A stretch of 64,000 nt of DNA, from positions 2,008 through 66,007 of the IMG/VR virus record IMGVR_UViG_3300028380_000013; one strand, 5' to 3'. This document shows positions 1 through 64,000 of this stretch, piece after piece. The notes under the pieces were generated by a model, which searched no databases, was not told where the DNA came from, and worked only from the letters and a program-made list of their open reading frames with translations. A program made the position numbers and the translations under genes. Every line of letters begins with the position of its first letter. The first letter of the stretch is position 1. The DNA is from a virus (taxonomy: Duplodnaviria > Caudoviricetes).

Positions 1-101
1 TGTTTGGCGTTTCGGTCGGCTGCATCATCACGTCAACTACGCTGGCTTTCGCAACAATCGTCTAAAGTTGCGAACTGACGTCGTGCTCTCGTCACAAGCG
101 A

Positions 102-674
102 ATGAGTACGGTATGGAACTTGTTACCGCATCGCGAGATGCTGTTGCTACAAAGGTTCTCTAATATGGCTGCTACGTTTGCGGATACACAGCAACATGCG
201 ATTGTTACTCGTCAAACAAAAGTAGCGCAGTTGCGTTTGGCGGGAGTTACGAACCAGAATCGTATTGCAAACATTCTGCAAGTTGATCAGCGCACCATAT
301 CAGCAGACTTTGCGGAGATAGATCGCTTCTGGCGCGAAAAAGCTGCGGTTGATATCGCTTCTGCAAAGGGGCAGGATATCGAACGATGCGAACGACTGAT
401 CGCCGCTATCTGGGAAGAAGCGATCAAAGGCAAACTCGCTGCGATCAAGATGGTTGTTACGCTGATGGAGCGGCGTGCGAAGTTGCTTGGACTCGATGCG
501 CCAATCACTGTCAACGTCGTGCAGGACGAAGCGCGCAGACTTGCTGCGGAATTCGGGCTAGACATTGCGGAAATCCTGTCCGAAGCGCAGCGTATCGTAT
601 CGATGCCGCAAACGCTCGAACTTGCAGCGGTGAATATGGCGGGGCCGGAACCGAAGATTGAGGAATTCGAGTGA
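102..674 (+). CDS. terS: terminase small subunit (probable start 165)
   Basis: Directly upstream of and overlapping TerL; N-terminal HTH-like segment; RRAKLLGLDAP motif; AAAGG before ATG 165. Confidence 0.75.
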   Translation: MSTVWNLLPHREMLLLQRFSNMAATFADTQQHAIVTRQTKVAQLRLAGVTNQNRIANILQVDQRTISADFAEIDRFWREKAAVDIASAKGQDIERCERLIAAIWEEAIKGKLAAIKMVVTLMERRAKLLGLDAPITVNVVQDEARRLAAEFGLDIAEILSEAQRIVSMPQTLELAAVNMAGPEPKIEEFE

Positions 675-2155
675 GTGTGTCCGTTGCTTCGGGCTTGACT
701 GTTGCATCGGTGCAGATGGCGGCACTACGCTTAGCCGTGCGCCGTAAGATCGAGCAGCAGAAGCAACAGGAGAGCAGGGAACCGGAAGCGCAATCGGCGC
801 TCGAATGGTCCCGCCGTTACGGGCTTTTCAGAACTGCTGATAATCGCATTCTGCAATACCGCAACGTCGAACGCCCGTACCAAACGAAGCTGCTCACCGA
901 TCGCTCGAAACGTATCATCGTCGCGAAGTCTCGTCAGATCGGCGTGTCGAATACGATCGCGTTTCGCGCAGCGTATGAGGCTTCGGTGCTCGGTGGTACG
1001 GTGTTGATCGTGTCGAAGTCGCTCGAACAAGCGGTACAGTTCTTGCGCTACGTGTACACCGCGCTCAATAACTCTCCGCATCCGTCTTACGCGAGACGTT
1101 CGCTCACCAATCTCGAATTCGTAAACGGCGGGAGCATACTCGCGCAAGCGTCAACGGATAAAGCCGGTCGCGGTACGCCCGCATCGCTCGCGATTCTCGA
1201 TGAGTACGCATGGCAAGAGTACGCACGCGAGACGATGACTGGCATTATTCCCACGCTTGCCACGACGAACGGCACACTAATCGTGCTGAGCACACCTAAC
1301 GGTCAAGGTGAGCCGTTCCACGAGACGTGGAGCTACGCGCAGACAGAAGAAGGCAAGCGTATCTGGTCGGCGCACTTTTTGCCGTGGCAAGTCAATCCAG
1401 ACTGGGACGACGTTTGGGCCGCACGCACGCGCAAGGAGATGGGCGTTCGCGAGTTTGCGCAAGAACACGATGTGGACTTCCTACTTTCGGGCTTGAATGT
1501 CTTTAGCTCAGCGCAGATCGAAAGTTTATGGAAACTGCCTAACGAGTACGTCAATCCCGAAACCGGAAACTTTATCATGCCGGTTGAGAAGGGACATAGA
1601 TACGTCTCGGCGTTCGATATCGGTCGCAAGCAAGACCCGTTTGTGGGTTTCACGTTCGACATTACCGAGAACCCTTTCCGCGTTGTCGCCTACGAACGTT
1701 TCGAGACGATGGACTATCCCGATCAAGCTGAGCGCATCGACTCGCGCTATCGTCATTTCATGGGCCACGTTCGCGATGAGCACGTTCCCGCGCATTGGAT
1801 CATGAATCCGAACATGCTCAGCGACTACGATAAGCCGACGCATAAAGTTTCGGTCGAATCGAACGGTGTCGGTGATCCGTTGATCCAATTCTTGTCCGTG
1901 CCCGTGCGCGAATTCACCACGACCGCGCTGACGAAGAAGAATGCGATCGACGCGCTCGCGTTGCTCATGCAACAGGGTGAGCTTATCGCCCCGCTCATTC
2001 CGCAATGGAAGCGCGAGCTAACGGTGTATGTGCGCGCAGACGAGAAGTTGGTACAGGATACCGTGATGGCTTCCGCAATCTGTGCGCTCGAATCTGGTCG
2101 CCCGTTCGTGCAGCGCGTAGAAACCCTGCCACCGAGCGTGTTCTATTCGGGGTGA
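671..2155 (+). CDS. terL: terminase large subunit
   Basis: Walker A-like KSRQIGVS, Walker B LAILDE, coupling motif STPNG, RNase H-like AFDIG and ESNGVG. Confidence 0.95.
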   Translation: MSVSVASGLTVASVQMAALRLAVRRKIEQQKQQESREPEAQSALEWSRRYGLFRTADNRILQYRNVERPYQTKLLTDRSKRIIVAKSRQIGVSNTIAFRAAYEASVLGGTVLIVSKSLEQAVQFLRYVYTALNNSPHPSYARRSLTNLEFVNGGSILAQASTDKAGRGTPASLAILDEYAWQEYARETMTGIIPTLATTNGTLIVLSTPNGQGEPFHETWSYAQTEEGKRIWSAHFLPWQVNPDWDDVWAARTRKEMGVREFAQEHDVDFLLSGLNVFSSAQIESLWKLPNEYVNPETGNFIMPVEKGHRYVSAFDIGRKQDPFVGFTFDITENPFRVVAYERFETMDYPDQAERIDSRYRHFMGHVRDEHVPAHWIMNPNMLSDYDKPTHKVSVESNGVGDPLIQFLSVPVREFTTTALTKKNAIDALALLMQQGELIAPLIPQWKRELTVYVRADEKLVQDTVMASAICALESGRPFVQRVETLPPSVFYSG

Positions 2156-2230
2156 CACGCCTATCCGCATCGTGCGTATCTACTATCGCAGATATCGTGT
2201 CTGCTATAGCATATAAGGAAGGGTAGCACG

Positions 2231-2344
2231 ATGATTCACACCGCCGATCCGCTGACGTGGGCCGTACTGGTTGTTATTCTCTTCACTGTTGTTGCGGTTT
2301 TCGTGATCGGAGACACGATACGCAACACGACACGAAAGGACTAG
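2231..2344 (+). CDS. 37-aa single-pass membrane peptide
   Basis: Hand translation MIHTADPLTWAVLVVILFTVVAVFVIGDTIRNTTRKD; AAGGAAGG RBS. Confidence 0.55.
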   Translation: MIHTADPLTWAVLVVILFTVVAVFVIGDTIRNTTRKD

Positions 2345-2348
2345 CTCG

Positions 2349-2447
2349 ATGGATGCGCTTATCCACGATCCTCATTTCTGGGAAATCATCATGCTTATCG
2401 GGCTGTACATCCTGTGGGTGTTCAGTTGGCGACGTCCCCGGCTTTAG
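2349..2447 (+). CDS. 32-aa single-pass membrane peptide
   Basis: Hand translation MDALIHDPHFWEIIMLIGLYILWVFSWRRPRL; AAAGGA RBS. Confidence 0.5.
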   Translation: MDALIHDPHFWEIIMLIGLYILWVFSWRRPRL

Positions 2448-2489
2448 TCCGTCGCCGTGCGCGATCACTGTCGATAGAGAGGCGCGAGA

Positions 2490-4154
2490 ATGCCGCAAGA
2501 ACTATTCGATAAGCTAACGCTGAAAGCTGTTACCGATGCGGTAGCGGCGCAAGCTCCGTCCGATCTGGCGTTAGCTGCTCGCGCTTACTACGATGGCGAT
2601 CACTGGCAGAACGGCGACGGATGGATCGGCGCTCGCCCGCCTGCCGGTAGCACGCAAGCTGCAACAGCGATGGCGTTGATCGAATCTGCTTTCGTTTCTG
2701 AGAACGTGATACGCGAAATAATCGAGCGACACAAGGCGGGCATTCTCGGACGCGAGCCGCGTTGGTCGTTCGTGCCGGTGCGCCCGTTAGAAGATGGCGA
2801 AGCGCCGAACCCGAGCGAGCAGGAGCGCATAGACGAGATCGAAGCGGCGCTAACCGAATGGTGGGACGATCGTCGCCCGCACGCGCTGTTACAAGATGCG
2901 TTGATCACTGCGTTACTCGGTGGCCGCGCTTCGCTGCGCATCTTCGTTCCTGCCGATCTGCGCTCAGAAGATAGTACGATTCAAGTTGACGAAGGAATAG
3001 CAGGAGCGCTGCAATTCATCTACGTTGACACGCCCGATCCGACGACTGCTGCGGTGCTCATCGATGAGAACAGCCGCGATCAAGTCGGCGCGTTTCTGCG
3101 CACGCTCTATCCCGAATCGTCGTTTATGGGAGTGACACCGAGTGGTGCCGGTACGCAAGTTGCGGAAATAACATATGTCAATGACGATGGTACGACCGCG
3201 TTGCGTATCATCGACTCGTCATCGGTGATCGATGAGGCGAATCCGCCGCTCGCTCTCGCTCGTCACATCACGCAGCGCGACTTGATACGCAAGCCGATGA
3301 TCACGAGTCAGGTGATACAATTACAGAAAGCGCTCAATCTTACGCTAACGCAGATGCTCCGAAACGTCAATCTCGCCGGTTCGCTCGAACGCATCATGAT
3401 CAACGTGATGCCTCCTGGCGAGTATGTCGATACGGCGGGTAAGCCCTACGTGCAAGGTGTGAGCACCGGAGCGCGTGTGTTCAAGCCACAGAACATGCCG
3501 ATCGGCGCGGGTATGTCTGCGTTTCTGCACGGACAAGAACTGAAAGACGCAGAGGGCAACGTTACGGGTTACGCGAACGGCTCGGTGAACTACCATGATC
3601 CTTCGCCGGTCGATACGTTCGTAGCAACGCGCGACACGCTCTATGGCGCGATGCTTGGTCAGGTGCAGCAGTTGCACGCGCTGATATCCGGCGATGCTAC
3701 CGCATCGGGCAAGTCGCGGATTCAAGCTCGCGCGGAATTCGAAGCGTCGTTGGGCGAGAGTAGCGAGCCGTTAGGTGATCTGGGCCGATGGCTGCTCGAA
3801 ACAGTCGCCGCGCTCGCAGCGATTTTCGCGAAACAGCCCGATCGCTACATCGACTTGCGTTGCGAGTTTCAGCCGATTGTGGACGCGGGACCGCTCGCAG
3901 CAGATGAGCGACAAGAGATCGTCAACGAATTTGAAAAAGGTGTGTTCTCGCACGAGACGACACTTTCCCGACTTGATAGCGATGACGTGGACGCCGAACT
4001 CGCGCGAATCGAAGCGGAAGAGCTTGCTAGCGCTACATCTATGCTCGGTCCTGTCGCGACTCAACCAGGGACGCCACCACGCGCAGGCGAGCTACCACCC
4101 CCCACACCGACTCCTGCTCCGACCGTTCCGCCGATCAAGAATGAGGCTGCGTAA
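2490..4154 (+). CDS. portal protein (SPP1-like)
   Basis: 554 aa after TerL; YYDGDHW start motif; C-terminal SHETTLSRL...VDAELARIEAE typical of portals. Confidence 0.9.
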   Translation: MPQELFDKLTLKAVTDAVAAQAPSDLALAARAYYDGDHWQNGDGWIGARPPAGSTQAATAMALIESAFVSENVIREIIERHKAGILGREPRWSFVPVRPLEDGEAPNPSEQERIDEIEAALTEWWDDRRPHALLQDALITALLGGRASLRIFVPADLRSEDSTIQVDEGIAGALQFIYVDTPDPTTAAVLIDENSRDQVGAFLRTLYPESSFMGVTPSGAGTQVAEITYVNDDGTTALRIIDSSSVIDEANPPLALARHITQRDLIRKPMITSQVIQLQKALNLTLTQMLRNVNLAGSLERIMINVMPPGEYVDTAGKPYVQGVSTGARVFKPQNMPIGAGMSAFLHGQELKDAEGNVTGYANGSVNYHDPSPVDTFVATRDTLYGAMLGQVQQLHALISGDATASGKSRIQARAEFEASLGESSEPLGDLGRWLLETVAALAAIFAKQPDRYIDLRCEFQPIVDAGPLAADERQEIVNEFEKGVFSHETTLSRLDSDDVDAELARIEAEELASATSMLGPVATQPGTPPRAGELPPPTPTPAPTVPPIKNEAA

Positions 4155-5953
4155 TGTCTGCTTCGCTGCAAGTCCCGCTGACGTCGCTCTTATTGCGCAC
4201 CGACGCGCAGATCGAGACGATGTACGGCCCCTACGTCAAAGGACTGGTGCAGCAGATACGCAAAAACGCGCGCTTTTTCCAGAATGGGACACCGCCTGAG
4301 CAGTTGATCGAAGCGCTCATACAATGGTCGAATAACGCACTAGGGCAGATTTACGGAAAGACTCTCGCGGAAGTCGAAGCGATGTACGAAGTGCCGGGAA
4401 CGATGGCGAACCTCACTGCGCAGTCGGTCAACAACGGGGCACGAGCCGGGATCGAGCCTGTACTTACGAACGCGCAGCGCGTGCTCCAAGCGGTACAGGC
4501 GGTAGGTGTGGGTGCGCCGACGTTCACTGAGATTATCCAGTTTCCCGATCTTGCGACGTCAAAAGATTGGATCGATCCTTCGGGAAACAAGCTCGCGCAG
4601 CGTATCTTGCAAGTCGGTCGCGATTCGAGCGGGCAGATAGAATCGGTGCTGCGTTACGAGATGAAAAACGGCATCGATCCTGATCTGCTGACGAAGAAAC
4701 TCCAAGCATTTCTCAGCACGCGCGGCGATAAGTCTCGCAAAGGTAAGCCGGGAGGATTTGACGGTATACATCAAGCGCGCAGATTGCTTCGCACCGAGAC
4801 AGCACGAGCGCACGGTATGGGCGTCGTTACTGCGAGCAGACTCGATCCGTACAACAAAGGCGTCAAGTGGAATCTTGGCTTTGCACACCCCGGTCCCGAC
4901 GAGTGTGATGCGAATGCGAGCAATGACAATTATTCGCTCGGTCGTGGTGTGTATCCCACGGGTAGAGTACCGACGTACCCGAATCATCCGAATTGTCTCT
5001 GTTTCTTGTCGAATATTACGACGTCTCCGAAGATTCTTGCGGAACGTGCCGCTCGTGTGCCCGGTCCCGATCTTACGCAATTGAGCACCGATGAGCTTGT
5101 GGAGCATGTTACCGGATTCAAACCGACAACAGCCGCACCCGCACCGTCTGCTCCGAAAGCCCCGAAACGTGTGAGTACGCCACGCTCAACGAAGAAAGCG
5201 GCAACACACTCCGTAGAGACATTGACCGATAAGCCTGCGCCAACTGCTGCGACGAAGCAATTAGTAGCAGCAGCGAAACCGCCGTGGCAACCTCCGACGC
5301 CGATCGAAGTTGAGAAGCGACGTCTAACGGGTATGGGTATCCACGATCCTGCGGAGATTCCCGCCGCATCGCTCGATGATGCTGCAAAGTATGCGCGCAA
5401 GTTGGGTATGTTCAAAGTAACATACGGCAAAGGCGCAACGCTGGATATGGCGAATCTTGCTAATTCTGGATTCTATCAATTGAAAATTCGAGGCATAGAG
5501 CCTCCACCGAACTTCTCGTTAGAAGCAGAGAATTTCACCGTGCGTGGTTTCAGCGCTCGATCAACTGCTGGCGAATACAATTTCGCTCAGCGAACCATGC
5601 GTCTCAATCCTAAATCGGACGTTATGCGAAATCCGAAAGAGATGATGGCAACGCAAGCGAAGTACAACAATTGGTCAAGCTCCGATGTGCATCACATCAT
5701 CTATCACGAAGTCGGGCACAAGGAACATCAGAGTTTCGCGGGAAATGCTGTGTTGAGCGATCTACAGAAGAAGATACGTCCGTATTATGATCCGAACATC
5801 TCGCCAAAAGTGCGGAAAGAAGTCTCGCAATACGGTATGACGTCGCCGCTAGAGTATGTCGCAGAAGTGTTCGCGGGACACATCGCGGGCAGAAAGTGGA
5901 GTCAAGAAGTGCTGAACGGTTATTATTATTATCGTGGTCCGAGGTTGCCGTGA
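4154..5953 (+). CDS. MuF-like minor head protein with C-terminal HExxH metallopeptidase-like extension
   Basis: RLLRTETARA...C...HPNCLC MuF core; Pro/Ala/Lys linker; HEVGH and EYVAEVF in the C-terminal domain. Confidence 0.8.
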   Translation: MSASLQVPLTSLLLRTDAQIETMYGPYVKGLVQQIRKNARFFQNGTPPEQLIEALIQWSNNALGQIYGKTLAEVEAMYEVPGTMANLTAQSVNNGARAGIEPVLTNAQRVLQAVQAVGVGAPTFTEIIQFPDLATSKDWIDPSGNKLAQRILQVGRDSSGQIESVLRYEMKNGIDPDLLTKKLQAFLSTRGDKSRKGKPGGFDGIHQARRLLRTETARAHGMGVVTASRLDPYNKGVKWNLGFAHPGPDECDANASNDNYSLGRGVYPTGRVPTYPNHPNCLCFLSNITTSPKILAERAARVPGPDLTQLSTDELVEHVTGFKPTTAAPAPSAPKAPKRVSTPRSTKKAATHSVETLTDKPAPTAATKQLVAAAKPPWQPPTPIEVEKRRLTGMGIHDPAEIPAASLDDAAKYARKLGMFKVTYGKGATLDMANLANSGFYQLKIRGIEPPPNFSLEAENFTVRGFSARSTAGEYNFAQRTMRLNPKSDVMRNPKEMMATQAKYNNWSSSDVHHIIYHEVGHKEHQSFAGNAVLSDLQKKIRPYYDPNISPKVRKEVSQYGMTSPLEYVAEVFAGHIAGRKWSQEVLNGYYYYRGPRLP

Positions 5954-6192
5954 GCAGTACGAGAGCGCAACTAAAGAGTATTCAACAGCCGGGGATAACG
6001 CCGTCTCCGTGCCCGTTCTGTCAACACTTTCGTCCCACTGCGGATAATGAATATCCGGCGAAGTGTGCAGCTTTCCCCGATGGCATACCGGATGCGATTA
6101 TCACAGGTGTGAATCAACACCGTAGAGCATACCCCGGCGATCACGGACTGCGTTTTCTCCCGATCGTAGGGAGTCTCATGGATCGGAGCTAG
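5950..6192 (+). CDS. small Cys/His protein coupled to MuF (putative immunity/partner)
   Basis: GTGA overlap with the MuF stop; CPFCQH...CAAFPDGIP...HRRAYPGDHG pattern. Confidence 0.7.
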   Translation: MSSTRAQLKSIQQPGITPSPCPFCQHFRPTADNEYPAKCAAFPDGIPDAIITGVNQHRRAYPGDHGLRFLPIVGSLMDRS

Positions 6193-6193
6193 C

Positions 6194-6736
6194 ATGGCTA
6201 TCGTAGCGGGTGACATTCTCTATAAGCTGTCGATTCTCACGGGGAGCGCGGGCAACAGCGCTGCGCAACCCGATCCAAACGCGAGTCTCGGGAAGTACAT
6301 CAGTACGACGCAGCTTTCGGGAACACCGCTCAATAATCTTTTCGACAATGTGAGCGGTGATGAGAACGCGGCGAGCGAGGCTGAGTATCGCCTTATTTTC
6401 ATTCACAATGCGCACGCCACGCTCACGCTGCTCTCGCCCGTCGTCTGGATTTCTGCTGAGACAGCAGGCGGTGCGGTGCTCGCGATCTCTGTCGATACGA
6501 CCGCAGCGAGCGCGATCGGCTCAGCTTCCGCACAGGCGAAACAAGTCGTGGACGAGAACACCGCACCATCGTCGCAGACATTCTCCGCACCAACGACGAA
6601 AGGCACGGGGCTTGCACTTTCGGATATCCCGGCAGGACAGTGCAAGGGTGTGTGGGTACGACGCACCGCAGCGAACACAGCAGCGCTCGATAACGACGGC
6701 GGCACGCTGCGCGTTGAGGGCGACACGGCTGCGTAA
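6194..6736 (+). CDS. putative virion structural protein
   Basis: Ala/Thr/Gly-rich, beta-type 180 aa in the head gene block. Confidence 0.6.
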   Translation: MAIVAGDILYKLSILTGSAGNSAAQPDPNASLGKYISTTQLSGTPLNNLFDNVSGDENAASEAEYRLIFIHNAHATLTLLSPVVWISAETAGGAVLAISVDTTAASAIGSASAQAKQVVDENTAPSSQTFSAPTTKGTGLALSDIPAGQCKGVWVRRTAANTAALDNDGGTLRVEGDTAA

Positions 6737-6776
6737 CACTCTCGCGACGTGTTAGCGTTTACAGAAAGGCGCAGTT

Positions 6777-9191
6777 GTGGCCGTAGCCTTCGTGCGATCG
6801 TACTCGGGAGGTAACTCCGGGGCTACATCGGTAGTGACGTCAGCGAGCAGTCCCGCAGGAACGCCAGCGGCGGGTAACTTACTGCTCGCTTTCGTCGCTT
6901 ATCGCACTGTTACCGGCGTTACTGTCTCGGCGTCGGGATGGGCTGCGCAGACTGCGGTCGCGAACGGCACGGTAGGCGGTCACACGATCCTCTCGAAAAT
7001 GAGTAACGGCGCTGAGACAGCCGCGATGACGTTTCAACTTTCTGCGAACGTCAAAGCGGCTGTCTACGTGCTCGAATTCTCGGGAGCTTCGGAAACGCTC
7101 AAAAACGTGGTGGCGGGTGCGGTGAACTCGTCTGCTGTCGCTGCGCACACGGGCAGCGCGGTTGCTTCTCCGTTGTCGTCAGATTTCATTGTATTCTTCG
7201 ATCACAACACTGTATCCGATGCGGCGACGGTCAGCAGCAACGCGAGCGCGACACCGACGACAGGCTGGACGAATCTCAGCGCTGCTGCATCGACAGGCGG
7301 ATCGGCTACCACACGTAACCGCGCTGTCGCGAGTTATCAGAACGGGCGCACGGCGAGTACGACGCCTTCGATCACATGGTCCACCACCGTTACGGGCACG
7401 AAGCAGCAATTACAAGTCCAGAACAAGTTCGCGCCGAACACGCCGACGATCGCCGCCGAATCGAATATCACGGCGAGCGGCTTTCGCGCGAACTGGACAG
7501 CGGGAGCGATCGATAGCTCGCACGACGCTCCCGAAGCGTACTTGCTCGATGTGGCGACCGATTCCGGTTTCACGAGCATGGTGAGCGGGTACAACGGGCT
7601 GAACGTCGGTAATGTGCTGTTCAAAGACGCCACCGGGCTTGCCGACAACACTGCGTATTGGTATCGCGTGCGCGGTACAAATGTTGCGGGCACAACTGCG
7701 AACACGAGCGGCGAAGCTGTCACGACTGCAACGGCTACACCGACTGCACGAATCACGAGTGTAACCGAACGCACGATCAGCAAGGTCAGCGGGAAAGCTA
7801 CTTCCGTCGTGACATTCCGAACCGATTACGGAATCGATGCGTGGCGTGTTCGGTTGAACTCTACAACTGAGAGCAACGGAACGGCGGTAGACTCCGGTAC
7901 GACGCTCGCAGCGAACACCGATCAGACAGCGACGATCGACGCGAGCGCGGGCGCGCTCAATCTATCTGCGGGAGAATACTCGATACAAGTCTGGGTGCAA
8001 CGCAACAGCACATGGTATCGCGATCGTCCTCGCTATCGCTACGGTTTCTATCGCTCAGAACAATTGACACTCACGCAGAAGCAAACGGCGATAGCAGCGA
8101 ATCAGAAATGGATGGTGGTGCAAGCTTTCTGGGATCGCTTGCAAGCGACGAACGGCGGCGCGCTCTCAACGACAGAACTAGGCAACTTGCGCACGCAGAT
8201 CAATGATATCTATGATAACGGTGGCTATGTCATCTTTCAGATCGCGATGCAATATGCGCCTACATGGGTCGCAACCGGCGCTGTTCGTCACACCGATCAA
8301 TTCGGAGGAACTTTCACCGGGACTAACGAGCAGAATGTGTACGATTACGTGTTTTCAGCGACGATGCGCGGTTATCTCGACGACTTGATTACGAAAATCT
8401 TTACCACGCTCGATTCCGGCGTGCCGTACATCAACACCGCGAAGATCGAAGCGGTGCAAGTGGGCGGCGGATATTCGATGGAACTGCATTTTCCGCCCGA
8501 TGGTTACGACGGATCGACGCTCGCGAGCATCAAGTATTGGGGCTTTTCTGCACCGGCTCAGACAGGCACCGGACTCGTTGCCGATCAAGTCGTCTGTCCA
8601 TTGCCTTCCTATATACCGTTCGGCGGATCGAGCAACGACACTGACGACGCGACGTGGATCAACTGGTACGAAGATGCGCATACGCGCTATATGCTATGGT
8701 GGATCAAGCGTTTTCGCGACTATCTGCCGAGTGCAGAGATTTTCGTGTTGCACCCAAGCTGGGGCGTGCGCACCGATCGCTCGCTGCCGACGAACAAGAC
8801 CGATGTAACGTTTCGGCGCGAGTTAGCCGCAGGCACCGATTGGCCCCGACAAGTTGCCGCATATTCGTCGCTTGATCGCGTGTATCCGTGGTCAACATGG
8901 ATGAATGACAGTCGCGGCACGCCGTGGACAAATCCGAGCGATGCACCGCCGTGGGAAGCGTTGCGCGTGCTCGCCGCGACATACGGAAAAGCGTATTATC
9001 TGATGGGCGAACCGGCAGGCGGCGGTAACGCGAATACGGATATGGATCGCATTTTCACCGACGCTGTACAAGGTGCGATGTTGAATGGGTATCTAGGCTG
9101 TATCTGGGTCGATTACGCGGGACTTGTCGCCGGTACTACAGGTACGCTCGCGAACTTCACGACGCGAACGACAGTAACGCTACCTTCTTAG
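6777..9191 (+). CDS. virion appendage protein: Thr/Ser-rich N-terminus, FN3 domain, Ig-like domain, glycoside hydrolase TIM barrel
   Basis: FN3 signature (ITASGFRANW...YLLDV...GLADNTAYWYRVRG); C-terminal 370 aa with WDRLQ, YAPTW, GGGYSMELHF, LMGEP resembling clan GH-A. Confidence 0.7.
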   Translation: MAVAFVRSYSGGNSGATSVVTSASSPAGTPAAGNLLLAFVAYRTVTGVTVSASGWAAQTAVANGTVGGHTILSKMSNGAETAAMTFQLSANVKAAVYVLEFSGASETLKNVVAGAVNSSAVAAHTGSAVASPLSSDFIVFFDHNTVSDAATVSSNASATPTTGWTNLSAAASTGGSATTRNRAVASYQNGRTASTTPSITWSTTVTGTKQQLQVQNKFAPNTPTIAAESNITASGFRANWTAGAIDSSHDAPEAYLLDVATDSGFTSMVSGYNGLNVGNVLFKDATGLADNTAYWYRVRGTNVAGTTANTSGEAVTTATATPTARITSVTERTISKVSGKATSVVTFRTDYGIDAWRVRLNSTTESNGTAVDSGTTLAANTDQTATIDASAGALNLSAGEYSIQVWVQRNSTWYRDRPRYRYGFYRSEQLTLTQKQTAIAANQKWMVVQAFWDRLQATNGGALSTTELGNLRTQINDIYDNGGYVIFQIAMQYAPTWVATGAVRHTDQFGGTFTGTNEQNVYDYVFSATMRGYLDDLITKIFTTLDSGVPYINTAKIEAVQVGGGYSMELHFPPDGYDGSTLASIKYWGFSAPAQTGTGLVADQVVCPLPSYIPFGGSSNDTDDATWINWYEDAHTRYMLWWIKRFRDYLPSAEIFVLHPSWGVRTDRSLPTNKTDVTFRRELAAGTDWPRQVAAYSSLDRVYPWSTWMNDSRGTPWTNPSDAPPWEALRVLAATYGKAYYLMGEPAGGGNANTDMDRIFTDAVQGAMLNGYLGCIWVDYAGLVAGTTGTLANFTTRTTVTLPS

Positions 9192-9203
9192 GAGCGGCGC
9201 AGT

Positions 9204-10700
9204 ATGGCGAATTGGGGCGTACTCGTTGACACTACTGCACCGGCTGGTGTTGCGCTCAACGTGATCGCCGCGTCCGACTCTGTGCAAACGCAAGCCGTCA
9301 CGATCACGACTACCGATCCGCTTCCACTCAATTACACGATGAAGCTATACGGCGATGTTGACACGACGTATGATGCTAACGTGCAGGCGACGTCGGGAGC
9401 TTCGACAGCTTTTGCATACGCTACATCCTTTACCGTGAAGTTTTCGAGCGGGAGCGGCGTAAAGACGCTCAATCTGATCGTGATCGACGCGGAGGGAAAC
9501 GCATCGAGCGCGGTTTCGGATACATTTACTCTCGCTGGCACAACGGCTGTTGGTCAAGACCTTGTACTTTCATATCACGTTCGCGCCGCTATCGCTCAGA
9601 CGAAGCAGCTTAGCTACCACATACGCGCGGCTATCGCTCAGACGAAACAACTTAGTTATCACATACGCGCTACTGCTGCGCAGACGAAGCAAGCCGATTG
9701 GCATATTCGATCCGTCGCTGCGCAGACGAGACAAGCCGACTGGCACATACGCGCAGCTATCGCGCAAACGAAGCAAGTAGATTGGCACACTCGCGCAGCG
9801 ATCACGCAGACAAAGGCGCTCGCATATAGTGTGCGTACTTCGATTGCGCAAACGAAAGATATCGCCTTTTCCGTGCGTAGCTCCGTGGCGCAGACGAAGG
9901 CGCTCGCGTATCATGTTCGCGCCGCTGTTGCTCAGACGGAACCGATCGCTTGGCATGTTCGAGCAGCAATAGCGCAGACGGCAGTTTTAGCATGGAATAC
10001 GCGCGCAGCAATAGCGCAGACAAAACAAATCGCCTGGCACGATCGTGCGATTATTGCGAAAAGTATCGATGTAGCTTGGAATACGCTTTCCCAGGTTACT
10101 GTCGGTCAAACAGTTGCGTTGTCTTGGGACGTTCGAGCCGCTGTCGCTCAGACGAAGGCGGTAGCGTGGCACGATCGCGCGAACATTGCACAGACGGAAC
10201 CGATCGCTTGGCATGTTAGAACGATAGTTGTCAGTATCGCACCGTTATCTTGGAATGTTCTCGTGGCGGTGCTAGTTGCTTCTTCCGAAAAAGCTATTTC
10301 ATGGTCGTTGCGCTCGAACGTTGCTCGTGAGCAGAGCAGCAGTTGGTTTGTGCGAACGTCGCTCGCTCGCGAGCAGGCGATGGCGTGGGATGTGCGATCG
10401 ACTAGCGCCGCCGAACGCTCGATCGTCTGGGCGCTGCGCTCTCGCAGTTCTCGCGATCTTGTCACTGCGTGGCAAGTACGCTCCCTTGCGTCTGGAACGG
10501 TCGTGGTAGCGTGGAACACGCGAGCAGGTGTCAAGATAGTGCGAGCGCGCGGTTTCATCGTGGAAGAGCGCGTAGCGGGACAGTTTTCAGCACATCAGAA
10601 CGGGGCGACTGTCGATGGGAACACGCCGCTAGGGAACATTTCGGGAGACTCGCAGTTAGTGCGCACGGCGAAGATTAGCAAGATCGGAAGGATACGATGA
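9204..10700 (+). CDS. fibre-like protein with ~23 copies of a 14-aa repeat
   Basis: Ig-like N-terminus followed by repeats such as SYHIRAAIAQTKQL and AWHVRAAIAQTAVL. Confidence 0.7.
   Translation: MANWGVLVDTTAPAGVALNVIAASDSVQTQAVTITTTDPLPLNYTMKLYGDVDTTYDANVQATSGASTAFAYATSFTVKFSSGSGVKTLNLIVIDAEGNASSAVSDTFTLAGTTAVGQDLVLSYHVRAAIAQTKQLSYHIRAAIAQTKQLSYHIRATAAQTKQADWHIRSVAAQTRQADWHIRAAIAQTKQVDWHTRAAITQTKALAYSVRTSIAQTKDIAFSVRSSVAQTKALAYHVRAAVAQTEPIAWHVRAAIAQTAVLAWNTRAAIAQTKQIAWHDRAIIAKSIDVAWNTLSQVTVGQTVALSWDVRAAVAQTKAVAWHDRANIAQTEPIAWHVRTIVVSIAPLSWNVLVAVLVASSEKAISWSLRSNVAREQSSSWFVRTSLAREQAMAWDVRSTSAAERSIVWALRSRSSRDLVTAWQVRSLASGTVVVAWNTRAGVKIVRARGFIVEERVAGQFSAHQNGATVDGNTPLGNISGDSQLVRTAKISKIGRIR
9570..10530 (+). 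repeat. 42-bp period coding tandem repeat (~23 units)
   Basis: Recurrent gctatcgctcagacgaagca-like units; 14-aa periodicity in the translation. Confidence 0.85.
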
Positions 10701-11035
10701 CAGACACACCGTGGGTAAATCTCGCTGCGATCGTCGGCACGACGTTAGAGCGCACCGTCACCGTGTACGACGCCGCACCGGACGGCTCCGAAGCTTTGGC
10801 GAACCTCTTCGGGTGCTCGCTGACGTTCAGAGTTTACGATCTGTATCGCGCCGTTGTTCTGGAAAAGGTGCTCGATGTTCCTAGCCCCGCGAGCGGTGAA
10901 GGTACGATCGCGCTAGACGCTGACGATCTCTCCGTACTCTCCGCAGCCGCCCCGTATATTTACGATGTACGCTTGATTGACGGGGAGGAAAATGTTTCGG
11001 TAGTCGTGCAAGGCGGCTTTTCAGCTATCGCATGA
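10697..11035 (+). CDS. small beta-sandwich structural protein (BppU N-terminal-like)
   Basis: NLFGCSLTFRV...GTIAL...YIYDVRL pattern; coupled to the repeat protein. Confidence 0.5.
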   Translation: MTDTPWVNLAAIVGTTLERTVTVYDAAPDGSEALANLFGCSLTFRVYDLYRAVVLEKVLDVPSPASGEGTIALDADDLSVLSAAAPYIYDVRLIDGEENVSVVVQGGFSAIA

Positions 11036-11044
11036 TGAGGATCG

Positions 11045-11497
11045 ATGAAGAAGAAATACAAATTGAGCAAGAAGCGTGAAAAGCAGTTCCAGGCGGCGCG
11101 CGAAGAGTTTCGCAATATGCGCGATCTGCTGCTGCTCAATCATTACACGCTCACCTTTAGTCATAAGCCACCGAAAGGGAAAGATACAGCAGCTTCGATA
11201 CATGTTTCGGAAACGCGCAATCGCGCCGTAGTTCGTATGAGCGATCACTTTTACACCTGCTCTCCCGAGGATAGGCGACATTACGTAATTCACGAACTGC
11301 TCCACATCTTTCTCGCGCAGATGGACTATGGCGTAGCAGATTTACAGAATACAATGACGTTCGCTACCTGGAACATATTTTACACAAACTTTCATAGAAA
11401 CATTGAGAAGGCGATAGATGCCCTCGCAGACGTCTTGACGCCACTATCATTTCTGGAAGAGCGGGCGAGAAAGGAGCAAAATATCGAACAGAAGTAA
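11045..11497 (+). CDS. zinc metallopeptidase-like protein
   Basis: HELLH motif (11291-11305) preceded by RRHYVI. Confidence 0.65.
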   Translation: MKKKYKLSKKREKQFQAAREEFRNMRDLLLLNHYTLTFSHKPPKGKDTAASIHVSETRNRAVVRMSDHFYTCSPEDRRHYVIHELLHIFLAQMDYGVADLQNTMTFATWNIFYTNFHRNIEKAIDALADVLTPLSFLEERARKEQNIEQK

Positions 11498-11512
11498 CGT
11501 ATAGTGACAGAG

Positions 11513-11541
11513 TGGACATTCTGACAATTGTGTGGTAGACT
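11513..11541 (+). promoter_or_regulatory. sigma70-like promoter for scaffold/capsid operon
   Basis: TGGACA-N17-TAGACT with TGn extension in the gap before the scaffold gene. Confidence 0.6.
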
Positions 11542-11558
11542 GAGAGTACGCAGAACAA

Positions 11559-11593
11559 GCGCGCCAGGAGCGCGTCAACACCCCAGGAGGGTG
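11559..11593 (+). promoter_or_regulatory. twin CAGGA-loop hairpins overlapping the scaffold RBS
   Basis: gcgcgc-CAGGA-gcgcgt and caccc-CAGGA-gggtg. Confidence 0.55.
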
Positions 11594-11598
11594 CAAGC

Positions 11599-12390
11599 AT
11601 GTATCGATTGCTGTCGCCAGTCATCTTCGATAGTTTTTCGGAATTCTTCGTGCCCGATAGCGGCTCTGGAAGCGGCGGCGGGAATAACGTAGATGACGAT
11701 GATGACGATGACGACGAACCGCCCGCCGCGCCGACTACGGGTAACACTGTCTCGGATCAGATCATTCGCGATTACTTCGATCGTACTCGCGGGTGGATGA
11801 GGAAGCAGCGTAAAGTTATCGCTCGGTATCGCACTCGCGCATCGGAAGCGGAACGCCTACTTGCTGCTGAGCGCGAAGCGATTACGAAGAAAGCGGTAAT
11901 CGAGCCTGCCGACAAGACAGCGTATGATGCGTACAAGGCACTCGGTACGCCTGACGAAGTGAAGCAGAAGATCGCAGACGGCGAGAAAGCTGCGAGCGAT
12001 GCTGCAAACATGAAACGGGATTCGGTCTTGCGCGAAGCTGCGGAAGCTGCGGGATTCAATCTCCCGGTGCTCCGCGATCGGGTCGGCACTCTGGAAGTGT
12101 CCGTGCGCGAGATCGAAAACGACGGCACCAAAGTTCCTGCTGCGTTTGTGAAAGCGGAAGATGGGAAAGAATCTCCGTTGATCGAGTACGCGGAAAAGAA
12201 CTGGTCCGTTTATCTCCCGGCGCTTGTCGCTTCTGACGGTACGCAAGACAACGGCGGCGTTACGCGGCAACAATCGACACAGCAATTCCCGTCGCAGTCT
12301 AGCTCGCGCGGCGCTTCGCGTAACAACACGCAAGCGGTGTCGGGCTACATGGGTAGCGTTTACAAAGGCCCGCCAAAACGCGGGACGTGA
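11599..12390 (+). CDS. head scaffolding protein
   Basis: Acidic N-terminus, coiled-coil, position before decoration and capsid genes. Confidence 0.75.
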   Translation: MYRLLSPVIFDSFSEFFVPDSGSGSGGGNNVDDDDDDDDEPPAAPTTGNTVSDQIIRDYFDRTRGWMRKQRKVIARYRTRASEAERLLAAEREAITKKAVIEPADKTAYDAYKALGTPDEVKQKIADGEKAASDAANMKRDSVLREAAEAAGFNLPVLRDRVGTLEVSVREIENDGTKVPAAFVKAEDGKESPLIEYAEKNWSVYLPALVASDGTQDNGGVTRQQSTQQFPSQSSSRGASRNNTQAVSGYMGSVYKGPPKRGT

Positions 12391-12400
12391 GGTACAGCAC

Positions 12401-13024
12401 ATGGCACGCATAGTAGTTGAGGGAAACCAAAACTCCGTCGCGCGTGCATGGATCGGAGACAACCTCGATCGCGAACACATGATCGCGGGCGGGGCTAAAG
12501 TCGATGCTGCACAATTCCAAGGAGAGGCAGCGGTCAAGGTTGTTGTCGGCGCTGCGGGTGCGCTCGCTGCTGCAACTACGGTCCCTGTCGCCGCGCTCTC
12601 CGCTGCGATTCCGAACGGTACGGTGCTGAATTTCGGGACGAACAAGTTCGCGACGTTGAACGCTGCTGCGGCTGCGGGCGCAACGTCGCTGACCACTCTC
12701 GCGATTCCGACCGCGCTTGTTTCGGGCGATACCGCATGGTACGTCCCGGCTGGTTCGTTCAAGACGATTCCGAGCGGGACGCTTCTCGGTCGCACGATCG
12801 CGGAACGAGACGCGAACACCCCGTATGGTGTTGCTGCCGACGCCGATGACGAAGTGTACTTGCTCGTGTTCGACGTCACCGACGCCGCGAACATGAATGA
12901 CTGCGAACTGTATCGGCACGGTTCCGTGGTCAAGGAAAACCTGCTGCCGACATTCGCTGCTCTCTCTTCTGCGCTAAAGACGAAAGTCCGTGCGCAGTAC
13001 GAGTGTGTGAAGGGAGCGAACTAG
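12401..13024 (+). CDS. head decoration protein
   Basis: ATG 12401 after GAGG; GGAKVDAAQF...IPSGTLLGRT...KENLLP; directly before the MCP. Confidence 0.7.
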   Translation: MARIVVEGNQNSVARAWIGDNLDREHMIAGGAKVDAAQFQGEAAVKVVVGAAGALAAATTVPVAALSAAIPNGTVLNFGTNKFATLNAAAAAGATSLTTLAIPTALVSGDTAWYVPAGSFKTIPSGTLLGRTIAERDANTPYGVAADADDEVYLLVFDVTDAANMNDCELYRHGSVVKENLLPTFAALSSALKTKVRAQYECVKGAN

Positions 13025-13026
13025 CT

Positions 13027-14136
13027 ATGGACCTTCTCACACTCATTCGCACGATGCAGCAAGACGGCACGGTGCAAACGCTCGCACGCGATCCGATGGC
13101 GCAGTTCGGCCCGCCGACTCGTCAATACATGGGCGCAACGCTCATGCCGGAACGCATCGTGCAGTTGAACGCTTATCGCGAGCAGGCGATCCGGTATCGC
13201 ACCGTGATCGCGAACAGCGGTACGCGCTACTCGCCCGCGCAGATCAAGGACGACAATTCGATCGTCGGCTCGATGCTGGTGGAACTCGGAAATCAGGATA
13301 TCGCTCGGCAGTTCACTGGCGAGGATTACGATGCATTCCTGTTCCTGCTCAGCACGCGCCCGACGATGGACGCTGTTCTCTCGATGATCCGCTGGCTCGA
13401 TGTGACGGTGCTCCGCGCGATTCTCGATCTCAATGAGAAGATGCGCTGGGACTGCATGATCGCGGCTAGCGTCGTTATGACTGGCGACAACGGATATACG
13501 GAAACGGTGACGTATCCGAATCCGGCTGGTCATCGTGTCGCAGCTTCGGCGCAATGGTCGCTCGATGCGACCGATCCGTATCCCGATATCATCAGCATGG
13601 TGCAAACGCTCGCAGACAAGGGGTACACGGTCAATCGCTTGATCGGTTCTCGCAAGGTCGCAACTATTCTTGCACGCAACGCGAAGATGCAAGCGCGTGT
13701 CGGCGGGCGTATCACTGTCTCAACCGGCGGTCAGCTTGCGAGCGAGCCGCGACCGCTGATCAGTCTCGCAGACTTGAACGGCGTTCTGAACGCAGACGGT
13801 CTGCCGCCGATCGAGATCAACGATCAACTGTATCGCGACTACGCCGGGGCGCATCGTTTCGTACCCGATACGGTGCTCTTCTTCGCAGGGACGACGGGGC
13901 AGGATCAGGCGATCATCGATCAGAACTTCGCGCAAAACGACGTGTTCCCGATCGCGGAAAACGTGCTTGGTTACTACGCAGTCGGGCGCGCGGCGGGTCA
14001 GGCGACTCCTGGGCGCGTTATTCGTCTGGAAGCGCACGAAGATAAGCCGCCGCGTGTCACCGCAGAAGGCTGGCAAACCGGACTGCCGGTGCTGGTCGAA
14101 CCCGAATCGGTTGGCGTGATCACCGGAATCAGCTAA
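13027..14136 (+). CDS. major capsid protein (lambda gpE-like)
   Basis: 369 aa; YMGATLMPER, NEKMRWD, C-terminal GWQTGLPVL; position. Confidence 0.9.
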   Translation: MDLLTLIRTMQQDGTVQTLARDPMAQFGPPTRQYMGATLMPERIVQLNAYREQAIRYRTVIANSGTRYSPAQIKDDNSIVGSMLVELGNQDIARQFTGEDYDAFLFLLSTRPTMDAVLSMIRWLDVTVLRAILDLNEKMRWDCMIAASVVMTGDNGYTETVTYPNPAGHRVAASAQWSLDATDPYPDIISMVQTLADKGYTVNRLIGSRKVATILARNAKMQARVGGRITVSTGGQLASEPRPLISLADLNGVLNADGLPPIEINDQLYRDYAGAHRFVPDTVLFFAGTTGQDQAIIDQNFAQNDVFPIAENVLGYYAVGRAAGQATPGRVIRLEAHEDKPPRVTAEGWQTGLPVLVEPESVGVITGIS

Positions 14137-14148
14137 GCGAGTGTGTAG

Positions 14149-14490
14149 ATGGCTGAAACGCTCGCCGTCGAACAAGTTCGCAACGCGCTAGGCGATTCTG
14201 GCGATCCGCCAGCGTGGTCGAACGCTGAGCTTGCGACACGCCTCGATCAGAATGGCGGTCTGATCGCGGTCACGGTCGAAAGCTGCTTGCTCGAACTGCA
14301 AGCAGAAGCGGCGGGACGTTTCAGCTACACACTTGGCGGCACGAACAACGCAGTATCCGATGTGTTCAAACAGCTTGACACGCTCCTGACGAGATGGAGC
14401 GCGCGAGCGACAGTCGAACGCAACACACAGCAGCAGGGAGCGACAGAGAACGCGCCGCCTGCTGCTGTTCCTGTTGAATGGTGGTTCTGA
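14149..14490 (+). CDS. head-tail adaptor
   Basis: VRNALGDS...WSNAELA pattern directly after the MCP. Confidence 0.7.
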   Translation: MAETLAVEQVRNALGDSGDPPAWSNAELATRLDQNGGLIAVTVESCLLELQAEAAGRFSYTLGGTNNAVSDVFKQLDTLLTRWSARATVERNTQQQGATENAPPAAVPVEWWF

Positions 14491-14843
14491 TGAGCCCTTC
14501 ACGCCTCGATCGCTGGCTCGCTCCGCGCATCGCTGCTCGCGCTACTGATGCGGAACGGGAGATCGCTGACGATCCGACCGAAGTCGCATGGTTTCGGGGG
14601 AGCGTGGAACTCGCGCACATCGTGGTACGAATCACCGACGCAGCTTCTTCCGCATTCACGACGCAGCGCGGTCAATACAGCGCAGGAACGGCTGCCAACG
14701 TCTTTATTCTCGCGAGCGCAGGAACAGACTTGCGAGCTAAAGATCGTTTGCAGAAAGAAGGTGGCGAGACGTGGGTACTATCTGCCGTTAGTCCCGATCG
14801 CGCAACACGAACAGAAGCGATCGGAGAGGTAGTATCGCGATGA
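14490..14843 (+). CDS. head closure protein
   Basis: DLRAKDRL...TWVLSAV beta-barrel pattern; synteny. Confidence 0.6.
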   Translation: MSPSRLDRWLAPRIAARATDAEREIADDPTEVAWFRGSVELAHIVVRITDAASSAFTTQRGQYSAGTAANVFILASAGTDLRAKDRLQKEGGETWVLSAVSPDRATRTEAIGEVVSR

Positions 14844-15196
14844 GCGGAGCGATTGTCTGGGAACGATCTCCGTCAGAACTTGCCGACGCGATCGAGTTTT
14901 ACGGTGAGCAAGTTCTGGAGAAAGCGAAAACTGTCGCGGCGTCTGTCGCTCAACTGATGGAAGCCGCCGCGAAGGGTAGCGCTCCGTGGCAAGATCAAAC
15001 CGGCGATGCTCGCGCTGGTCTAACAACAGTCGTGATCTTCGCTGACGACTTGATCACGATTACGCTCTATCACACCGTGCCGTATGGAATCTTTCTGGAA
15101 GTGTGCAACGGCGGAAAGTATCGCGTGATCCTCCCGACGATCGTGCAGTTCGGACCGTTGTTCATTTCGATGTTACAGGCGATGCTCAGTGCTTAG
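14840..15196 (+). CDS. HK97 gp10-like neck protein
   Basis: APWQDQTGDAR...HTVPYGIFLEV motif. Confidence 0.75.
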   Translation: MSGAIVWERSPSELADAIEFYGEQVLEKAKTVAASVAQLMEAAAKGSAPWQDQTGDARAGLTTVVIFADDLITITLYHTVPYGIFLEVCNGGKYRVILPTIVQFGPLFISMLQAMLSA

Positions 15197-15623
15197 GGTG
15201 CCGATCGCACAACTGCTCCACGGTGACGGGACGATGCTCGCGAGTCTCGCAGGCGGTATCTGGCCGCAAGAAGATGAGCAAGCTTCGGCAATGACGCGAG
15301 AAGATTACCCGACAGCATTCGACTCGCAAGGACTGATCAAGCCTACCGCGCTCGTGCAAGATGACGGATCGTTCTCGCTCCCCACGCACGATCGCGCACT
15401 TACGGAAACGTTTCGCGTCATTCTATGGCAGTATTCGGGGCGCAATGTGATCGACGGAGCGCTAGCACGCATCTTCGAATTACTGCAAGGTGTGCATCTG
15501 CAAGTGGGCGCACTGTGGGTGTATGAATTGCAGTGGGCCGGTGATGGTCCGAATCTGAAAGACGGCGCATTGAATGACGCGGAACTCGGCTGGTCGCGAT
15601 GGCAAGCCGTGGTACTGAGATAG
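15189..15623 (+). CDS. tail completion/terminator protein
   Basis: Synteny before the tail tube; size and composition. Confidence 0.6.
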   Translation: MLRVPIAQLLHGDGTMLASLAGGIWPQEDEQASAMTREDYPTAFDSQGLIKPTALVQDDGSFSLPTHDRALTETFRVILWQYSGRNVIDGALARIFELLQGVHLQVGALWVYELQWAGDGPNLKDGALNDAELGWSRWQAVVLR

Positions 15624-15632
15624 GAGCTACAG

Positions 15633-15866
15633 ATGAGCGGGAACGTTCCGATCCCAGCCGACCCGACTGCCGTGCCGACGAAATCCGTGGTGTGGAAGGA
15701 AGGTCAGAACCACACTGCGCGACTCATCGAACCGGAATGGCACGGCACGAGCAAGACCTATCGCTTCGATCGCGACAACAATCACACCGTCGAAATGGAC
15801 GAATCGGACGTCGCGATCTTGATGAACGGCGACGATAAGAGCGAATTTCGCGTGAAGCGGAGCTAG
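15633..15866 (+). CDS. small hypothetical virion protein
   Basis: AGGAG RBS; fills the gap in the tail operon. Confidence 0.55.
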   Translation: MSGNVPIPADPTAVPTKSVVWKEGQNHTARLIEPEWHGTSKTYRFDRDNNHTVEMDESDVAILMNGDDKSEFRVKRS

Positions 15867-15915
15867 CTCACACTCTGCGCGATCGTAGCGCGAGACGTAA
15901 CAACGCGGAGGAACA

Positions 15916-16470
15916 ATGGCAACACATGCGAGCCTACCATACGGACTCACCGATCTCGTGATCGAGCCGTTGGACGCGTCTTTCACTCCGATCGTGGCGG
16001 CGGGTATCAAACTGCTGAACGGTCAGACGATGGACGTCACGGTGAATGAGGATCAGACCGACGAGGAAGGGTACGGCGTCGTCGTCGGTACGGTGTTCTC
16101 AGCGACGACAGCAGACGTCACGCTGCATAGCGCAGGCACCGATCTCGATGCGCTCGCGGCGATCACGGGCGGGACTGTTGTTAGCTCGGGCGTCTCTCCG
16201 AACGTCATTCAGACACTCGATTACGGTGTGGTCGGTCAAGCGCGACCGTACTGCCGTGTTACCGGAAAGGCGCTCGGTAATAACGGCGGCGATGCGTGGT
16301 TGCGCGTCAACGCTGTTCGTTTCTCGCTCCCTTCTGGCGGCTTCGATCATAAGGCGTTCAATGAGTCCGATCTTACTGGGAGCGCAATCGCACCGACTGC
16401 GGGCGCGGCTTCTGGTAAGTTGATCACGCGCATTCACCATCAGACCGCAACAGCGCTGACACCAGCCTAA
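15916..16470 (+). CDS. major tail (tube) protein
   Basis: LPYGLTDLVI...DLDALAAITGG; GGAGG RBS; followed by hairpin and chaperones. Confidence 0.8.
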   Translation: MATHASLPYGLTDLVIEPLDASFTPIVAAGIKLLNGQTMDVTVNEDQTDEEGYGVVVGTVFSATTADVTLHSAGTDLDALAAITGGTVVSSGVSPNVIQTLDYGVVGQARPYCRVTGKALGNNGGDAWLRVNAVRFSLPSGGFDHKAFNESDLTGSAIAPTAGAASGKLITRIHHQTATALTPA

Positions 16471-16491
16471 GCGCTGCTGGCTACGCACGTT

Positions 16492-16540
16492 GAGAGCGAT
16501 CGGGCTGCATCATCTGATCGCCCGATCGCTCTCTATTTTC
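16492..16540 (+). terminator. 14-bp hairpin with short U tract after the tail tube gene
   Basis: gagagcgatcgggc (16492-16505) pairs with gcccgatcgctctc (16520-16533), then tattttc. Confidence 0.65.
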
Positions 16541-16557
16541 TGTAAAAGGAGGTACTG

Positions 16558-17106
16558 ATGAGCGCGAATCGTAACGGTCGCAAGCGGCGTGCAAACTTCG
16601 ACTATGCGGCGCAGTGGGCCGATAACGGCGAAGAAGAGATGACTTTACCGAGCGGTAAAGTCGTCATCGTGCGTACTCCCGATCTGTCGCGCATGGCACA
16701 GCAAGGCACCATCCCTAACCATATGATCGCTGCTGTTGAGAAGTTCATTCTGGGCGGAATGAACATGCTTATTCGTGAAGTTCCCGGTATCACCGCAGAA
16801 GGGCAGGAACCGGGAAAGGCGCTTACGCGAACTGCTGAACTGAATTACTACATCGATGCGATGTGCGTAGCCGCGCTAGTCGAACCAACATTTGTGTTCG
16901 AAGGTGAGAAAGGCGGTATCCCAATATCCGCAATGTCTGCCGACGACAAGTTCGCGATCTGGGATTGGGGGGTAGGCTTGACGGCTGGGCTTGCCCGATT
17001 TCGTGCAGACCGAAGCGGGCCGGTGGGTGATGTGGGAACAGCATCTAGCGGCGAAGATGTACGGGAAAACCCCGGCGAGTCTAGCGGGATTGAACAATCC
17101 GCGTGA
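16558..17106 (+). CDS. tail assembly chaperone (gpG-like)
   Basis: MTLPSGKVVIVRTPDL motif; between tube and tape measure. Confidence 0.75.
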   Translation: MSANRNGRKRRANFDYAAQWADNGEEEMTLPSGKVVIVRTPDLSRMAQQGTIPNHMIAAVEKFILGGMNMLIREVPGITAEGQEPGKALTRTAELNYYIDAMCVAALVEPTFVFEGEKGGIPISAMSADDKFAIWDWGVGLTAGLARFRADRSGPVGDVGTASSGEDVRENPGESSGIEQSA

Positions 17107-17299
17107 CGAGTGGATCGCCTACCAGTACACGATGACGGTCGCGAGATTCGGGAAATGGGTCGATATGATGCTAGAGCAGCGCACGAAAGATGGCAAACAG
17201 CGCTACTCGATTGTCGGACTGCTTGCTGATCAAAAGCAAGTTTTCGCGATGAAGTATCGAACAGACTTCGACCGCTTTCCTGTCGAAGAAGTCGCGTAG
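16991..17299 (+). CDS. tail assembly chaperone frameshift extension (gpT-like)
   Basis: Overlaps gpG in the +1 frame; MYGKTPASLAG...AYQY...FG pattern. Confidence 0.65.
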   Translation: MPDFVQTEAGRWVMWEQHLAAKMYGKTPASLAGLNNPRDEWIAYQYTMTVARFGKWVDMMLEQRTKDGKQRYSIVGLLADQKQVFAMKYRTDFDRFPVEEVA

Positions 17300-17313
17300 A
17301 TCGGAGCTAGCTT

Positions 17314-20300
17314 TTGAGCATCGACATTGGCAGCGCGCATGGGAGTATCGAGCTAAAGACCGATGGCGTTCTTACTTCCGTGCGCGCTGCTGGTGCTGCT
17401 CTTCGTCAGTTCGATCGCGATTCGGCGGGCGTCGGCAAAAATCTGTCGCAGATGGGCAGAGAGGGCGAGGCGGCGGGTAAGGCTGTCGAGGGTGCCGCCA
17501 AGTCTGCCAGCAATTCCGTAAAATCTCTCGGTGAAGTAGCAGGACAAGCGGCGCAAGGTTTTAGCAAAGTCAGCACGGCTGCTACGCTCGCCGGAACTGC
17601 GATAATCGCCGGATTAGGCGCGGCGGCGAAACAGGCGGCGAGTCTTGAAACCGCCGTAACGAAAATCTCCACAATCGCTCCCGAAATAGACACGCATCAA
17701 GTAGAGTCGCAACTTTCGGGAATGTCCACACGTATCGCGCAATCATCGACACAGCTTGCAGAATCGCTCAATACGATATTCTCATCTATCGAGACGAATC
17801 AAGCCGACGCGCTCAAACTCACCGAACAATTCGGTAAAGGTGCTATCGCCGCATCGACAGACGCCGACACGTTCGGCACGGCTGTTCTCGGCGTGATGAA
17901 TGCTTACGGGCTTTCTGTCTCCGATGCTTCGCACATCTCGGATGTATTCTTCAATACGATCAATAAAGGCGTCGTCTCTGGCGATCAACTTGCGCACGGG
18001 CTAGGTCAGGTTACGCAAGCTGCGAAGCTCGCTGGTGTGGATTTCGACACTCTCGGTGCGCTGATCGCTGGCGTCACTCGTGAGGGCGGTGATGCTTCCA
18101 CGAACATCAATAATCTCCAGAATGCTCTCTCGAAAATCTCAACGCCCGACGCCCAAAACGCGCTGAAAGAGATCGGCGTATCCACGAAAGATGCGAACGG
18201 CAACATTCGCAACATGGTGGACATTCTCACCGATCTAAAATCGAAACTCGATGCGCTCTCGCCAGCCGCGCGATCCGAAGCGCTGCGTAAGATTTTCCCC
18301 GATCAACAGGCGCTTGCCGGTATTAGCACGCTGCTCAATCAGCTACCGACGATCAATGAGTCGCTAACGCTCAACGCAAAGTCTGCTGGTAGCGCTTCTG
18401 CTGCTTACGAGAAGATGGGTAAGACAGCAGAAGCGCAGGCGCAGCTACTCAAAAACACGTTCGCCGCAACGCTGCAAGAGCTAGGCACGGCGGTACTTCC
18501 CGATGCGTTGGCGATCGTTACGAAGCTGCGCGATATGCTCGCGGCGTTCAACGATCTGTCTCCGTCAACGCAAGGCGTGATCATTCATTTCGCAGAGTTT
18601 ACGGCTGTCTCATTGTTACTCGTCGGCGCGTTGGGTAAGGTAATCACTTTCGCCACTACCGCCGCTCAATCGTTCCAAGCGCTGAGCGCAGCGACTACGG
18701 CGATGGGTGGTCTATCGGCTGTTGCAACTGTCGCAGGACCGGCGATTATTGCGGTCGGACTCGCTGCTGCGGGCACCGCGATAACGATGCACGAGATGGC
18801 GAAAGGCACGAAAGAAGCTGCCGACGCGATCGGCGGTCCTCTCGCGACAGCTATTCAGAAAGTCAACGTTTCGGGAACTGACGGGCTGCTCGCCTTCTTG
18901 ACCGGATTCTCTGTCGGTGCGGATAAAGCACGTCAAGCGACGAACGATTGGGTAAACGGTTTAGAAGGGACCGCGCCGACGCTCGCGCAGTTGCACACAC
19001 AGTTAGAAGTAACAGCGGCGGCATACAAACGTGTAGTGGACGCGGGTGGTGCGAACTCACCACAAGCAGTTACGCTCGCAGCGATTACCGACGCGCTATT
19101 TCAGCAGATCGCAGCTTGGGAGAAGCTGAACAGCGAGCAAGGTATTCGCGATCGGATGCTGACGAGCGAGGCGGAAGCTGAGCAAGTAGCGACCGCAGCA
19201 GCGCGCGAACACGCCGAAGCGCTTGCGCGGGTACAGGCTGCGCTGACCGAGATGAATGGTCAGCAACAAAAAGTCCCGTTTACGGGCGGCGGCGCTCTCG
19301 CTCAGGGCGCACTCGGTATCGGTCAAGCGAGTCAAGAACTCACGCGCAATCTGCAAGAATATGTGGCGGCTGCGGGTGATGCGATTGCGGTAGATGCGGC
19401 GCAGACTGCGGAAAAACTTCGCCTGACGAATGCTCTCGCTGCGCAACAGTCGGCACTCGGCAACGTACAATCCGCAATCGCTCCGCTCAGCGCTGCGATG
19501 GCGCAACTTGCGGCGAAGCAAGCAGAGGGTATCCCGCTCACGCAAGCTGAGCAAGCGCTGTGGTCGCAGTCAGCAGACGTGCTCGGTGCGGCGCAGTCTG
19601 CCACGCAGGGTTTGACGCTCGCGAGTGCGCAGAATGCTTTAGCGCTGATCAATGCATCTGGGGGTATCACCGCATTCGCTGGGGCTGCTGCCAGTTCGAC
19701 GGGCGCGATCGACAAGCTGCGCGGTATCATCCTCTCGCTCAATGAAGCATTCGGCGCTCTCGGCTCGCAAGACGCGCAGCTTACCGCGTTTGCAGGGAAG
19801 TTCCAGGCGCGCATCGATGTTCTGGAAGCCAGCAAGAAAGCTGGCACCATAACGCCCGAAGAAGTTGGCGAGCTACAGCACTTACTAGACTTGCAAGCGA
19901 AGATTGGCGATCAGCTTGCGATCAACGCGGCGAAGGAACGCGAGATCGCGGAAAATATTCTTGCGGCGAATGAAGCAAAGAAAGCGCAAGAAGTTATCAC
20001 GCAGAATGCGGCGGCTCGCGCTGCTGCCGATGCGGGAAACGAGATCGCGGTAGACCCTGCTTCGCTCGCTGCGGTCAAGGCAATTGTCGATAAACCTGTT
20101 CCGGTCAATCTCGAACCGGCGGTTGATAACGCTTCGCTCGCTGCGGTTCGCGCGATCTTGTCTGAGCCGGTGAAGATTCCCGTAACTGTCGAACCGTCGC
20201 TAGTCAAGACCGGGCTAGACTCGGCTACAGCAGAAGCGATGGGGATTATCGGCACTGGTGGCGGGGCTGGTGCTACGCAGACAGTGACGATCAACGCTAC

Positions 20301-22617
20301 CGATAACGCTTCACCTATCCTCAACAATGTCAAGACTCTCGCGGCTACTGTCGGCGCGCTCGTCTCAGACGTCAAACTCACCGCAACTGACAATGCGAGC
20401 ACGAAGGTCGGTATTCTTTTCGGGAACATCGACAATTTACCTGACGATCACAGCACGACGCTAACCGCGATCGACAACGCTTCGAACATCGTACAGAATC
20501 TCATCAATACGATCAACAACATTCCGCAAACGTTCAACATTACTGCGAATGTTGATACTTCCGGTGCTCTTGCTGCTATCGCGAATCTTCGCGCTAATAT
20601 GCCGTCGTCTCCTGCTGAGAAGGGGCCATTTCGCACGCTGCCCGATTGGTCGTCAGTGTTCGCGAGTCTCGGTCCTGCCGGTGACGACGCGATAAAGACT
20701 GTCGAAAAAACCGTGCAAGCGATGGGCGAAGGCATCGCTTCCGGTATCGGGAAGATCGACACAGAAGGTGCGAAGAGCGCCGCAGAATTTGCAAGCTCGA
20801 TCGCGAGCGCAGTTACGGCGACGGTGGGAGCCACCGAAGCTCTCGCCCGCCTACGCACACCGAACGCCGGGAAGATCACGCAACTGCGCGACACGATCCA
20901 GGCGATCATGAGTGCGTTCGCTGGCGTTGCTGGCGAGCCGTCAAGCGACGATGCGAAGAAGGCTGCGCAAGAATGGAACGATAACGCTAGCTCGATACTC
21001 TCGCTAGTTTCTACTGGCGTTGACGCGCTGACGAAGCTCGGAACGTTCGAGCGACCGACAGATCAAGCAGTCAAGTCGTTCCGCGACGTTGCGCAGTTCG
21101 TTGTCAATGTAATGTCACAAGTTGCGGCGGATACGAGTCTGCAAGCGGTTGTGGCAGCGGGTGTGTGGGCAGACGGTGCCGGGAAGATTTTCCAAGCGCT
21201 CGGTACTGGTGTTGACGCGCTGAGCAAGCTCGGAGATTTTGAACGCCCGACCGATCAAGCTGTGCGCAGTTTCCGAGATGTTGCGCAATTTCTTGTCAAT
21301 CTCTTCGCGCAAGTCGCAGCGGATAGCGAAGCTGGCCCGGTAGCCGACGCCGGTATCTGGGCTGACAACGCGATCAAGATCATGACGCTCGTCGGCTCTG
21401 GTGTCGATGCGCTGACGAAGCTTGGAGAGTTTGAGCGACCGACCGATCAAGCAGTTCGCTCGTTCCGAGATGTTGCACAATTCTTCGTAAATCTGATCGT
21501 GCAGCTTGCGGCAGATAGCGACACGAAGGGCGTAGCGGCGGCGGCTACGTATGCTGAGAATGCGACGAAGATCGTCGGGCTGGTCGGTGCTGGCGTAACG
21601 GCGTTCAAGTCTCTTGCGGAAGATGATTTCGTACTGCCGTCGCAAGAGAAGCTGCAACAATTGGCGACCGCTACTCGTCTCGCAGTTATCGCGATTCAAG
21701 AAGCGAGCGCCGATCTTGATACGAAAGGCGTTGCTGCCGCTGGCACATATGCCGACGCAGCTTCGAAAGTTGTCGGACTCATCGGCGCGGGTATCGCCGG
21801 ATTCAAAGATTTCTCCGATTTCCAACCGCCTAGTGCTCAGCAGATACAGCAGCTAAAATCCGTAATCTCTGCAACAGTGATCGCTATCGCACAAGCTGCG
21901 AAAGAGATCAACGCAGATGCGGTGAAAGCTGCTGGCGAGTATGCAGAAGGTGCGGGCAGCGCGATCGGTCTGGTCGGTCAAACTATTTCGAGCTTCGCAC
22001 ATCTTGATGACTTCGTAGCGCCGAGCAAAGAAGCGATTGCGAACGTTGTCGCCGTCACGGGTTATGCAGTTCAGCAATTAGCGGGTATCGCGGCGAGCTT
22101 CGATAAGGCGCAGCTAGCGAAGCTGAAAGAGTTTGGCGAGAGCGCGGGAGCCGGATTCGGTGCGATCGGCAGCGCGCTCAACGCGGGTAAGGCGCTCGAA
22201 GGCGATCACGTCTCGCCCGCCGATGCGATCGGAAAAGTTCTCGCAGAGTTTCAAGCAGGCTTGGGACCGCTCGGTGCGCTCGCTGCGATATCTGAGCAGT
22301 ACAAGACGCAAGGCAACATCATCAGCGCGAATATCGCGCAGGCTTACGCCTCGATCGCGGGCAGTATTCCTGGTTTCACTCCGCAGAGTACAAACGTTGC
22401 TGCGACAGTCACCGGGACAAACGTACAAACGGTCGCACACGTATTCTCGGGAGGTATCAACATCTCATTCTTGGGTGAGAATGGAACGTGGGTAGTCAAG
22501 AGTTTGCAAGCTGATAATGCTAGTTTGCAGACTGTCTCGGATATGATCGCGACAGAGATAGCAGCAGACTTCGCAGCAGTCGGCGCGGGATCGGGTGCGA
22601 AGGGCATGGGAGCGTAA
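17314..22617 (+). CDS. tape measure protein
   Basis: 1767 aa, Ala-rich; TP901-family core (LETAVTKISTIA...INKGVVSGDQLA); internal repeats. Confidence 0.92.
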   Translation: MSIDIGSAHGSIELKTDGVLTSVRAAGAALRQFDRDSAGVGKNLSQMGREGEAAGKAVEGAAKSASNSVKSLGEVAGQAAQGFSKVSTAATLAGTAIIAGLGAAAKQAASLETAVTKISTIAPEIDTHQVESQLSGMSTRIAQSSTQLAESLNTIFSSIETNQADALKLTEQFGKGAIAASTDADTFGTAVLGVMNAYGLSVSDASHISDVFFNTINKGVVSGDQLAHGLGQVTQAAKLAGVDFDTLGALIAGVTREGGDASTNINNLQNALSKISTPDAQNALKEIGVSTKDANGNIRNMVDILTDLKSKLDALSPAARSEALRKIFPDQQALAGISTLLNQLPTINESLTLNAKSAGSASAAYEKMGKTAEAQAQLLKNTFAATLQELGTAVLPDALAIVTKLRDMLAAFNDLSPSTQGVIIHFAEFTAVSLLLVGALGKVITFATTAAQSFQALSAATTAMGGLSAVATVAGPAIIAVGLAAAGTAITMHEMAKGTKEAADAIGGPLATAIQKVNVSGTDGLLAFLTGFSVGADKARQATNDWVNGLEGTAPTLAQLHTQLEVTAAAYKRVVDAGGANSPQAVTLAAITDALFQQIAAWEKLNSEQGIRDRMLTSEAEAEQVATAAAREHAEALARVQAALTEMNGQQQKVPFTGGGALAQGALGIGQASQELTRNLQEYVAAAGDAIAVDAAQTAEKLRLTNALAAQQSALGNVQSAIAPLSAAMAQLAAKQAEGIPLTQAEQALWSQSADVLGAAQSATQGLTLASAQNALALINASGGITAFAGAAASSTGAIDKLRGIILSLNEAFGALGSQDAQLTAFAGKFQARIDVLEASKKAGTITPEEVGELQHLLDLQAKIGDQLAINAAKEREIAENILAANEAKKAQEVITQNAAARAAADAGNEIAVDPASLAAVKAIVDKPVPVNLEPAVDNASLAAVRAILSEPVKIPVTVEPSLVKTGLDSATAEAMGIIGTGGGAGATQTVTINATDNASPILNNVKTLAATVGALVSDVKLTATDNASTKVGILFGNIDNLPDDHSTTLTAIDNASNIVQNLINTINNIPQTFNITANVDTSGALAAIANLRANMPSSPAEKGPFRTLPDWSSVFASLGPAGDDAIKTVEKTVQAMGEGIASGIGKIDTEGAKSAAEFASSIASAVTATVGATEALARLRTPNAGKITQLRDTIQAIMSAFAGVAGEPSSDDAKKAAQEWNDNASSILSLVSTGVDALTKLGTFERPTDQAVKSFRDVAQFVVNVMSQVAADTSLQAVVAAGVWADGAGKIFQALGTGVDALSKLGDFERPTDQAVRSFRDVAQFLVNLFAQVAADSEAGPVADAGIWADNAIKIMTLVGSGVDALTKLGEFERPTDQAVRSFRDVAQFFVNLIVQLAADSDTKGVAAAATYAENATKIVGLVGAGVTAFKSLAEDDFVLPSQEKLQQLATATRLAVIAIQEASADLDTKGVAAAGTYADAASKVVGLIGAGIAGFKDFSDFQPPSAQQIQQLKSVISATVIAIAQAAKEINADAVKAAGEYAEGAGSAIGLVGQTISSFAHLDDFVAPSKEAIANVVAVTGYAVQQLAGIAASFDKAQLAKLKEFGESAGAGFGAIGSALNAGKALEGDHVSPADAIGKVLAEFQAGLGPLGALAAISEQYKTQGNIISANIAQAYASIAGSIPGFTPQSTNVAATVTGTNVQTVAHVFSGGINISFLGENGTWVVKSLQADNASLQTVSDMIATEIAADFAAVGAGSGAKGMGA

Positions 22618-22618
22618 G

Positions 22619-22987
22619 ATGGCTACAGGAACATTTTCGCTCTATCTCGCGAATGGTACAACGCCTGTCCCGATCCCGAAGCCGATTTATGCCGATTGGC
22701 AGACGATCAAGCGAGGGAAGTTTCCGACAGGTGTGCCGCGTGTTTCTGTTTACAGAAAAGTAATATGGAGATTCCCTAAGCTGACCGCTACGCAATACAA
22801 TACGATCGTTGCTGCACGATTGAGCGGCAGACAAGTTTTTGAGACGTGGAAACGCCCCGAAGGTGCTGTAGCTGGTGCGTTTGTCATGGCTACAGGGATC
22901 ATGGACGAGACGATACCAGGCATACATACGCAGCACGACGAATACACGGGCGTGACGGTGACGTTTACGATGGTGCTACAGAGTTAG
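22619..22987 (+). CDS. distal tail-like protein
   Basis: Directly after the TMP; WRFPKLTATQY pattern. Confidence 0.55.
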   Translation: MATGTFSLYLANGTTPVPIPKPIYADWQTIKRGKFPTGVPRVSVYRKVIWRFPKLTATQYNTIVAARLSGRQVFETWKRPEGAVAGAFVMATGIMDETIPGIHTQHDEYTGVTVTFTMVLQS

Positions 22988-22994
22988 GGGACAG

Positions 22995-25900
22995 ATGCCA
23001 CGCGCAGCATTGAGCGCACCGGAACTAGCAGCAGCGATCGATCTTGCTCGCGCTGCGACTGACGGACACCAGATCGAATTCTGGTTGGGACCGGAGAGAG
23101 GCGTGCTCGATGAGACGACGATCGATCTCGCATGGTTGCCGGGGGCGGGCTGGTCGGATATGACCGCTACTGTGCTACTCTCAGACGGTGCGCTGATCAA
23201 TCATGACGGTGTTGGGCCGACGATCACGTTCACAGTGGTAGACGAATCACGATCGACGTGGCGCGACGATTTAGCGGTAGCTGTCATTGCATCGCACTTC
23301 TATCCTGCTACCGCGTCCTGGGGCACTAGGGCGTTAGTCGCGTGGGCGTATCTCTCAGGTGAAGATCGACAGACACTCGATATGGATTACATGCAAACCG
23401 GGCAGCGCGTGGCGACGTACACCGGCTATTGGGAAAAGAAAGCAGTCGATGCGCTCAGAATGGGCAGGCGAAATCTCGCTAGCTCCGCTTCTATTCACGC
23501 TTCGACTGCTATTCTCGCCGTTCCCGCCGAAGAGTCGCCGTTAGAATACGTGTCGCAAGACAACTGCGCAGCCACGAAAATTCTCGATGGTTACGTAGAC
23601 ACGGTGAGCGTGTTAGACGTTTTTGCCGATCCTGTCACGCCGACGATAGGTGACAGTACCACTGTCAAGTTCTTGCGTTTTTACGGCCCGCAGCTTCCTG
23701 GGATCGCTGTCGGCGGTATCCCTCGTTTTGTGGAATTGTGGATCGGTCACAACGTCACACCGTGGGGCACGACGTGGACAGGAATACCGGGAATGTACTT
23801 CGAAGGGACTGCGGCTGAGCGAACGGAAGCGGGGCGACTCTTCACGCAAGCTGTGACGTATGGCGACGGCACTCGTGGGTTTCAAGTGACGAGCAGACAG
23901 AGTGCCGATCCTGCATTCTCTACGTGGATTCAATGGATCGTTAGCGCTACTCCAAAAGTTCCGATGCGCGTTCGTATCGAGATAAAAGCCGGATCGCCTT
24001 TCTCGATCGGGAAGCGCGTTCACTTGATGCTCTCGGACGCGACTACGGAGCATACGCAGCGTTTTGACGTTCGACCGCTCGCGCTCGGTCTGGATTGGCA
24101 GCGTTTCGAGTTTGTGTATAACAGCGATGAGCACGCGGGCGGTGCGAAGATCGAGATCACGACGGAACAAGGAGAGACATTCGGTGGCGATGTGATTTAC
24201 GAATTGCGCAATCTGGAAGTGGCGACAGGATATAGCGACGAAGCGCAAGCGCCAGGTAACGCTCAGCGCAGATTGTTCCTTTGTTACGACAACGGGAGCG
24301 GTGTGCAAGGTTGTCAACGCATCGCATTCGATCTTGTCGGCGGGGCACCGGATTGGACTATCCCGGCTTTCGGTAGTGTGATCATCACTGATGATATCCC
24401 GACGTTCAAGCAGATGTTTGGTGACACGGGAAAGACGCTCATGCAGATGAAAAATCTCAATCCTCTTTGGTACTGGGCACCGAACACGGGTAAGATGAAA
24501 CTTGCTTACGCGACGAACCCGGTGCGCACAAACTATAACGATCCGAGTCTCGTGTTAGTCGAAGAAGTAGACTTTTCTACGAACGGTTTCGCGTGGGCTG
24601 CGAATACTGCATTGATTCGCGGTAGCGGCACCGTAGGTAGCCCGCTCGGTACGGGCGCGTGGACAACTGAGAATTTTCCTCACGTCGGCTTGCTCCCATC
24701 AGGCGGTCTGGAAGTTGGTTATTGGTGGGTCGATCTCGGCGCGTATCAAGCTCCGAAGCTCAAACTGCCGATGACTACCGCATCTACTCGCGCGACTGTC
24801 GATAACATCGATGCGTACACCGAGTCCGGTTTTCTGAAAATCGGCACGGAACGTATGCAGTGGACAGGTAAAGACGGCGATACGCTGCTCATCAGCGCAC
24901 GACCGATCACGGGTACGACGCTCGCGGCGCACTCGATCGGTGATAGTGTGATACCCGATGGTTTTACGGGAGTTTTCCAGAACAGCGGAGCGAGTCAAAC
25001 AGGGTGGAATGTCGATCAGATCAAGCTCCGCAGAAAAGCGTGGACGCCAGTTATTCGATCGGGCGTTATCATCTACTCGAACCAAGTTTCGCCTTCCGAT
25101 CCGACGACGGGCGGGCTACGCTGGGAGCGCAATCCCGACTGGAATATTTTGCAACGTTTCAGCGATCGGCAGGGAAATCTTGACGTCGTGACACTCAATC
25201 TCGCTGAGCTTGTCGGCGGGCCGAAAGAGATGCGGCATATTGTTTTCGGTATCGTGCAGATGGATCGCGATCCTGCTGGCAATCCGCAGCGCGCGAAGCT
25301 GAACGAGATGGTGATCTTAGAAGCTGAGCTAGCAGCACAGATCGGAGGGAATTTTCGCAGCAAGAACGCGAGCGATCTCGCTGGTGCTCTCGGCTATCTG
25401 CTCACGCAGAAAGCGGGAATGCCTGCTGCGAAAGTCGCTATCGCGCAGCAAGCGAACGGTACGGCGATACAGACGCCCGCTATTGGCGATCTCCCGATCG
25501 CGCCGACAGATGCGAACGCGGCGATCAATTCGATCGCAGCTAAAGGACTGTTACGCGTTTGGCTTGATGCTGCGAACAAGGCGACGATCGACGCGATGCC
25601 GACGAACCCGGCGTACACGCCAACCGTGCCATATTTCACTGTCGATTCTTCGATGTTGACTGCGCCGTTTACGCTCAACTGGGCCGGGGCGCACGCCGTC
25701 TCGCAAGTCAAAATCACCGCGCGACTGGTGGCGGGGCTGCGTGTATATTCGGCTGTGTATCCGTCGATCCCTGCTGTGCTCGGTAAAGTCGTTGAGCTTC
25801 GCGATGTGTCGATCTTTGACGAGTCGGGTGTGGTTGCGATTGCGGAAGCGACGTATCGCGATCGTAACACGAGACGACGCGCAGCCGCTCCGCTCGGTGC

Positions 25901-26075
25901 GCTCCCGTGGTTGGAGATCGGTCAACGCATATTAGTCAATCTCCCCGAAATTGATCTGGGCGGGAACGGTATCGGCGTTACGTTCGTTGTCGCAAGCTTC
26001 TCGATTCAAGTCGGCATGGACGATGGTGGCGTGACGTGGGATACGTCTGTCACGCTCGTTGAGTTAGGACTGTAA
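22995..26075 (+). CDS. tail tip/hub protein with CBM-like insertions
   Basis: 1026 aa after the distal tail gene; DWQRFEFVY CBM-like segment; C-terminal hub-like region. Confidence 0.65.
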   Translation: MPRAALSAPELAAAIDLARAATDGHQIEFWLGPERGVLDETTIDLAWLPGAGWSDMTATVLLSDGALINHDGVGPTITFTVVDESRSTWRDDLAVAVIASHFYPATASWGTRALVAWAYLSGEDRQTLDMDYMQTGQRVATYTGYWEKKAVDALRMGRRNLASSASIHASTAILAVPAEESPLEYVSQDNCAATKILDGYVDTVSVLDVFADPVTPTIGDSTTVKFLRFYGPQLPGIAVGGIPRFVELWIGHNVTPWGTTWTGIPGMYFEGTAAERTEAGRLFTQAVTYGDGTRGFQVTSRQSADPAFSTWIQWIVSATPKVPMRVRIEIKAGSPFSIGKRVHLMLSDATTEHTQRFDVRPLALGLDWQRFEFVYNSDEHAGGAKIEITTEQGETFGGDVIYELRNLEVATGYSDEAQAPGNAQRRLFLCYDNGSGVQGCQRIAFDLVGGAPDWTIPAFGSVIITDDIPTFKQMFGDTGKTLMQMKNLNPLWYWAPNTGKMKLAYATNPVRTNYNDPSLVLVEEVDFSTNGFAWAANTALIRGSGTVGSPLGTGAWTTENFPHVGLLPSGGLEVGYWWVDLGAYQAPKLKLPMTTASTRATVDNIDAYTESGFLKIGTERMQWTGKDGDTLLISARPITGTTLAAHSIGDSVIPDGFTGVFQNSGASQTGWNVDQIKLRRKAWTPVIRSGVIIYSNQVSPSDPTTGGLRWERNPDWNILQRFSDRQGNLDVVTLNLAELVGGPKEMRHIVFGIVQMDRDPAGNPQRAKLNEMVILEAELAAQIGGNFRSKNASDLAGALGYLLTQKAGMPAAKVAIAQQANGTAIQTPAIGDLPIAPTDANAAINSIAAKGLLRVWLDAANKATIDAMPTNPAYTPTVPYFTVDSSMLTAPFTLNWAGAHAVSQVKITARLVAGLRVYSAVYPSIPAVLGKVVELRDVSIFDESGVVAIAEATYRDRNTRRRAAAPLGALPWLEIGQRILVNLPEIDLGGNGIGVTFVVASFSIQVGMDDGGVTWDTSVTLVELGL

Positions 26076-26076
26076 G

Positions 26077-29000
26077 ATGCGACAAGGTACGCTGCTGCTG
26101 CGAGATGCGATCATAGCTCAGAGTACGCCTCTTTTCGAAACGGCGAAGAGCTATAGCGTGGCTGTCGTCACGAGCGTTGAGAAAGATTCTGTCGGCGGTA
26201 CGATCGCAGCGCGAGTGACGATCAACGGTACGGGTGAAGATACCGTACCGATGCGCGGCGTTTCCGGCACCGAAGCTGGCGATACTATTCTCATCTCATC
26301 GAGCACGAACGATCCTGCGGGGCCGAAGCGGTACGAGCGACACATACAGAGTGCGAACCCGGCTCCGCAGATCGAGACGAACGGCAGTCTACCCGATCCG
26401 CAATTCGCAACAGTGCCGTGGACGTCTGATCTGATCACGAGTCCCGGATCGATTCTCGCGAATGGTGTCGTTTATTTCAACGCGGTAGAAGATCGCTGGT
26501 TCCCAGAAGGGTATACCGCTTCGTTCAAAGTCGGCGCGGGCGAGTGGCGCGAATCTGGTTTTGCACCGCATCTCGGCGGCGCTCAGCAGATCACGTTAGC
26601 GAGCGACTTCCCTCCTGATGCTTCGATCACGGTGAGACTGCGCGGTCATTATGCGCGCAACGCGAATGTTTCGGTCGGGCTTGATACGCGAGTTTTCGTA
26701 ACCGCGACCGATAATATCACTCCGGGTATCTGCACTGGGATAACAGTCGATCTGACGATACCCGGCGCGATCAAGATCACACCGGCTGGCACGTTCGATG
26801 TAAATCATTTCGATCATTTTCGCTACTTCATCGCGACTAGCTCGGGCGGTGCGGGACTCGTCACGCTCGATGGTCCGACAGGTTTCGTGTGGGCCGGTGC
26901 AGCGGGAAACTACTACGTCGCAGTCGCACCGATCTCGCATTCCGATGTGGTCGGGACGCGCTTCCCATCTGTTGCGGGAACGTATAGCGGGCCGTATGCA
27001 ATCACTGTCGCTACGCCCGCGCTCGATACGACACCGCCGAACGTTTGGACTGCGCCAACGCTCTCCCAATCGACAGAAAACCCGCCGACTGGTGGAGAGA
27101 TACATTATGTTACTGTCACGCTACCGGCGTACACCTATCCCTCTCCGAACGATTACGATTACACGCTCGTAACGTTTTCGGGAACAGGTTTCGCGGGGCA
27201 AGAGCGCATCCAGTATCCCGGTACGACTGTCACGAAGTCTGTTCCGCCTGTCGGCACGATCTCAGTTACACTGATCGGCGTAGACAAGCTCGGCAATCCT
27301 AGCGCCGCATCTCCTGCTGCGACAATCAGCGTCGTACCGACCGGCGTTCCCGCCGCTGCTCCCGACGTCACGACAGCGAGCGGGAGTGAGGCGATCATTG
27401 TTCGTTGGACCGCTGTCGCTCGTGCGTTGCGTTTTCAAGTGTGGCGAGCGACGTCGGCAGGCGGTGCGGGTGCTGCTGTTATTGCAGACATTGACGGCTA
27501 TCTGTGGCCCGATCTCTTTTCTGGAAACGGCGCAGTTGGGACCGTTTATTACTACAAAGTGCAAGCGTATAACATTCAAGGCTCGGGAACGATTTCGCCA
27601 AATTGGATCGCAGGAACAGTCGGCGCGGTAGACGGTCGTAATCTCGTCGCGCTCACGGTCACTGCTGCTGCACTGGAAGCGAATCTCGTCCTCGCTTCGA
27701 CCATTCGCACGCCTAACGTCGGTTACGGTACGATCGGTATGTACGGCGGCCTCGATTCGATGATTCGTGCTTACGATAATTCGAGCGTGCTGCTAATGGC
27801 GCTCAACGGAACTGGCATGGCTTTTTACCGCGATGGCGTGAATCCACGTAGCTATTTTACCGGCAGCGGCATAGACGTCTATCGCAGCACGGGATCAAGC
27901 GTTGTATCAAGCACATTTCGCGGTGATGGTATTCGTATTTGGAATAGTTCTGGTGCGGCTGCGCGTGTACAGCTTCTCGATAGCGGTACGTATATTCGCA
28001 ACGACGCGAATACGCACGCGATTGATATCTTTGACAACGGCACGAGTGGTTTGAAGTTTCAAGTCACCGCCGCCGCTGTCACCGGAATGCTTCTTGACAC
28101 AACAACGAAGTTGATCACTCACGCTCTCACGGCGGCAGTAGGTTGGAAAGTCATCTATGAATTGAATTCCGTAGTAAACTATTTTACGTTTCAAGCGAAT
28201 AGCACAAGTCAATTAGGCATCACGCCGAACACTACTGGAATGACGGTGAATTTCGGTAGCGCAGGACTGCTGGCGGATAATCTGCAATTGCAGTCGGCGC
28301 TCGGTTTTCGCACGACATTTGCGAATTTCCGTCATCGTCATGCAAGCACGTTGGGAAACGCCGCAGGGCAGCAAGCTTTCTTCGAACGAAAAGAGATTCC
28401 GGTATCCGCAGGCGTGAATGTTCTGGGTTTTGAGGTAACTGCTTTCCGTGGGCCGAACGGCGGCGCTTCCACTTGGTGGGAATCGCGTATTAGACTACAA
28501 ACAGATATTGATGGCTTTAGCGCAGCCGGTGGATATCTCGATCTTGGATTTCGAGATTTCAATCCTTACTGGGGATTAGGCGACTATACATCCGGCGTCA
28601 CGCTCTACCACGACCGATCGGGTGTTATGACCGGCGGGGGCATTGTGAACGTTAGTACCGTTGATATTCTTACACATCGCAACACCGCCGTGGGAGTGCT
28701 TTTTCTAGGAAATCAAAGTGGAGGATACCGTTACCTGAGTTACGATGGTACGTATTACAATCTTGCGAGTGCGAATTTATACGTAAACGGTGTCCTTGTC
28801 CCTTCTGGGCGCGTACTAAAGGAAGATATTGCCGACGCACCGAAAGACGCCGGAAGATGGCGCAATCTTCGTGCCAGGACGTTCAAGCGTAAGACTAATC
28901 AAACGCAGGATACTGAACTAGGATTTATCGCAGAAGAAGTGCGCGAGCACTTTCCCGAAGTAGTTTTGGATATTACTGTTGGGGATACGCATCTCGATCA

Positions 29001-29124
29001 AGGCATACAAACGTCGGGTATCAACACTATGCCCCTAATTGCAGCACTTCTACGCGGAGTGCAAGAATTCGCAGACGGTGTAGAGCAACGATTGACGAAG
29101 TTAGAAGCTACGGACAGGAGATAA
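26077..29124 (+). CDS. central tail fibre/receptor-binding protein with FN3 domains and C-terminal intramolecular chaperone (peptidase S74-like)
   Basis: FN3 motifs (VYYYKVQAYN); PSGRVLKEDI...LGFIAEEVREHFPEVV...LLRGVQE. Confidence 0.8.
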   Translation: MRQGTLLLRDAIIAQSTPLFETAKSYSVAVVTSVEKDSVGGTIAARVTINGTGEDTVPMRGVSGTEAGDTILISSSTNDPAGPKRYERHIQSANPAPQIETNGSLPDPQFATVPWTSDLITSPGSILANGVVYFNAVEDRWFPEGYTASFKVGAGEWRESGFAPHLGGAQQITLASDFPPDASITVRLRGHYARNANVSVGLDTRVFVTATDNITPGICTGITVDLTIPGAIKITPAGTFDVNHFDHFRYFIATSSGGAGLVTLDGPTGFVWAGAAGNYYVAVAPISHSDVVGTRFPSVAGTYSGPYAITVATPALDTTPPNVWTAPTLSQSTENPPTGGEIHYVTVTLPAYTYPSPNDYDYTLVTFSGTGFAGQERIQYPGTTVTKSVPPVGTISVTLIGVDKLGNPSAASPAATISVVPTGVPAAAPDVTTASGSEAIIVRWTAVARALRFQVWRATSAGGAGAAVIADIDGYLWPDLFSGNGAVGTVYYYKVQAYNIQGSGTISPNWIAGTVGAVDGRNLVALTVTAAALEANLVLASTIRTPNVGYGTIGMYGGLDSMIRAYDNSSVLLMALNGTGMAFYRDGVNPRSYFTGSGIDVYRSTGSSVVSSTFRGDGIRIWNSSGAAARVQLLDSGTYIRNDANTHAIDIFDNGTSGLKFQVTAAAVTGMLLDTTTKLITHALTAAVGWKVIYELNSVVNYFTFQANSTSQLGITPNTTGMTVNFGSAGLLADNLQLQSALGFRTTFANFRHRHASTLGNAAGQQAFFERKEIPVSAGVNVLGFEVTAFRGPNGGASTWWESRIRLQTDIDGFSAAGGYLDLGFRDFNPYWGLGDYTSGVTLYHDRSGVMTGGGIVNVSTVDILTHRNTAVGVLFLGNQSGGYRYLSYDGTYYNLASANLYVNGVLVPSGRVLKEDIADAPKDAGRWRNLRARTFKRKTNQTQDTELGFIAEEVREHFPEVVLDITVGDTHLDQGIQTSGINTMPLIAALLRGVQEFADGVEQRLTKLEATDRR

Positions 29125-29126
29125 CG

Positions 29127-29501
29127 ATGGACGCCGATGCGCTGAACAACGATCTTGATCTGATCAATCTCGATATTCTCGCGCTGCTCGCTCGCGGTAA
29201 GGCGTTGCTCGATGACGCGCTGCCCGCATTCACGGAAGAAAACCGCGCAGCAGGCGCAATAACGTACATGCAAACTTCGCAGCCGACACAGATCAACGAA
29301 GCTACCGGATTACCTATACCAAACCCGTTCCCTGTGACGACGCGAGTTCCGATCAGCGTTGAGCAATTCGCCGCGCTCACGCAACGGTTGACGCTGCTAG
29401 GGCAGCTTACGAAGATGCTTGATGCGGTGCCTAGCGGTGGGAGCAAGTCGTATGCAGACAAGCTGCGTGCGAGTGGGCGCAGATGGCGCGCAATTACGTA
29501 A
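29127..29501 (+). CDS. hypothetical protein
   Basis: AGGAG RBS, 124 aa, follows the fibre gene. Confidence 0.55.
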   Translation: MDADALNNDLDLINLDILALLARGKALLDDALPAFTEENRAAGAITYMQTSQPTQINEATGLPIPNPFPVTTRVPISVEQFAALTQRLTLLGQLTKMLDAVPSGGSKSYADKLRASGRRWRAIT

Positions 29502-29513
29502 TCTGGAGGATGT

Positions 29514-30032
29514 ATGTCAGCTATTGAGAGTGCAGTCGTGAACACTACACCGGACGATGTGATGCTCGCACCACCCGTTCCGGTAAACTCGCTCTGGCCT
29601 GTCTACTTGTCGATCGTGATCGTGTCGATAGCTGTTCTCGCGGCTGTCGTGATCATCTCGGCGCGTGGCAATTCCGAAAGTACGCCGATTATCGTCAGTG
29701 TGATCGGCTTCGGTGCTGCGCTCATGGTGCAACTGTTCAATTCGATCAAGACGCAACAGGTAAGTAATCAGGTACAGGCTATTCACGTAGACGTCAATAG
29801 CCGGATGACGCAGATGGCGAAAACGATCGCGGCGCAGAATCTCGCAGAAGGTAAGACGATCGGGGCGAGCGAGCAGCGAGAGCAAACAGCGCGAGATGTG
29901 CTAGACGTCGCGGCGGCGAAAGCGTTGCTAGAGAAGCAGATGGTGGAATTAGAGGCGCTGAGAGCGAATATCGCGAGTACGCTTTCCTCTCTTCCGGTTT
30001 CTTCACACATCGCAGAGCCAGAGAAAGCGTAG
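29514..30032 (+). CDS. membrane protein (2 TM plus coiled coil)
   Basis: Two hydrophobic segments; GGAGG RBS. Confidence 0.6.
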   Translation: MSAIESAVVNTTPDDVMLAPPVPVNSLWPVYLSIVIVSIAVLAAVVIISARGNSESTPIIVSVIGFGAALMVQLFNSIKTQQVSNQVQAIHVDVNSRMTQMAKTIAAQNLAEGKTIGASEQREQTARDVLDVAAAKALLEKQMVELEALRANIASTLSSLPVSSHIAEPEKA

Positions 30033-30075
30033 GACTTCATGGCAGAGGATACGCTGCACGTAGAAATAAGAGAGT

Positions 30076-30444
30076 ATGACCGATCCAACGGGCGCAGTAG
30101 ATCGTATCGCAGTCGGCGGGACGTATGGACTGATCGCCGCGCTCGTTTTCGGGATAATCTTCTTGTTTATCTCGTTTCAAAAGCGCTACATCGTGCAGGG
30201 CTGGCTTTATGGCGAAGTGCAGAAGCAGCGAGATTCTTGGCAAGAGATAGCGGAGAATCAGGGCGACAAGATCGAACGGCTGACGACGCTGGCAGAGACG
30301 CAGCAGCGGCAGATGGACGATCAGAAGGCGACAATATCGAAGCTCACCGATCGCCTGGAAGTGCAGACGAGACTGACCGAGGCGAACGGAGCGAAGTTGG
30401 ATCGAGCGCTGGTAGCGCTGGAAGCGCGACGGACGACACGATGA
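30076..30444 (+). CDS. membrane protein with coiled coil (lysis cassette)
   Basis: TM GLIAALVFGIIFLFISF, then heptads. Confidence 0.6.
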   Translation: MTDPTGAVDRIAVGGTYGLIAALVFGIIFLFISFQKRYIVQGWLYGEVQKQRDSWQEIAENQGDKIERLTTLAETQQRQMDDQKATISKLTDRLEVQTRLTEANGAKLDRALVALEARRTTR

Positions 30445-30605
30445 GATTTCATCGCTGGCTGTGGCGAATCTTTCGCAATTCGCCACCACATTACGAAGCG
30501 AACAGCGAAGAGCGTTTGCGGCAGGCGTGGATGCGCGATCGGATTCTCGATGCGCGAATAAGCGTGCTAGAGGGAAAAGTGCTGAATGAACACGAGTCTA
30601 AGTAA
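30441..30605 (+). CDS. small basic protein
   Basis: ATGA-coupled to the previous gene (MRFHRWLWRIF...). Confidence 0.45.
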   Translation: MRFHRWLWRIFRNSPPHYEANSEERLRQAWMRDRILDARISVLEGKVLNEHESK

Positions 30606-31053
30606 AGTTCTGGAAGCCTTTTTCGACTTCCTGACCTACCCGCTCTGGCGCACTGTCTCATTCATTGAGGGATTGGTGATCGTCGCATCGTTCGCTGCGT
30701 TGCTTAGCGTGATCATCAATGCTTACGATATCTATCAGGAACGCAAGCGAGCGAAGAAGCGAGGTACGTTGGAATTGACGCTCGCGAGTGGATCGTATCG
30801 TAGAGTCGTCTCTGACGGTTTTCAGATTGTCTCGTACTTTCTTATCGGCGTCGTTTTCGCAATCGCTCCCAACGCTAATTCTACTGCGCCGCGCGCTCGC
30901 GGGCTGGCTGCTACGATGCTGCTGCTGGCAATTCTCACCTCGATGGTGTACAATCAGTTCAACGACTACTTGACACGTCGCGCCGCTAAGCGCGAACTGA
31001 GTGCGCGATATCGCCTGCTCCATTCGAGCGAGATAGGGCGAGTAGACGATTAG
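30586..31053 (+). CDS. multi-pass membrane protein
   Basis: Three to four hydrophobic segments. Confidence 0.6.
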   Translation: MNTSLSKVLEAFFDFLTYPLWRTVSFIEGLVIVASFAALLSVIINAYDIYQERKRAKKRGTLELTLASGSYRRVVSDGFQIVSYFLIGVVFAIAPNANSTAPRARGLAATMLLLAILTSMVYNQFNDYLTRRAAKRELSARYRLLHSSEIGRVDD

Positions 31054-31058
31054 GAGTA

Positions 31059-31304
31059 ATGACGATGGCCGCTCCCGAAAATGACGCTTCGCGAGACACA
31101 CAAACAGTAGCGCCGGAACGTCGATTGACCGCCGACGACTTTGCGCACCATCGCTACGTTGTTACGCAGCAGCAGTACGCCAGCAGCGTGCTCGATTCGT
31201 GGTCAAAGTATCTCATGCAACGCTATCAACTTACGCCGGATCAGGGCATTACCGAGGACGGTCGTATCCTCACGCAAGAGGAAGCGAAAGCGCAGTCGCA
31301 ATGA
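31059..31304 (+). CDS. hypothetical protein
   Basis: AGGAG RBS; coupled to the endolysin. Confidence 0.55.
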   Translation: MTMAAPENDASRDTQTVAPERRLTADDFAHHRYVVTQQQYASSVLDSWSKYLMQRYQLTPDQGITEDGRILTQEEAKAQSQ

Positions 31305-32686
31305 TCACACTCGATACGCCGTGGGTGAGCGAAGCGCCGATCGATCCGGCGATAGCTCGTGCTCGTCTGCGCGGTGGCAAGTATACCGATGTACAAGTGG
31401 AGCAGTTCATTGCGAGCTTGCGACACTGGTGCGCGGTCACGGGGATGGCGGAAGCTGCGTTGTGCGCGCAAGTCTGTCATGAGACGAGCAATTTCCGTTT
31501 CGGCGGGCAAGTCAAGCCGGAACAATTCAACTTCGCCGGTATTGGCTCAACGAATGACGGCGCGGCGGGTCACTCGTTCGCGTCGATCGATGCTGGTGTG
31601 GGCGCGCTGCTCGCGCATCACGGGAACTATCGATACGGAACTTTCGCGAATTGGCCCGAAGAGTGGCGCGGCTTTCGATCGCTCGCCATTCGCAATGTCG
31701 AAGTGAACGCGCTACGCATCGACGGGAAGAAGATCGCCGGGACAGTGCGCAAGATAGGAGACTTCGTAAACGGTGTCTGGGCGTTTACGAAAAGCGTACC
31801 TCTCGGCAGTCTCGCGAACGGCTACGCCGCAGCTATCGTCAAGACTGCGAACGAGCTTTTACAGAAAGGCGAAGCGAGTATGCAGTACACGCAGTTTCCG
31901 TCACCGAACTTCGGATATCCGCGCGGCGATCACGGTCGCAACGGTCACAAGATTCGCGCGATCGTGCTGCACATTAGCGACGGTACGATCGGCTCGATGC
32001 GCGATTGGTTCGCGAACCCGGCTAGTCAAGCGTCATCGAATGTCGGTATGCCGCGCGTTGGGCTTCCGGCTGATCAGTACGTGCAGTTCAGCGACTCTCC
32101 GTGGACTAATGGTGACGTCGATCAGTACGATCGCTCGATCGGCTGGCTTGTCGAAACAGTCGAAGCAGAGATCAACGTCAACGAAGTCACCGAGACGATC
32201 GAGAGCGAAGGGAAGCCGTTCGAGTCGTGGCCGGAAGCACAGTATCAAGGGCTGCTCGCAGTTGTCAAAGAGCGCTTGGCGGCGAACGGCTTGACAGCTT
32301 CGAAGCAGACGGTTATCGGGCATTTTCAGATCAACGGCAGGACGCGCCCGAACTGTCCTGGCCCGAACTTTCCGTGGAGTCGGTTGTATCACGATCTCGC
32401 GGTGACGCCGAACATCGGACCAAAGACGCTCTCGATGATTCTCAGCGACACATACGAGAACAGTCGCGTTGCGCTCGCTGCTGCGGGACTGCCCGATGCG
32501 TTCGGACTCAAACTCTACGAAGCGACGATCGATCTCACGTCGATCGCGCCGACTCTCCCGAAAGTTGCACAAGCGCTCATCTGCGAAAAGTCGGTGATCT
32601 GGGTCGGGAACGCGGGAGCGCCGGATATTTTTCATCGCGGTCAGTACGAAGCGCTCCCGGCCAGTGCGAAAAAGGAGTGGAAATGA
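31301..32686 (+). CDS. endolysin: glucosaminidase-like domain plus amidase_2 domain
   Basis: AQVCHETSNF...NFAGIGSTN (GH73-like); IVLHIS...GHFQI...CPGPNFPW (amidase_2). Confidence 0.85.
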   Translation: MITLDTPWVSEAPIDPAIARARLRGGKYTDVQVEQFIASLRHWCAVTGMAEAALCAQVCHETSNFRFGGQVKPEQFNFAGIGSTNDGAAGHSFASIDAGVGALLAHHGNYRYGTFANWPEEWRGFRSLAIRNVEVNALRIDGKKIAGTVRKIGDFVNGVWAFTKSVPLGSLANGYAAAIVKTANELLQKGEASMQYTQFPSPNFGYPRGDHGRNGHKIRAIVLHISDGTIGSMRDWFANPASQASSNVGMPRVGLPADQYVQFSDSPWTNGDVDQYDRSIGWLVETVEAEINVNEVTETIESEGKPFESWPEAQYQGLLAVVKERLAANGLTASKQTVIGHFQINGRTRPNCPGPNFPWSRLYHDLAVTPNIGPKTLSMILSDTYENSRVALAAAGLPDAFGLKLYEATIDLTSIAPTLPKVAQALICEKSVIWVGNAGAPDIFHRGQYEALPASAKKEWK

Positions 32687-33051
32687 ACGGACTCCCTGCT
32701 GGCGCTGTCGTGTTCAACAACGCAACGCAGACCGGCCCGCCACCGAATGTCAAGTTGCTCGTGCCGTCGATCAATACGTCCATCCCTGTTGTCGTGTACA
32801 CGTTCGTCACGCGACCCGAGACAGGCGGCGGGCTGTATCTGCTGCACTTCTGCACCGCTGACGGCATACAAGCCACGATCAATCTGCTAGAGCGCTTCGG
32901 CATCGAAGATGCTTTCGGTGCTTCGCCGTTTCTCTCAGACTTTTCGGCAACGATCAAGGCGATGGTCAACGCGAAAGTTCCGAATACCGCGAACGGGAAC
33001 GATCGCATGGTGTTCCCCGTAGATAGCGGCATCTCAGCGTTCGAACCATAG
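32683..33051 (+). CDS. hypothetical protein
   Basis: AAGGAG RBS, ATGA coupling to the endolysin. Confidence 0.5.
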   Translation: MNGLPAGAVVFNNATQTGPPPNVKLLVPSINTSIPVVVYTFVTRPETGGGLYLLHFCTADGIQATINLLERFGIEDAFGASPFLSDFSATIKAMVNAKVPNTANGNDRMVFPVDSGISAFEP

Positions 33052-33105
33052 ACTCGTGATGCTCGTCTAGGTGTATCCGTGATCATGAGCGATCGGAGAG
33101 AGTGA

Positions 33106-33405
33106 ATGCAAGCGCAGATGACGAGCGACAAGACCGCGCGAAAGGTGCAAGGCGCGAGCTATGCAGCAGCCGCCGCCAGCGTCGTGATCTACTTTCTGAA
33201 AATCTACGTCATCAAAGACACGCCGCTACCCGAGCCGGTGGAGCTTGCGTTGGGGCTTGTGATATCGGGCATCGTGTCGTGGGGAGCTACGTGGATCGTG
33301 GGGCGACAGACGCGACCGGCAGTAACGGACACGATCGAGATAACGGATTCGAGCGGCACGGTGATCGCGGAACCCGGCCCGGTGCCGCCTAACCCGATTC
33401 AATAA
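33106..33405 (+). CDS. holin
   Basis: KTARKVQGASYAAAAASVVIY...PEPVE; two TM segments; last gene of the late arm. Confidence 0.7.
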   Translation: MQAQMTSDKTARKVQGASYAAAAASVVIYFLKIYVIKDTPLPEPVELALGLVISGIVSWGATWIVGRQTRPAVTDTIEITDSSGTVIAEPGPVPPNPIQ

Positions 33406-33543
33406 ATCTCGCGGTGTCTCTTCGTAAAGCTGATAGCCGACACCTACGTTGTCGGCTATCAGCTTTTGCAATTCTTTTACGGTGCGCTCACTCGCTCGGT
33501 ATAAATCTCCGAACAGAGGTTGCCAGCTAGTACCGTTATTCAT
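33226..33543 (-). CDS. hypothetical protein overlapping the holin antisense
   Basis: ATG embedded in the end of 33536..33814; last 180 nt antisense to the holin. Confidence 0.4.
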   Translation of the reverse strand: MNNGTSWQPLFGDLYRASERTVKELQKLIADNVGVGYQLYEETPRDLLNRVRRHRAGFRDHRAARIRYLDRVRYCRSRLSPHDPRSSPRHDARYHKPQRKLHRLG

Positions 33544-33814
33544 CGCTACCCCGTTCGAGCGCGGCGATCTGCTCAGCAGTCAGCAGCACCTTTTGGCCCG
33601 CGACGATGATATAACCGTCGCCCGCTTCTAAGTAGCCCGTGCCGAAGTTTCCGACGACTAACGTTTTCGCTTTCTTCACCACGTACAGCTTTCCCGTAAG
33701 TTTACGAAAACGGATAGGGCGAGTCGCTGTCGGGCTAGCCGGGGAATTGTCGATGCGCTCTTGCGCTTCATCGGTGATCGCCCACTTGATCCGTATCGCA
33801 GATGTTTCGCTCAT
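33536..33814 (-). CDS. hypothetical protein
   Basis: Tight operon packing, AGGAG RBS. Confidence 0.55.
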   Translation of the reverse strand: MSETSAIRIKWAITDEAQERIDNSPASPTATRPIRFRKLTGKLYVVKKAKTLVVGNFGTGYLEAGDGYIIVAGQKVLLTAEQIAALERGSDE

Positions 33815-33815
33815 C

Positions 33816-34178
33816 TTATGCTCCTACTGTCGTGCTGAATTCGATCACGGTCCCGATCTGCAAGTACGGTGCGAGTCCGTTGTGAAATCGTCCGGTGTTA
33901 CGAGCGCGTTCGATCAGTGCTTCAAACTGTGCGAACTCTTCGATAGTCGGCACGGCGAACGGGATCGAGTGAACATCCATAAGCACGATCGGCGGCGTCT
34001 GAGCTTTAGGATTATTGTGATAGCGGATCGCAAGTTTCGATCCGCCTTGTGTTTCCGTAATATGGAAGTAGACCGAACGCTGATGATCGCGAGTCGGCAT
34101 ATACTCTTGCACTTGGCAGCGCTCTTCGTCCATCGCGACGGTGATCGTCTGTAACAAGTTCGCTATGTCAGTGTTCAT
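33816..34178 (-). CDS. hypothetical protein
   Basis: AAAGGAAG RBS. Confidence 0.55.
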   Translation of the reverse strand: MNTDIANLLQTITVAMDEERCQVQEYMPTRDHQRSVYFHITETQGGSKLAIRYHNNPKAQTPPIVLMDVHSIPFAVPTIEEFAQFEALIERARNTGRFHNGLAPYLQIGTVIEFSTTVGA

Positions 34179-34229
34179 CTATCGCGCTTCCTTTCGTGGT
34201 GAGCCGTCCTATCGTGCGGGCGACACGTT

Positions 34230-34439
34230 CTAATCGTCTTTCCAGCAGCGACACGTACTCGGCGCGGCGTGACACGCTGAGCAGATATTGACGATCATCG
34301 AGACGATTTCCGCGCGCTGTGCTGGCGTCATCCACGGAAACTTGTCCGTTGCTGTTGCCCACAGCGCGGGATACTCTTCGCGAGCTTCGCGGATCGGTAG
34401 CAGTTGATACTTGATCGGCGGCGATAGCTCGTTCGTCAT
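34230..34439 (-). CDS. small Cys-rich protein
   Basis: C-terminal CSACHAAPSTCRCW; AAGGAG RBS. Confidence 0.55.
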   Translation of the reverse strand: MTNELSPPIKYQLLPIREAREEYPALWATATDKFPWMTPAQRAEIVSMIVNICSACHAAPSTCRCWKDD

Positions 34440-34606
34440 TTCGACTCCTTCACATACTTACGAATCGCTTCGGCGCAGACAGGGCACCGCCACAAGCCGC
34501 CTATCCAGAATAGTATGACGTGCTCGCGGCGACATTCTTCGCAGAGATTCAAGAACGCCGGTTCGATCTTCGACATAAGCGCTCCGTCAGTCTCGATAAA
34601 AGGCAT
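34436..34606 (-). CDS. 56-aa zinc-ribbon protein
   Basis: Hand translation MPFIETDG...CEECRR...CPVCAE; ATGA-coupled to the next gene. Confidence 0.5.
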   Translation of the reverse strand: MPFIETDGALMSKIEPAFLNLCEECRREHVILFWIGGLWRCPVCAEAIRKYVKESK

Positions 34607-34614
34607 TATCCCAA

Positions 34615-34905
34615 CTAGGCTTTACTCAGCCACTCGCGCCCACGGATTGATGCGAGTGAGGTTGCGAGGTCGATCGCCTCACGGCACGCACGGCTGTAGG
34701 CACCGTCCTTCCTCCTCGACTCCCAACTCACCGCTTCTCTGCCTTCGTAGATGTCCCAGCCGCCGCCTTCCTCCTCTGTCCACCCCACAAGGTACTCCTG
34801 TCGCGGGAACGGGTAAGGGCCGGTGATGCTTGCGATCAGGACGCGCGTCCCGTCCTTCTCCGGTGCGGGAGGCTTGAAGAAATACATAGCGACATGTGCG
34901 GACAC
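34615..34905 (-). CDS. hypothetical protein with atypical composition
   Basis: AGGAGG RBS; CC/GG-rich DNA unlike its neighbours. Confidence 0.5.
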   Translation of the reverse strand: MSAHVAMYFFKPPAPEKDGTRVLIASITGPYPFPRQEYLVGWTEEEGGGWDIYEGREAVSWESRRKDGAYSRACREAIDLATSLASIRGREWLSKA

Positions 34906-34943
34906 ACGGACCTCCTACTTGGGATAATCGCCGTTATCGCGAT

Positions 34944-35267
34944 TTATGTATTTGTCACCGGCTGTCGATCGATCCACTCAATGAGCGCGACTGCGACCGC
35001 TGCTAGCTGCACCGTCTCTTTCCGCAATCGTGCTAAACTTTCGTCTCGCGTGCGCTGTTCTCTCTCCGCGAACGGTACGATCTCGATCGCTTCTCGCGCT
35101 ACTTCTCCCAACTCTTCCATGAGAATCCCGGCCCAATATACGGGATCGTGATCTTGCTGTCCCCAGCGACGATCTTGCCTCGCGCGCTCATCGAGAATGG
35201 CGAGAACTGCTGCACGCTGCTTGCGACCGTTGACCGCGACTAACGCGATCTGATCTCGCTCGAACAC
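34944..35267 (-). CDS. MazG-like NTP pyrophosphohydrolase
   Basis: ERARQDRRWG...EELGEVARE...KETVQLAAVAVA. Confidence 0.7.
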   Translation of the reverse strand: MFERDQIALVAVNGRKQRAAVLAILDERARQDRRWGQQDHDPVYWAGILMEELGEVAREAIEIVPFAEREQRTRDESLARLRKETVQLAAVAVALIEWIDRQPVTNT

Positions 35268-35269
35268 AG

Positions 35270-35371
35270 CTAATCTCCGTTATTTCGATACAAGTGCAAC
35301 AGATGCATAACCGCCATACCTGTCGCGATACCAAACGCAAACGCCGCCCACGCGATCTGTTCGACAGTCAT
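35270..35371 (-). CDS. 33-aa membrane peptide
   Basis: Hand translation MTVEQIAWAAFAFGIATGMAVMHLLHLYRNNGD; ATGA coupling. Confidence 0.4.
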   Translation of the reverse strand: MTVEQIAWAAFAFGIATGMAVMHLLHLYRNNGD

Positions 35372-35823
35372 CGCACATTCGCCAATCCGTGAAGCTCGGC
35401 CCACGTCGGCTCGATCGGCTCTTGCGTCTCGTTTGCGGGAATTGTTGGCACGAAGCCGTTGACGTTTCCCGCGAGACGTTCGAGATTTATTCGCGTTTTC
35501 TTCGTATATGCCGCCGCAAGCTCTTCGGGACCGACATTGCAGCGATCCATCACGATCGAAGCGAGCGTACCATAGTACGCGGTAACGTCTGCGAACTCAT
35601 CGAGAATGCGCGCGACGTCGGGCGCTTCGCTCTTGCGCCAATACTTCCAACCAAGCTCGTTCGCCAGTTCGTGTATTTCACCCGTCAGCGCGAAGCAGAC
35701 AGTACGCACCGCGTTCTTATTGCTGCTCACCGTCTGCCCGTCGATCAGATTGCGGATCGTTATCTGATCTTTTACGAGCGATGCCAAGCCCGTTGCCCAG
35801 ACTGTCCAACGCATCTCGCTCAT
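35368..35823 (-). CDS. dimeric (all-alpha) dUTPase/dCTPase-like protein
   Basis: GEIHELANELGWKYWRK...DEFAD...YTKKTRINLER. Confidence 0.75.
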   Translation of the reverse strand: MSEMRWTVWATGLASLVKDQITIRNLIDGQTVSSNKNAVRTVCFALTGEIHELANELGWKYWRKSEAPDVARILDEFADVTAYYGTLASIVMDRCNVGPEELAAAYTKKTRINLERLAGNVNGFVPTIPANETQEPIEPTWAELHGLANVR

Positions 35824-35995
35824 ACCTCGCTATCTCTTCACGAATCTTCGCGACAACAGCCGTGCTGATCTCGTCTGTCTCGATCGGAGTGTATGTGCTG
35901 AGCGTGGTAAACGTGCGTACTCCCGCTTCTACCACGCTCAGCACAGCTTCCGCCGAGTCAGCGAATACTTTCGCTTTTTCGTATTCGCTGCTCAT
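35717..35995 (-). CDS. hypothetical protein
   Basis: ORF with RBS; 3' end overlaps the dUTPase-like start. Confidence 0.4.
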   Translation of the reverse strand: MSSEYEKAKVFADSAEAVLSVVEAGVRTFTTLSTYTPIETDEISTAVVAKIREEIARYERDALDSLGNGLGIARKRSDNDPQSDRRADGEQQ

Positions 35996-35996
35996 C

Positions 35997-36389
35997 TTAT
36001 ACCTCGGCTGCGCTGGCGTTCACTTCGACTTGCTTACCGTCGCTGCTGCTGTAACCGAGCGTGACGGTAAGCTCTTCCGGCGATATACCGAGACTTGTCG
36101 CCATGTACACGATGCGATTCGCCACGCGCTGCTCGAACGGGATCGCCCCGTTGTCGATATCGATCACTTTTCCCTCGGGAGCGGGATAGGTGATCGCTTC
36201 ACTCGCTGCGGGCAGCGCTGTTTGCGACTCGGGCCAGAGCGGTTCCAGCTTCTCGAAAACTGTATACTGCTCAACTTGTATCGAGATGATATGCGCAGCT
36301 TGATCAGCGGGTCGGCGGCGCTGATGTTGCGCCATCGTCGCTAGCTGCGCCATCTCATCATCGGTCAGTTGGATCGTTAGACTTTTCAT
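35997..36389 (-). CDS. ribbon-helix-helix DNA-binding protein
   Basis: MKSLTIQLTDDEMAQLATMAQHQRR. Confidence 0.55.
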   Translation of the reverse strand: MKSLTIQLTDDEMAQLATMAQHQRRRPADQAAHIISIQVEQYTVFEKLEPLWPESQTALPAASEAITYPAPEGKVIDIDNGAIPFEQRVANRIVYMATSLGISPEELTVTLGYSSSDGKQVEVNASAAEV

Positions 36390-36840
36390 CGCGCTTGATC
36401 TCCGTCACTCGCCCCGCGTATTCGGGAAGCCAATGTAACAAGTTTGCGATCGACAGATCGGGAGCAGTCAGCAACGCCAATCGCCAATCGACTACCGTCG
36501 CTTCGATGAGCGCGCGATACGCTTCGGTGCGGCGCGGGCTAATCTCGATTATTCGCTGCATGAGCGTTTCGCCGTTGTTTGTCGCGAGCACGTTCTTGAT
36601 CTCTGCGGAGAATTGAACGATAGCATCTTCCCAGACCATGATCGCGTGGATGAAATCTCCGGCGTACTGTCGCAACGCAAGCGCATCTTGCGGGAGCAGA
36701 TCGATCGCGAGATTCATTGGCGCGCACTTCGCAGAGAGTTTGAAACTTTCGCTAATCTCTGCCGGGACTGCGCGCATCGTCGCATCGATAAGCGCGTGTA
36801 ACTGATCGTCGCTCGCGTCGGCGGTTGTTCGCTCGCTCAT
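36358..36840 (-). CDS. hypothetical protein
   Basis: AGGAG RBS, first gene after the promoter at 36887. Confidence 0.55.
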   Translation of the reverse strand: MSERTTADASDDQLHALIDATMRAVPAEISESFKLSAKCAPMNLAIDLLPQDALALRQYAGDFIHAIMVWEDAIVQFSAEIKNVLATNNGETLMQRIIEISPRRTEAYRALIEATVVDWRLALLTAPDLSIANLLHWLPEYAGRVTEIKRDEKSNDPTDR

Positions 36841-36886
36841 CTCGTGCTCTCCTACTAGCGTCTTGCGTCGTCAATTCGACTCTAAC

Positions 36887-36915
36887 AGTATAACACGAGA
36901 TGAGCGAGCAGTCTA
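36887..36915 (-). promoter_or_regulatory. sigma70-like promoter
   Basis: TAGACT-N17-TATACT. Confidence 0.5.
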
Positions 36916-37302
36916 CTATTTGCCGCTCGTGCCTAAGCGCTCAGGCGTACCAAAGACGACGCCACGCGGCGCGCTCTCGGTCGCTGTTGTCTGCTGCGCC
37001 GTGTCGTCTGGAAGCGTTAGTTGCGCCGCACCGAGTAAGAGCGACTGCAACAGCGGGGCGTGTTCGATCTGGAGAATGACCTTGAATCCGGCGCAATGCC
37101 GACGAACAATTTCCAGAACGTGAGGAGTCCACTTCGCGAGAAAAATCCAGGTGCGCTTGTCGCGCAAGTAGATTCGTTCGCGCTCGGGAATTACGGACTT
37201 GATCGCGTTGACGCGCATCCGATCTTCCGGCTCTATGCGCACGCCGACCCAGCCGTCCTTGTAATCGAAGTAACACCAGTGATAATTCTGATAGTCGATC
37301 AT
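36916..37302 (-). CDS. hypothetical protein (HARP-like N-terminal domain)
   Basis: GGAGG RBS; VNAIKSVIPERERIYLRDKRTWIF; start may lie further upstream. Confidence 0.45.
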   Translation of the reverse strand: MIDYQNYHWCYFDYKDGWVGVRIEPEDRMRVNAIKSVIPERERIYLRDKRTWIFLAKWTPHVLEIVRRHCAGFKVILQIEHAPLLQSLLLGAAQLTLPDDTAQQTTATESAPRGVVFGTPERLGTSGK

Positions 37303-37415
37303 CTGAGCTTCCTCCGTTCGTAGTCGCTCGCGTTCGCAAGCTTCGATCGGGAACTCATCTCGTGTGAAGCGTTCGCAACATTTTACATTTCGCACCTCCC
37401 ACACCGTGCTCGCGA

Positions 37416-39275
37416 TTAGTCCCAGAAGTTGCCGATCCACAATCCTGTACGCGCTGGCGTTTCGAGAATCTTCGCCATACCGCGTATCATCGCTGCTTGC
37501 AGTTCGCGACCGTACTCTTCGGCGTACTGCGTAGGAACGACGCCGACCAACTCATCGTGTACAGTCGCAGACAGATACATATCAAGTCCGGCATTCTTCG
37601 CTTCCAGAATGGCGAATTTCATCCCGGCAGCGGCGTTACCCTGAACTTCGGTGTTCAGGATCGTTGTGCTCTTTAGCTTGCCCTCTGAGCGCAGCAAGTG
37701 ACGAACACCGCCCGAGCGCAGACGAATTTCCACAACTTGCCGACTGCGATCGTTCGCGCGCTCTTGCGCTAGTTCCTTCTTCTTGCGCAAGCCGGGGAAC
37801 TTTTCGAAATAGATATCGTGGATTTGCTGCGCTTCTGCCGGGGTGAGATCGACCGCGCCTTTCGCTAGCGCATACTCTCGCAATGTCTCGGGCGAGCCGC
37901 CGAAGATGAGGCAGAAGTTTCCCGACTTGAACGCGCGGCGCTCTTTCTGCGTTACCGCACTTTGATTCTTGTTCAGACAGTAGGCGGCAACCATCGCGTG
38001 CGTGTCGCCACCTTTCTCGATGAGCGAGAGTAGCGCAGAATCGTTCGCAAGTTCAGCCGCGATCACGACTTCGATCTGGCTAAAGTCGCTCGATACGATC
38101 TTCATTCCCGGCTCGCCACCGATAACACCGCGCATATCTTTCGGCCACGCTTGCATGTTCGGCTCCGAGCACGCGAAGCGCAGCGTGGCTGTGCCTGCTT
38201 GTCGGAACTGCGCGTGAATGCGACCGCGTTTCGATCGAAACTTCGTAATCCATTCTTCGTTGTACATGCCGACGCGCTTCGTCGCTTCGCGTAGCTTGAC
38301 GACAGTACCAACCATCTTCGCCGCGCCTTCTGCTCGCGCTACGAATTCTTCATCAGTCTCGTTCGGACGCGGTTCCATGATACCGTTCGCGACGATTCCG
38401 GCTAGCCCTTTATCTGCGATAGCTTGCAGCAAGTCTGCGCCTGTGCTCTCTTTGACTTGTCGTTCTTTCTTGCCTGTCTCTTTGTTCTGCACGAACTTGA
38501 CGGTTTTCGGAATCTTCATACCGAGTTTGACCATCAGATTTTTGATCTGTAAGGAGCTATTCACATTCGTCTCTCCGAATGTGGTGGTCATGTATTCTGT
38601 CGCTTCTGCGATGTACGTAGCTTGCGAGACACGAAACTCATCGAGAGCGCTTACCGACAGCGGTAGCCCGTTGTACGTCATCTTCGCGACAGTGCCAACG
38701 ATCGCCATTTCGAGCGCGAGTGCCTTCGTCTGTCGCTGCTTCGCTATGTCTGCTTCTTGCGCTCGTCTCAGCGCGTGAGCGTGTACGAGATCATCGCAGC
38801 AGTACAATAGCTGCTTGTCGTCAAGCTCGCGATTCATCCACGAGCTATGATCAGCGTCTTTCTCGATCATGATGCCGGTGCGCCGTTTGATCTCGGCTTG
38901 CAGCGATTTCGATTGACCGGCGCGATCAGTCGTGATCGCAAGTCCCGCACCGACGATCGTATCGTAAATGCGCGGGTCGGCGGCGCGAACTCCGTTGTTG
39001 AGCAAGAAGGGGATATCGAAGCAGACTCCGTTATGCCACGTAAAGCGCTTCGTCGGGTCACTGAGTAGCGTCTTTACGGAATCGGGGATAACACCGCGAA
39101 CATGCAGCACGGCGAGTGTGCTCGTCTGCTCGCCGTAGAGCGAGACGACAGCCACCGGATCGCGATGCGAGATAAGCCCTCCGGTTTCGAGATCGGCGGC
39201 AATATCTTCGTCGTTCGCGAGCAGCCGAACCGCCGTGTTCGCGTCTCGAATGATCTCGTGGCCGTCAGCTTTCAT
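37416..39275 (-). CDS. polA: family A DNA polymerase (3'-5' exo plus polymerase)
   Basis: ExoI DLET, ExoII HNGVCFD, motif A DFSQIE, motif B RRAFKSGNFCLIFG, motif C VHDE. Confidence 0.95.
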   Translation of the reverse strand: MKADGHEIIRDANTAVRLLANDEDIAADLETGGLISHRDPVAVVSLYGEQTSTLAVLHVRGVIPDSVKTLLSDPTKRFTWHNGVCFDIPFLLNNGVRAADPRIYDTIVGAGLAITTDRAGQSKSLQAEIKRRTGIMIEKDADHSSWMNRELDDKQLLYCCDDLVHAHALRRAQEADIAKQRQTKALALEMAIVGTVAKMTYNGLPLSVSALDEFRVSQATYIAEATEYMTTTFGETNVNSSLQIKNLMVKLGMKIPKTVKFVQNKETGKKERQVKESTGADLLQAIADKGLAGIVANGIMEPRPNETDEEFVARAEGAAKMVGTVVKLREATKRVGMYNEEWITKFRSKRGRIHAQFRQAGTATLRFACSEPNMQAWPKDMRGVIGGEPGMKIVSSDFSQIEVVIAAELANDSALLSLIEKGGDTHAMVAAYCLNKNQSAVTQKERRAFKSGNFCLIFGGSPETLREYALAKGAVDLTPAEAQQIHDIYFEKFPGLRKKKELAQERANDRSRQVVEIRLRSGGVRHLLRSEGKLKSTTILNTEVQGNAAAGMKFAILEAKNAGLDMYLSATVHDELVGVVPTQYAEEYGRELQAAMIRGMAKILETPARTGLWIGNFWD

Positions 39276-39318
39276 TGTTCGCTCCGCTCACGCGCTAAAG
39301 ATACTGCCGCCGATCGCA

Positions 39319-39795
39319 CTATTCCGAAAGACGATTTTCCGCATTCTGCAAGGCGGAAGGATACATGCGCAGCGTTCGGAAGATCGTCATCGTGTCGATC
39401 TCGTCTTTCGCTGTCGCCCAATCGGGCACGCATTGAATCGTGGGCCAGTAGTGGAACAGATTTTCGGGAACGCCAACGATAATAATCGTTTTCTCGTGAG
39501 CGATAGCCCAGCCAAGCTCAACGAAACGCCCGCCCCTGCCTGCTCCCGGTGGCGGATCGGTCGGACTCTCACCGAACTGGATCATCACATCGCACTTATA
39601 GACGTCGATCAAGTCCTCGACCGCGAAGCGTGCATTTTGCTGAGCGTACTTCGAATCAGTATCGTCGGTGATCGTGCCTTCGTGCTCCGCGAAGAGCCAG
39701 CGCGACGTCACTTCGTGCCCGTGCGCCATCAGATCGGCGGCATACTCGCACAGTTCGGCGCGGCGACCGTAGCGCGAAGCGAGATAGAAACGCAT
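39319..39795 (-). CDS. nucleoside 2-deoxyribosyltransferase/nucleotide N-glycosidase family protein
   Basis: FYLAS...EDLIDVYKCD...GRGGRFVELGWAIAHEK. Confidence 0.75.
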   Translation of the reverse strand: MRFYLASRYGRRAELCEYAADLMAHGHEVTSRWLFAEHEGTITDDTDSKYAQQNARFAVEDLIDVYKCDVMIQFGESPTDPPPGAGRGGRFVELGWAIAHEKTIIIVGVPENLFHYWPTIQCVPDWATAKDEIDTMTIFRTLRMYPSALQNAENRLSE

Positions 39796-39797
39796 GA

Positions 39798-40661
39798 CTA
39801 GCCCCTTTCCATCAGTTTGAGATAGATATCCTCGATCCCTGGCACATCTACCAGGGTGACAAGGCGCAGATTTAGCGCGATCGTGTCGCGATTGAACACG
39901 AGCGATTGAGTAAGCTTCGGCGTCAAGCGCCCTTCGAGCGCGGCGCGGATCGCCCCTTCGATGTTTCCGTAGTCGCAGACGAGACGACAGGCGGTGCCGT
40001 GACCGACACGCGGTATCTGCGGAACGTCGTCGGCTTTGTCGCCTTGCAGCGCTTTGTAATGCGGTATGAGCGCGGGCGGAAATCCGTATTTCTGCTGCAC
40101 TTCATCGACACCGAAAACTTCGGGAGCGTCATACGGACCTTTCGGCACAAGCAGGAATGTGGAATCGTCCACCGCTTGCAGCAGATCGCGATCGGCAGAC
40201 AAGATGTACGAGTTTCCGGTGTGCGCGTGAGCGAGCGCGGCCATAACATCGTCGGCTTCGAACCCGAAAACCTGCACGACTGTCATACGCTGCGCTTGTT
40301 CGCGAGTCGGCCCGCTTAGCGCGTGTACGAGCGACGGGGCGCGATCTTCCGATCTCATACGCTCGCTTTTGTATCCGCCGTAAATCTCTTTGCGACCGCT
40401 GTACCCGCCATCAAGTACGATCGCGATGCGCCAGCCGGGGAACAGTACACCTTGCGTCATCGATCGGATATTCTGCTCAGCGATCAGGCAGATATCGTGC
40501 GACAGTAGATCATCCTTCGCGCCCAGGCTGTGAAACGTGCGATGGATCATGTTCGACCAGTCTACGATCAGCAAGTCGCGCTCCGAGTTTTCTAAGTGCT
40601 TGCTCTCTTCTGGGAGTTTTCTTGTGAGCGCTGATTGAGAATCCGCGATGTTGACGACCAT
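39798..40661 (-). CDS. 5'-3' exonuclease (T5/PolI N-terminal-like)
   Basis: LLIVD, EADD, SADRDLLQ, H3TH ALQGDKADDVPQIPRVG. Confidence 0.9.
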   Translation of the reverse strand: MVVNIADSQSALTRKLPEESKHLENSERDLLIVDWSNMIHRTFHSLGAKDDLLSHDICLIAEQNIRSMTQGVLFPGWRIAIVLDGGYSGRKEIYGGYKSERMRSEDRAPSLVHALSGPTREQAQRMTVVQVFGFEADDVMAALAHAHTGNSYILSADRDLLQAVDDSTFLLVPKGPYDAPEVFGVDEVQQKYGFPPALIPHYKALQGDKADDVPQIPRVGHGTACRLVCDYGNIEGAIRAALEGRLTPKLTQSLVFNRDTIALNLRLVTLVDVPGIEDIYLKLMERG

Positions 40662-40845
40662 ATTTCGGTCCTTTCTTGTGTGGACTATTGCCGCCCGACT
40701 TGCTGCGAAACGACATACCAATCGCATTCACAACGCGCTGTTTCGTTCGTGGTGGATCAGCGCAACGCCAACAAAAGCCGGTGGCTGTTGAAAGCTGCGC
40801 CTGTTTCCCGCAGTTCGGGCATACGCCGCTGTACCATTCTTTCAT
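40510..40845 (-). CDS. zinc-finger basic protein
   Basis: CPNC...CWRC; ATGA-coupled; tail overlaps the exonuclease start. Confidence 0.4.
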   Translation of the reverse strand: MKEWYSGVCPNCGKQAQLSTATGFCWRCADPPRTKQRVVNAIGMSFRSKSGGNSPHKKGPKYGRQHRGFSISAHKKTPRREQALRKLGARLADRRLVEHDPSHVSQPGREG

Positions 40846-41645
40846 TCGCCGCTCTCCGCAGTCAACGGCACGAGCGCAGGAACTTTCGGGAAATATTCAG
40901 CAGCAAGTCCCGGCATTGCTCCGCTCTTCCACTCTTCGCCTGCCCTGCTGCGCACATCTTCCGCCCACTCGCGAAACGTTTCGAGATCGTAGAAAGACGG
41001 TACGAGGAAGTGCCAATCGAGCGCGGGACCGCTCGCCGCTTCCAGAGACTTTTCGTAAATGTGCGCGTTCGCGACGAAGCAGCTAATTGGCCCGACTCGC
41101 AAGCTCGGCCATACGCAGTTCGCGACGATCTGCGCCAGCCCCGACACGACGATCAGATCGTGCGGTGCGCCGAACCACAAGTCCCAACTACGGAAATACG
41201 CAGTCGTATACAACGTCTTATGGCGCATCTGAAATTGCAGCGACGATAGGCACGGCTGCTCGCTCAGATGCTCTTGCGGATCGGAGATTGTGATGATCGC
41301 GCGCCGACTGTTCGCGCTCTCGCGAAGCTCTTCGATCACGTCTGCAAGCTGATCGGCATAGACGTTGCGCACACGGGGACCGTAGATCGCTGATCGCCCG
41401 AACAAGCTCATATCGACACGCGGGGCGATTGCTGCGATCTCGCTTTCTTCGAATGCTCCGGTGATGAACTGCGCAAGCTCCATATAGCCCAGCTCGCGCC
41501 GCATCTTCTGACGACGCGGGAGCGCGAACGGGAGGATTGTCAAAGCCACGTTACGCATTTCGCGAGCAGGGCCGACGCGGGTATCCACGCGATTCCCGTT
41601 CATGCGACAGTATTCGAGTAGATACCAGTACGAGTCTGCATACAT
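40842..41645 (-). CDS. thymidylate-synthase-family enzyme, probable dCMP (hydroxy)methyltransferase
   Basis: SRRAII, QPCLSSLQF (catalytic Cys), RSWDLWFGAPHD, NAHIY; AGGAG RBS at 41645; in-frame extension to 41798. Confidence 0.8.
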   Translation of the reverse strand: MYADSYWYLLEYCRMNGNRVDTRVGPAREMRNVALTILPFALPRRQKMRRELGYMELAQFITGAFEESEIAAIAPRVDMSLFGRSAIYGPRVRNVYADQLADVIEELRESANSRRAIITISDPQEHLSEQPCLSSLQFQMRHKTLYTTAYFRSWDLWFGAPHDLIVVSGLAQIVANCVWPSLRVGPISCFVANAHIYEKSLEAASGPALDWHFLVPSFYDLETFREWAEDVRSRAGEEWKSGAMPGLAAEYFPKVPALVPLTAESGE

Positions 41646-41799
41646 CGTATTTCTCCTAACAACGTCAGTCTCGATCGCGTCGGCCCACTCTTCCAGATCG
41701 CGCAGCGTGAAACGATCGAGTCCCATGTGTTGCGCGCGTTCGCCCCACTCGCGCTCGTGCGCAGCGACTAACTGGCGAAGCTCGCGCACAACGTCCATA

Positions 41800-42297
41800 C
41801 TAGTCTCGCTTGTCGAAAGTAACTCGCCCGCCGCGCGTGTATATGTCGATCAGACTATTCGCGAACTTTTTCGAATGCAATTCTCCGGTATAACCCATCT
41901 TGCGCAGATACGTTATCTGTTTCTCTGTTGGTGCTTCGTGATCCATACGGGTGAGAATCTGCGCTCCGCTACGATCTTCGCGCAACTGCTCGCGCTCTGT
42001 TTCGCTTAGCTGTGCGTAAGCGATGCACCAGCGAGCGTAGTCTAGTGCCTGTTCTGGTGCGCGTTGCAACTGCGCTAGTTGTTCGATCTCTTTGTCGTTG
42101 GGATTGTAAGTGCGAATACGTCGGCGCAGTTCGCTCGCTACGGCGTTGACCGCACTCTCCGGTGGCAAGGTAGCGAGCGAACTTGCGTATTGCGCACGAA
42201 CGAAGTGGAGAAAAAGATTCGCTATCGCGCTACGCTGCTTTTCGGGGTAGAGTGCTAGCAGATCGCGAGAGCCGGGAATATCAGCATACGTGATCAT
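41800..42297 (-). CDS. hypothetical protein with C-terminal APTEKQ domain
   Basis: APTEKQITYLRKMG motif. Confidence 0.5.
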   Translation of the reverse strand: MITYADIPGSRDLLALYPEKQRSAIANLFLHFVRAQYASSLATLPPESAVNAVASELRRRIRTYNPNDKEIEQLAQLQRAPEQALDYARWCIAYAQLSETEREQLREDRSGAQILTRMDHEAPTEKQITYLRKMGYTGELHSKKFANSLIDIYTRGGRVTFDKRD

Positions 42298-42299
42298 CA

Positions 42300-42824
42300 C
42301 TATCCTTCCTGTCCTATCTTGTAACGGCGTAAAATGAATGCGGCGTAGTTTGCGACGTCGGCGCATTTGTCCTCTACGTCGTTATCGAATTCGAGCGCTA
42401 GTCGCATTTCTGCAATGTTCTGGTGCAGCATCGATGCGAGCTTTTCGGGAGTCAGCGTCATGTAATATTCTTTACGTGGGTTCTCATCATACGCTTTCGT
42501 CATCGCGCGAATGATGCCGTCCATGTGCGGCGCGAGCTTCGTCAGGCCGATTGCGGCGATCATCTTGCGCGCTTCGTCGCGATCTGATTCTTTCTCATTC
42601 TCGGGCAGATCGGCATAGGCTGTCGCTGCTTGTCGCTGCCAGCGTTCGACTGCCCACTCGGGCATGATCAGTCGTCCCGTGTCCCGCGAAGTCATAATAC
42701 TGTGTTCTAGTGTCATTTTCGAGAACATGTAATCCATCCACCCGCTCCACGCAGTGTGCGCATATTCTGCGAGCGCTTCGATCACTTTTGCGGAAGTTTC
42801 TTGCTCGTTCTCTGTCGTGCTCAT
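42300..42824 (-). CDS. RyR-repeat-like plus all-alpha NTPase-like fusion
   Basis: LAEYAHTAW...YADLPENEKESDR; C-terminal CADVANYAAFI. Confidence 0.5.
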   Translation of the reverse strand: MSTTENEQETSAKVIEALAEYAHTAWSGWMDYMFSKMTLEHSIMTSRDTGRLIMPEWAVERWQRQAATAYADLPENEKESDRDEARKMIAAIGLTKLAPHMDGIIRAMTKAYDENPRKEYYMTLTPEKLASMLHQNIAEMRLALEFDNDVEDKCADVANYAAFILRRYKIGQEG

Positions 42825-42901
42825 CGCGTACACTCTCGCCTCCTTCACACTATCTGAACAGGGTTTGCACAGCTTGCGATCGATCGTCTAGCGCTGCTGT
42901 T

Positions 42902-42930
42902 ATTATACTCTATCGCTGCTTAGATTGTAA
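42902..42930 (-). promoter_or_regulatory. sigma70-like promoter
   Basis: TTACAA-N17-TATAAT; shares gcgatagagTATAAT with the promoter at 48195. Confidence 0.65.
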
Positions 42931-43427
42931 ACCTTCATCTCGATACCCGCCGCACCGAACAAGTCCAACACTTGCTCGCGCTCTTCGGGGTGAAGCTCAT
43001 CATTCGACCACGTTACGCTAGCGCAGCCGATCTGCACGAGCGCTAGCGCGCAGTTCACACACGGGCGATCGGTGCAGTAGACGTGCGAGCCGAGCAATCT
43101 CGCGCCGCTCCTGCTCGCTTGATATATCGCGTTCGCTTCGGCGTGGACTGCGCGCGTACACCGTCCCAGCTTGTCTAGGACGCAGCCAACTTCGCTACAG
43201 TGTGCGAGATGACGCGGTGCCCCGTTGTAGCCGCTAGAGATCGCCCTATGATCTGCGCTCGCGATCACGCAGCCGACTTGACGACGCGGGCACGTCGATC
43301 GCCACGACCAGACATTCGCGAGCAAGACGAACGTATCGTCCCAGCTAGGCCGACCCAGCGATCGGACGATCTGTGTTAGCTCTTCGCGGTGCTCTTGCAG
43401 TTTTCGAAGTCCTTCGCTCGGTTCCAC
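42903..43427 (-). CDS. dCMP deaminase
   Basis: RSTCPRRQVG, GYNG, HAEANAI, PCVNC. Confidence 0.9.
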   Translation of the reverse strand: MEPSEGLRKLQEHREELTQIVRSLGRPSWDDTFVLLANVWSWRSTCPRRQVGCVIASADHRAISSGYNGAPRHLAHCSEVGCVLDKLGRCTRAVHAEANAIYQASRSGARLLGSHVYCTDRPCVNCALALVQIGCASVTWSNDELHPEEREQVLDLFGAAGIEMKVYNLSSDRV

Positions 43428-43455
43428 TGCGGTACTCCTTTCCCGTAATCATCGC

Positions 43456-43887
43456 TCACTCTGCTCTCACTGTCTCGGGCTTTCCCGCACGTCCCCACGG
43501 ATTCGAAGTCGGCTTGCCCCGGCGATACGGTCGCGGCGTACCTTTCGCTCTCCCGGCGTTCGGCAAGAGTGCGGCGGGATTACCTTTCGGATTGTTCGAC
43601 GGCTCACCTTTGCGCTCACCGCGCTTCGTCTTGACGATGAATATATGATTGGGATTGCAGCAGAAGCGAATACAGTTATGCATTCTGCGCAACGTCCAAC
43701 CGGGAAGAATGCACCGACCGCTCAGTTCGACTGCGATCACGGCGACTTGCTTCGGCGGTCTGCCGAGAGTTGGGACGGTTTTCTCGCTCATCTCCGAGCC
43801 GTCCTCTTTCAGAAATTGCCAACACTGCGTAGCCTCGATGATACGACAGTTGTTGCGTAGTTCCGCGACCGAATGTAACTCTCGCAC
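43456..43887 (-). CDS. HNH/His-Me endonuclease-like protein (possibly degenerate)
   Basis: CWQF...MHNCIRFCCNPNHI; basic tail. Confidence 0.5.
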   Translation of the reverse strand: MRELHSVAELRNNCRIIEATQCWQFLKEDGSEMSEKTVPTLGRPPKQVAVIAVELSGRCILPGWTLRRMHNCIRFCCNPNHIFIVKTKRGERKGEPSNNPKGNPAALLPNAGRAKGTPRPYRRGKPTSNPWGRAGKPETVRAE

Positions 43888-43889
43888 AC

Positions 43890-46043
43890 CTACTCTCCGA
43901 ACTTACCGAACGACCCGAAGATCGTCGCTTTCAGTCTGCCACCGATCAGATAGACTGCTGTATCGCCCGTGCCGTTGTGATATGTCGGATCGACGACTAG
44001 TCCGATCTTGCGCAAGTCTTGATAGAAGATCGGATCGAGCGGGCCGATATACTGACCACGATCTTTCTTCCAACTGACGTAGCGCTGATACACTTCGATG
44101 AGCGGGACGTGTTCGCCTTCGATAATTTCGATCTCGTCTGCCGCGAAGCTGATGATCGGATCAGATGCGGTGCGATACGTCTCGATCGTGGCTTGCACAG
44201 AAGAGGGTAACGTCCACGGTCCCGATCGTTTGATCTCATCGAGCAGACGACGCAAGCCGATGATCGCCCAATTGAGTAGCCCCGCAGCTTCGGATTTCAC
44301 TTTCGCGTCTAGCTCGTCATCTTTCCAACGCGGGTGGTGCAAGAATTCGACGGGAACGATTCTGCGCCACATTCCCTCTCCCTGATCGAGCGGCGGAAGC
44401 TCGTTACTGCCCCAGATCAGTTTGCCGTCAAACGATACGGAGAACGGACGTCCATACGGGTGACGAGCTTGCACCGCATCGCCTGCAACCAACGCTTTCA
44501 CTGTCGAAGTGCGCAGCAGTCGCGGAGACAGTTCGGAGCATGTTCCCGCACGTTTCCCCGCAAGCTGTGCGAGAGAGTATTCCGAAAACTTCTCCGTGGT
44601 GATTGCGGTCGCGGCTGCACCCAAAAGTTGTTCGACCGCTTTTATGTACGTAGACTTTCCGGTTCCGCTCGGGCCGTGTAGCCACAACATGCGCTGCCAG
44701 CGATTGCCAGCCATCAGCACGTAGCCTAGCCACTCTTGCAGATGATCGCGCACTGACGGATGTGGCGCAGCTTCTTCGATGAACCTTTCCCACTCGGGAC
44801 AAGTCGCGGTCGGATCGTAGACGACAGGAACGCACCACAAGTGCCCGCGCTCTTTCTGGATCGGCTCGATCTCTAACGTTTTCAGATTTAGCGTACCGTT
44901 CAGCAGCGGTAGATAATGCGGTTCCGGTTTCGGTAGCGGGTTGTTCGCACAATGCCCGTTCAGCAGTCCCGCTATCGCTGTCGCCATTCGTGCAGTCGGC
45001 GTGTACTCGCGCAATTCTCCTTGATCTACCACGCGAATCTCTGCGAGAATGTCGAACACATCTTTGATGATCGCCTTATCTTCTTGTATCTCCCAATGCG
45101 TGTCGCGCCATCTGACGACTTTACCAACCGCGCCGCTCCAACGTTCAGTCTCGATAATGTAGGCGAGTACATCGCGCTCAACGTTAGAAACGCTACCGAT
45201 ACGCTCGTCAGCGATCACCAGATCGCCGTCGCGAATTGTGATGCCGAGCGCTTCCAGAAGTTTCGCATACTTCTCTTGCGTGAGCGCTGTGCGCAGAGAA
45301 GCGGTTGCGCATATCTCGCCCATCGAGATACGTTGATATGTCTCGCGAACGTTTTTCAGCTTACCGGGCAGATCGGAGCCGGGATTCTTGTCGTACAGTC
45401 GCTCAACGCACGCGAGCGCGCGATCAAGCTCCCAACCCGCTCGCGCTAACACTGCTGCGAGTGCCATCGTCAATGCGTGACGTTCTCCCGAATTATAGTG
45501 AGGGGCGACTAGCGATGAGATGAATTCGGAAGCGAGCGTGTCTGCACTGTACTCTACTTCGTCATCGAACATCAGGATTTGGACGGTGCGGGGCGGTGTG
45601 TACTTTGTGTTCGCTGAGAATGGCAGTCGCAGCGAAGCTCGCGTATTACAGACTTGCGGATCGCCGTCAAAGGTGAGCGTGGCGAGTTTCGCGAGACGTA
45701 CTAAATTTTCGGGCGACTCTGCGACGTCTAAGCGCCAGTAAAGATGGTAGCCGTTCACCCGACCAGAGTGAATGATGACAGTCGGTTTCGGGTCGAAGTC
45801 TGCGGGATCGATCGTTGAGCCGTCAGTGTCGCACCAGACGAGCGTACCATCGGCGGGCGAGTCGTCTGCAAGCTTTCGCGGGATTGCACCGAAGTAGTAA
45901 GATGTAGTCGCAATGTCGGGCAGATCAGGAAGCGCAGCGAGTGCGAACAGAACAGGCTTACCGGGGATCGTGCGCAGTTCGATCCCGCAGTCGATCGGTG
46001 TGCGCGAGTGGATATCGCGCACAAAATCACGATAATCCGTCAT
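43890..46043 (-). CDS. primase-helicase (RepB-like AEP primase plus D5/SF3 helicase)
   Basis: HSG...GYHLYWRL...LRLP; PLLNGTLNL; Walker A GPSGTGKST; SNELP; WRRIVPVEF. Confidence 0.9.
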   Translation of the reverse strand: MTDYRDFVRDIHSRTPIDCGIELRTIPGKPVLFALAALPDLPDIATTSYYFGAIPRKLADDSPADGTLVWCDTDGSTIDPADFDPKPTVIIHSGRVNGYHLYWRLDVAESPENLVRLAKLATLTFDGDPQVCNTRASLRLPFSANTKYTPPRTVQILMFDDEVEYSADTLASEFISSLVAPHYNSGERHALTMALAAVLARAGWELDRALACVERLYDKNPGSDLPGKLKNVRETYQRISMGEICATASLRTALTQEKYAKLLEALGITIRDGDLVIADERIGSVSNVERDVLAYIIETERWSGAVGKVVRWRDTHWEIQEDKAIIKDVFDILAEIRVVDQGELREYTPTARMATAIAGLLNGHCANNPLPKPEPHYLPLLNGTLNLKTLEIEPIQKERGHLWCVPVVYDPTATCPEWERFIEEAAPHPSVRDHLQEWLGYVLMAGNRWQRMLWLHGPSGTGKSTYIKAVEQLLGAAATAITTEKFSEYSLAQLAGKRAGTCSELSPRLLRTSTVKALVAGDAVQARHPYGRPFSVSFDGKLIWGSNELPPLDQGEGMWRRIVPVEFLHHPRWKDDELDAKVKSEAAGLLNWAIIGLRRLLDEIKRSGPWTLPSSVQATIETYRTASDPIISFAADEIEIIEGEHVPLIEVYQRYVSWKKDRGQYIGPLDPIFYQDLRKIGLVVDPTYHNGTGDTAVYLIGGRLKATIFGSFGKFGE

Positions 46044-46110
46044 ACGAACTTCCCCCAACCCAAGTGCCGGGGTGAGATTTCCCCTCACTCACCCCGGCAC
46101 TGTGTACGCG

Positions 46111-46950
46111 CTAGACGAAAACGTTGTGATCGACTAGCTCGCGCTCTTCGTGCGTGATGGGGCGAATGTCGATGATCGGCGCGAAGTAGGTCGAACGCGC
46201 GGGACCGTCGCGCTTCTCAGCAGCAACGCGAACGACGAAGTTCCGATAGCGGCGCATTTTCAGCGAAGCATTGATCTTACGCGCCGCATCGAGTCCGGTT
46301 CGCGACAAGTCCCAGACCGCCATCTGCTCGTGCGTGAGCGAGAATATTTGGTACGAGAATCCCTCGGAGCACTCGGGCGACTTCGACTTGCCGGTAAGCG
46401 GATTCTTCTCGCCCCACTGCGCTTTCGGGCAGTGTGCACAAACGCCGCCAGGAGTACCGACGCCGATCTTACCGTCGAACGACTGGCACATCTGCACGCG
46501 ATCCTCACCGATGCGATAATCGCGGAACGGTGTTGCGGCGATCACGACCAGTTCGAGCGTATCGCACGCAGGCTGTCCGAACATGATGAACTGTCCCGCG
46601 CTCGCCTGTCGCTCCGTCACTTCTTGCGACTGCCCGCCCAACAGACGGAGACGCGGAATGTGTAAGTCCTTCGACTCGAAATCGTAGAATTCTTCGTACA
46701 CGCGACCGGAAGGCGCGAACTGCTCGCTATCATCAGCCGTCACGAGCGCTGCGCCGTTACCGTGCTGTTGCTTCTCCAAGAGCGCTTCGAAGTCAACGCC
46801 TTCGTTCGGCGTGTCGATCGCGTCGGGCGTGACGTCGATCACCGGGAGCGGCGTCTTGCGCTTCCAGGGTGGGACGTCGCCGTTACCATCGAGAATTTGA
46901 TCGATCTTGTCCGGTTGCTTCGTCGCGTCGTTCTTTGTTGGCGTGCTCAT
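46111..46950 (-). CDS. putative ssDNA-binding/annealing protein
   Basis: DLHIPRLRLLGGQS...CAHCPKAQWG...C; adjacent to the primase. Confidence 0.5.
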   Translation of the reverse strand: MSTPTKNDATKQPDKIDQILDGNGDVPPWKRKTPLPVIDVTPDAIDTPNEGVDFEALLEKQQHGNGAALVTADDSEQFAPSGRVYEEFYDFESKDLHIPRLRLLGGQSQEVTERQASAGQFIMFGQPACDTLELVVIAATPFRDYRIGEDRVQMCQSFDGKIGVGTPGGVCAHCPKAQWGEKNPLTGKSKSPECSEGFSYQIFSLTHEQMAVWDLSRTGLDAARKINASLKMRRYRNFVVRVAAEKRDGPARSTYFAPIIDIRPITHEERELVDHNVFV

Positions 46951-47873
46951 CGCTGCTTCGTCTCCTGTTTCGAGAATTCTGCGATCAAGTCGGTGAATAG
47001 TTGCGCGTGCTCCTGCTGCTTAGCGCCACCGAACAACGTGCGCAGCGGAGGAAGTAGGCGAACATCTCTCACGGCGACGTGGTTATAGCACCACGCTTCG
47101 GCTTCTCGATCGGTCGCGAGTAGCACACGCGCTGAACGGAGGACCACGGGCGGTACTCTGCGTGCGTGCGCCCAGCCCCATTCGAGCGCTGCCGCATCGA
47201 GAAAGTTCGCGAGCTTCATTCCGCCTTTCCCCGAAAACGGTAAGTATGCTCCTACCCATGAGGCTATATCGTCTTTCTCGGCAGAACCGACGACGACCAC
47301 TTTCGCGCTGAGTGGCCCACAATAGCCGGGATACATCTCTAGCTCGGGGCGATTATCTATCGGTAGCTGCGAGAGTATCGCGAGAATGTTTTCCGCGAGT
47401 CCTGTGATCGTGTAATCGTTGCTCAGCTTGTGCCAGCCCCAGCGTTGCGCGTATACGTCGTAAAATGCGCGCTCTATGCGCGTGTCGGCGTTCTCGCGCT
47501 TTTCGAAACTACTCGCAGACTGCAACGCGAGAGTTTGCGAGGGAGCGAGCAGCATCACGCGAACGCCGCACGTCTGAGCGAGTCGCCCGTAATGCCATTC
47601 CCCGAAAAGCGCTGAGCACGCATAGCCCGAAGCATGATTGTAGAGTCGCTGATTGATCTCGTCTGCTGCCCAACTCCCTTCCCAGACGACAACTTTTCCG
47701 GCGTTGAGCGCGCCGATATCTGTGCCCCAGATCGCATCGAATGCTGTCGAATGGCGCAGCTTCGCGATATCGTGCCAGTGTCGCAGATACGATCCAGGCA
47801 CGATATCGCAGAGTGCTTTAGCTAGCGATGTTTTTCCGACACCGCTGGGACCGTCGATCACGATGAATGGCAT
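46947..47873 (-). CDS. dNMP kinase fused to a degenerate UDG-fold domain
   Basis: P-loop IDGPSGVGKT; C-terminal GPLSAKVVVVG...LPFSGKGGMKL. Confidence 0.65.
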   Translation of the reverse strand: MPFIVIDGPSGVGKTSLAKALCDIVPGSYLRHWHDIAKLRHSTAFDAIWGTDIGALNAGKVVVWEGSWAADEINQRLYNHASGYACSALFGEWHYGRLAQTCGVRVMLLAPSQTLALQSASSFEKRENADTRIERAFYDVYAQRWGWHKLSNDYTITGLAENILAILSQLPIDNRPELEMYPGYCGPLSAKVVVVGSAEKDDIASWVGAYLPFSGKGGMKLANFLDAAALEWGWAHARRVPPVVLRSARVLLATDREAEAWCYNHVAVRDVRLLPPLRTLFGGAKQQEHAQLFTDLIAEFSKQETKQR

Positions 47874-47877
47874 ACGA

Positions 47878-48126
47878 TTACGCCGTGATCGCTTCGCGCG
47901 CTTGCTCGATCGCCTGCATCTTCAACCACGCTTCGATGCGATCGATGCACTCGATATCCACGACGCGCGCTCGCAGGACATTCGAGATGCGCGACTGATT
48001 TAGGCGGCAGTCGAACGCGATTGCGGCTTGTGTGCCGTAACCCATTTCCCGAATCTTCTCAGCGACTACCAACACACGATCTCGGAAAGCGGCGAACTCA
48101 TCGAGGGTCGTAACTTCCACAGACAC
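47878..48126 (-). CDS. Cro/XRE-type HTH regulator
   Basis: TQAAIAFDCRLNQSRISNVLR; AAGGAG RBS; first gene after a promoter. Confidence 0.7.
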   Translation of the reverse strand: MSVEVTTLDEFAAFRDRVLVVAEKIREMGYGTQAAIAFDCRLNQSRISNVLRARVVDIECIDRIEAWLKMQAIEQAREAITA

Positions 48127-48194
48127 TTGGGACTCCTTTCTACAGACTTCAATGCAAAGACTTTGCACAGCTTACGCCGCGCCGCCTCACTTTG

Positions 48195-48223
48195 ATTATA
48201 CTCTATCGCTCGCTCTCGTGCAA
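48195..48223 (-). promoter_or_regulatory. sigma70-like promoter of the replication operon
   Basis: TTGCAC-N17-TATAAT. Confidence 0.75.
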
Positions 48224-48244
48224 GCATTGAGCGATAGAATAACG

Positions 48245-48484
48245 TTACTCTGGCTCGCGCTGAAAGAACGGGTGTGGCAGCGAGAATCCGCGCCAGTCGT
48301 CAGCAATTTCGCACAAACCGCGCCACAAGTTTTCGGCTGCGTTCTGCGTTGCTGCTACGAAGTGCGATCCCGGCTGCTGCACAGATATAGCATTCATCGG
48401 CAGTTCGTGCGTGTAGAGTACGCCGGTTTCGAGTATGACGATCTGATCGTCGGAGATGCGCACGGCTTTCGGGAAATACGCCAT
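48245..48484 (-). CDS. hypothetical protein
   Basis: AAGGAG RBS, start MAYFPKA. Confidence 0.5.
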   Translation of the reverse strand: MAYFPKAVRISDDQIVILETGVLYTHELPMNAISVQQPGSHFVAATQNAAENLWRGLCEIADDWRGFSLPHPFFQREPE

Positions 48485-48708
48485 CACTGTTGCTCCTTTC
48501 GTGCGGCGCGGAACTGCGTATCGATCTGCGTGCAGCGATCCTGCGCATCGTAAATATTCTTCAAGAGCGCTTGCAGTCCCGCTCGCGTGAGCGCTTCGTG
48601 CGGCCATGTATGCTTGATGAGATCGACCGTCATCTCGTGGGCGCGAGCCAAGTCCTGCAAAACTTCCAGATTTAGCGCTTCGATCGGGCGCGGCGCGGTT
48701 TCGCTCAT
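48484..48708 (-). CDS. hypothetical protein
   Basis: Coupled in operon. Confidence 0.5.
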   Translation of the reverse strand: MSETAPRPIEALNLEVLQDLARAHEMTVDLIKHTWPHEALTRAGLQALLKNIYDAQDRCTQIDTQFRAARKEQQ

Positions 48709-48890
48709 TCTTCTTCCACTTTCACGACTAGGCGAGCTTCGCCATACGAATATGCGCCACGATCTACTCTCACCGTGATCGTACCTTCTGCGCGATTCGT
48801 CTCAATATCCAGATCGTATGTTGCTGCGAAGTCTCGAACCGCCGTGCGCACCGCTTTTCGAAGCTCTTCCTTCGCTGTCTCTACATCCAT
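48705..48890 (-). CDS. hypothetical protein
   Basis: GAGG RBS, coupled. Confidence 0.5.
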   Translation of the reverse strand: MDVETAKEELRKAVRTAVRDFAATYDLDIETNRAEGTITVRVDRGAYSYGEARLVVKVEEE

Positions 48891-48891
48891 G

Positions 48892-49287
48892 TTAGTTCGT
48901 CCTCTCTCGCGGCTGTCGCGTGTAATAGTCGCGTCCGTAGCGGAAGCCGTGTCGTGTGTACCACGCGCGGAGTGTGCGATTCGTCCATTGACCGGAAGAA
49001 ATCGGCTGTACGTAGAGCACGACGCCGAGACGATCAGCGTCGGCGCAGATTCGCCGTAGTATCGCTGAGCCGTGACCTTGCCCGCGCACTTTGATCGGGA
49101 CGTTGATGCGCGTGATTAGCATCGAACCGGGCGGTGCGCTCGCGAGAAATTGCGGCATCGGGACGAGATCAGCGATCGTGTTCGTCGCGCGATCGGTGTA
49201 GATCGTCGGCATCTGCTCGCGCTCATCGAATGCTGACGTGCGCACGCTCTCTCGAAACTTCTTGATCGGCTCTTCGTCTGTCATCAC
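48892..49287 (-). CDS. GNAT-family acetyltransferase
   Basis: INVPIKVRGQGHGSAIL (motif A) ... LRAWYTRHGF. Confidence 0.75.
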   Translation of the reverse strand: MMTDEEPIKKFRESVRTSAFDEREQMPTIYTDRATNTIADLVPMPQFLASAPPGSMLITRINVPIKVRGQGHGSAILRRICADADRLGVVLYVQPISSGQWTNRTLRAWYTRHGFRYGRDYYTRQPRERTN

Positions 49288-49508
49288 TCCCTAATCTTCC
49301 CGAGCAATGATAGCGGCGAGTCGCGAAGGGCGTTATAGACTGTCGCAGCTTGCTCGCCCGCAAAGTGAAAATCCGTTGCCGCGCTGTTTGCTGTCCACAT
49401 AGTGAGTTGGAGACGCACGATCCCGCGCTCGCCCCAGCCTTCTACGCTCATCACGTAACGCGGATTGATCAGAACGTGTACGCCGCGACTGTCGATCGCT
49501 TCGATCAT
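49284..49508 (-). CDS. hypothetical protein
   Basis: ATGA coupling; start MIEAIDS. Confidence 0.45.
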   Translation of the reverse strand: MIEAIDSRGVHVLINPRYVMSVEGWGERGIVRLQLTMWTANSAATDFHFAGEQAATVYNALRDSPLSLLGKIRE

Positions 49509-49705
49509 AGCTTCGCTAGCCTCTCTTTCTCTCGTAACTCGATGCGCCAAAGTCGCGTAGCTCGCGCCATATAGAAGAATGTCACGAAGCGCCACAGCGT
49601 GCTTAGCTGCGCGTGATTCATATTCTCCATCCACCAGCGCAACTGGTCGGCGTCGGCGCGAGTCATCACGTCGGTGAAAGTTCGCCTCTTGTCCATCTGT
49701 TCCAT
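49505..49705 (-). CDS. hypothetical protein
   Basis: GGAG RBS; start MEQMDK. Confidence 0.4.
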   Translation of the reverse strand: MEQMDKRRTFTDVMTRADADQLRWWMENMNHAQLSTLWRFVTFFYMARATRLWRIELREKERLAKL

Positions 49706-49896
49706 TCTCCGCATATCCACGCCGTGATCGCGAATCCGTAATGCGGTGCGAGTATGCAGCGACAATCGCCGGGAAGATAGTAGCCGACTTCTTTGCCGTC
49801 GCGCTCGATCGTCTCGATGACGCCGCGCCGAACGCCGAAGTAGAAACGGGGCGAATCGGCTTCGGCGTAGCTGCGAGCGATATCATAGCGTACCAT
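49666..49896 (-). CDS. hypothetical protein
   Basis: AGGAAG RBS; start MVRYDIA. Confidence 0.4.
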   Translation of the reverse strand: MVRYDIARSYAEADSPRFYFGVRRGVIETIERDGKEVGYYLPGDCRCILAPHYGFAITAWICGEWNRWTRGELSPT

Positions 49897-49937
49897 CAGA
49901 CTTCCTCGCTCCTGAGCCGTCCTACGATGTACCATGC

Positions 49938-50591
49938 TCACTCTACGTAGCCGTCTGCTGGCCCTTCGCGCGGGCGTTTCGATACTTCGATGAACTCTGC
50001 GACGTCTGAGCCGAGATCGTGCCCGATCGTCGTCCATCCCGACACTGCTTTTCGTGCGAACAGTTCGAGTCGGCTCGTTCCAAATTGTTCGCCGTAGATG
50101 TGCAGCGATTCCGGCTTTCGCGAGTGCGTCATGCTCTCAGAGATGAGTCCGATCCACTGATCGAGCGCTCTCGGCTTACCGCGAGTCGCGATCAAAATCG
50201 GTTCGAAGCAGCCGCGCACCCACCAGCCCATTCCCATGTTCGGTCGCAGCGATTCGGGCGAGACGACTTGCGGAAGCTCGATGAGCAGATCGGGCGACGA
50301 CGGCAGCGGTATGTCTGCGATCTCTGCTGCGCTCGAATGCGTGAGCTTGATCCACGCGAGCATCGTCTTATACGTAAAGCCCCACGCTCGCAGCACGTCA
50401 AGCGCTTCGGGGAGCATTGCGGGAACTGCCCACAGCAGTAGTACGCAATCTTTCGCGGCGAGCGACTGCACATCGAGCGCAGATAATTCCGCGACTGACA
50501 TTGTGGCGTACTTCGTGCCCGCGCTGCGCCCTTTCATACGATCGTTCAAAAAGCGCCAGGGACAGTCGGCAATGATGACGTCGGCTTTCAC
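49938..50591 (-). CDS. MT-A70-family DNA adenine methyltransferase
   Basis: VIIADCPW...YATMS...LLLWA...WGFTYKT...HSRKP...RLELFAR. Confidence 0.85.
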   Translation of the reverse strand: MKADVIIADCPWRFLNDRMKGRSAGTKYATMSVAELSALDVQSLAAKDCVLLLWAVPAMLPEALDVLRAWGFTYKTMLAWIKLTHSSAAEIADIPLPSSPDLLIELPQVVSPESLRPNMGMGWWVRGCFEPILIATRGKPRALDQWIGLISESMTHSRKPESLHIYGEQFGTSRLELFARKAVSGWTTIGHDLGSDVAEFIEVSKRPREGPADGYVE

Positions 50592-50617
50592 GCTAGCCCG
50601 CTCCTTTCTGTAAATGC

Positions 50618-50653
50618 GCTCACGACTCGCTCAGATTGGGGCGAGTCGTGAGC
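50618..50653 (-). terminator. 13-bp intergenic hairpin
   Basis: gctcacgactcgc pairs with gcgagtcgtgagc, directly upstream of TTTACAGAAAGG. Confidence 0.5.
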
Positions 50654-50665
50654 CGCAGCGACGAA

Positions 50666-51754
50666 CTAGAGAACGGCGACACAAGCCTTGTACGCGCGTG
50701 CCATCGTCTGAGCGCGCTCCCCGAACATGATCGATGTGGCGGTGCGCTTGTTCAGATCGCCGCGATAGTTTTCGGTTTCGGTCACACCCTGGTACACGGC
50801 CCAGGCGGTGCCCGCGATCTTCGGTGCGGTGACGTTCACAAGCTGCGTGCGCTCGTTCGCCATCTCGCGCAACTTCTGCGTGCGAGCGACCTTTGCCTCG
50901 TACTCTGTGCCGCTCTTCGCGAAGTCGGCCATAACGCGAGCGGCGAGCGGCTTGTTATCGTTGACAAGTCCGATCATGCTCTTGTCGTTGACGACGAACG
51001 AGCTAACAAGCTGCCTGCGAGTCGTGCGCGGCTCGGGGTACGTCTGCGCGAGGATTTCCTTGACTTGCTCATCGGTGACGCGGGCGAGCGCGAGCGCGTT
51101 GAACTGTTCGAGCATCTGCGCCTGTTGCCGACGCACGCTCGCGATCAGATCGATCGAGAATTGCGCTTGTGCGCGAATGTCTGAGCGGTGGGGCAGTGCT
51201 GCGGAGAGAACGGCGGAAGCGAGTCCGGTTTGTAGCGTGTTCTGGCAGACGACGCGAACGGGTGTGAGCGCGACGTGAAGCGCCTTCTTGCCGTCGTGAT
51301 TGTTCGACACGAGCAAGTATTGCGCGATCTCTTCGCCAGCGACGGAACCAGACTCGCTTTTCAGCGTGACGAAGTAGGAAGCTCCGTCGTGCAGCGCGCC
51401 GACTGTCTCGACCGGCCACTGCTTGCCAAGCTCGCCTAGCATCGCAGCAACTTCCATGTTCTGCACGACTTCGAATTCAGTGCTGGCGTAGCCGAGAACC
51501 TTCCACGCTTCGGTATTCGTTTCCGGCTCCTTCACCAGCGCGACTTGCGAAGTTGGCTGCGACGTGCCATCGGGAAACGTCAGCGTCATCGGGATTTTGC
51601 GGACATAGTAGTCGGCGTGCGCCATGATCGTCGCTTGCTCGGGAGTGAGCACCAGATCGCCGTCGAACACTGTGCCGAGTTGGTGCCAACCGGGTTCGCG
51701 ACGTGCGACGAAACGCGCCTGACCCAGTTCGTTGATCGCGATTGCGTCGGCCAT
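50666..51754 (-). CDS. DUF932/DUF945-family phage protein
   Basis: REPGWHQLGTV...VQN...ETVGALHDG...VSNNHDG...RVVCQNT. Confidence 0.85.
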   Translation of the reverse strand: MADAIAINELGQARFVARREPGWHQLGTVFDGDLVLTPEQATIMAHADYYVRKIPMTLTFPDGTSQPTSQVALVKEPETNTEAWKVLGYASTEFEVVQNMEVAAMLGELGKQWPVETVGALHDGASYFVTLKSESGSVAGEEIAQYLLVSNNHDGKKALHVALTPVRVVCQNTLQTGLASAVLSAALPHRSDIRAQAQFSIDLIASVRRQQAQMLEQFNALALARVTDEQVKEILAQTYPEPRTTRRQLVSSFVVNDKSMIGLVNDNKPLAARVMADFAKSGTEYEAKVARTQKLREMANERTQLVNVTAPKIAGTAWAVYQGVTETENYRGDLNKRTATSIMFGERAQTMARAYKACVAVL

Positions 51755-51815
51755 GATGTTGTGTCCTTTCGAGTGAAGATAGAGAGCGCTCGTCAGTTCG
51801 AGCGCTCAGCGCGAG

Positions 51816-52004
51816 TTAGAATGCGATCGGTGTGCAGATACGGCGGGCGAACGTGCGTGTTCCCTCCCCTTCGATGTTGACGCGGATATGAGTCTCGGGC
51901 ATCGACTCGCTGATCGAGACGACGGTCCCGGCACCCCACGAAGTGCGCTCGCTCTCCACCCAGACCCGCTCCCCGACCTTGATGTTGCGCTGTTCGCGTG
52001 TCAT
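51816..52004 (-). CDS. small SH3/KOW-like protein
   Basis: IKVGERVWV...WGAGTVVSI. Confidence 0.55.
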   Translation of the reverse strand: MTREQRNIKVGERVWVESERTSWGAGTVVSISESMPETHIRVNIEGEGTRTFARRICTPIAF

Positions 52005-52030
52005 GTTCGCTTCTCCCTACTACTCGCTGC

Positions 52031-52083
52031 GCGCTCTCAATTGAGCACAGATGTAGCTTACTCTAAAATTGCGAGCGTGTCAA
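52031..52083 (-). promoter_or_regulatory. early promoter plus leader hairpin
   Basis: TTGACA(52083-78)-N17-TAAGCT; GUGCUC-AAUUGA-GAGCGC. Confidence 0.85.
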
Positions 52084-52086
52084 GAG

Positions 52087-52974
52087 CTATCGCGAGATAT
52101 TATAGATCGTCGCGTCGTACTCTCGGAGCGGCTTGTTTGCGGGATTTTTCGTGTACGAGCGCACGGTGACAACTTTTCCGTTTTTCAAGTGCCGCTCGTG
52201 CTGCTTCACCTTCCAAGCGCACGTCCACTCGATAACGCGGGGCGTGTGCTCAGACGCGGCCAGAACGGGCGTGCGCTCGATCTCGCGCAGCGTGACGACT
52301 TTGACACGCGAGAAGCTGTGGACGCGCTTACGACCGACTACGCGGGAAGTCGATACGCGATGCTCTTCGCTGCTCGCGACCTTCTCGCGCATAAACGCGC
52401 AGATCAGTCCGAAATATCGCAAGATGTGATCGATGCCGCCTTGCCAAGATTTTTCGGCTTGTGCGTATGAGGGAGTGACAACGATCTCTCCGTCGCCTTC
52501 GTAGCAGAACAGTAGGGGCGTGGTCACGTAGTCTTGCGATGCGGGTTTGGTCACGGGGCGATAGATGAGCAGTAGCGCTGTTCCGGTTTGCGAGTTTTCG
52601 GGATCGTCTATCGTCGTGGTGACGACGCCCTTTTTCCACATTATCGCGGAGTACGCCACGCCGACGTTCTCATTCGCGATAATGTCATTCTCGAAAACGA
52701 GCATACCTTCCGGCGTTGGCATAAGCTCGCTGATATACTGTTTGCGGATCGTGTCGCCCGCCCAATCGCGCAGTCGCTCGAACGACGCTATCGGAAAATA
52801 GAAAAGCTCGTCAGTCGCGATCATGTATAGCATCGTGGTCAAGCCGTTGGTCGCCTGTTCGCGAGAAAGTCCGCTTTTGTACATACTGCGTACCACAGCT
52901 TTCGCCCACTCATCTTCGAGCGAAGCTGCGATCATCACTTGCTGGAACGCGAGCGCTTCCTGATAGTTGCTCAT
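52087..52974 (-). CDS. conserved phage hypothetical protein
   Basis: C-terminal WKVKQHERHLKNGKVVTVRSYTK motif; GGAGG RBS. Confidence 0.6.
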   Translation of the reverse strand: MSNYQEALAFQQVMIAASLEDEWAKAVVRSMYKSGLSREQATNGLTTMLYMIATDELFYFPIASFERLRDWAGDTIRKQYISELMPTPEGMLVFENDIIANENVGVAYSAIMWKKGVVTTTIDDPENSQTGTALLLIYRPVTKPASQDYVTTPLLFCYEGDGEIVVTPSYAQAEKSWQGGIDHILRYFGLICAFMREKVASSEEHRVSTSRVVGRKRVHSFSRVKVVTLREIERTPVLAASEHTPRVIEWTCAWKVKQHERHLKNGKVVTVRSYTKNPANKPLREYDATIYNISR

Positions 52975-52975
52975 C

Positions 52976-53185
52976 TCACCCCTCCCGCTGCAAACGGTCG
53001 CAAAGACGCTCGTAATCGCGTAGTAGCTTCTTCCAGTGCCGCTCCCACTCGCGCGTATCTGCACCACTCGTTAGCGCAGCTTCGATCGCTTCGTAGCCTT
53101 TTTCCAGATCGCGGTAGAGAGCATCGCGCTTTCGCTCGATGCTCTCTAATCGTTCAAGCGTTGTTGAGTGTTGTTCGTTGCTCAT
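52976..53185 (-). CDS. hypothetical coiled-coil protein
   Basis: Operon packing. Confidence 0.5.
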   Translation of the reverse strand: MSNEQHSTTLERLESIERKRDALYRDLEKGYEAIEAALTSGADTREWERHWKKLLRDYERLCDRLQREG

Positions 53186-53370
53186 CGCTCGTTCTCTGTT
53201 TCGAAGCGAGTCGGAATCTCACCCGTTGCGTAAAATGTCGCCTGCTCTTCGCGAGTCGTGATCGCGAGCACTGATGAGCGCAGACGACGATACTCGCTCG
53301 AATCCATGCCGTTGATATCTTCGCCGGAAATGGCAACTACGAAGTCGGCTAGCGTGCGCTCGATTTCCAT
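53182..53370 (-). CDS. hypothetical protein
   Basis: AAGGAG RBS. Confidence 0.5.
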   Translation of the reverse strand: MEIERTLADFVVAISGEDINGMDSSEYRRLRSSVLAITTREEQATFYATGEIPTRFETENER

Positions 53371-53419
53371 CGTGTTCTCCTTGCTTCGCTGCGGTTCACG
53401 GTTCAAGAGCGGGCGAGAA

Positions 53420-53578
53420 TCAGATCGCGACGATTGTCCAATAACCGCGCAGCCAGCCCCGGTTGCGCTTCGCGATCATCTCTTCGCGAGCTTCGCGCTT
53501 CGTGTCGAAGCTCGGCGGCAACTGCTCAACGATGCGACCCGTGCGGCGGTTGATCTTCGCAACGATGTAGCGCGTCAT
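53420..53578 (-). CDS. 52-aa basic protein
   Basis: Hand translation MTRYIVAKINRRTGR...RGWLRGYWTIVAI; CAGGAG RBS. Confidence 0.55.
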   Translation of the reverse strand: MTRYIVAKINRRTGRIVEQLPPSFDTKREAREEMIAKRNRGWLRGYWTIVAI

Positions 53579-53622
53579 GATGTGCTCCTGTCTGCTATAG
53601 CGGAATCGACTTTCGGGAAATG

Positions 53623-53796
53623 TTAGAGCGACACGTACTCGGTGCTGCGAATCTGTACGAGCGCGCCATCGTCAAGACGAACCTCGATCATCATGAAACC
53701 GCAGCGACACTGATACGTCCCGGTCTTGCCAGCGTGCTCACCGAGAATGATGCGAACGCGCATTGTGCCTTCGCCTGCCCGCATGTTGATCTTCAT
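53623..53796 (-). CDS. 57-aa KOW/SH3-like protein
   Basis: Hand translation ...VRIILGEHAGKTGT...IEVRLDDG; GGAG RBS. Confidence 0.5.
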   Translation of the reverse strand: MKINMRAGEGTMRVRIILGEHAGKTGTYQCRCGFMMIEVRLDDGALVQIRSTEYVSL

Positions 53797-53821
53797 CGTC
53801 GTCTCCGTTCGCTAGTTCGTC

Positions 53822-53874
53822 GCGCTCTCAATCGAGCACATACGTAGCTTACTCTCAATCTCGCAGCTTGTCAA
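53822..53874 (-). promoter_or_regulatory. early promoter plus leader hairpin
   Basis: TTGACA-N17-TAAGCT; GUGCUC-GAUUGA-GAGCGC. Confidence 0.85.
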
Positions 53875-54039
53875 GAGTTTCGGGCGAGCAAGTTTCTGGA
53901 AAGTTTGAGACTAGTATGGGGCGAGAAAGTTTCTGGAAACATTGTGCGATTCGTGAAAGGGCTACGCCGGAATGCTGCGCAGCGATACGCGCTGAGACGT
54001 CGCAGGAGCACGGCTTTAGCGCGCGAGCGTAGCGAACAA

Positions 54040-54079
54040 GCACGAAGAAGCGGTGAGCGCTTGGGGGAGCGCTCACCGC
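54040..54079 (-). terminator. intrinsic terminator-like hairpin
   Basis: gcggtgagcgct (12 bp perfect) followed on the - strand by ttcttc. Confidence 0.6.
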
Positions 54080-54118
54080 GTAGGGAGGGAATTGGGAGAA
54101 GTGTTGGGGGAAGCGTTG

Positions 54119-54634
54119 TTACTCTTCGTCGCTCTCATCTGACGGTGCAGCGCCGTTCTCAGTCGGCTTGCTCTTCTTGACGCGAGCGACGGGACCGGAG
54201 AGACGCGCCAGCAGCGCATCGCGACCCGAATCAAGCTGCGTGACGACTTCCTCGGGCAGCGCTTCGATGTTGTTCGCCCGGAGATACGCCGCCTGTACAT
54301 CTGCGTAGCGCTTCTGCGCGCGAGCGAGTCGATCGGTGATCTTCCCGTGGTTGAACTGCGCGCGTACCAGATCGTTGCTCGCGGTCTGGAGTGCGCCGAC
54401 AGTGTGCCCGACAGTCTCGATCGCCTTCCGTTCCCGCGTGATCGCCTTCGCGTGCTTGCGCAGCGCGATAGCCGCAGCCTGGATTTGGTTGAGACGTTCT
54501 GCGATCTGCTCGTCCGTCATCGAATCGAGATCGGCAGCGGTCAGGGTGAGCGCGGTCAGATCGAGCGGCGGCAAATTCAGAAAGTCGGTCGGCGTGCCCG
54601 GTGTGGTACTCGGAGCTTCGATCGTTGCGGTCAT
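54119..54634 (-). CDS. coiled-coil hypothetical protein
   Basis: AAAGGA RBS; acidic tail. Confidence 0.6.
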   Translation of the reverse strand: MTATIEAPSTTPGTPTDFLNLPPLDLTALTLTAADLDSMTDEQIAERLNQIQAAAIALRKHAKAITRERKAIETVGHTVGALQTASNDLVRAQFNHGKITDRLARAQKRYADVQAAYLRANNIEALPEEVVTQLDSGRDALLARLSGPVARVKKSKPTENGAAPSDESDEE

Positions 54635-54692
54635 TGCATCGTCCTTTCGCTTACTTCGTAGTGTCGCGCAATCGAGCGACTTCGTTAGAGTT

Positions 54693-54721
54693 ATCTTACC
54701 ACGATGAACAAGCAATAGCAA
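54693..54721 (-). promoter_or_regulatory. early promoter
   Basis: TTGCTA-N17-TAAGAT, followed by a CTCGATTGC leader. Confidence 0.6.
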
Positions 54722-54753
54722 GCGTTTTCGCTCTCAATTTCTGCTAAAGAGAA

Positions 54754-54803
54754 CAGTTCGACTCGCTCACACGTACAACTGACGGCGTGAGCGAGTCGAA
54801 CTG
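54754..54803. other. 17-bp perfect inverted repeat (long hairpin)
   Basis: cagttcgactcgctcac / gtgagcgagtcgaactg. Confidence 0.8.
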
Positions 54804-54833
54804 CTGCGTTCTGTCTGCTATAGCAGAATGAGA

Positions 54834-55655
54834 TTACTCGCTGTCGGGCGTCTCGTCCTCTTCGGGTGCTTCGTCTGTCACGCCGTGCGTGTCGATGAGC
54901 ACCGGAACGCCGGTCGCAAGCATCTCGTTCCAGACTGCTTCGCGCAGTTCGTCGCCCGTCAGCGTGCTAGAGAGTGCGGCGGAAGGGAAGCACGAGCGCT
55001 GCTGCGAGTAGCTGTAGCCCTCGATCATCGTCTGCTTCGCCGCTGCGAGCGTGTCGGCGTCGGCTAGCTCGCCCAGCGCATCGAGCAGCGCGGAGAGTAC
55101 GGCAGACTCTTTGCGGATACGATTCTGCGCCCACAGCAGCGAGCCGATGTTGAAAGACAGTTTGTGGCAGCGCTTGTGCAGTTCATCGATCGTCGGCTCC
55201 CAGCCCTGGCGCTTCGCCTTCTTCGTCTCCGCGATCGTGTCGCGCTCAGCTTGCTCGGCGGCGAGTCGGGCGCGGTGCTGTTCGAGCTTCGCGGCTACGG
55301 CGTCGGCATCGAGCATCGGCTTGACTGCGGGCGGAACTTCGATCTCGGGAGCGGGCGTGGCGGGCGTCTCGCTTTCGAAAAGCGCACCCAGCGCAGCTTC
55401 GATCTTGTCGGTGCGCTCGCTCAGCGTTAGCTCAGGAGCGGGTCCGGTGCCGACAGTCTCGGGAGTCGGCGGTGTTTGCGGAATTTCGAGATTGAGGACA
55501 GGATTGAGCGCATCGAGCTTGCTCAGCGCTGCGTCGATCATCGCGTCCTTCGAGACACCGACCGGGAGAGTGATATCGCGAGAGCGGAGCAGCGTGCGAA
55601 TCTGAGTCGCGTTCAGCAGTTCGAGCGAGTCGCGGGTGATGGTGGTCGCGGTCAT
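54834..55655 (-). CDS. protein with N-terminal Rho_N/HeH-like domain
   Basis: LELLNATQIRTLLRSRDITLPVGVSKDAMIDAAL. Confidence 0.55.
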   Translation of the reverse strand: MTATTITRDSLELLNATQIRTLLRSRDITLPVGVSKDAMIDAALSKLDALNPVLNLEIPQTPPTPETVGTGPAPELTLSERTDKIEAALGALFESETPATPAPEIEVPPAVKPMLDADAVAAKLEQHRARLAAEQAERDTIAETKKAKRQGWEPTIDELHKRCHKLSFNIGSLLWAQNRIRKESAVLSALLDALGELADADTLAAAKQTMIEGYSYSQQRSCFPSAALSSTLTGDELREAVWNEMLATGVPVLIDTHGVTDEAPEEDETPDSE

Positions 55656-55727
55656 TGTCGTGTCCTTTCGAGTGATTTTCAACGCTCAGCAGTTAGAGCG
55701 TTCGGGCAGCGCGTTTGCGGAAAGCGG

Positions 55728-56012
55728 TTAGTAGGTGACGAAGAGCGAATAGCCGTTCGGTGCGACTTGCATTCCGGCTTCGGTAAGCGCAAGTTCGGCG
55801 TACTCAATCATCTCGCGCTCTTCGCGTGTTGCGTTTGCGGAAGTCGCTGCGGCATCGCTCGTCACGAAGCGCACCCACACCGCGCCATTCGTGCGCTCGC
55901 TTTGCTCGGTGTAGAATCCGGGGGTAAACGCCTTGCGAACGATCGTGCTCTTCGTCATACCCGCTTCGCGCAGCACCTTCGAGACTGCAAGCTGAGAAAT
56001 GCGCTTCGCCAT
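55728..56012 (-). CDS. hypothetical protein downstream of the structured RNA
   Basis: AGGGAG RBS. Confidence 0.6.
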   Translation of the reverse strand: MAKRISQLAVSKVLREAGMTKSTIVRKAFTPGFYTEQSERTNGAVWVRFVTSDAAATSANATREEREMIEYAELALTEAGMQVAPNGYSLFVTY

Positions 56013-56044
56013 GATGTTGCTCCCTGCTGACGACTTCGAATCGA

Positions 56045-56225
56045 GCGAACTTGCGAGAGCAGTACGGGCCGTTTCGCATCACTATCCCTTATCGTATCCG
56101 GCTCTATTTCAGCGCGGCTTCGGAATCAGGTTTTCCGTCTAGCGAGGAAGTGCGCTTTCGCGTCTAATCGCTGCTAGTGCGGGTGCTTGCGTGTTCCTCT
56201 TCGCTACTGCTCTCGCTTCGTTCGC
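56045..56225 (-). ncRNA. candidate structured RNA (standalone ncRNA or long 5' leader)
   Basis: ~230-nt gap under its own promoter; 12-bp perfect closing helix 56205-16/56053-64 plus 6-bp helix 56220-25/56045-50; several internal helices. Confidence 0.6.
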
Positions 56226-56277
56226 TGCGCTCATCTGAGCGCACTCTTACCTTACAGCATGGATTCGAGCTTGTCAA
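56226..56277 (-). promoter_or_regulatory. early promoter plus leader hairpin
   Basis: TTGACA-N17-TAAGGT; UGCGCUC-AGAU-GAGCGCA. Confidence 0.8.
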
Positions 56278-56290
56278 GCGTTTCCGCAAA

Positions 56291-56782
56291 CTAAAATGGC
56301 ACGTCGTCGTCATCGAGCGCGTTTGCAGAAATATGATCGTATGCGCCGCTCGGCAGACGGAACGTGCGAACTTCGATTCCGTCGATCGTCTCGATCTCGT
56401 CGGCATCGGGGTCGCCGTAAGCCGACTCGATCTCGATATTGCAGTTGGCGCAGTTCACGGGAGCGCCTTCGTAGAAAATATCCATCGCGAGCGTGTTCGT
56501 CTTTGACAGTTCGGGGCGTAGTTTCGAGAAGTCAGGATCGGTCGGATCGTAACCGTCGTGCAGCACCCACAGGCGAGCGCAGTCGGCGCAAAGGGTATCG
56601 CCGTTCGCGTCGATGTAGAGAATCGGATAGCCACCGGGGAAAGCGAACGGCGCGAACAGTTCGTGATCGATCGCTTTCATGATCTCGTCTCGCGTCATCG
56701 GGTGAGCAGGGTAGCGACGATTGAACGCGAGATAGTGACGGAAGCGGCGAGCGTAGGCTTTGCGGGAAACTTGCTCAGACAT
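56291..56782 (-). CDS. Cys-motif phage protein
   Basis: FAFPGGYP...LCADC...CANCNIEIESAYG. Confidence 0.65.
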   Translation of the reverse strand: MSEQVSRKAYARRFRHYLAFNRRYPAHPMTRDEIMKAIDHELFAPFAFPGGYPILYIDANGDTLCADCARLWVLHDGYDPTDPDFSKLRPELSKTNTLAMDIFYEGAPVNCANCNIEIESAYGDPDADEIETIDGIEVRTFRLPSGAYDHISANALDDDDVPF

Positions 56783-56838
56783 TCTCGTACCTCTTTCTGT
56801 AAATACCGCGTGGTGCGGCGGCTGGTGACGTGTAGGGG

Positions 56839-57267
56839 CTACTCTGCGCCGCGAAGCTCGAACAGTTTTACTCGCGCTTCGTCGCGCTTCTGGTTCGCGC
56901 GAATGACGTCCACGGTATTGCGAGCGGCATAAGGGAGGCTCGCGTTCGAGACTGCGGTGAGCATCGAGTCGGTAACAGTCGTGGCGAGATAGATGATACG
57001 ACGCTCTTCCTCGCTCTCGATATCCGCGATAGCTGCGCCCGATTCGAGTCCTTCGGAGAAGCAGATCGCGTGTTGCTGCTTCGCTTCTTCGATGTTACGG
57101 ATAGCGCGCTGCATTCGCTCGATCGCGGAATCCGCAAAGTCGATGATGTGTTGTGTTTTGCGCTCGCACTCTAGCTTAGCGATGCGCACGGCTAGCTCCG
57201 CTTCTTCGATCGGGGTAAGATTCGCCATCGCTGAGTGCTTCGGGGTGATGCGGGGCGACTTCGCCAT
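56839..57267 (-). CDS. hypothetical protein
   Basis: CAGGAG RBS. Confidence 0.55.
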   Translation of the reverse strand: MAKSPRITPKHSAMANLTPIEEAELAVRIAKLECERKTQHIIDFADSAIERMQRAIRNIEEAKQQHAICFSEGLESGAAIADIESEEERRIIYLATTVTDSMLTAVSNASLPYAARNTVDVIRANQKRDEARVKLFELRGAE

Positions 57268-57352
57268 GATGGACTCCTGTCTGCTATAGCGGAATGTTCG
57301 CTGCGACTCACGAGGCGTGGATTTGTGAGCCGCAGCGATTACGGAAACTAAG

Positions 57353-57556
57353 TTAGCGAGAGCGCTTACGCGAAGCGCCCAACGTAGTTGCGATCGACTC
57401 TTCGACGCGAGCGATGTAGCGGGCGTAGCGCTCGCGCTCAGCGACGGTGGTAGCGGCGGCGTGCTGCTCGCGCCAGTATGTCAGCATCTCGGAGAGGGAC
57501 ATTGTTGCGAGACGATCGCGAAGCTCGATCAAGCGCTGGCGGTTCGAAGTGGTCAT
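57353..57556 (-). CDS. hypothetical protein
   Basis: TTTACAGAAAGG RBS; start MTTSNRQ. Confidence 0.55.
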   Translation of the reverse strand: MTTSNRQRLIELRDRLATMSLSEMLTYWREQHAAATTVAERERYARYIARVEESIATTLGASRKRSR

Positions 57557-57600
57557 GATGGCGAGCCTTTCTGTAAACGTGTTCAACGGTTCGAGGGGCG

Positions 57601-57645
57601 TTAGCGAACGGGGCAGGCGTTAGCGAACGGGGCAGGCGTTAGCGA
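57601..57645 (+). repeat. 19-bp tandem duplication (2 copies plus partial)
   Basis: ttagcgaacggggcaggcg x2, then ttagcga. Confidence 0.85.
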
Positions 57646-57862
57646 GAACGTGCGCGGCGCAATCGAGACAGTACCGACCGGATTTCGGGGTGTTGCGCAG
57701 CACGCGAGTATAAGCGACGAAGAATTCGCGATTGGATTCGAAGATCGTGCCGCAGCACTCGCACGGGAGGCGCTTGCGAGATTCGCTGATGTACGAGCCG
57801 GGGTAGAGTGCAACGCCGTCAACTGCGAGCGTGTCGGCTGCGGGGTAAGATAGGCGGGTCAT
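57620..57862 (-). CDS. zinc-finger protein
   Basis: CECCG...CLDC; first gene after a promoter. Confidence 0.6.
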   Translation of the reverse strand: MTRLSYPAADTLAVDGVALYPGSYISESRKRLPCECCGTIFESNREFFVAYTRVLRNTPKSGRYCLDCAAHVLANACPVR

Positions 57863-57886
57863 CGTCGTCTCCGTTCGCGAGTCGTT

Positions 57887-57939
57887 GCGCTCTCAGTTGA
57901 GCACGTTCTTAGCTTACTCTATGAAAATTGCCCTGTCAA
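57887..57939 (-). promoter_or_regulatory. early promoter plus leader hairpin
   Basis: TTGACA-N17-TAAGCT; GUGCUC-AACUGA-GAGCGC. Confidence 0.85.
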
Positions 57940-57969
57940 GTGCGAGAGGGGCAACTTTCCGAAAACGTG

Positions 57970-58800
57970 TTAGCGCTGAGCGCTCGCAAGGAAAGTGTTC
58001 GTGTTGTTGTACGCGAGCATTAGCGAGCCGATCATCTTCTTGCGAGAACCGGAGAGGCGCATTCCGTACTCACGGCGTGCGAAGTTCGCTAGCTCGTGAT
58101 TGAGCATGAGCGACAGCTTGCGCCAGAACGCGGTAGCGTCGGTAGCGCACGAGTCGCAGCAATCGCCGGAAACGTAGCCGAAGCGCAGAAACGTCGCCCC
58201 GTCGATCGGGAAGCGCCCGCAAGTGGGGCATACGGGAACGTCGCTCGCGTGCATCTCTTCGCGATCGGGCGTCTCGCGCAGTTCGTTGAGCGCGTCGGCG
58301 TAGCGTTCTGCACGCTGCTCGCGAACTTCGCGCCCGTAATTGACGATCTCGTTGTACGCTGCGCGCTCGGCATCGGCTTCGGCGTTCTGTTGCAAGCGAG
58401 CAGCTTCGATGGCATCGAACAGCGCAGCATCGGCAGCCATCGCGAGCAAGTGAGCGCGCTCGGCATCGCCGTTCGGGTCGCAGTCGGGGCACGTACCATC
58501 GGGAACTGCAAGACCGCACGTTCCGCAAGCGATCGAGCGCTCAGCGTTGCGCGCTTCGTGCTGCGCCGTGATCTGCTCTTCTTCGAACACGGAACCGGCG
58601 GGGCAGTCGCACGAGATGCGACCTTCCGGCTCATCGATGTAACCGCGATTCCCACAATCGGGGCAAGACGTGTCGGCTTCGACGCGCTCGTCGGCTGCGG
58701 CATCGCGAAGCATCTCGGCGCGAATGGCTGCGCCCTCGATGAGCATCTGATCGTACTCGGCGTCGGAGTAGGAGTCGCTGCCGAAGTAGAACGCTGCCAT
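57970..58800 (-). CDS. multi-zinc-ribbon protein with C-terminal Rho_N-like helical domain
   Basis: CPDC..CDC, CGTC..CPDC, CPTC..CCDSC; LSLMLNHELANFARREYGMRLSGSRKKMI. Confidence 0.6.
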   Translation of the reverse strand: MAAFYFGSDSYSDAEYDQMLIEGAAIRAEMLRDAAADERVEADTSCPDCGNRGYIDEPEGRISCDCPAGSVFEEEQITAQHEARNAERSIACGTCGLAVPDGTCPDCDPNGDAERAHLLAMAADAALFDAIEAARLQQNAEADAERAAYNEIVNYGREVREQRAERYADALNELRETPDREEMHASDVPVCPTCGRFPIDGATFLRFGYVSGDCCDSCATDATAFWRKLSLMLNHELANFARREYGMRLSGSRKKMIGSLMLAYNNTNTFLASAQR

Positions 58801-58826
58801 TTTCGTATTCTCCCTGTTCGCTGCCC

Positions 58827-58879
58827 GCGCTCACAATCAAGCGCACTCTTACTCTAAACTAAGTTTGAGCGCGTGTCAA
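58827..58879 (-). promoter_or_regulatory. early promoter plus leader hairpin
   Basis: TTGACA-N17-TAGAGT; GCGCUU-GAUUGU-GAGCGC. Confidence 0.8.
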
Positions 58880-59151
58880 GTGGTTTCCGCAAGAAAGTTT
58901 TCGGAAACGGTATCGTACTCGGGAAAGCGGGGCAAGTCGCGAGCGAGCATGTAACGTGCGATCGAAGCTGCGAGCGAGACGGCGAGACGGCGATAGGTGA
59001 GCGCGATCAGCCAGTCGCTAGCTACGCGAGATGAGTAGACGTAAGCGAGCAGATCGCGATCGAGCGAGTCGCAGCGATCAGCGAAGTTTATGGAATCGCA
59101 GTCTGAGCACGAGAGAAGCTGAGCGTTCGTGGGAAGCTTGGTGCGCGTCAT
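58876..59151 (-). CDS. hypothetical protein
   Basis: GAAAGGA RBS; CSDCDS motif. Confidence 0.5.
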   Translation of the reverse strand: MTRTKLPTNAQLLSCSDCDSINFADRCDSLDRDLLAYVYSSRVASDWLIALTYRRLAVSLAASIARYMLARDLPRFPEYDTVSENFLAETT

Positions 59152-59188
59152 GGTGCGTTCCTTTCCGCGAATGCGTATCGAATGATGA

Positions 59189-59218
59189 GAGCAGCGCTAG
59201 GTCGGTCTAGCGCTGCTC
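59189..59218. terminator. 12-bp perfect intergenic hairpin
   Basis: gagcagcgctag / ctagcgctgctc; no U tract. Confidence 0.5.
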
Positions 59219-59228
59219 GTGACGAAAA

Positions 59229-59429
59229 TCAGTATTCTGCGTTTGCGTAAAACTCGTCTTTGCGATTCTGATACCGCTGATCCATCGCTGCGAGCGTGTC
59301 GCGAACGTTTGCGGAAAGTGATTCAAGCTGCGCGCGATAGCGGCTGTCGGGTGTCGCGGTGATTGCGCGATTCAAGCGCTGCTCCCACTCTTGCAAGCGG
59401 GCGTACTCTGCGGTATCGATGCCGAACAT
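59229..59429 (-). CDS. hypothetical protein
   Basis: AAGGAG RBS. Confidence 0.55.
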   Translation of the reverse strand: MFGIDTAEYARLQEWEQRLNRAITATPDSRYRAQLESLSANVRDTLAAMDQRYQNRKDEFYANAEY

Positions 59430-59450
59430 TGCGATTCTCCTTCGTTGCGG

Positions 59451-59681
59451 TTAGTTTCCGAAAAGCTTCGTCGCTTCGGCGTGCAGCACGGAGAGCGAGA
59501 TCGCGAGACGTTCCACGAGTCGCTGCTGATTGAGCGCTGCGGCGCGAGCGGTGTGATAGCCCGGTTCGGTTTCGTGCAGACGGCGATAGGCGCGAGTCAG
59601 TTCGTCCCGCAAGCCGCTTTCGTAAGAGACACGCGCGGCGAGATGTTCGATCGTGGCGAGATAGGCGTCGTGTAAGCTCAT
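59451..59681 (-). CDS. hypothetical protein
   Basis: CAGGAG RBS. Confidence 0.55.
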   Translation of the reverse strand: MSLHDAYLATIEHLAARVSYESGLRDELTRAYRRLHETEPGYHTARAAALNQQRLVERLAISLSVLHAEATKLFGN

Positions 59682-59758
59682 TGGTGCGCTCCTGGCCGCT
59701 CACTAAGCGACGATTTACGGAAATGTGTCGATACAGTCGTGTGGGTGGTCCGTCTCGT

Positions 59759-59899
59759 CTATTTGTCGTACACCGGAACGTACCACCCTCTAGATTCTGC
59801 TCGTAAACGAGCAAGCTCTTTGCGCATCGCTCGTTCTGTCCGAAAGTAGATAACTCTCTTGGTATCGTGATTGAGAATGCCCCAGCAGTATCGCGTCAT
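59759..59899 (-). CDS. 46-aa basic protein
   Basis: MTRYCWGILNHDTKR...RGWYVPVYDK; GAAAGGA RBS. Confidence 0.5.
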   Translation of the reverse strand: MTRYCWGILNHDTKRVIYFRTERAMRKELARLRAESRGWYVPVYDK

Positions 59900-59976
59900 C
59901 TCTGTGATCCTTTCTTTCGAACTGCGCTCGCTAGCCCCGAAGTTGAGACTAGCGAGCGCAACGTGAGTGGAGCGAG

Positions 59977-60777
59977 CTACAGGCCGAGCTTGCGAGCACA
60001 TTCGGGGCCAACACCGCGCGAGATAGAAGCGGGAACGGTGAGCTTGCGATTGCACTTCCAGCAGTTGCCGGATTCGAGTGCGTAAGCGTAGCCCGCTTCG
60101 GCGTGGTTGTCGCCTTGCAGCAAGTAGGCGAGAGCAGATTGCAGGAGCGCGCTACCGTTGCGGAACTTCTTCCAGATGATCGCCTTGCCCGTGGAAGAGA
60201 CGAACGCGAACCCGACGTAATCACCTTCGTTGCACGGGCCGTTGAGGAACTTCGCAACGCGAGTGCCGCGAAACTTCTCGGCGTCGTCCCAGTGATCGGT
60301 CAGCTTGATCGTGCGGCGCTCGCTACCCATGACGACGGTGTACGTGCCGTTCGGGACTGCGCGAAACTGCTTGTCGGCGCTCACGAACGTCTGCGCTTCT
60401 TCGACAGTGATTGCGGTCGGCGTTGCGGAAATCTGCTCGCGCTTCTCGCGACTGTAGAAAGCATCTTCGGCGCGCTGATCTTGCAGCTTCGCGAACTGCG
60501 CTTCCGCAATCTCGATCGCGATGTTCTGCTCAGCGGCGGGCTTGCGATTCGTAATCAGCGAAGCTGCGTAGTCGGTCGTCGGGGCGGTGCGGATACCGTT
60601 GATGTGCGCGTACACTTTGCGCAGTTCGTCGCGCTGCGCGGTGAGCGTGTCGATCTGCTCGGTCAGCGCCTTGCCCTTGATCGCGATCATCGAGAGGATT
60701 TCGGTCATCGTGTGGCCGCTGTTCATCAGCGAGAAAGCGTGCGCGAGAGCGGTTTCGTAGGTGATGGTGGCGCTCAT
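59977..60777 (-). CDS. DUF6011-domain protein
   Basis: CWKCNRKLTVPASISRGVGPECA. Confidence 0.8.
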   Translation of the reverse strand: MSATITYETALAHAFSLMNSGHTMTEILSMIAIKGKALTEQIDTLTAQRDELRKVYAHINGIRTAPTTDYAASLITNRKPAAEQNIAIEIAEAQFAKLQDQRAEDAFYSREKREQISATPTAITVEEAQTFVSADKQFRAVPNGTYTVVMGSERRTIKLTDHWDDAEKFRGTRVAKFLNGPCNEGDYVGFAFVSSTGKAIIWKKFRNGSALLQSALAYLLQGDNHAEAGYAYALESGNCWKCNRKLTVPASISRGVGPECARKLGL

Positions 60778-60805
60778 CGGATTTTGCTCCTTCGTGTCGT
60801 TCGTC

Positions 60806-60858
60806 GCGCTCTCAATCGAGCACGCTCTAAGATTACTCTAATTCTCGGGACGTGTCAA
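60806..60858 (-). promoter_or_regulatory. early promoter plus leader hairpin
   Basis: TTGACA-N17-TAATCT; GUGCUC-GAUUGA-GAGCGC. Confidence 0.85.
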
Positions 60859-60889
60859 GTGGTTTTCAAAGAGAGGTTTGCGGAAATTA

Positions 60890-60932
60890 GGTGCTGCGCA
60901 CGGAGAGCGTTTCCGCAATCGTGCGCAGCACC
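60890..60932 (-). terminator. 13-bp hairpin with internal loop and GAAA tetraloop
   Basis: ggtgctgcgcacg-att-gcg-GAAA-cgc-tctc-cgtgcgcagcacc, then taattt. Confidence 0.55.
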
Positions 60933-60938
60933 GAAACG

Positions 60939-61187
60939 TTATTCGTGAATGCGCCAGTCCTCGGGGCGTAGTGGCTCGCTGCTGAACGCGACGATCGCTT
61001 GGGGTGTGGGTGTTTCGGAGCAGAAGTAGACGATATCGCCGCGACAAACGTAGATGCGCCCGCCGTGCGTTTGGACGAACGTCTGCGCAGCGGTGGCGGC
61101 GTCTGTCGATGTTTCGAAAGCTTCGGAGAGCAGCGAGGCGAGATCGCGATCCCGATCGAAGTTCGGGGTATCAGTCGATATGCTCAC
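60939..61187 (-). CDS. hypothetical protein
   Basis: AAAGGAG RBS. Confidence 0.5.
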   Translation of the reverse strand: MSISTDTPNFDRDRDLASLLSEAFETSTDAATAAQTFVQTHGGRIYVCRGDIVYFCSETPTPQAIVAFSSEPLRPEDWRIHE

Positions 61188-61407
61188 GTTCGAGACTCCT
61201 TTCCGCGTCGAGGTGAGTGAGGTGCAGGAGAGTGTGAGGGACTTCGATGCGCAGTCCGTTCGGTAGTTCGATGAAAGCGGTGTCGGGGTAGGCGTTGAGC
61301 ACGTCTACGGCGAAGATGCTGCGAAAGGATACGGTGCAGCGCTGACGTCCGAACTCTGCGGGAGCGGTCACGGTGACGATCAGAAAGCGACGATCAGGAT
61401 CGGACAT
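61171..61407 (-). CDS. small SH3-like protein
   Basis: TTTACAGAAAGG RBS; beta-rich. Confidence 0.5.
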   Translation of the reverse strand: MSDPDRRFLIVTVTAPAEFGRQRCTVSFRSIFAVDVLNAYPDTAFIELPNGLRIEVPHTLLHLTHLDAERSLEREHID

Positions 61408-61431
61408 AGCGAGAGTGTTCCTTTCTGTAAA

Positions 61432-61485
61432 TTCGCTTCGCTCGCGGTTTGTCGAAGGGTTACGGGGATACGCGAGCGAAGCGAA
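61432..61485. other. 15-bp perfect inverted repeat
   Basis: ttcgcttcgctcgcg / cgcgagcgaagcgaa abutting TTTACAGAAAGG. Confidence 0.75.
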
Positions 61486-61511
61486 CTGCGAAACTTCTTC
61501 GTGAGCGAGCG

Positions 61512-61955
61512 TTAGTGAGCGAACGGCGTATCGGTGCCCTCGTCTGCGAGGATTTGCTCGATCGCGTAGCCGAGATCGAGCAGCGTGGTTACGAGGATCG
61601 TGGACCACTGGATGTGGCGAGTGTGCGCGCCGTCAAGACCGATCTGGAGCTTCGCCGCACCTTCTTCCGTGTCGAAGCAATAGCGAAAGTAGATATCTTG
61701 CTCGCGCAGATAGAGCGGATCGATCAGCATCGTTTCGGCGGTAGGCGAGTCGCGGAAGATGCCGAGCGCGGCGAGCAGATTGTGAAATTCGCGAATGCGC
61801 TTCTCTTGCTTGTCGCGCTCAATGCGCAGACGTTCGCGATCGGCTGCTGCGCGCTCGTTCGCAACTTCGGAGAGGGCGCGCAAGATGAGTGGAGAAGGTT
61901 CGGCCTGGTAAGAGACGGTGACGCGCAGCGTGATCGGGACGTCGGTCGGTTTCAT
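61512..61955 (-). CDS. hypothetical protein
   Basis: CAGGAG RBS; first gene after a promoter. Confidence 0.55.
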   Translation of the reverse strand: MKPTDVPITLRVTVSYQAEPSPLILRALSEVANERAAADRERLRIERDKQEKRIREFHNLLAALGIFRDSPTAETMLIDPLYLREQDIYFRYCFDTEEGAAKLQIGLDGAHTRHIQWSTILVTTLLDLGYAIEQILADEGTDTPFAH

Positions 61956-61977
61956 CGCTGACTCCTGTTCGCTAACC

Positions 61978-62030
61978 GCGCTCGCAATCAAGCGCACTGT
62001 AAGTGTAAACTAAAGGCGAGAGAGAGTCAA
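61978..62030 (-). promoter_or_regulatory. early promoter plus leader hairpin
   Basis: TTGACT-N17-TACACT; GCGCUU-GAUUGC-GAGCGC. Confidence 0.75.
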
Positions 62031-62303
62031 GAGTATGTGAGCTGTAGCGAACACGTTTACAGAAAGCGCGCCGGTTGTCGATATAGGGCTGAGGGTAGCT
62101 CGGGGCGGGTCGCCAACTGAGGGTGAGCGCTTCGAAGCGCAAGGGCAAGCTAGCGAGCGAGAGCGGGCTAAAGTGCTGCCCTTTGTGCCCCGGCTGAGCG
62201 GTGGGAAGCGGCGGGGGAGCGAGAGTGTTACGAGTCATCTGATACCTCGGGCGAGTTTACGATCGGATTGTGTAAAGTGCTATCCGCAGTTTGCTAAGCA
62301 CGT

Positions 62304-62606
62304 TTATGGAAATGTGTCAGGTATAGAGAGTGCGAGACGCAGATCGGCTGCTGCTCGCTGTGCATCGGCATAGCCTTGACGAGTTAGCGGAAAGTCGCCG
62401 TTGCGATAAGTTTTGTTCCCGCCGCGATACGGTGTCGGATACGTGGTGATCATGACGTGAAATCGCTTCTTGCGCACGGTGATGCCGAGATCGAGACGAT
62501 CGGGTATGTATAGCTGCTCGGAGTCGGGGAGCGTGGGAAGTCGTTCGCCGTCGTCGTATGGTGTGTCCCACAGTTCGAGAATGTTATCGGGGAGATCGCC
62601 GCTCAT
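62304..62606 (-). CDS. AP2-like domain protein
   Basis: KKRFHVMI...GDFPLTRQGYADAQRAAADLR. Confidence 0.5.
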   Translation of the reverse strand: MSGDLPDNILELWDTPYDDGERLPTLPDSEQLYIPDRLDLGITVRKKRFHVMITTYPTPYRGGNKTYRNGDFPLTRQGYADAQRAAADLRLALSIPDTFP

Positions 62607-63052
62607 TTTGTATTGCCTTTCTGTAGCTCTTCGCGAAGTCGCGCGGCGCGTGCTGCTGCGAGCGTCAGGCCGTCCGGTGTGCGAGGGAAGTAGCCGCCGC
62701 TATAGCGAACGTTATTGCGGCGAATCTGAACGTGGTAGCGGTTGTGTACGATATCTTCGTAGACGTTGCGCACGCCGGTCGCTGAGCGGATCGGGGTAGA
62801 CGGTTTGGGGAGATGACGCAACGTAACAGCAGCATTCTTGGGATAGCCGGATTTCGATCGCGGTCGAGGCTTGCGTGGATGCTGATGTGCGAGTGCGAGC
62901 GCTGCTGAGCGCGCGGCGTGCCAACCCTGCTCGCTCAAAGGGAAGTAGCCGCCGAAGTAGCGTTCGCCGTCTTGCACGAGCAGTACGACATAGCGCGAGA
63001 GTTTGCGATCGATGCGCACACCGTGTATACCGGATTGGGGTGTGTAGGGCAC
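62603..63052 (-). CDS. tandem AP2-like domain protein
   Basis: SGIHGVRID...YFGGYF...ARSAA and TGVRNVYED...YSGGYF...AAARAARLR. Confidence 0.65.
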   Translation of the reverse strand: MPYTPQSGIHGVRIDRKLSRYVVLLVQDGERYFGGYFPLSEQGWHAARSAALALAHQHPRKPRPRSKSGYPKNAAVTLRHLPKPSTPIRSATGVRNVYEDIVHNRYHVQIRRNNVRYSGGYFPRTPDGLTLAAARAARLREELQKGNTK

Positions 63053-63105
63053 GAGCTACGCTCCTTTTCGTAAATGCGAACACTAGCGAGCGAGCGTAAG
63101 CGAGA

Positions 63106-63834
63106 CTAGCTATCGGGATACTTGTCGCGGCCCGGTGAGACAAGCGGTGTTCCGTCTGCGCGATACCAGACGCCGTTTAGCTCGTACTCGCCCGCGCCGA
63201 TCTCGGTGACGGTGTTGAGATCGAGCGTGGGAGTAGGAGTGCCGGAAATGGCTGTCCGAGCAGTCGCAGCGAGCGTGGTGCGATCGGGGAGAGAGGGCGG
63301 CAGGAGATCGAGCAGTTGTGGCGGCGTTGCTGCTTCGTTCGTGAGATACGAGTGAAGTTCGGTGACGGTATCGGGAGAGTAGAGACGTTGACGGAGACGA
63401 TAGTTCGCGGCTAGCTCGGAGTCGGCTAGCTCGGAGGCAATGATCGCCGTTTCCCACTGATAGGCAATCAAGCGAAACACTTCGATGAGATCGGAGAGAT
63501 CGGTGCGCAGTTGACGAGCAGCGGTGAGCTTTTCGAGAATGATGCGATCGTTCTCGTTTGCGACTGCTGAGCCGAGAGTACCAGGGAGATCGCCCACGAG
63601 ATCATCGATGCCGAGATGTTTTGCGGTGATGCTGTAGAGTGTTGCGATGATCTTCGTGTTGAACATATTTCCAGAAAGTGTTGCGTAGACACTCGCTGGA
63701 GAAACCGAAATTTCCTTGACTACTTGGTTGACAAGTTTCGGAATTTCGGGCTTGTGCTCGATGACGAAATTTAGCTGTCGTTCGTACTTCTCGCGCGCTG
63801 CGGGCGAGAGAGAAAAGCGCTGCCGGTGAGACAT
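63106..63834 (-). CDS. putative HTH DNA-binding early protein
   Basis: VKEISVSPASVYATLSG; GAAAGGA RBS; first gene after a promoter. Confidence 0.5.
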   Translation of the reverse strand: MSHRQRFSLSPAAREKYERQLNFVIEHKPEIPKLVNQVVKEISVSPASVYATLSGNMFNTKIIATLYSITAKHLGIDDLVGDLPGTLGSAVANENDRIILEKLTAARQLRTDLSDLIEVFRLIAYQWETAIIASELADSELAANYRLRQRLYSPDTVTELHSYLTNEAATPPQLLDLLPPSLPDRTTLAATARTAISGTPTPTLDLNTVTEIGAGEYELNGVWYRADGTPLVSPGRDKYPDS

Positions 63835-63880
63835 TTTCGTTCCTTTCAGCTAACGACGCGCCGCTACGTGCGACACTGAG

Positions 63881-63909
63881 AGTATATCATAGCATGTTAG
63901 AAGGTGCAA
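63881..63909 (-). promoter_or_regulatory. sigma70-like promoter
   Basis: TTGCAC-N17-TATACT. Confidence 0.65.
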
Positions 63910-64000
63910 CACAAAACGAAAGGTGACAGAATAGAGTAGGTGCTGACTTAGAAGCATTATCGCTGATTCTGGTCAGCGCTGGTCACGCTTGCTGTGATTA

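Follow-up and report, generated by a model that had tools for sequence, protein, structure and literature searches.

What is encoded in the 278-nt gap (56013-56290) between two early genes of an uncultivated soil phage? The record of this virus (66,007 bp) is rated 100% complete, and the stretch analysed here, called the window below, covers 64,000 nt of it (bases 2008-66007). Structural genes are located on the + strand of the window and replication genes and small early genes on the - strand. The identical sequence is also present in rhizosphere and soil DNA metagenomes, and the sequencing runs recorded as containing it include no RNA run. Among cultured phages no close relative was found, nucleotide matches being absent and the best protein identities lying below 27%. 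The initial annotation had read the gap as a promoter-driven structured RNA, possibly with a group I intron-like core.

An early promoter module with a long leader

The gap is bordered by genes of 163 and 94 aa (Table 1). It had been described as lacking a credible gene, and this is confirmed: on the - strand, stop codons close all three sense frames and no credible ORF is left, the longest one (31 aa, - strand) having its start codon inside a hairpin loop and no counterpart in the distantly related, likewise uncultivated phage L014 presented below. ARAGORN detected no tRNA or tmRNA. Every motif that had been listed for the gap is present where the initial annotation had placed it, including the TTGACA-N17-TAAGGT promoter, the helices of 12 and 6 bp and the CGC-GAAA-GCG hairpin at 56162-56153.

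Table 1. Coordinates of the element, its helices and the neighbouring early-region features in the window
Feature	Position	Strand	Remarks
163-aa gene	56291-56782	-	Upstream border of the gap
TTTGCGGAAAC motif	56278..56290	-	Adjoins the -35 hexamer; GAAAC-N2-3-TTGACA pattern also at other early promoters
Predicted early sigma-70-type promoter	56249..56277	-	TTGACA 56277-56272, 17-nt spacer, TAAGGT 56254-56249
5' hairpin GCGCUC-AGAU-GAGCGC	56227..56242	-	At predicted transcript start; common to other early promoters
P1a	56225-56220 GCGAAC / 56050-56045 GUUCGC	-	6 bp; C-G to A-U in L014, compensatory
GAA/AA internal loop	Between P1a and P1b	-	Conserved in L014
P1b	56216-56205 GCGAGAGCAGUA / 56064-56053 UACUGCUCUCGC	-	12 bp, identical in both phages
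GCGAAGAGG	56196..56204	-	G bulge, P1c (CG), AAGA bulge, P1d (GG); conserved
P1c/P1d 3' strand CCCG	56065-56068	-	Pairs with 56196..56204; 2 bp each
P2 5' strand (CGC..CAC)	56183..56191	-	Pairs with 56075-56082
P3 arm	56135..56182	-	CCG/CGG base, CUAGC/GCUAG, UUAGA/CACU internal loop, CGC-GAAA-GCG tip
P3 GNRA tetraloop	56156-56159	-	GAAA
Junction AAAA between P3 and P4	56131..56134	-	Invariant
P4 arm	56087..56130	-	CCU/AGG base, UC/GA, upper hairpin
P4 loop GAAAUAG	56104-56110	-	Conserved
Junction GAUA, P2 3' strand (GUG..GCG), AAACGG	56069..56086	-	AAACGG conserved
3' strands CCCG (P1d/P1c), UACUGCUCUCGC (P1b), AA, GUUCGC (P1a)	56045..56068	-	
Linker to 94-aa gene	56013..56044	-	SD GGGAG 56020-56024; no U-tract terminator; not conserved in L014
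94-aa gene	55728-56012	-	Downstream border of the gap
274-aa gene	54834..55658	-	41%-identical homologue (294 aa) directly after the element in L014
Terminator-like site	54754..54803	-	17-bp hairpin then UUCUCUUU/TTCTCTTT; closes 94-aa and 274-aa operon; next promoter follows
Second terminator-like hairpin	54050-54079	-	12 bp then TTCTTCGTGC
Early promoter-leader modules	53817-53940, 57859-57920, 58813-58907, 60792-60886, 61964-62031	-	Alignable with 56227-56290
Weaker seventh module	54660-54735	-	
TTCCGCAAACGC matches	Include 55711-55722, 55831-55842, 56319-56330, 59239-59250, 59305-59316		

Repeat analysis places the promoter among six paralogous early modules that can be aligned within the window; a seventh, weaker one is located near 54.7 kb. 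Their consensus is composed of GAAAC-N2-3-TTGACA, 17 nt, TA(A/G/C)N(C/G)T and a hairpin G(C/U)GCU(C/U)-loop-GAGCGC, after which come a CGAAC motif in most copies and an SD and start codon in all of them. The hairpin at 56227..56242 has a pair probability above 0.99. A C-G pair is exchanged for U.G in a close relative of the phage (the X12 variant, see below), and the same exchanges among the paralogues indicate that this hairpin acts at the RNA level. A hammerhead-like CAGAUGAG in its loop was dropped, since the loop differs among the paralogues. The other modules reach their start codon about 20-35 nt past the hairpin, while in the module considered here about 190 additional nt precede the SD. 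No terminator was found between the 163-aa gene and the promoter. L014 has modules of the same kind, with TTGACA-N17/18-TAT(T/C)CT and a GUCGC hairpin; for one leader the identity between the phages is 90% (window 58775-58816, L014 11720-11761).

The early region is also where matches to the motif TTCCGCAAACGC are concentrated, with 10 of them at no more than one mismatch against 0.69 expected. Two related half-palindromes, GTTTCCAGAAAC and TTTGCGGAAAC, are found directly upstream of -35 hexamers. Judged from these sequences, TTCCGCAAACGC and the related half-palindromes may be a candidate binding site for a regulator.

The evidence for a fold that can be obtained from the window alone is weak, and only the combined 12+6 bp closing helix stands out. 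The folding z-score is -2.1 for the leader of 238 nt and -3.3 for the 180-nt core in comparison with shuffles, and compared with all the 180-nt windows of the phage the core has a z of -1.5 (7-10th percentile). With a separation of 30-300 nt, perfect inverted repeats of 12 nt are found at 6 loci, about the frequency seen in shuffles (3.2 ± 2.3 hits). The 12+6 bp combination is unique and was obtained in 0/60 shuffles, although this figure is weakened by a 4-5 times over-representation of the GCGAAC and GTTCGC hexamers in the phage. The structural significance that had been attributed to the locus holds, on this basis, for the closing helix and does not hold for the inner 140 nt that it encloses, which fold no better than shuffles (z = -0.02). 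Among the 180-nt windows that fold most strongly for their composition (z about -4 to -4.8) are 35821-36000, 45961-46140 and 17251-17430, and a perfect 16-bp hairpin at 35894-35945 is included in these.

A syntenic homologue and the fold of the element

Two homologues of the 274-aa protein, P0017 and P0018 (40-41% identical), are encoded in loci of the JGI contigs L014 (64.5 kb), L015 (64.6 kb) and the shorter L016 and L017. L014 and the window are syntenic in their gene order, and a 408-nt gap that holds the element lies between P0019, the homologue of the 163-aa protein (35% identity), and the 294-aa gene. The flanking proteins are 35% and 41% identical, versus 81-83% for the element at the nucleotide level; the 183-nt core (L014 9752-9934) aligns with window 56225-56045, and 34 of the 183 columns differ. 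When the 11-kb early region was compared with L014 by blastn, only two substantial matches were obtained, the element (83% over 179 nt, E = 5e-47) and part of a DUF6011-like gene. This second match joins window 59926-60357 (- strand), part of a 266-aa gene (PHROG 636), to L014 6078-6499 with 78% nucleotide identity, and it is the L014 counterpart that matches DUF6011. A recent exchange of the segment between the phages could in part account for the high identity of the element, rather than selection alone.

The surroundings of the element in L014 are alike on its 5' side. The promoter, TTGACA-N18-TATCCT, has 10/12 matches to that of the window, and the 5' hairpin reads GUCGC-AAGCGA-GCGAC. On the 3' side, about 45 nt, a second hairpin, AGCGAAC and an SD precede the GTG start of the 294-aa gene, and the 94-aa gene is absent at the corresponding place. 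The interval between the upstream gene and the promoter of the element in L014 contains a perfect inverted repeat of 13 bp around a 30-nt loop (GAGCGGCGTTACG ... CGTAACGCCGCTC; L014:9606-9662), which is absent from the window and has a chance-level Rfam match (MIR8001).

RNAalifold, the MFE structure predicted independently for the L014 copy and the folding of each arm by itself all lead to the same architecture, in which an interrupted closing helix, P1, is followed by P2 and a three-way junction with the arms P3 and P4. The closing helices and the GAAA hairpin, both noticed in the initial annotation, are kept in L014, and the loops, the bulges and P1b are identical in sequence in both phages. 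In P2a (CGC/GCG) a C-G pair becomes U.G in L014, and P2b (CAC/GUG) reads UCA/UGG, with two double changes and one wobble, so that, over P2 as a whole, two pairs are changed on both sides in a compensatory way and two go from C-G to U.G. The P3 arm has a G-C to A-U change at its base and an A-U to G-C change mid-arm, around a retained UUAGA/CACU internal loop and CGC-GAAA-GCG tip. In P4, a U-A pair at the base becomes C-G, and the upper stem CCGcGCU/AGCCGG is swapped for CUCUGC/GCAGAG around GAAAUAG.

In the two-sequence MAFFT alignment 99.1% of the cells are paired. In this one pairwise comparison, which covers two independent lineages with minor variants and whose starting structure comes partly from one of them, six pairs are changed on both sides, versus 0-1 when the partners are slid by 1-3 columns, and this number was reached in 7/500 shuffles; with the columns fixed, two further pairs are changed to wobble. 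RNAalifold found six compensatory pairs independently, and a further two appear once the upper P4 stem is realigned by structure, eight in total. About half of the 34 differing columns are thus compensatory (12 in the six pairs and about 4 more in the realigned P4 stem). The substitution rates are alike in stems and loops, which indicates that the stems are repaired and not merely conserved. The L014 copy has a folding z of -5.0 (0/200 shuffles), and each arm, folded separately, takes a like shape in both phages. At three positions the pair in L014 is G.U, which agrees only with the transcribed strand, and the antisense fold of L014 is weaker (z = -3.55 versus -5.0 for the sense strand).

These compensatory changes in a syntenic homologue are decisive over the evidence of the window alone, and from the two sequences we conclude, with high confidence, that 56045-56225 (- strand) encodes a real and conserved structured RNA of about 180 nt. 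The part of the initial annotation that proposed a promoter-driven structured non-coding RNA is upheld; the promoter module is present in both phages, the fold covaries and no Rfam family corresponds to it. The shuffle-like inner 140 nt, and a core that is no outlier among the windows of the phage, would also suit a chance structure in a decayed gene or plain spacer. We regard this explanation as hardly credible in view of the 83% nucleotide identity next to proteins of 35-41%, the eight compensatory pairs, and reading frames that are closed, the 31-aa frame not being common to L014.

The same comparison bears on an element acting at the DNA level, such as a small transposon with inverted repeats (MITE), a segment that can invert, or a site for replication or packaging, since the locus can be described as about 190 extra nt inside a standard promoter-leader module and bounded by inverted repeats. 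However, its internal helices covary with G.U pairs on the transcribed strand only, and its position is syntenic in both phages. The repeat pair has no other copies in the viral, metagenome and genome collections, with one per phage, no direct repeat (target-site duplication) flanks it, and no integrase, resolvase or reverse transcriptase gene was found. A DNA element is accordingly very improbable. The 66-kb phage genome has no RVT_1 match, which also speaks against membership among retron, DGR or group II ncRNAs.

The group I-like core is the part of the initial annotation that L014 contradicts. The element shares with group I introns only a similar size and the way in which four short complementary segments follow one another in this single sequence, two of them forming a P3-like helix (GAGGAA/UUCCUC) and two a P7-like helix (CACUA/UAGUG). 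In L014 the former reads GAGGCA/UUCCCG, with 3/6 pairs lost; its pairing probability is about 1%, and forcing it costs +3.9 kcal/mol. The latter loses one pair, overlaps the covarying P2b and P3 helices and costs +6.8 kcal/mol when forced. Covariation in a homologue, which had been named as a check, gives a divided answer, L014 supporting P1a, P2, P3 and P4 of the present fold while both of those group I-like helices fail. The S-element-like AAGGGAUAGUG reads AGGGGAUAUGG in L014 and belongs to helices P4a and P2b plus a junction. The CGGAA/UUCCG hairpin keeps 4/5 pairs in L014, but two of these are only wobbles and it competes with the covarying P3a and P4a; it may be an alternative conformer.

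The Rfam 15 comparison, made with 801 nt around the element and with the L014 copy, gave no match at the gathering score or at E ≤ 10, Intron_gpI included, and only chance-level matches (NEAT1_2, MIR8001, sR12). This check, also foreseen in the initial annotation, speaks against group I and for an RNA without an Rfam family. The element moreover lies between complete genes, downstream of a promoter, with no exons, no P4-P6 domain and no guanosine-binding pair. A minimal group I-like ribozyme is already refuted by the homologue and deserves next to no credence.

Four smaller motifs were also set aside: a T-loop-like UUCGAAG after P1 and a pairing in trans of GUUCGC with AGCGAAC leaders, neither of them conserved in L014, a kink-turn in P1, whose strands do not fit the consensus, and a boxA-like GCUCU within P1b, which is base-paired.

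Position in the early operon and proposed function

The order is the same in both phages: promoter, short 5' hairpin, element, one or two genes, always including that of 274/294 aa, and terminator. In L014, as in the window, a terminator-like hairpin and a further promoter come after the 294-aa gene, and the layout of terminator-like sites is the same (10889-10940 and 11545-11578). In the window the two terminator-like hairpins, both strong, break up the early region into short cassettes, and after every cassette a new promoter follows. Directly 3' of the element no terminator was found in either phage, nor was there a conserved alternative pairing with the ribosome-binding site.

The gene that adjoins the element varies, with the 94-aa gene in the window, another one in X12 and the 294-aa gene directly in L014, and a translational operator for one particular gene is therefore unlikely. 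The proposal that the RNA is a regulatory leader of the gene at 55728-56012 is accordingly retained for its position ahead of this gene and not for the gene itself, which is absent in L014 and replaced by another start in X12. The 274-aa protein has no Pfam or PHROG family, and its AlphaFold model (pLDDT 57) is too poor for a fold search. At its N-terminus it has a short helical module, with a weak hint of similarity to HeH/SAP/Rho_N motifs; a proline-rich linker follows, and the C-terminal half is helical and holds many invariant residues.

As P1 is an invariant helix of about 20 bp, a classical switch helix is ruled out, and we infer that the element is not of the riboswitch on/off type. The invariance of the bulges, the loops and P1b points to recognition by a specific partner. 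We tentatively favour a function in cis, in which the domain of about 180 nt would be transcribed from the early sigma-70-type promoter as the first part of the mRNA and would work, as RNA, on its own transcript. It would be a rigid module recognised by protein, and candidate partners are a phage protein, the RNA polymerase engaged in transcribing it, or a nuclease that would process the ~20-bp P1, such as RNase III. The domain would then set the output of the downstream early operon, most plausibly through read-through of terminators by the polymerase or by fixing the processing or stability of the message. Taken as a whole, fold and mechanism together, the statement that this is a cis-acting leader RNA domain without an Rfam family comes close to an even chance without reaching it, the mechanism being deduced from position.

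Known RNAs resemble the element in part. The put RNA of phage HK022 measures about 70 nt and has two stem-loops, and the EAR of the Bacillus eps operon is a similar cis-acting processive antiterminator RNA. In the account given in PMC9378689, put works by itself on the very polymerase that has transcribed it, suppressing pausing and termination. Like these RNAs, the element is promoter-proximal, folded and non-coding. It belongs to a phage early operon, has intrinsic terminators downstream of it in both phages and carries no expression platform of its own; this fit concerns position only. It differs from put in its size (about 180 nt), its 20-bp closing helix and its three-way junction, and no similarity in sequence or model was detected. 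RNase III processing stems, known from the R sites of T7, which are simple hairpins, from the lambda N leader and from rRNA stems, recall the long interrupted helix of the element, which spans about two turns, has conserved internal loops, is placed between cistrons in an early transcript and loops out a folded domain. However, the helix of the element closes a conserved domain of 140 nt, which is not required for pure processing.

The main rival to the cis reading is a stable RNA acting in trans, cut out of the leader at the P1 stem much as RNase III frees ribosomal RNAs from their processing stems. Its target would belong to the host or the phage, and it could serve, for instance, as a protein decoy. 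A promoter of its own directly upstream in both phages, 5' and 3' ends held together in a helix of about 20 bp, invariant loops and bulges as expected for a specific partner, and the persistence of the element while the adjoining gene varies would all agree with it. It has, however, no terminator or other defined 3' end and is always found in the sense orientation ahead of the same operon, and its release would need the host enzyme, the phage encoding no RNase III. We consider a trans-acting RNA unlikely, although it is a serious alternative.

A self-cleaving ribozyme or a ligand-sensing aptamer of a new kind in the leader is improbable. The compact three-way junction, the GNRA tetraloop and the strict conservation of loops, bulges and junctions speak for it, and this level of conservation is typical of ribozymes and aptamers. 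The c-di-GMP-I riboswitch, for instance, is a three-way-junction aptamer with a GNRA tetraloop, and here too P1 closes a two-arm junction, one arm is capped by a GNRA loop, and conserved loops accompany covarying stems. Nevertheless, no Rfam ribozyme or riboswitch was matched, even weakly, P1 is, with 20 bp, far too stable as a switch helix, and 3' of the element there is no conserved expression platform, be it a terminator or an alternative that sequesters the SD.

To our knowledge, very few phage RNAs act through their fold in the way of HK022 put, and phage early regions are rich in unexplained sequence. There is a minor chance that the element is the founding case of a new class of complex-folded phage RNAs acting on transcription or on another host machine. 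Such a class could be a put-like antiterminator of wholly different architecture, or a new class of ribozyme or aptamer, and it would travel as a portable module behind the early promoters of a lineage of uncultivated soil phages. Being compact, and with its helices, invariant loops and genomic setting defined, the element can be synthesised and put to the test directly. A helix pattern that looks like chance in one genome can, as in this case, be validated by a single distant homologue.

Variants and distribution

In the X12 variant, a relative of about 93% identity from a 2025 soil run, the tetraloop GAAA is changed to GCAA, the GNRA type being kept, and one C-G pair of the 5' hairpin is U.G; three more differences all fall in the promoter spacer. 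After the SD, X12 has a different gene start in place of the 94-aa gene. One low-depth contig has a tetraloop that reads GAAG, and in L025 the P4 loop is changed to GAAACAG. L002 and L003 are identical copies without variation.

A 1-kb contig with an identical upstream gene (L027:640-720) carries a deletion of about 160 nt, with the junction GAACCA/GCGCAC; promoter and 5' hairpin are both lost through it, and the element lacks its 5' half. This may be a natural variant or a misassembly; if it is real, the element is dispensable.

A candidate covariance model of the element, derived from both lineages, finds exactly one copy per phage and offers a handle for finding further members in soil viromes. 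DNA pattern scans of viral, metagenome and genome collections, which evidently hold no L014-type samples and were scanned before the conserved blocks were known, gave 0 matches for the repeat pair, and scans with the promoter-module pattern, with a pattern of three loop blocks and with three 21-22-mers from the inner part of the element gave 0 or 6 unrelated single matches. A search of IMG/VR for related loci with the 163-aa, 94-aa and DNA polymerase proteins returned nothing, and neither the 94-aa nor the 163-aa protein has a close relative. Of the distant homologues of the 94-aa protein, one has its gene in a densely packed, leaderless locus and the contig of another ends 46 nt upstream; the element is absent from the loci of the 163-aa homologues P0003, P0006 and P0008.

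Elsewhere in the window a thymidylate-synthase-like gene and a weak thymidylate-kinase-like match were observed (40842-41798 and 46947-47873), and L014 carries a PF20691 (TAGT) gene at 66-1031. Together, these gene sequences hint that this phage lineage may have DNA with modified thymidine.
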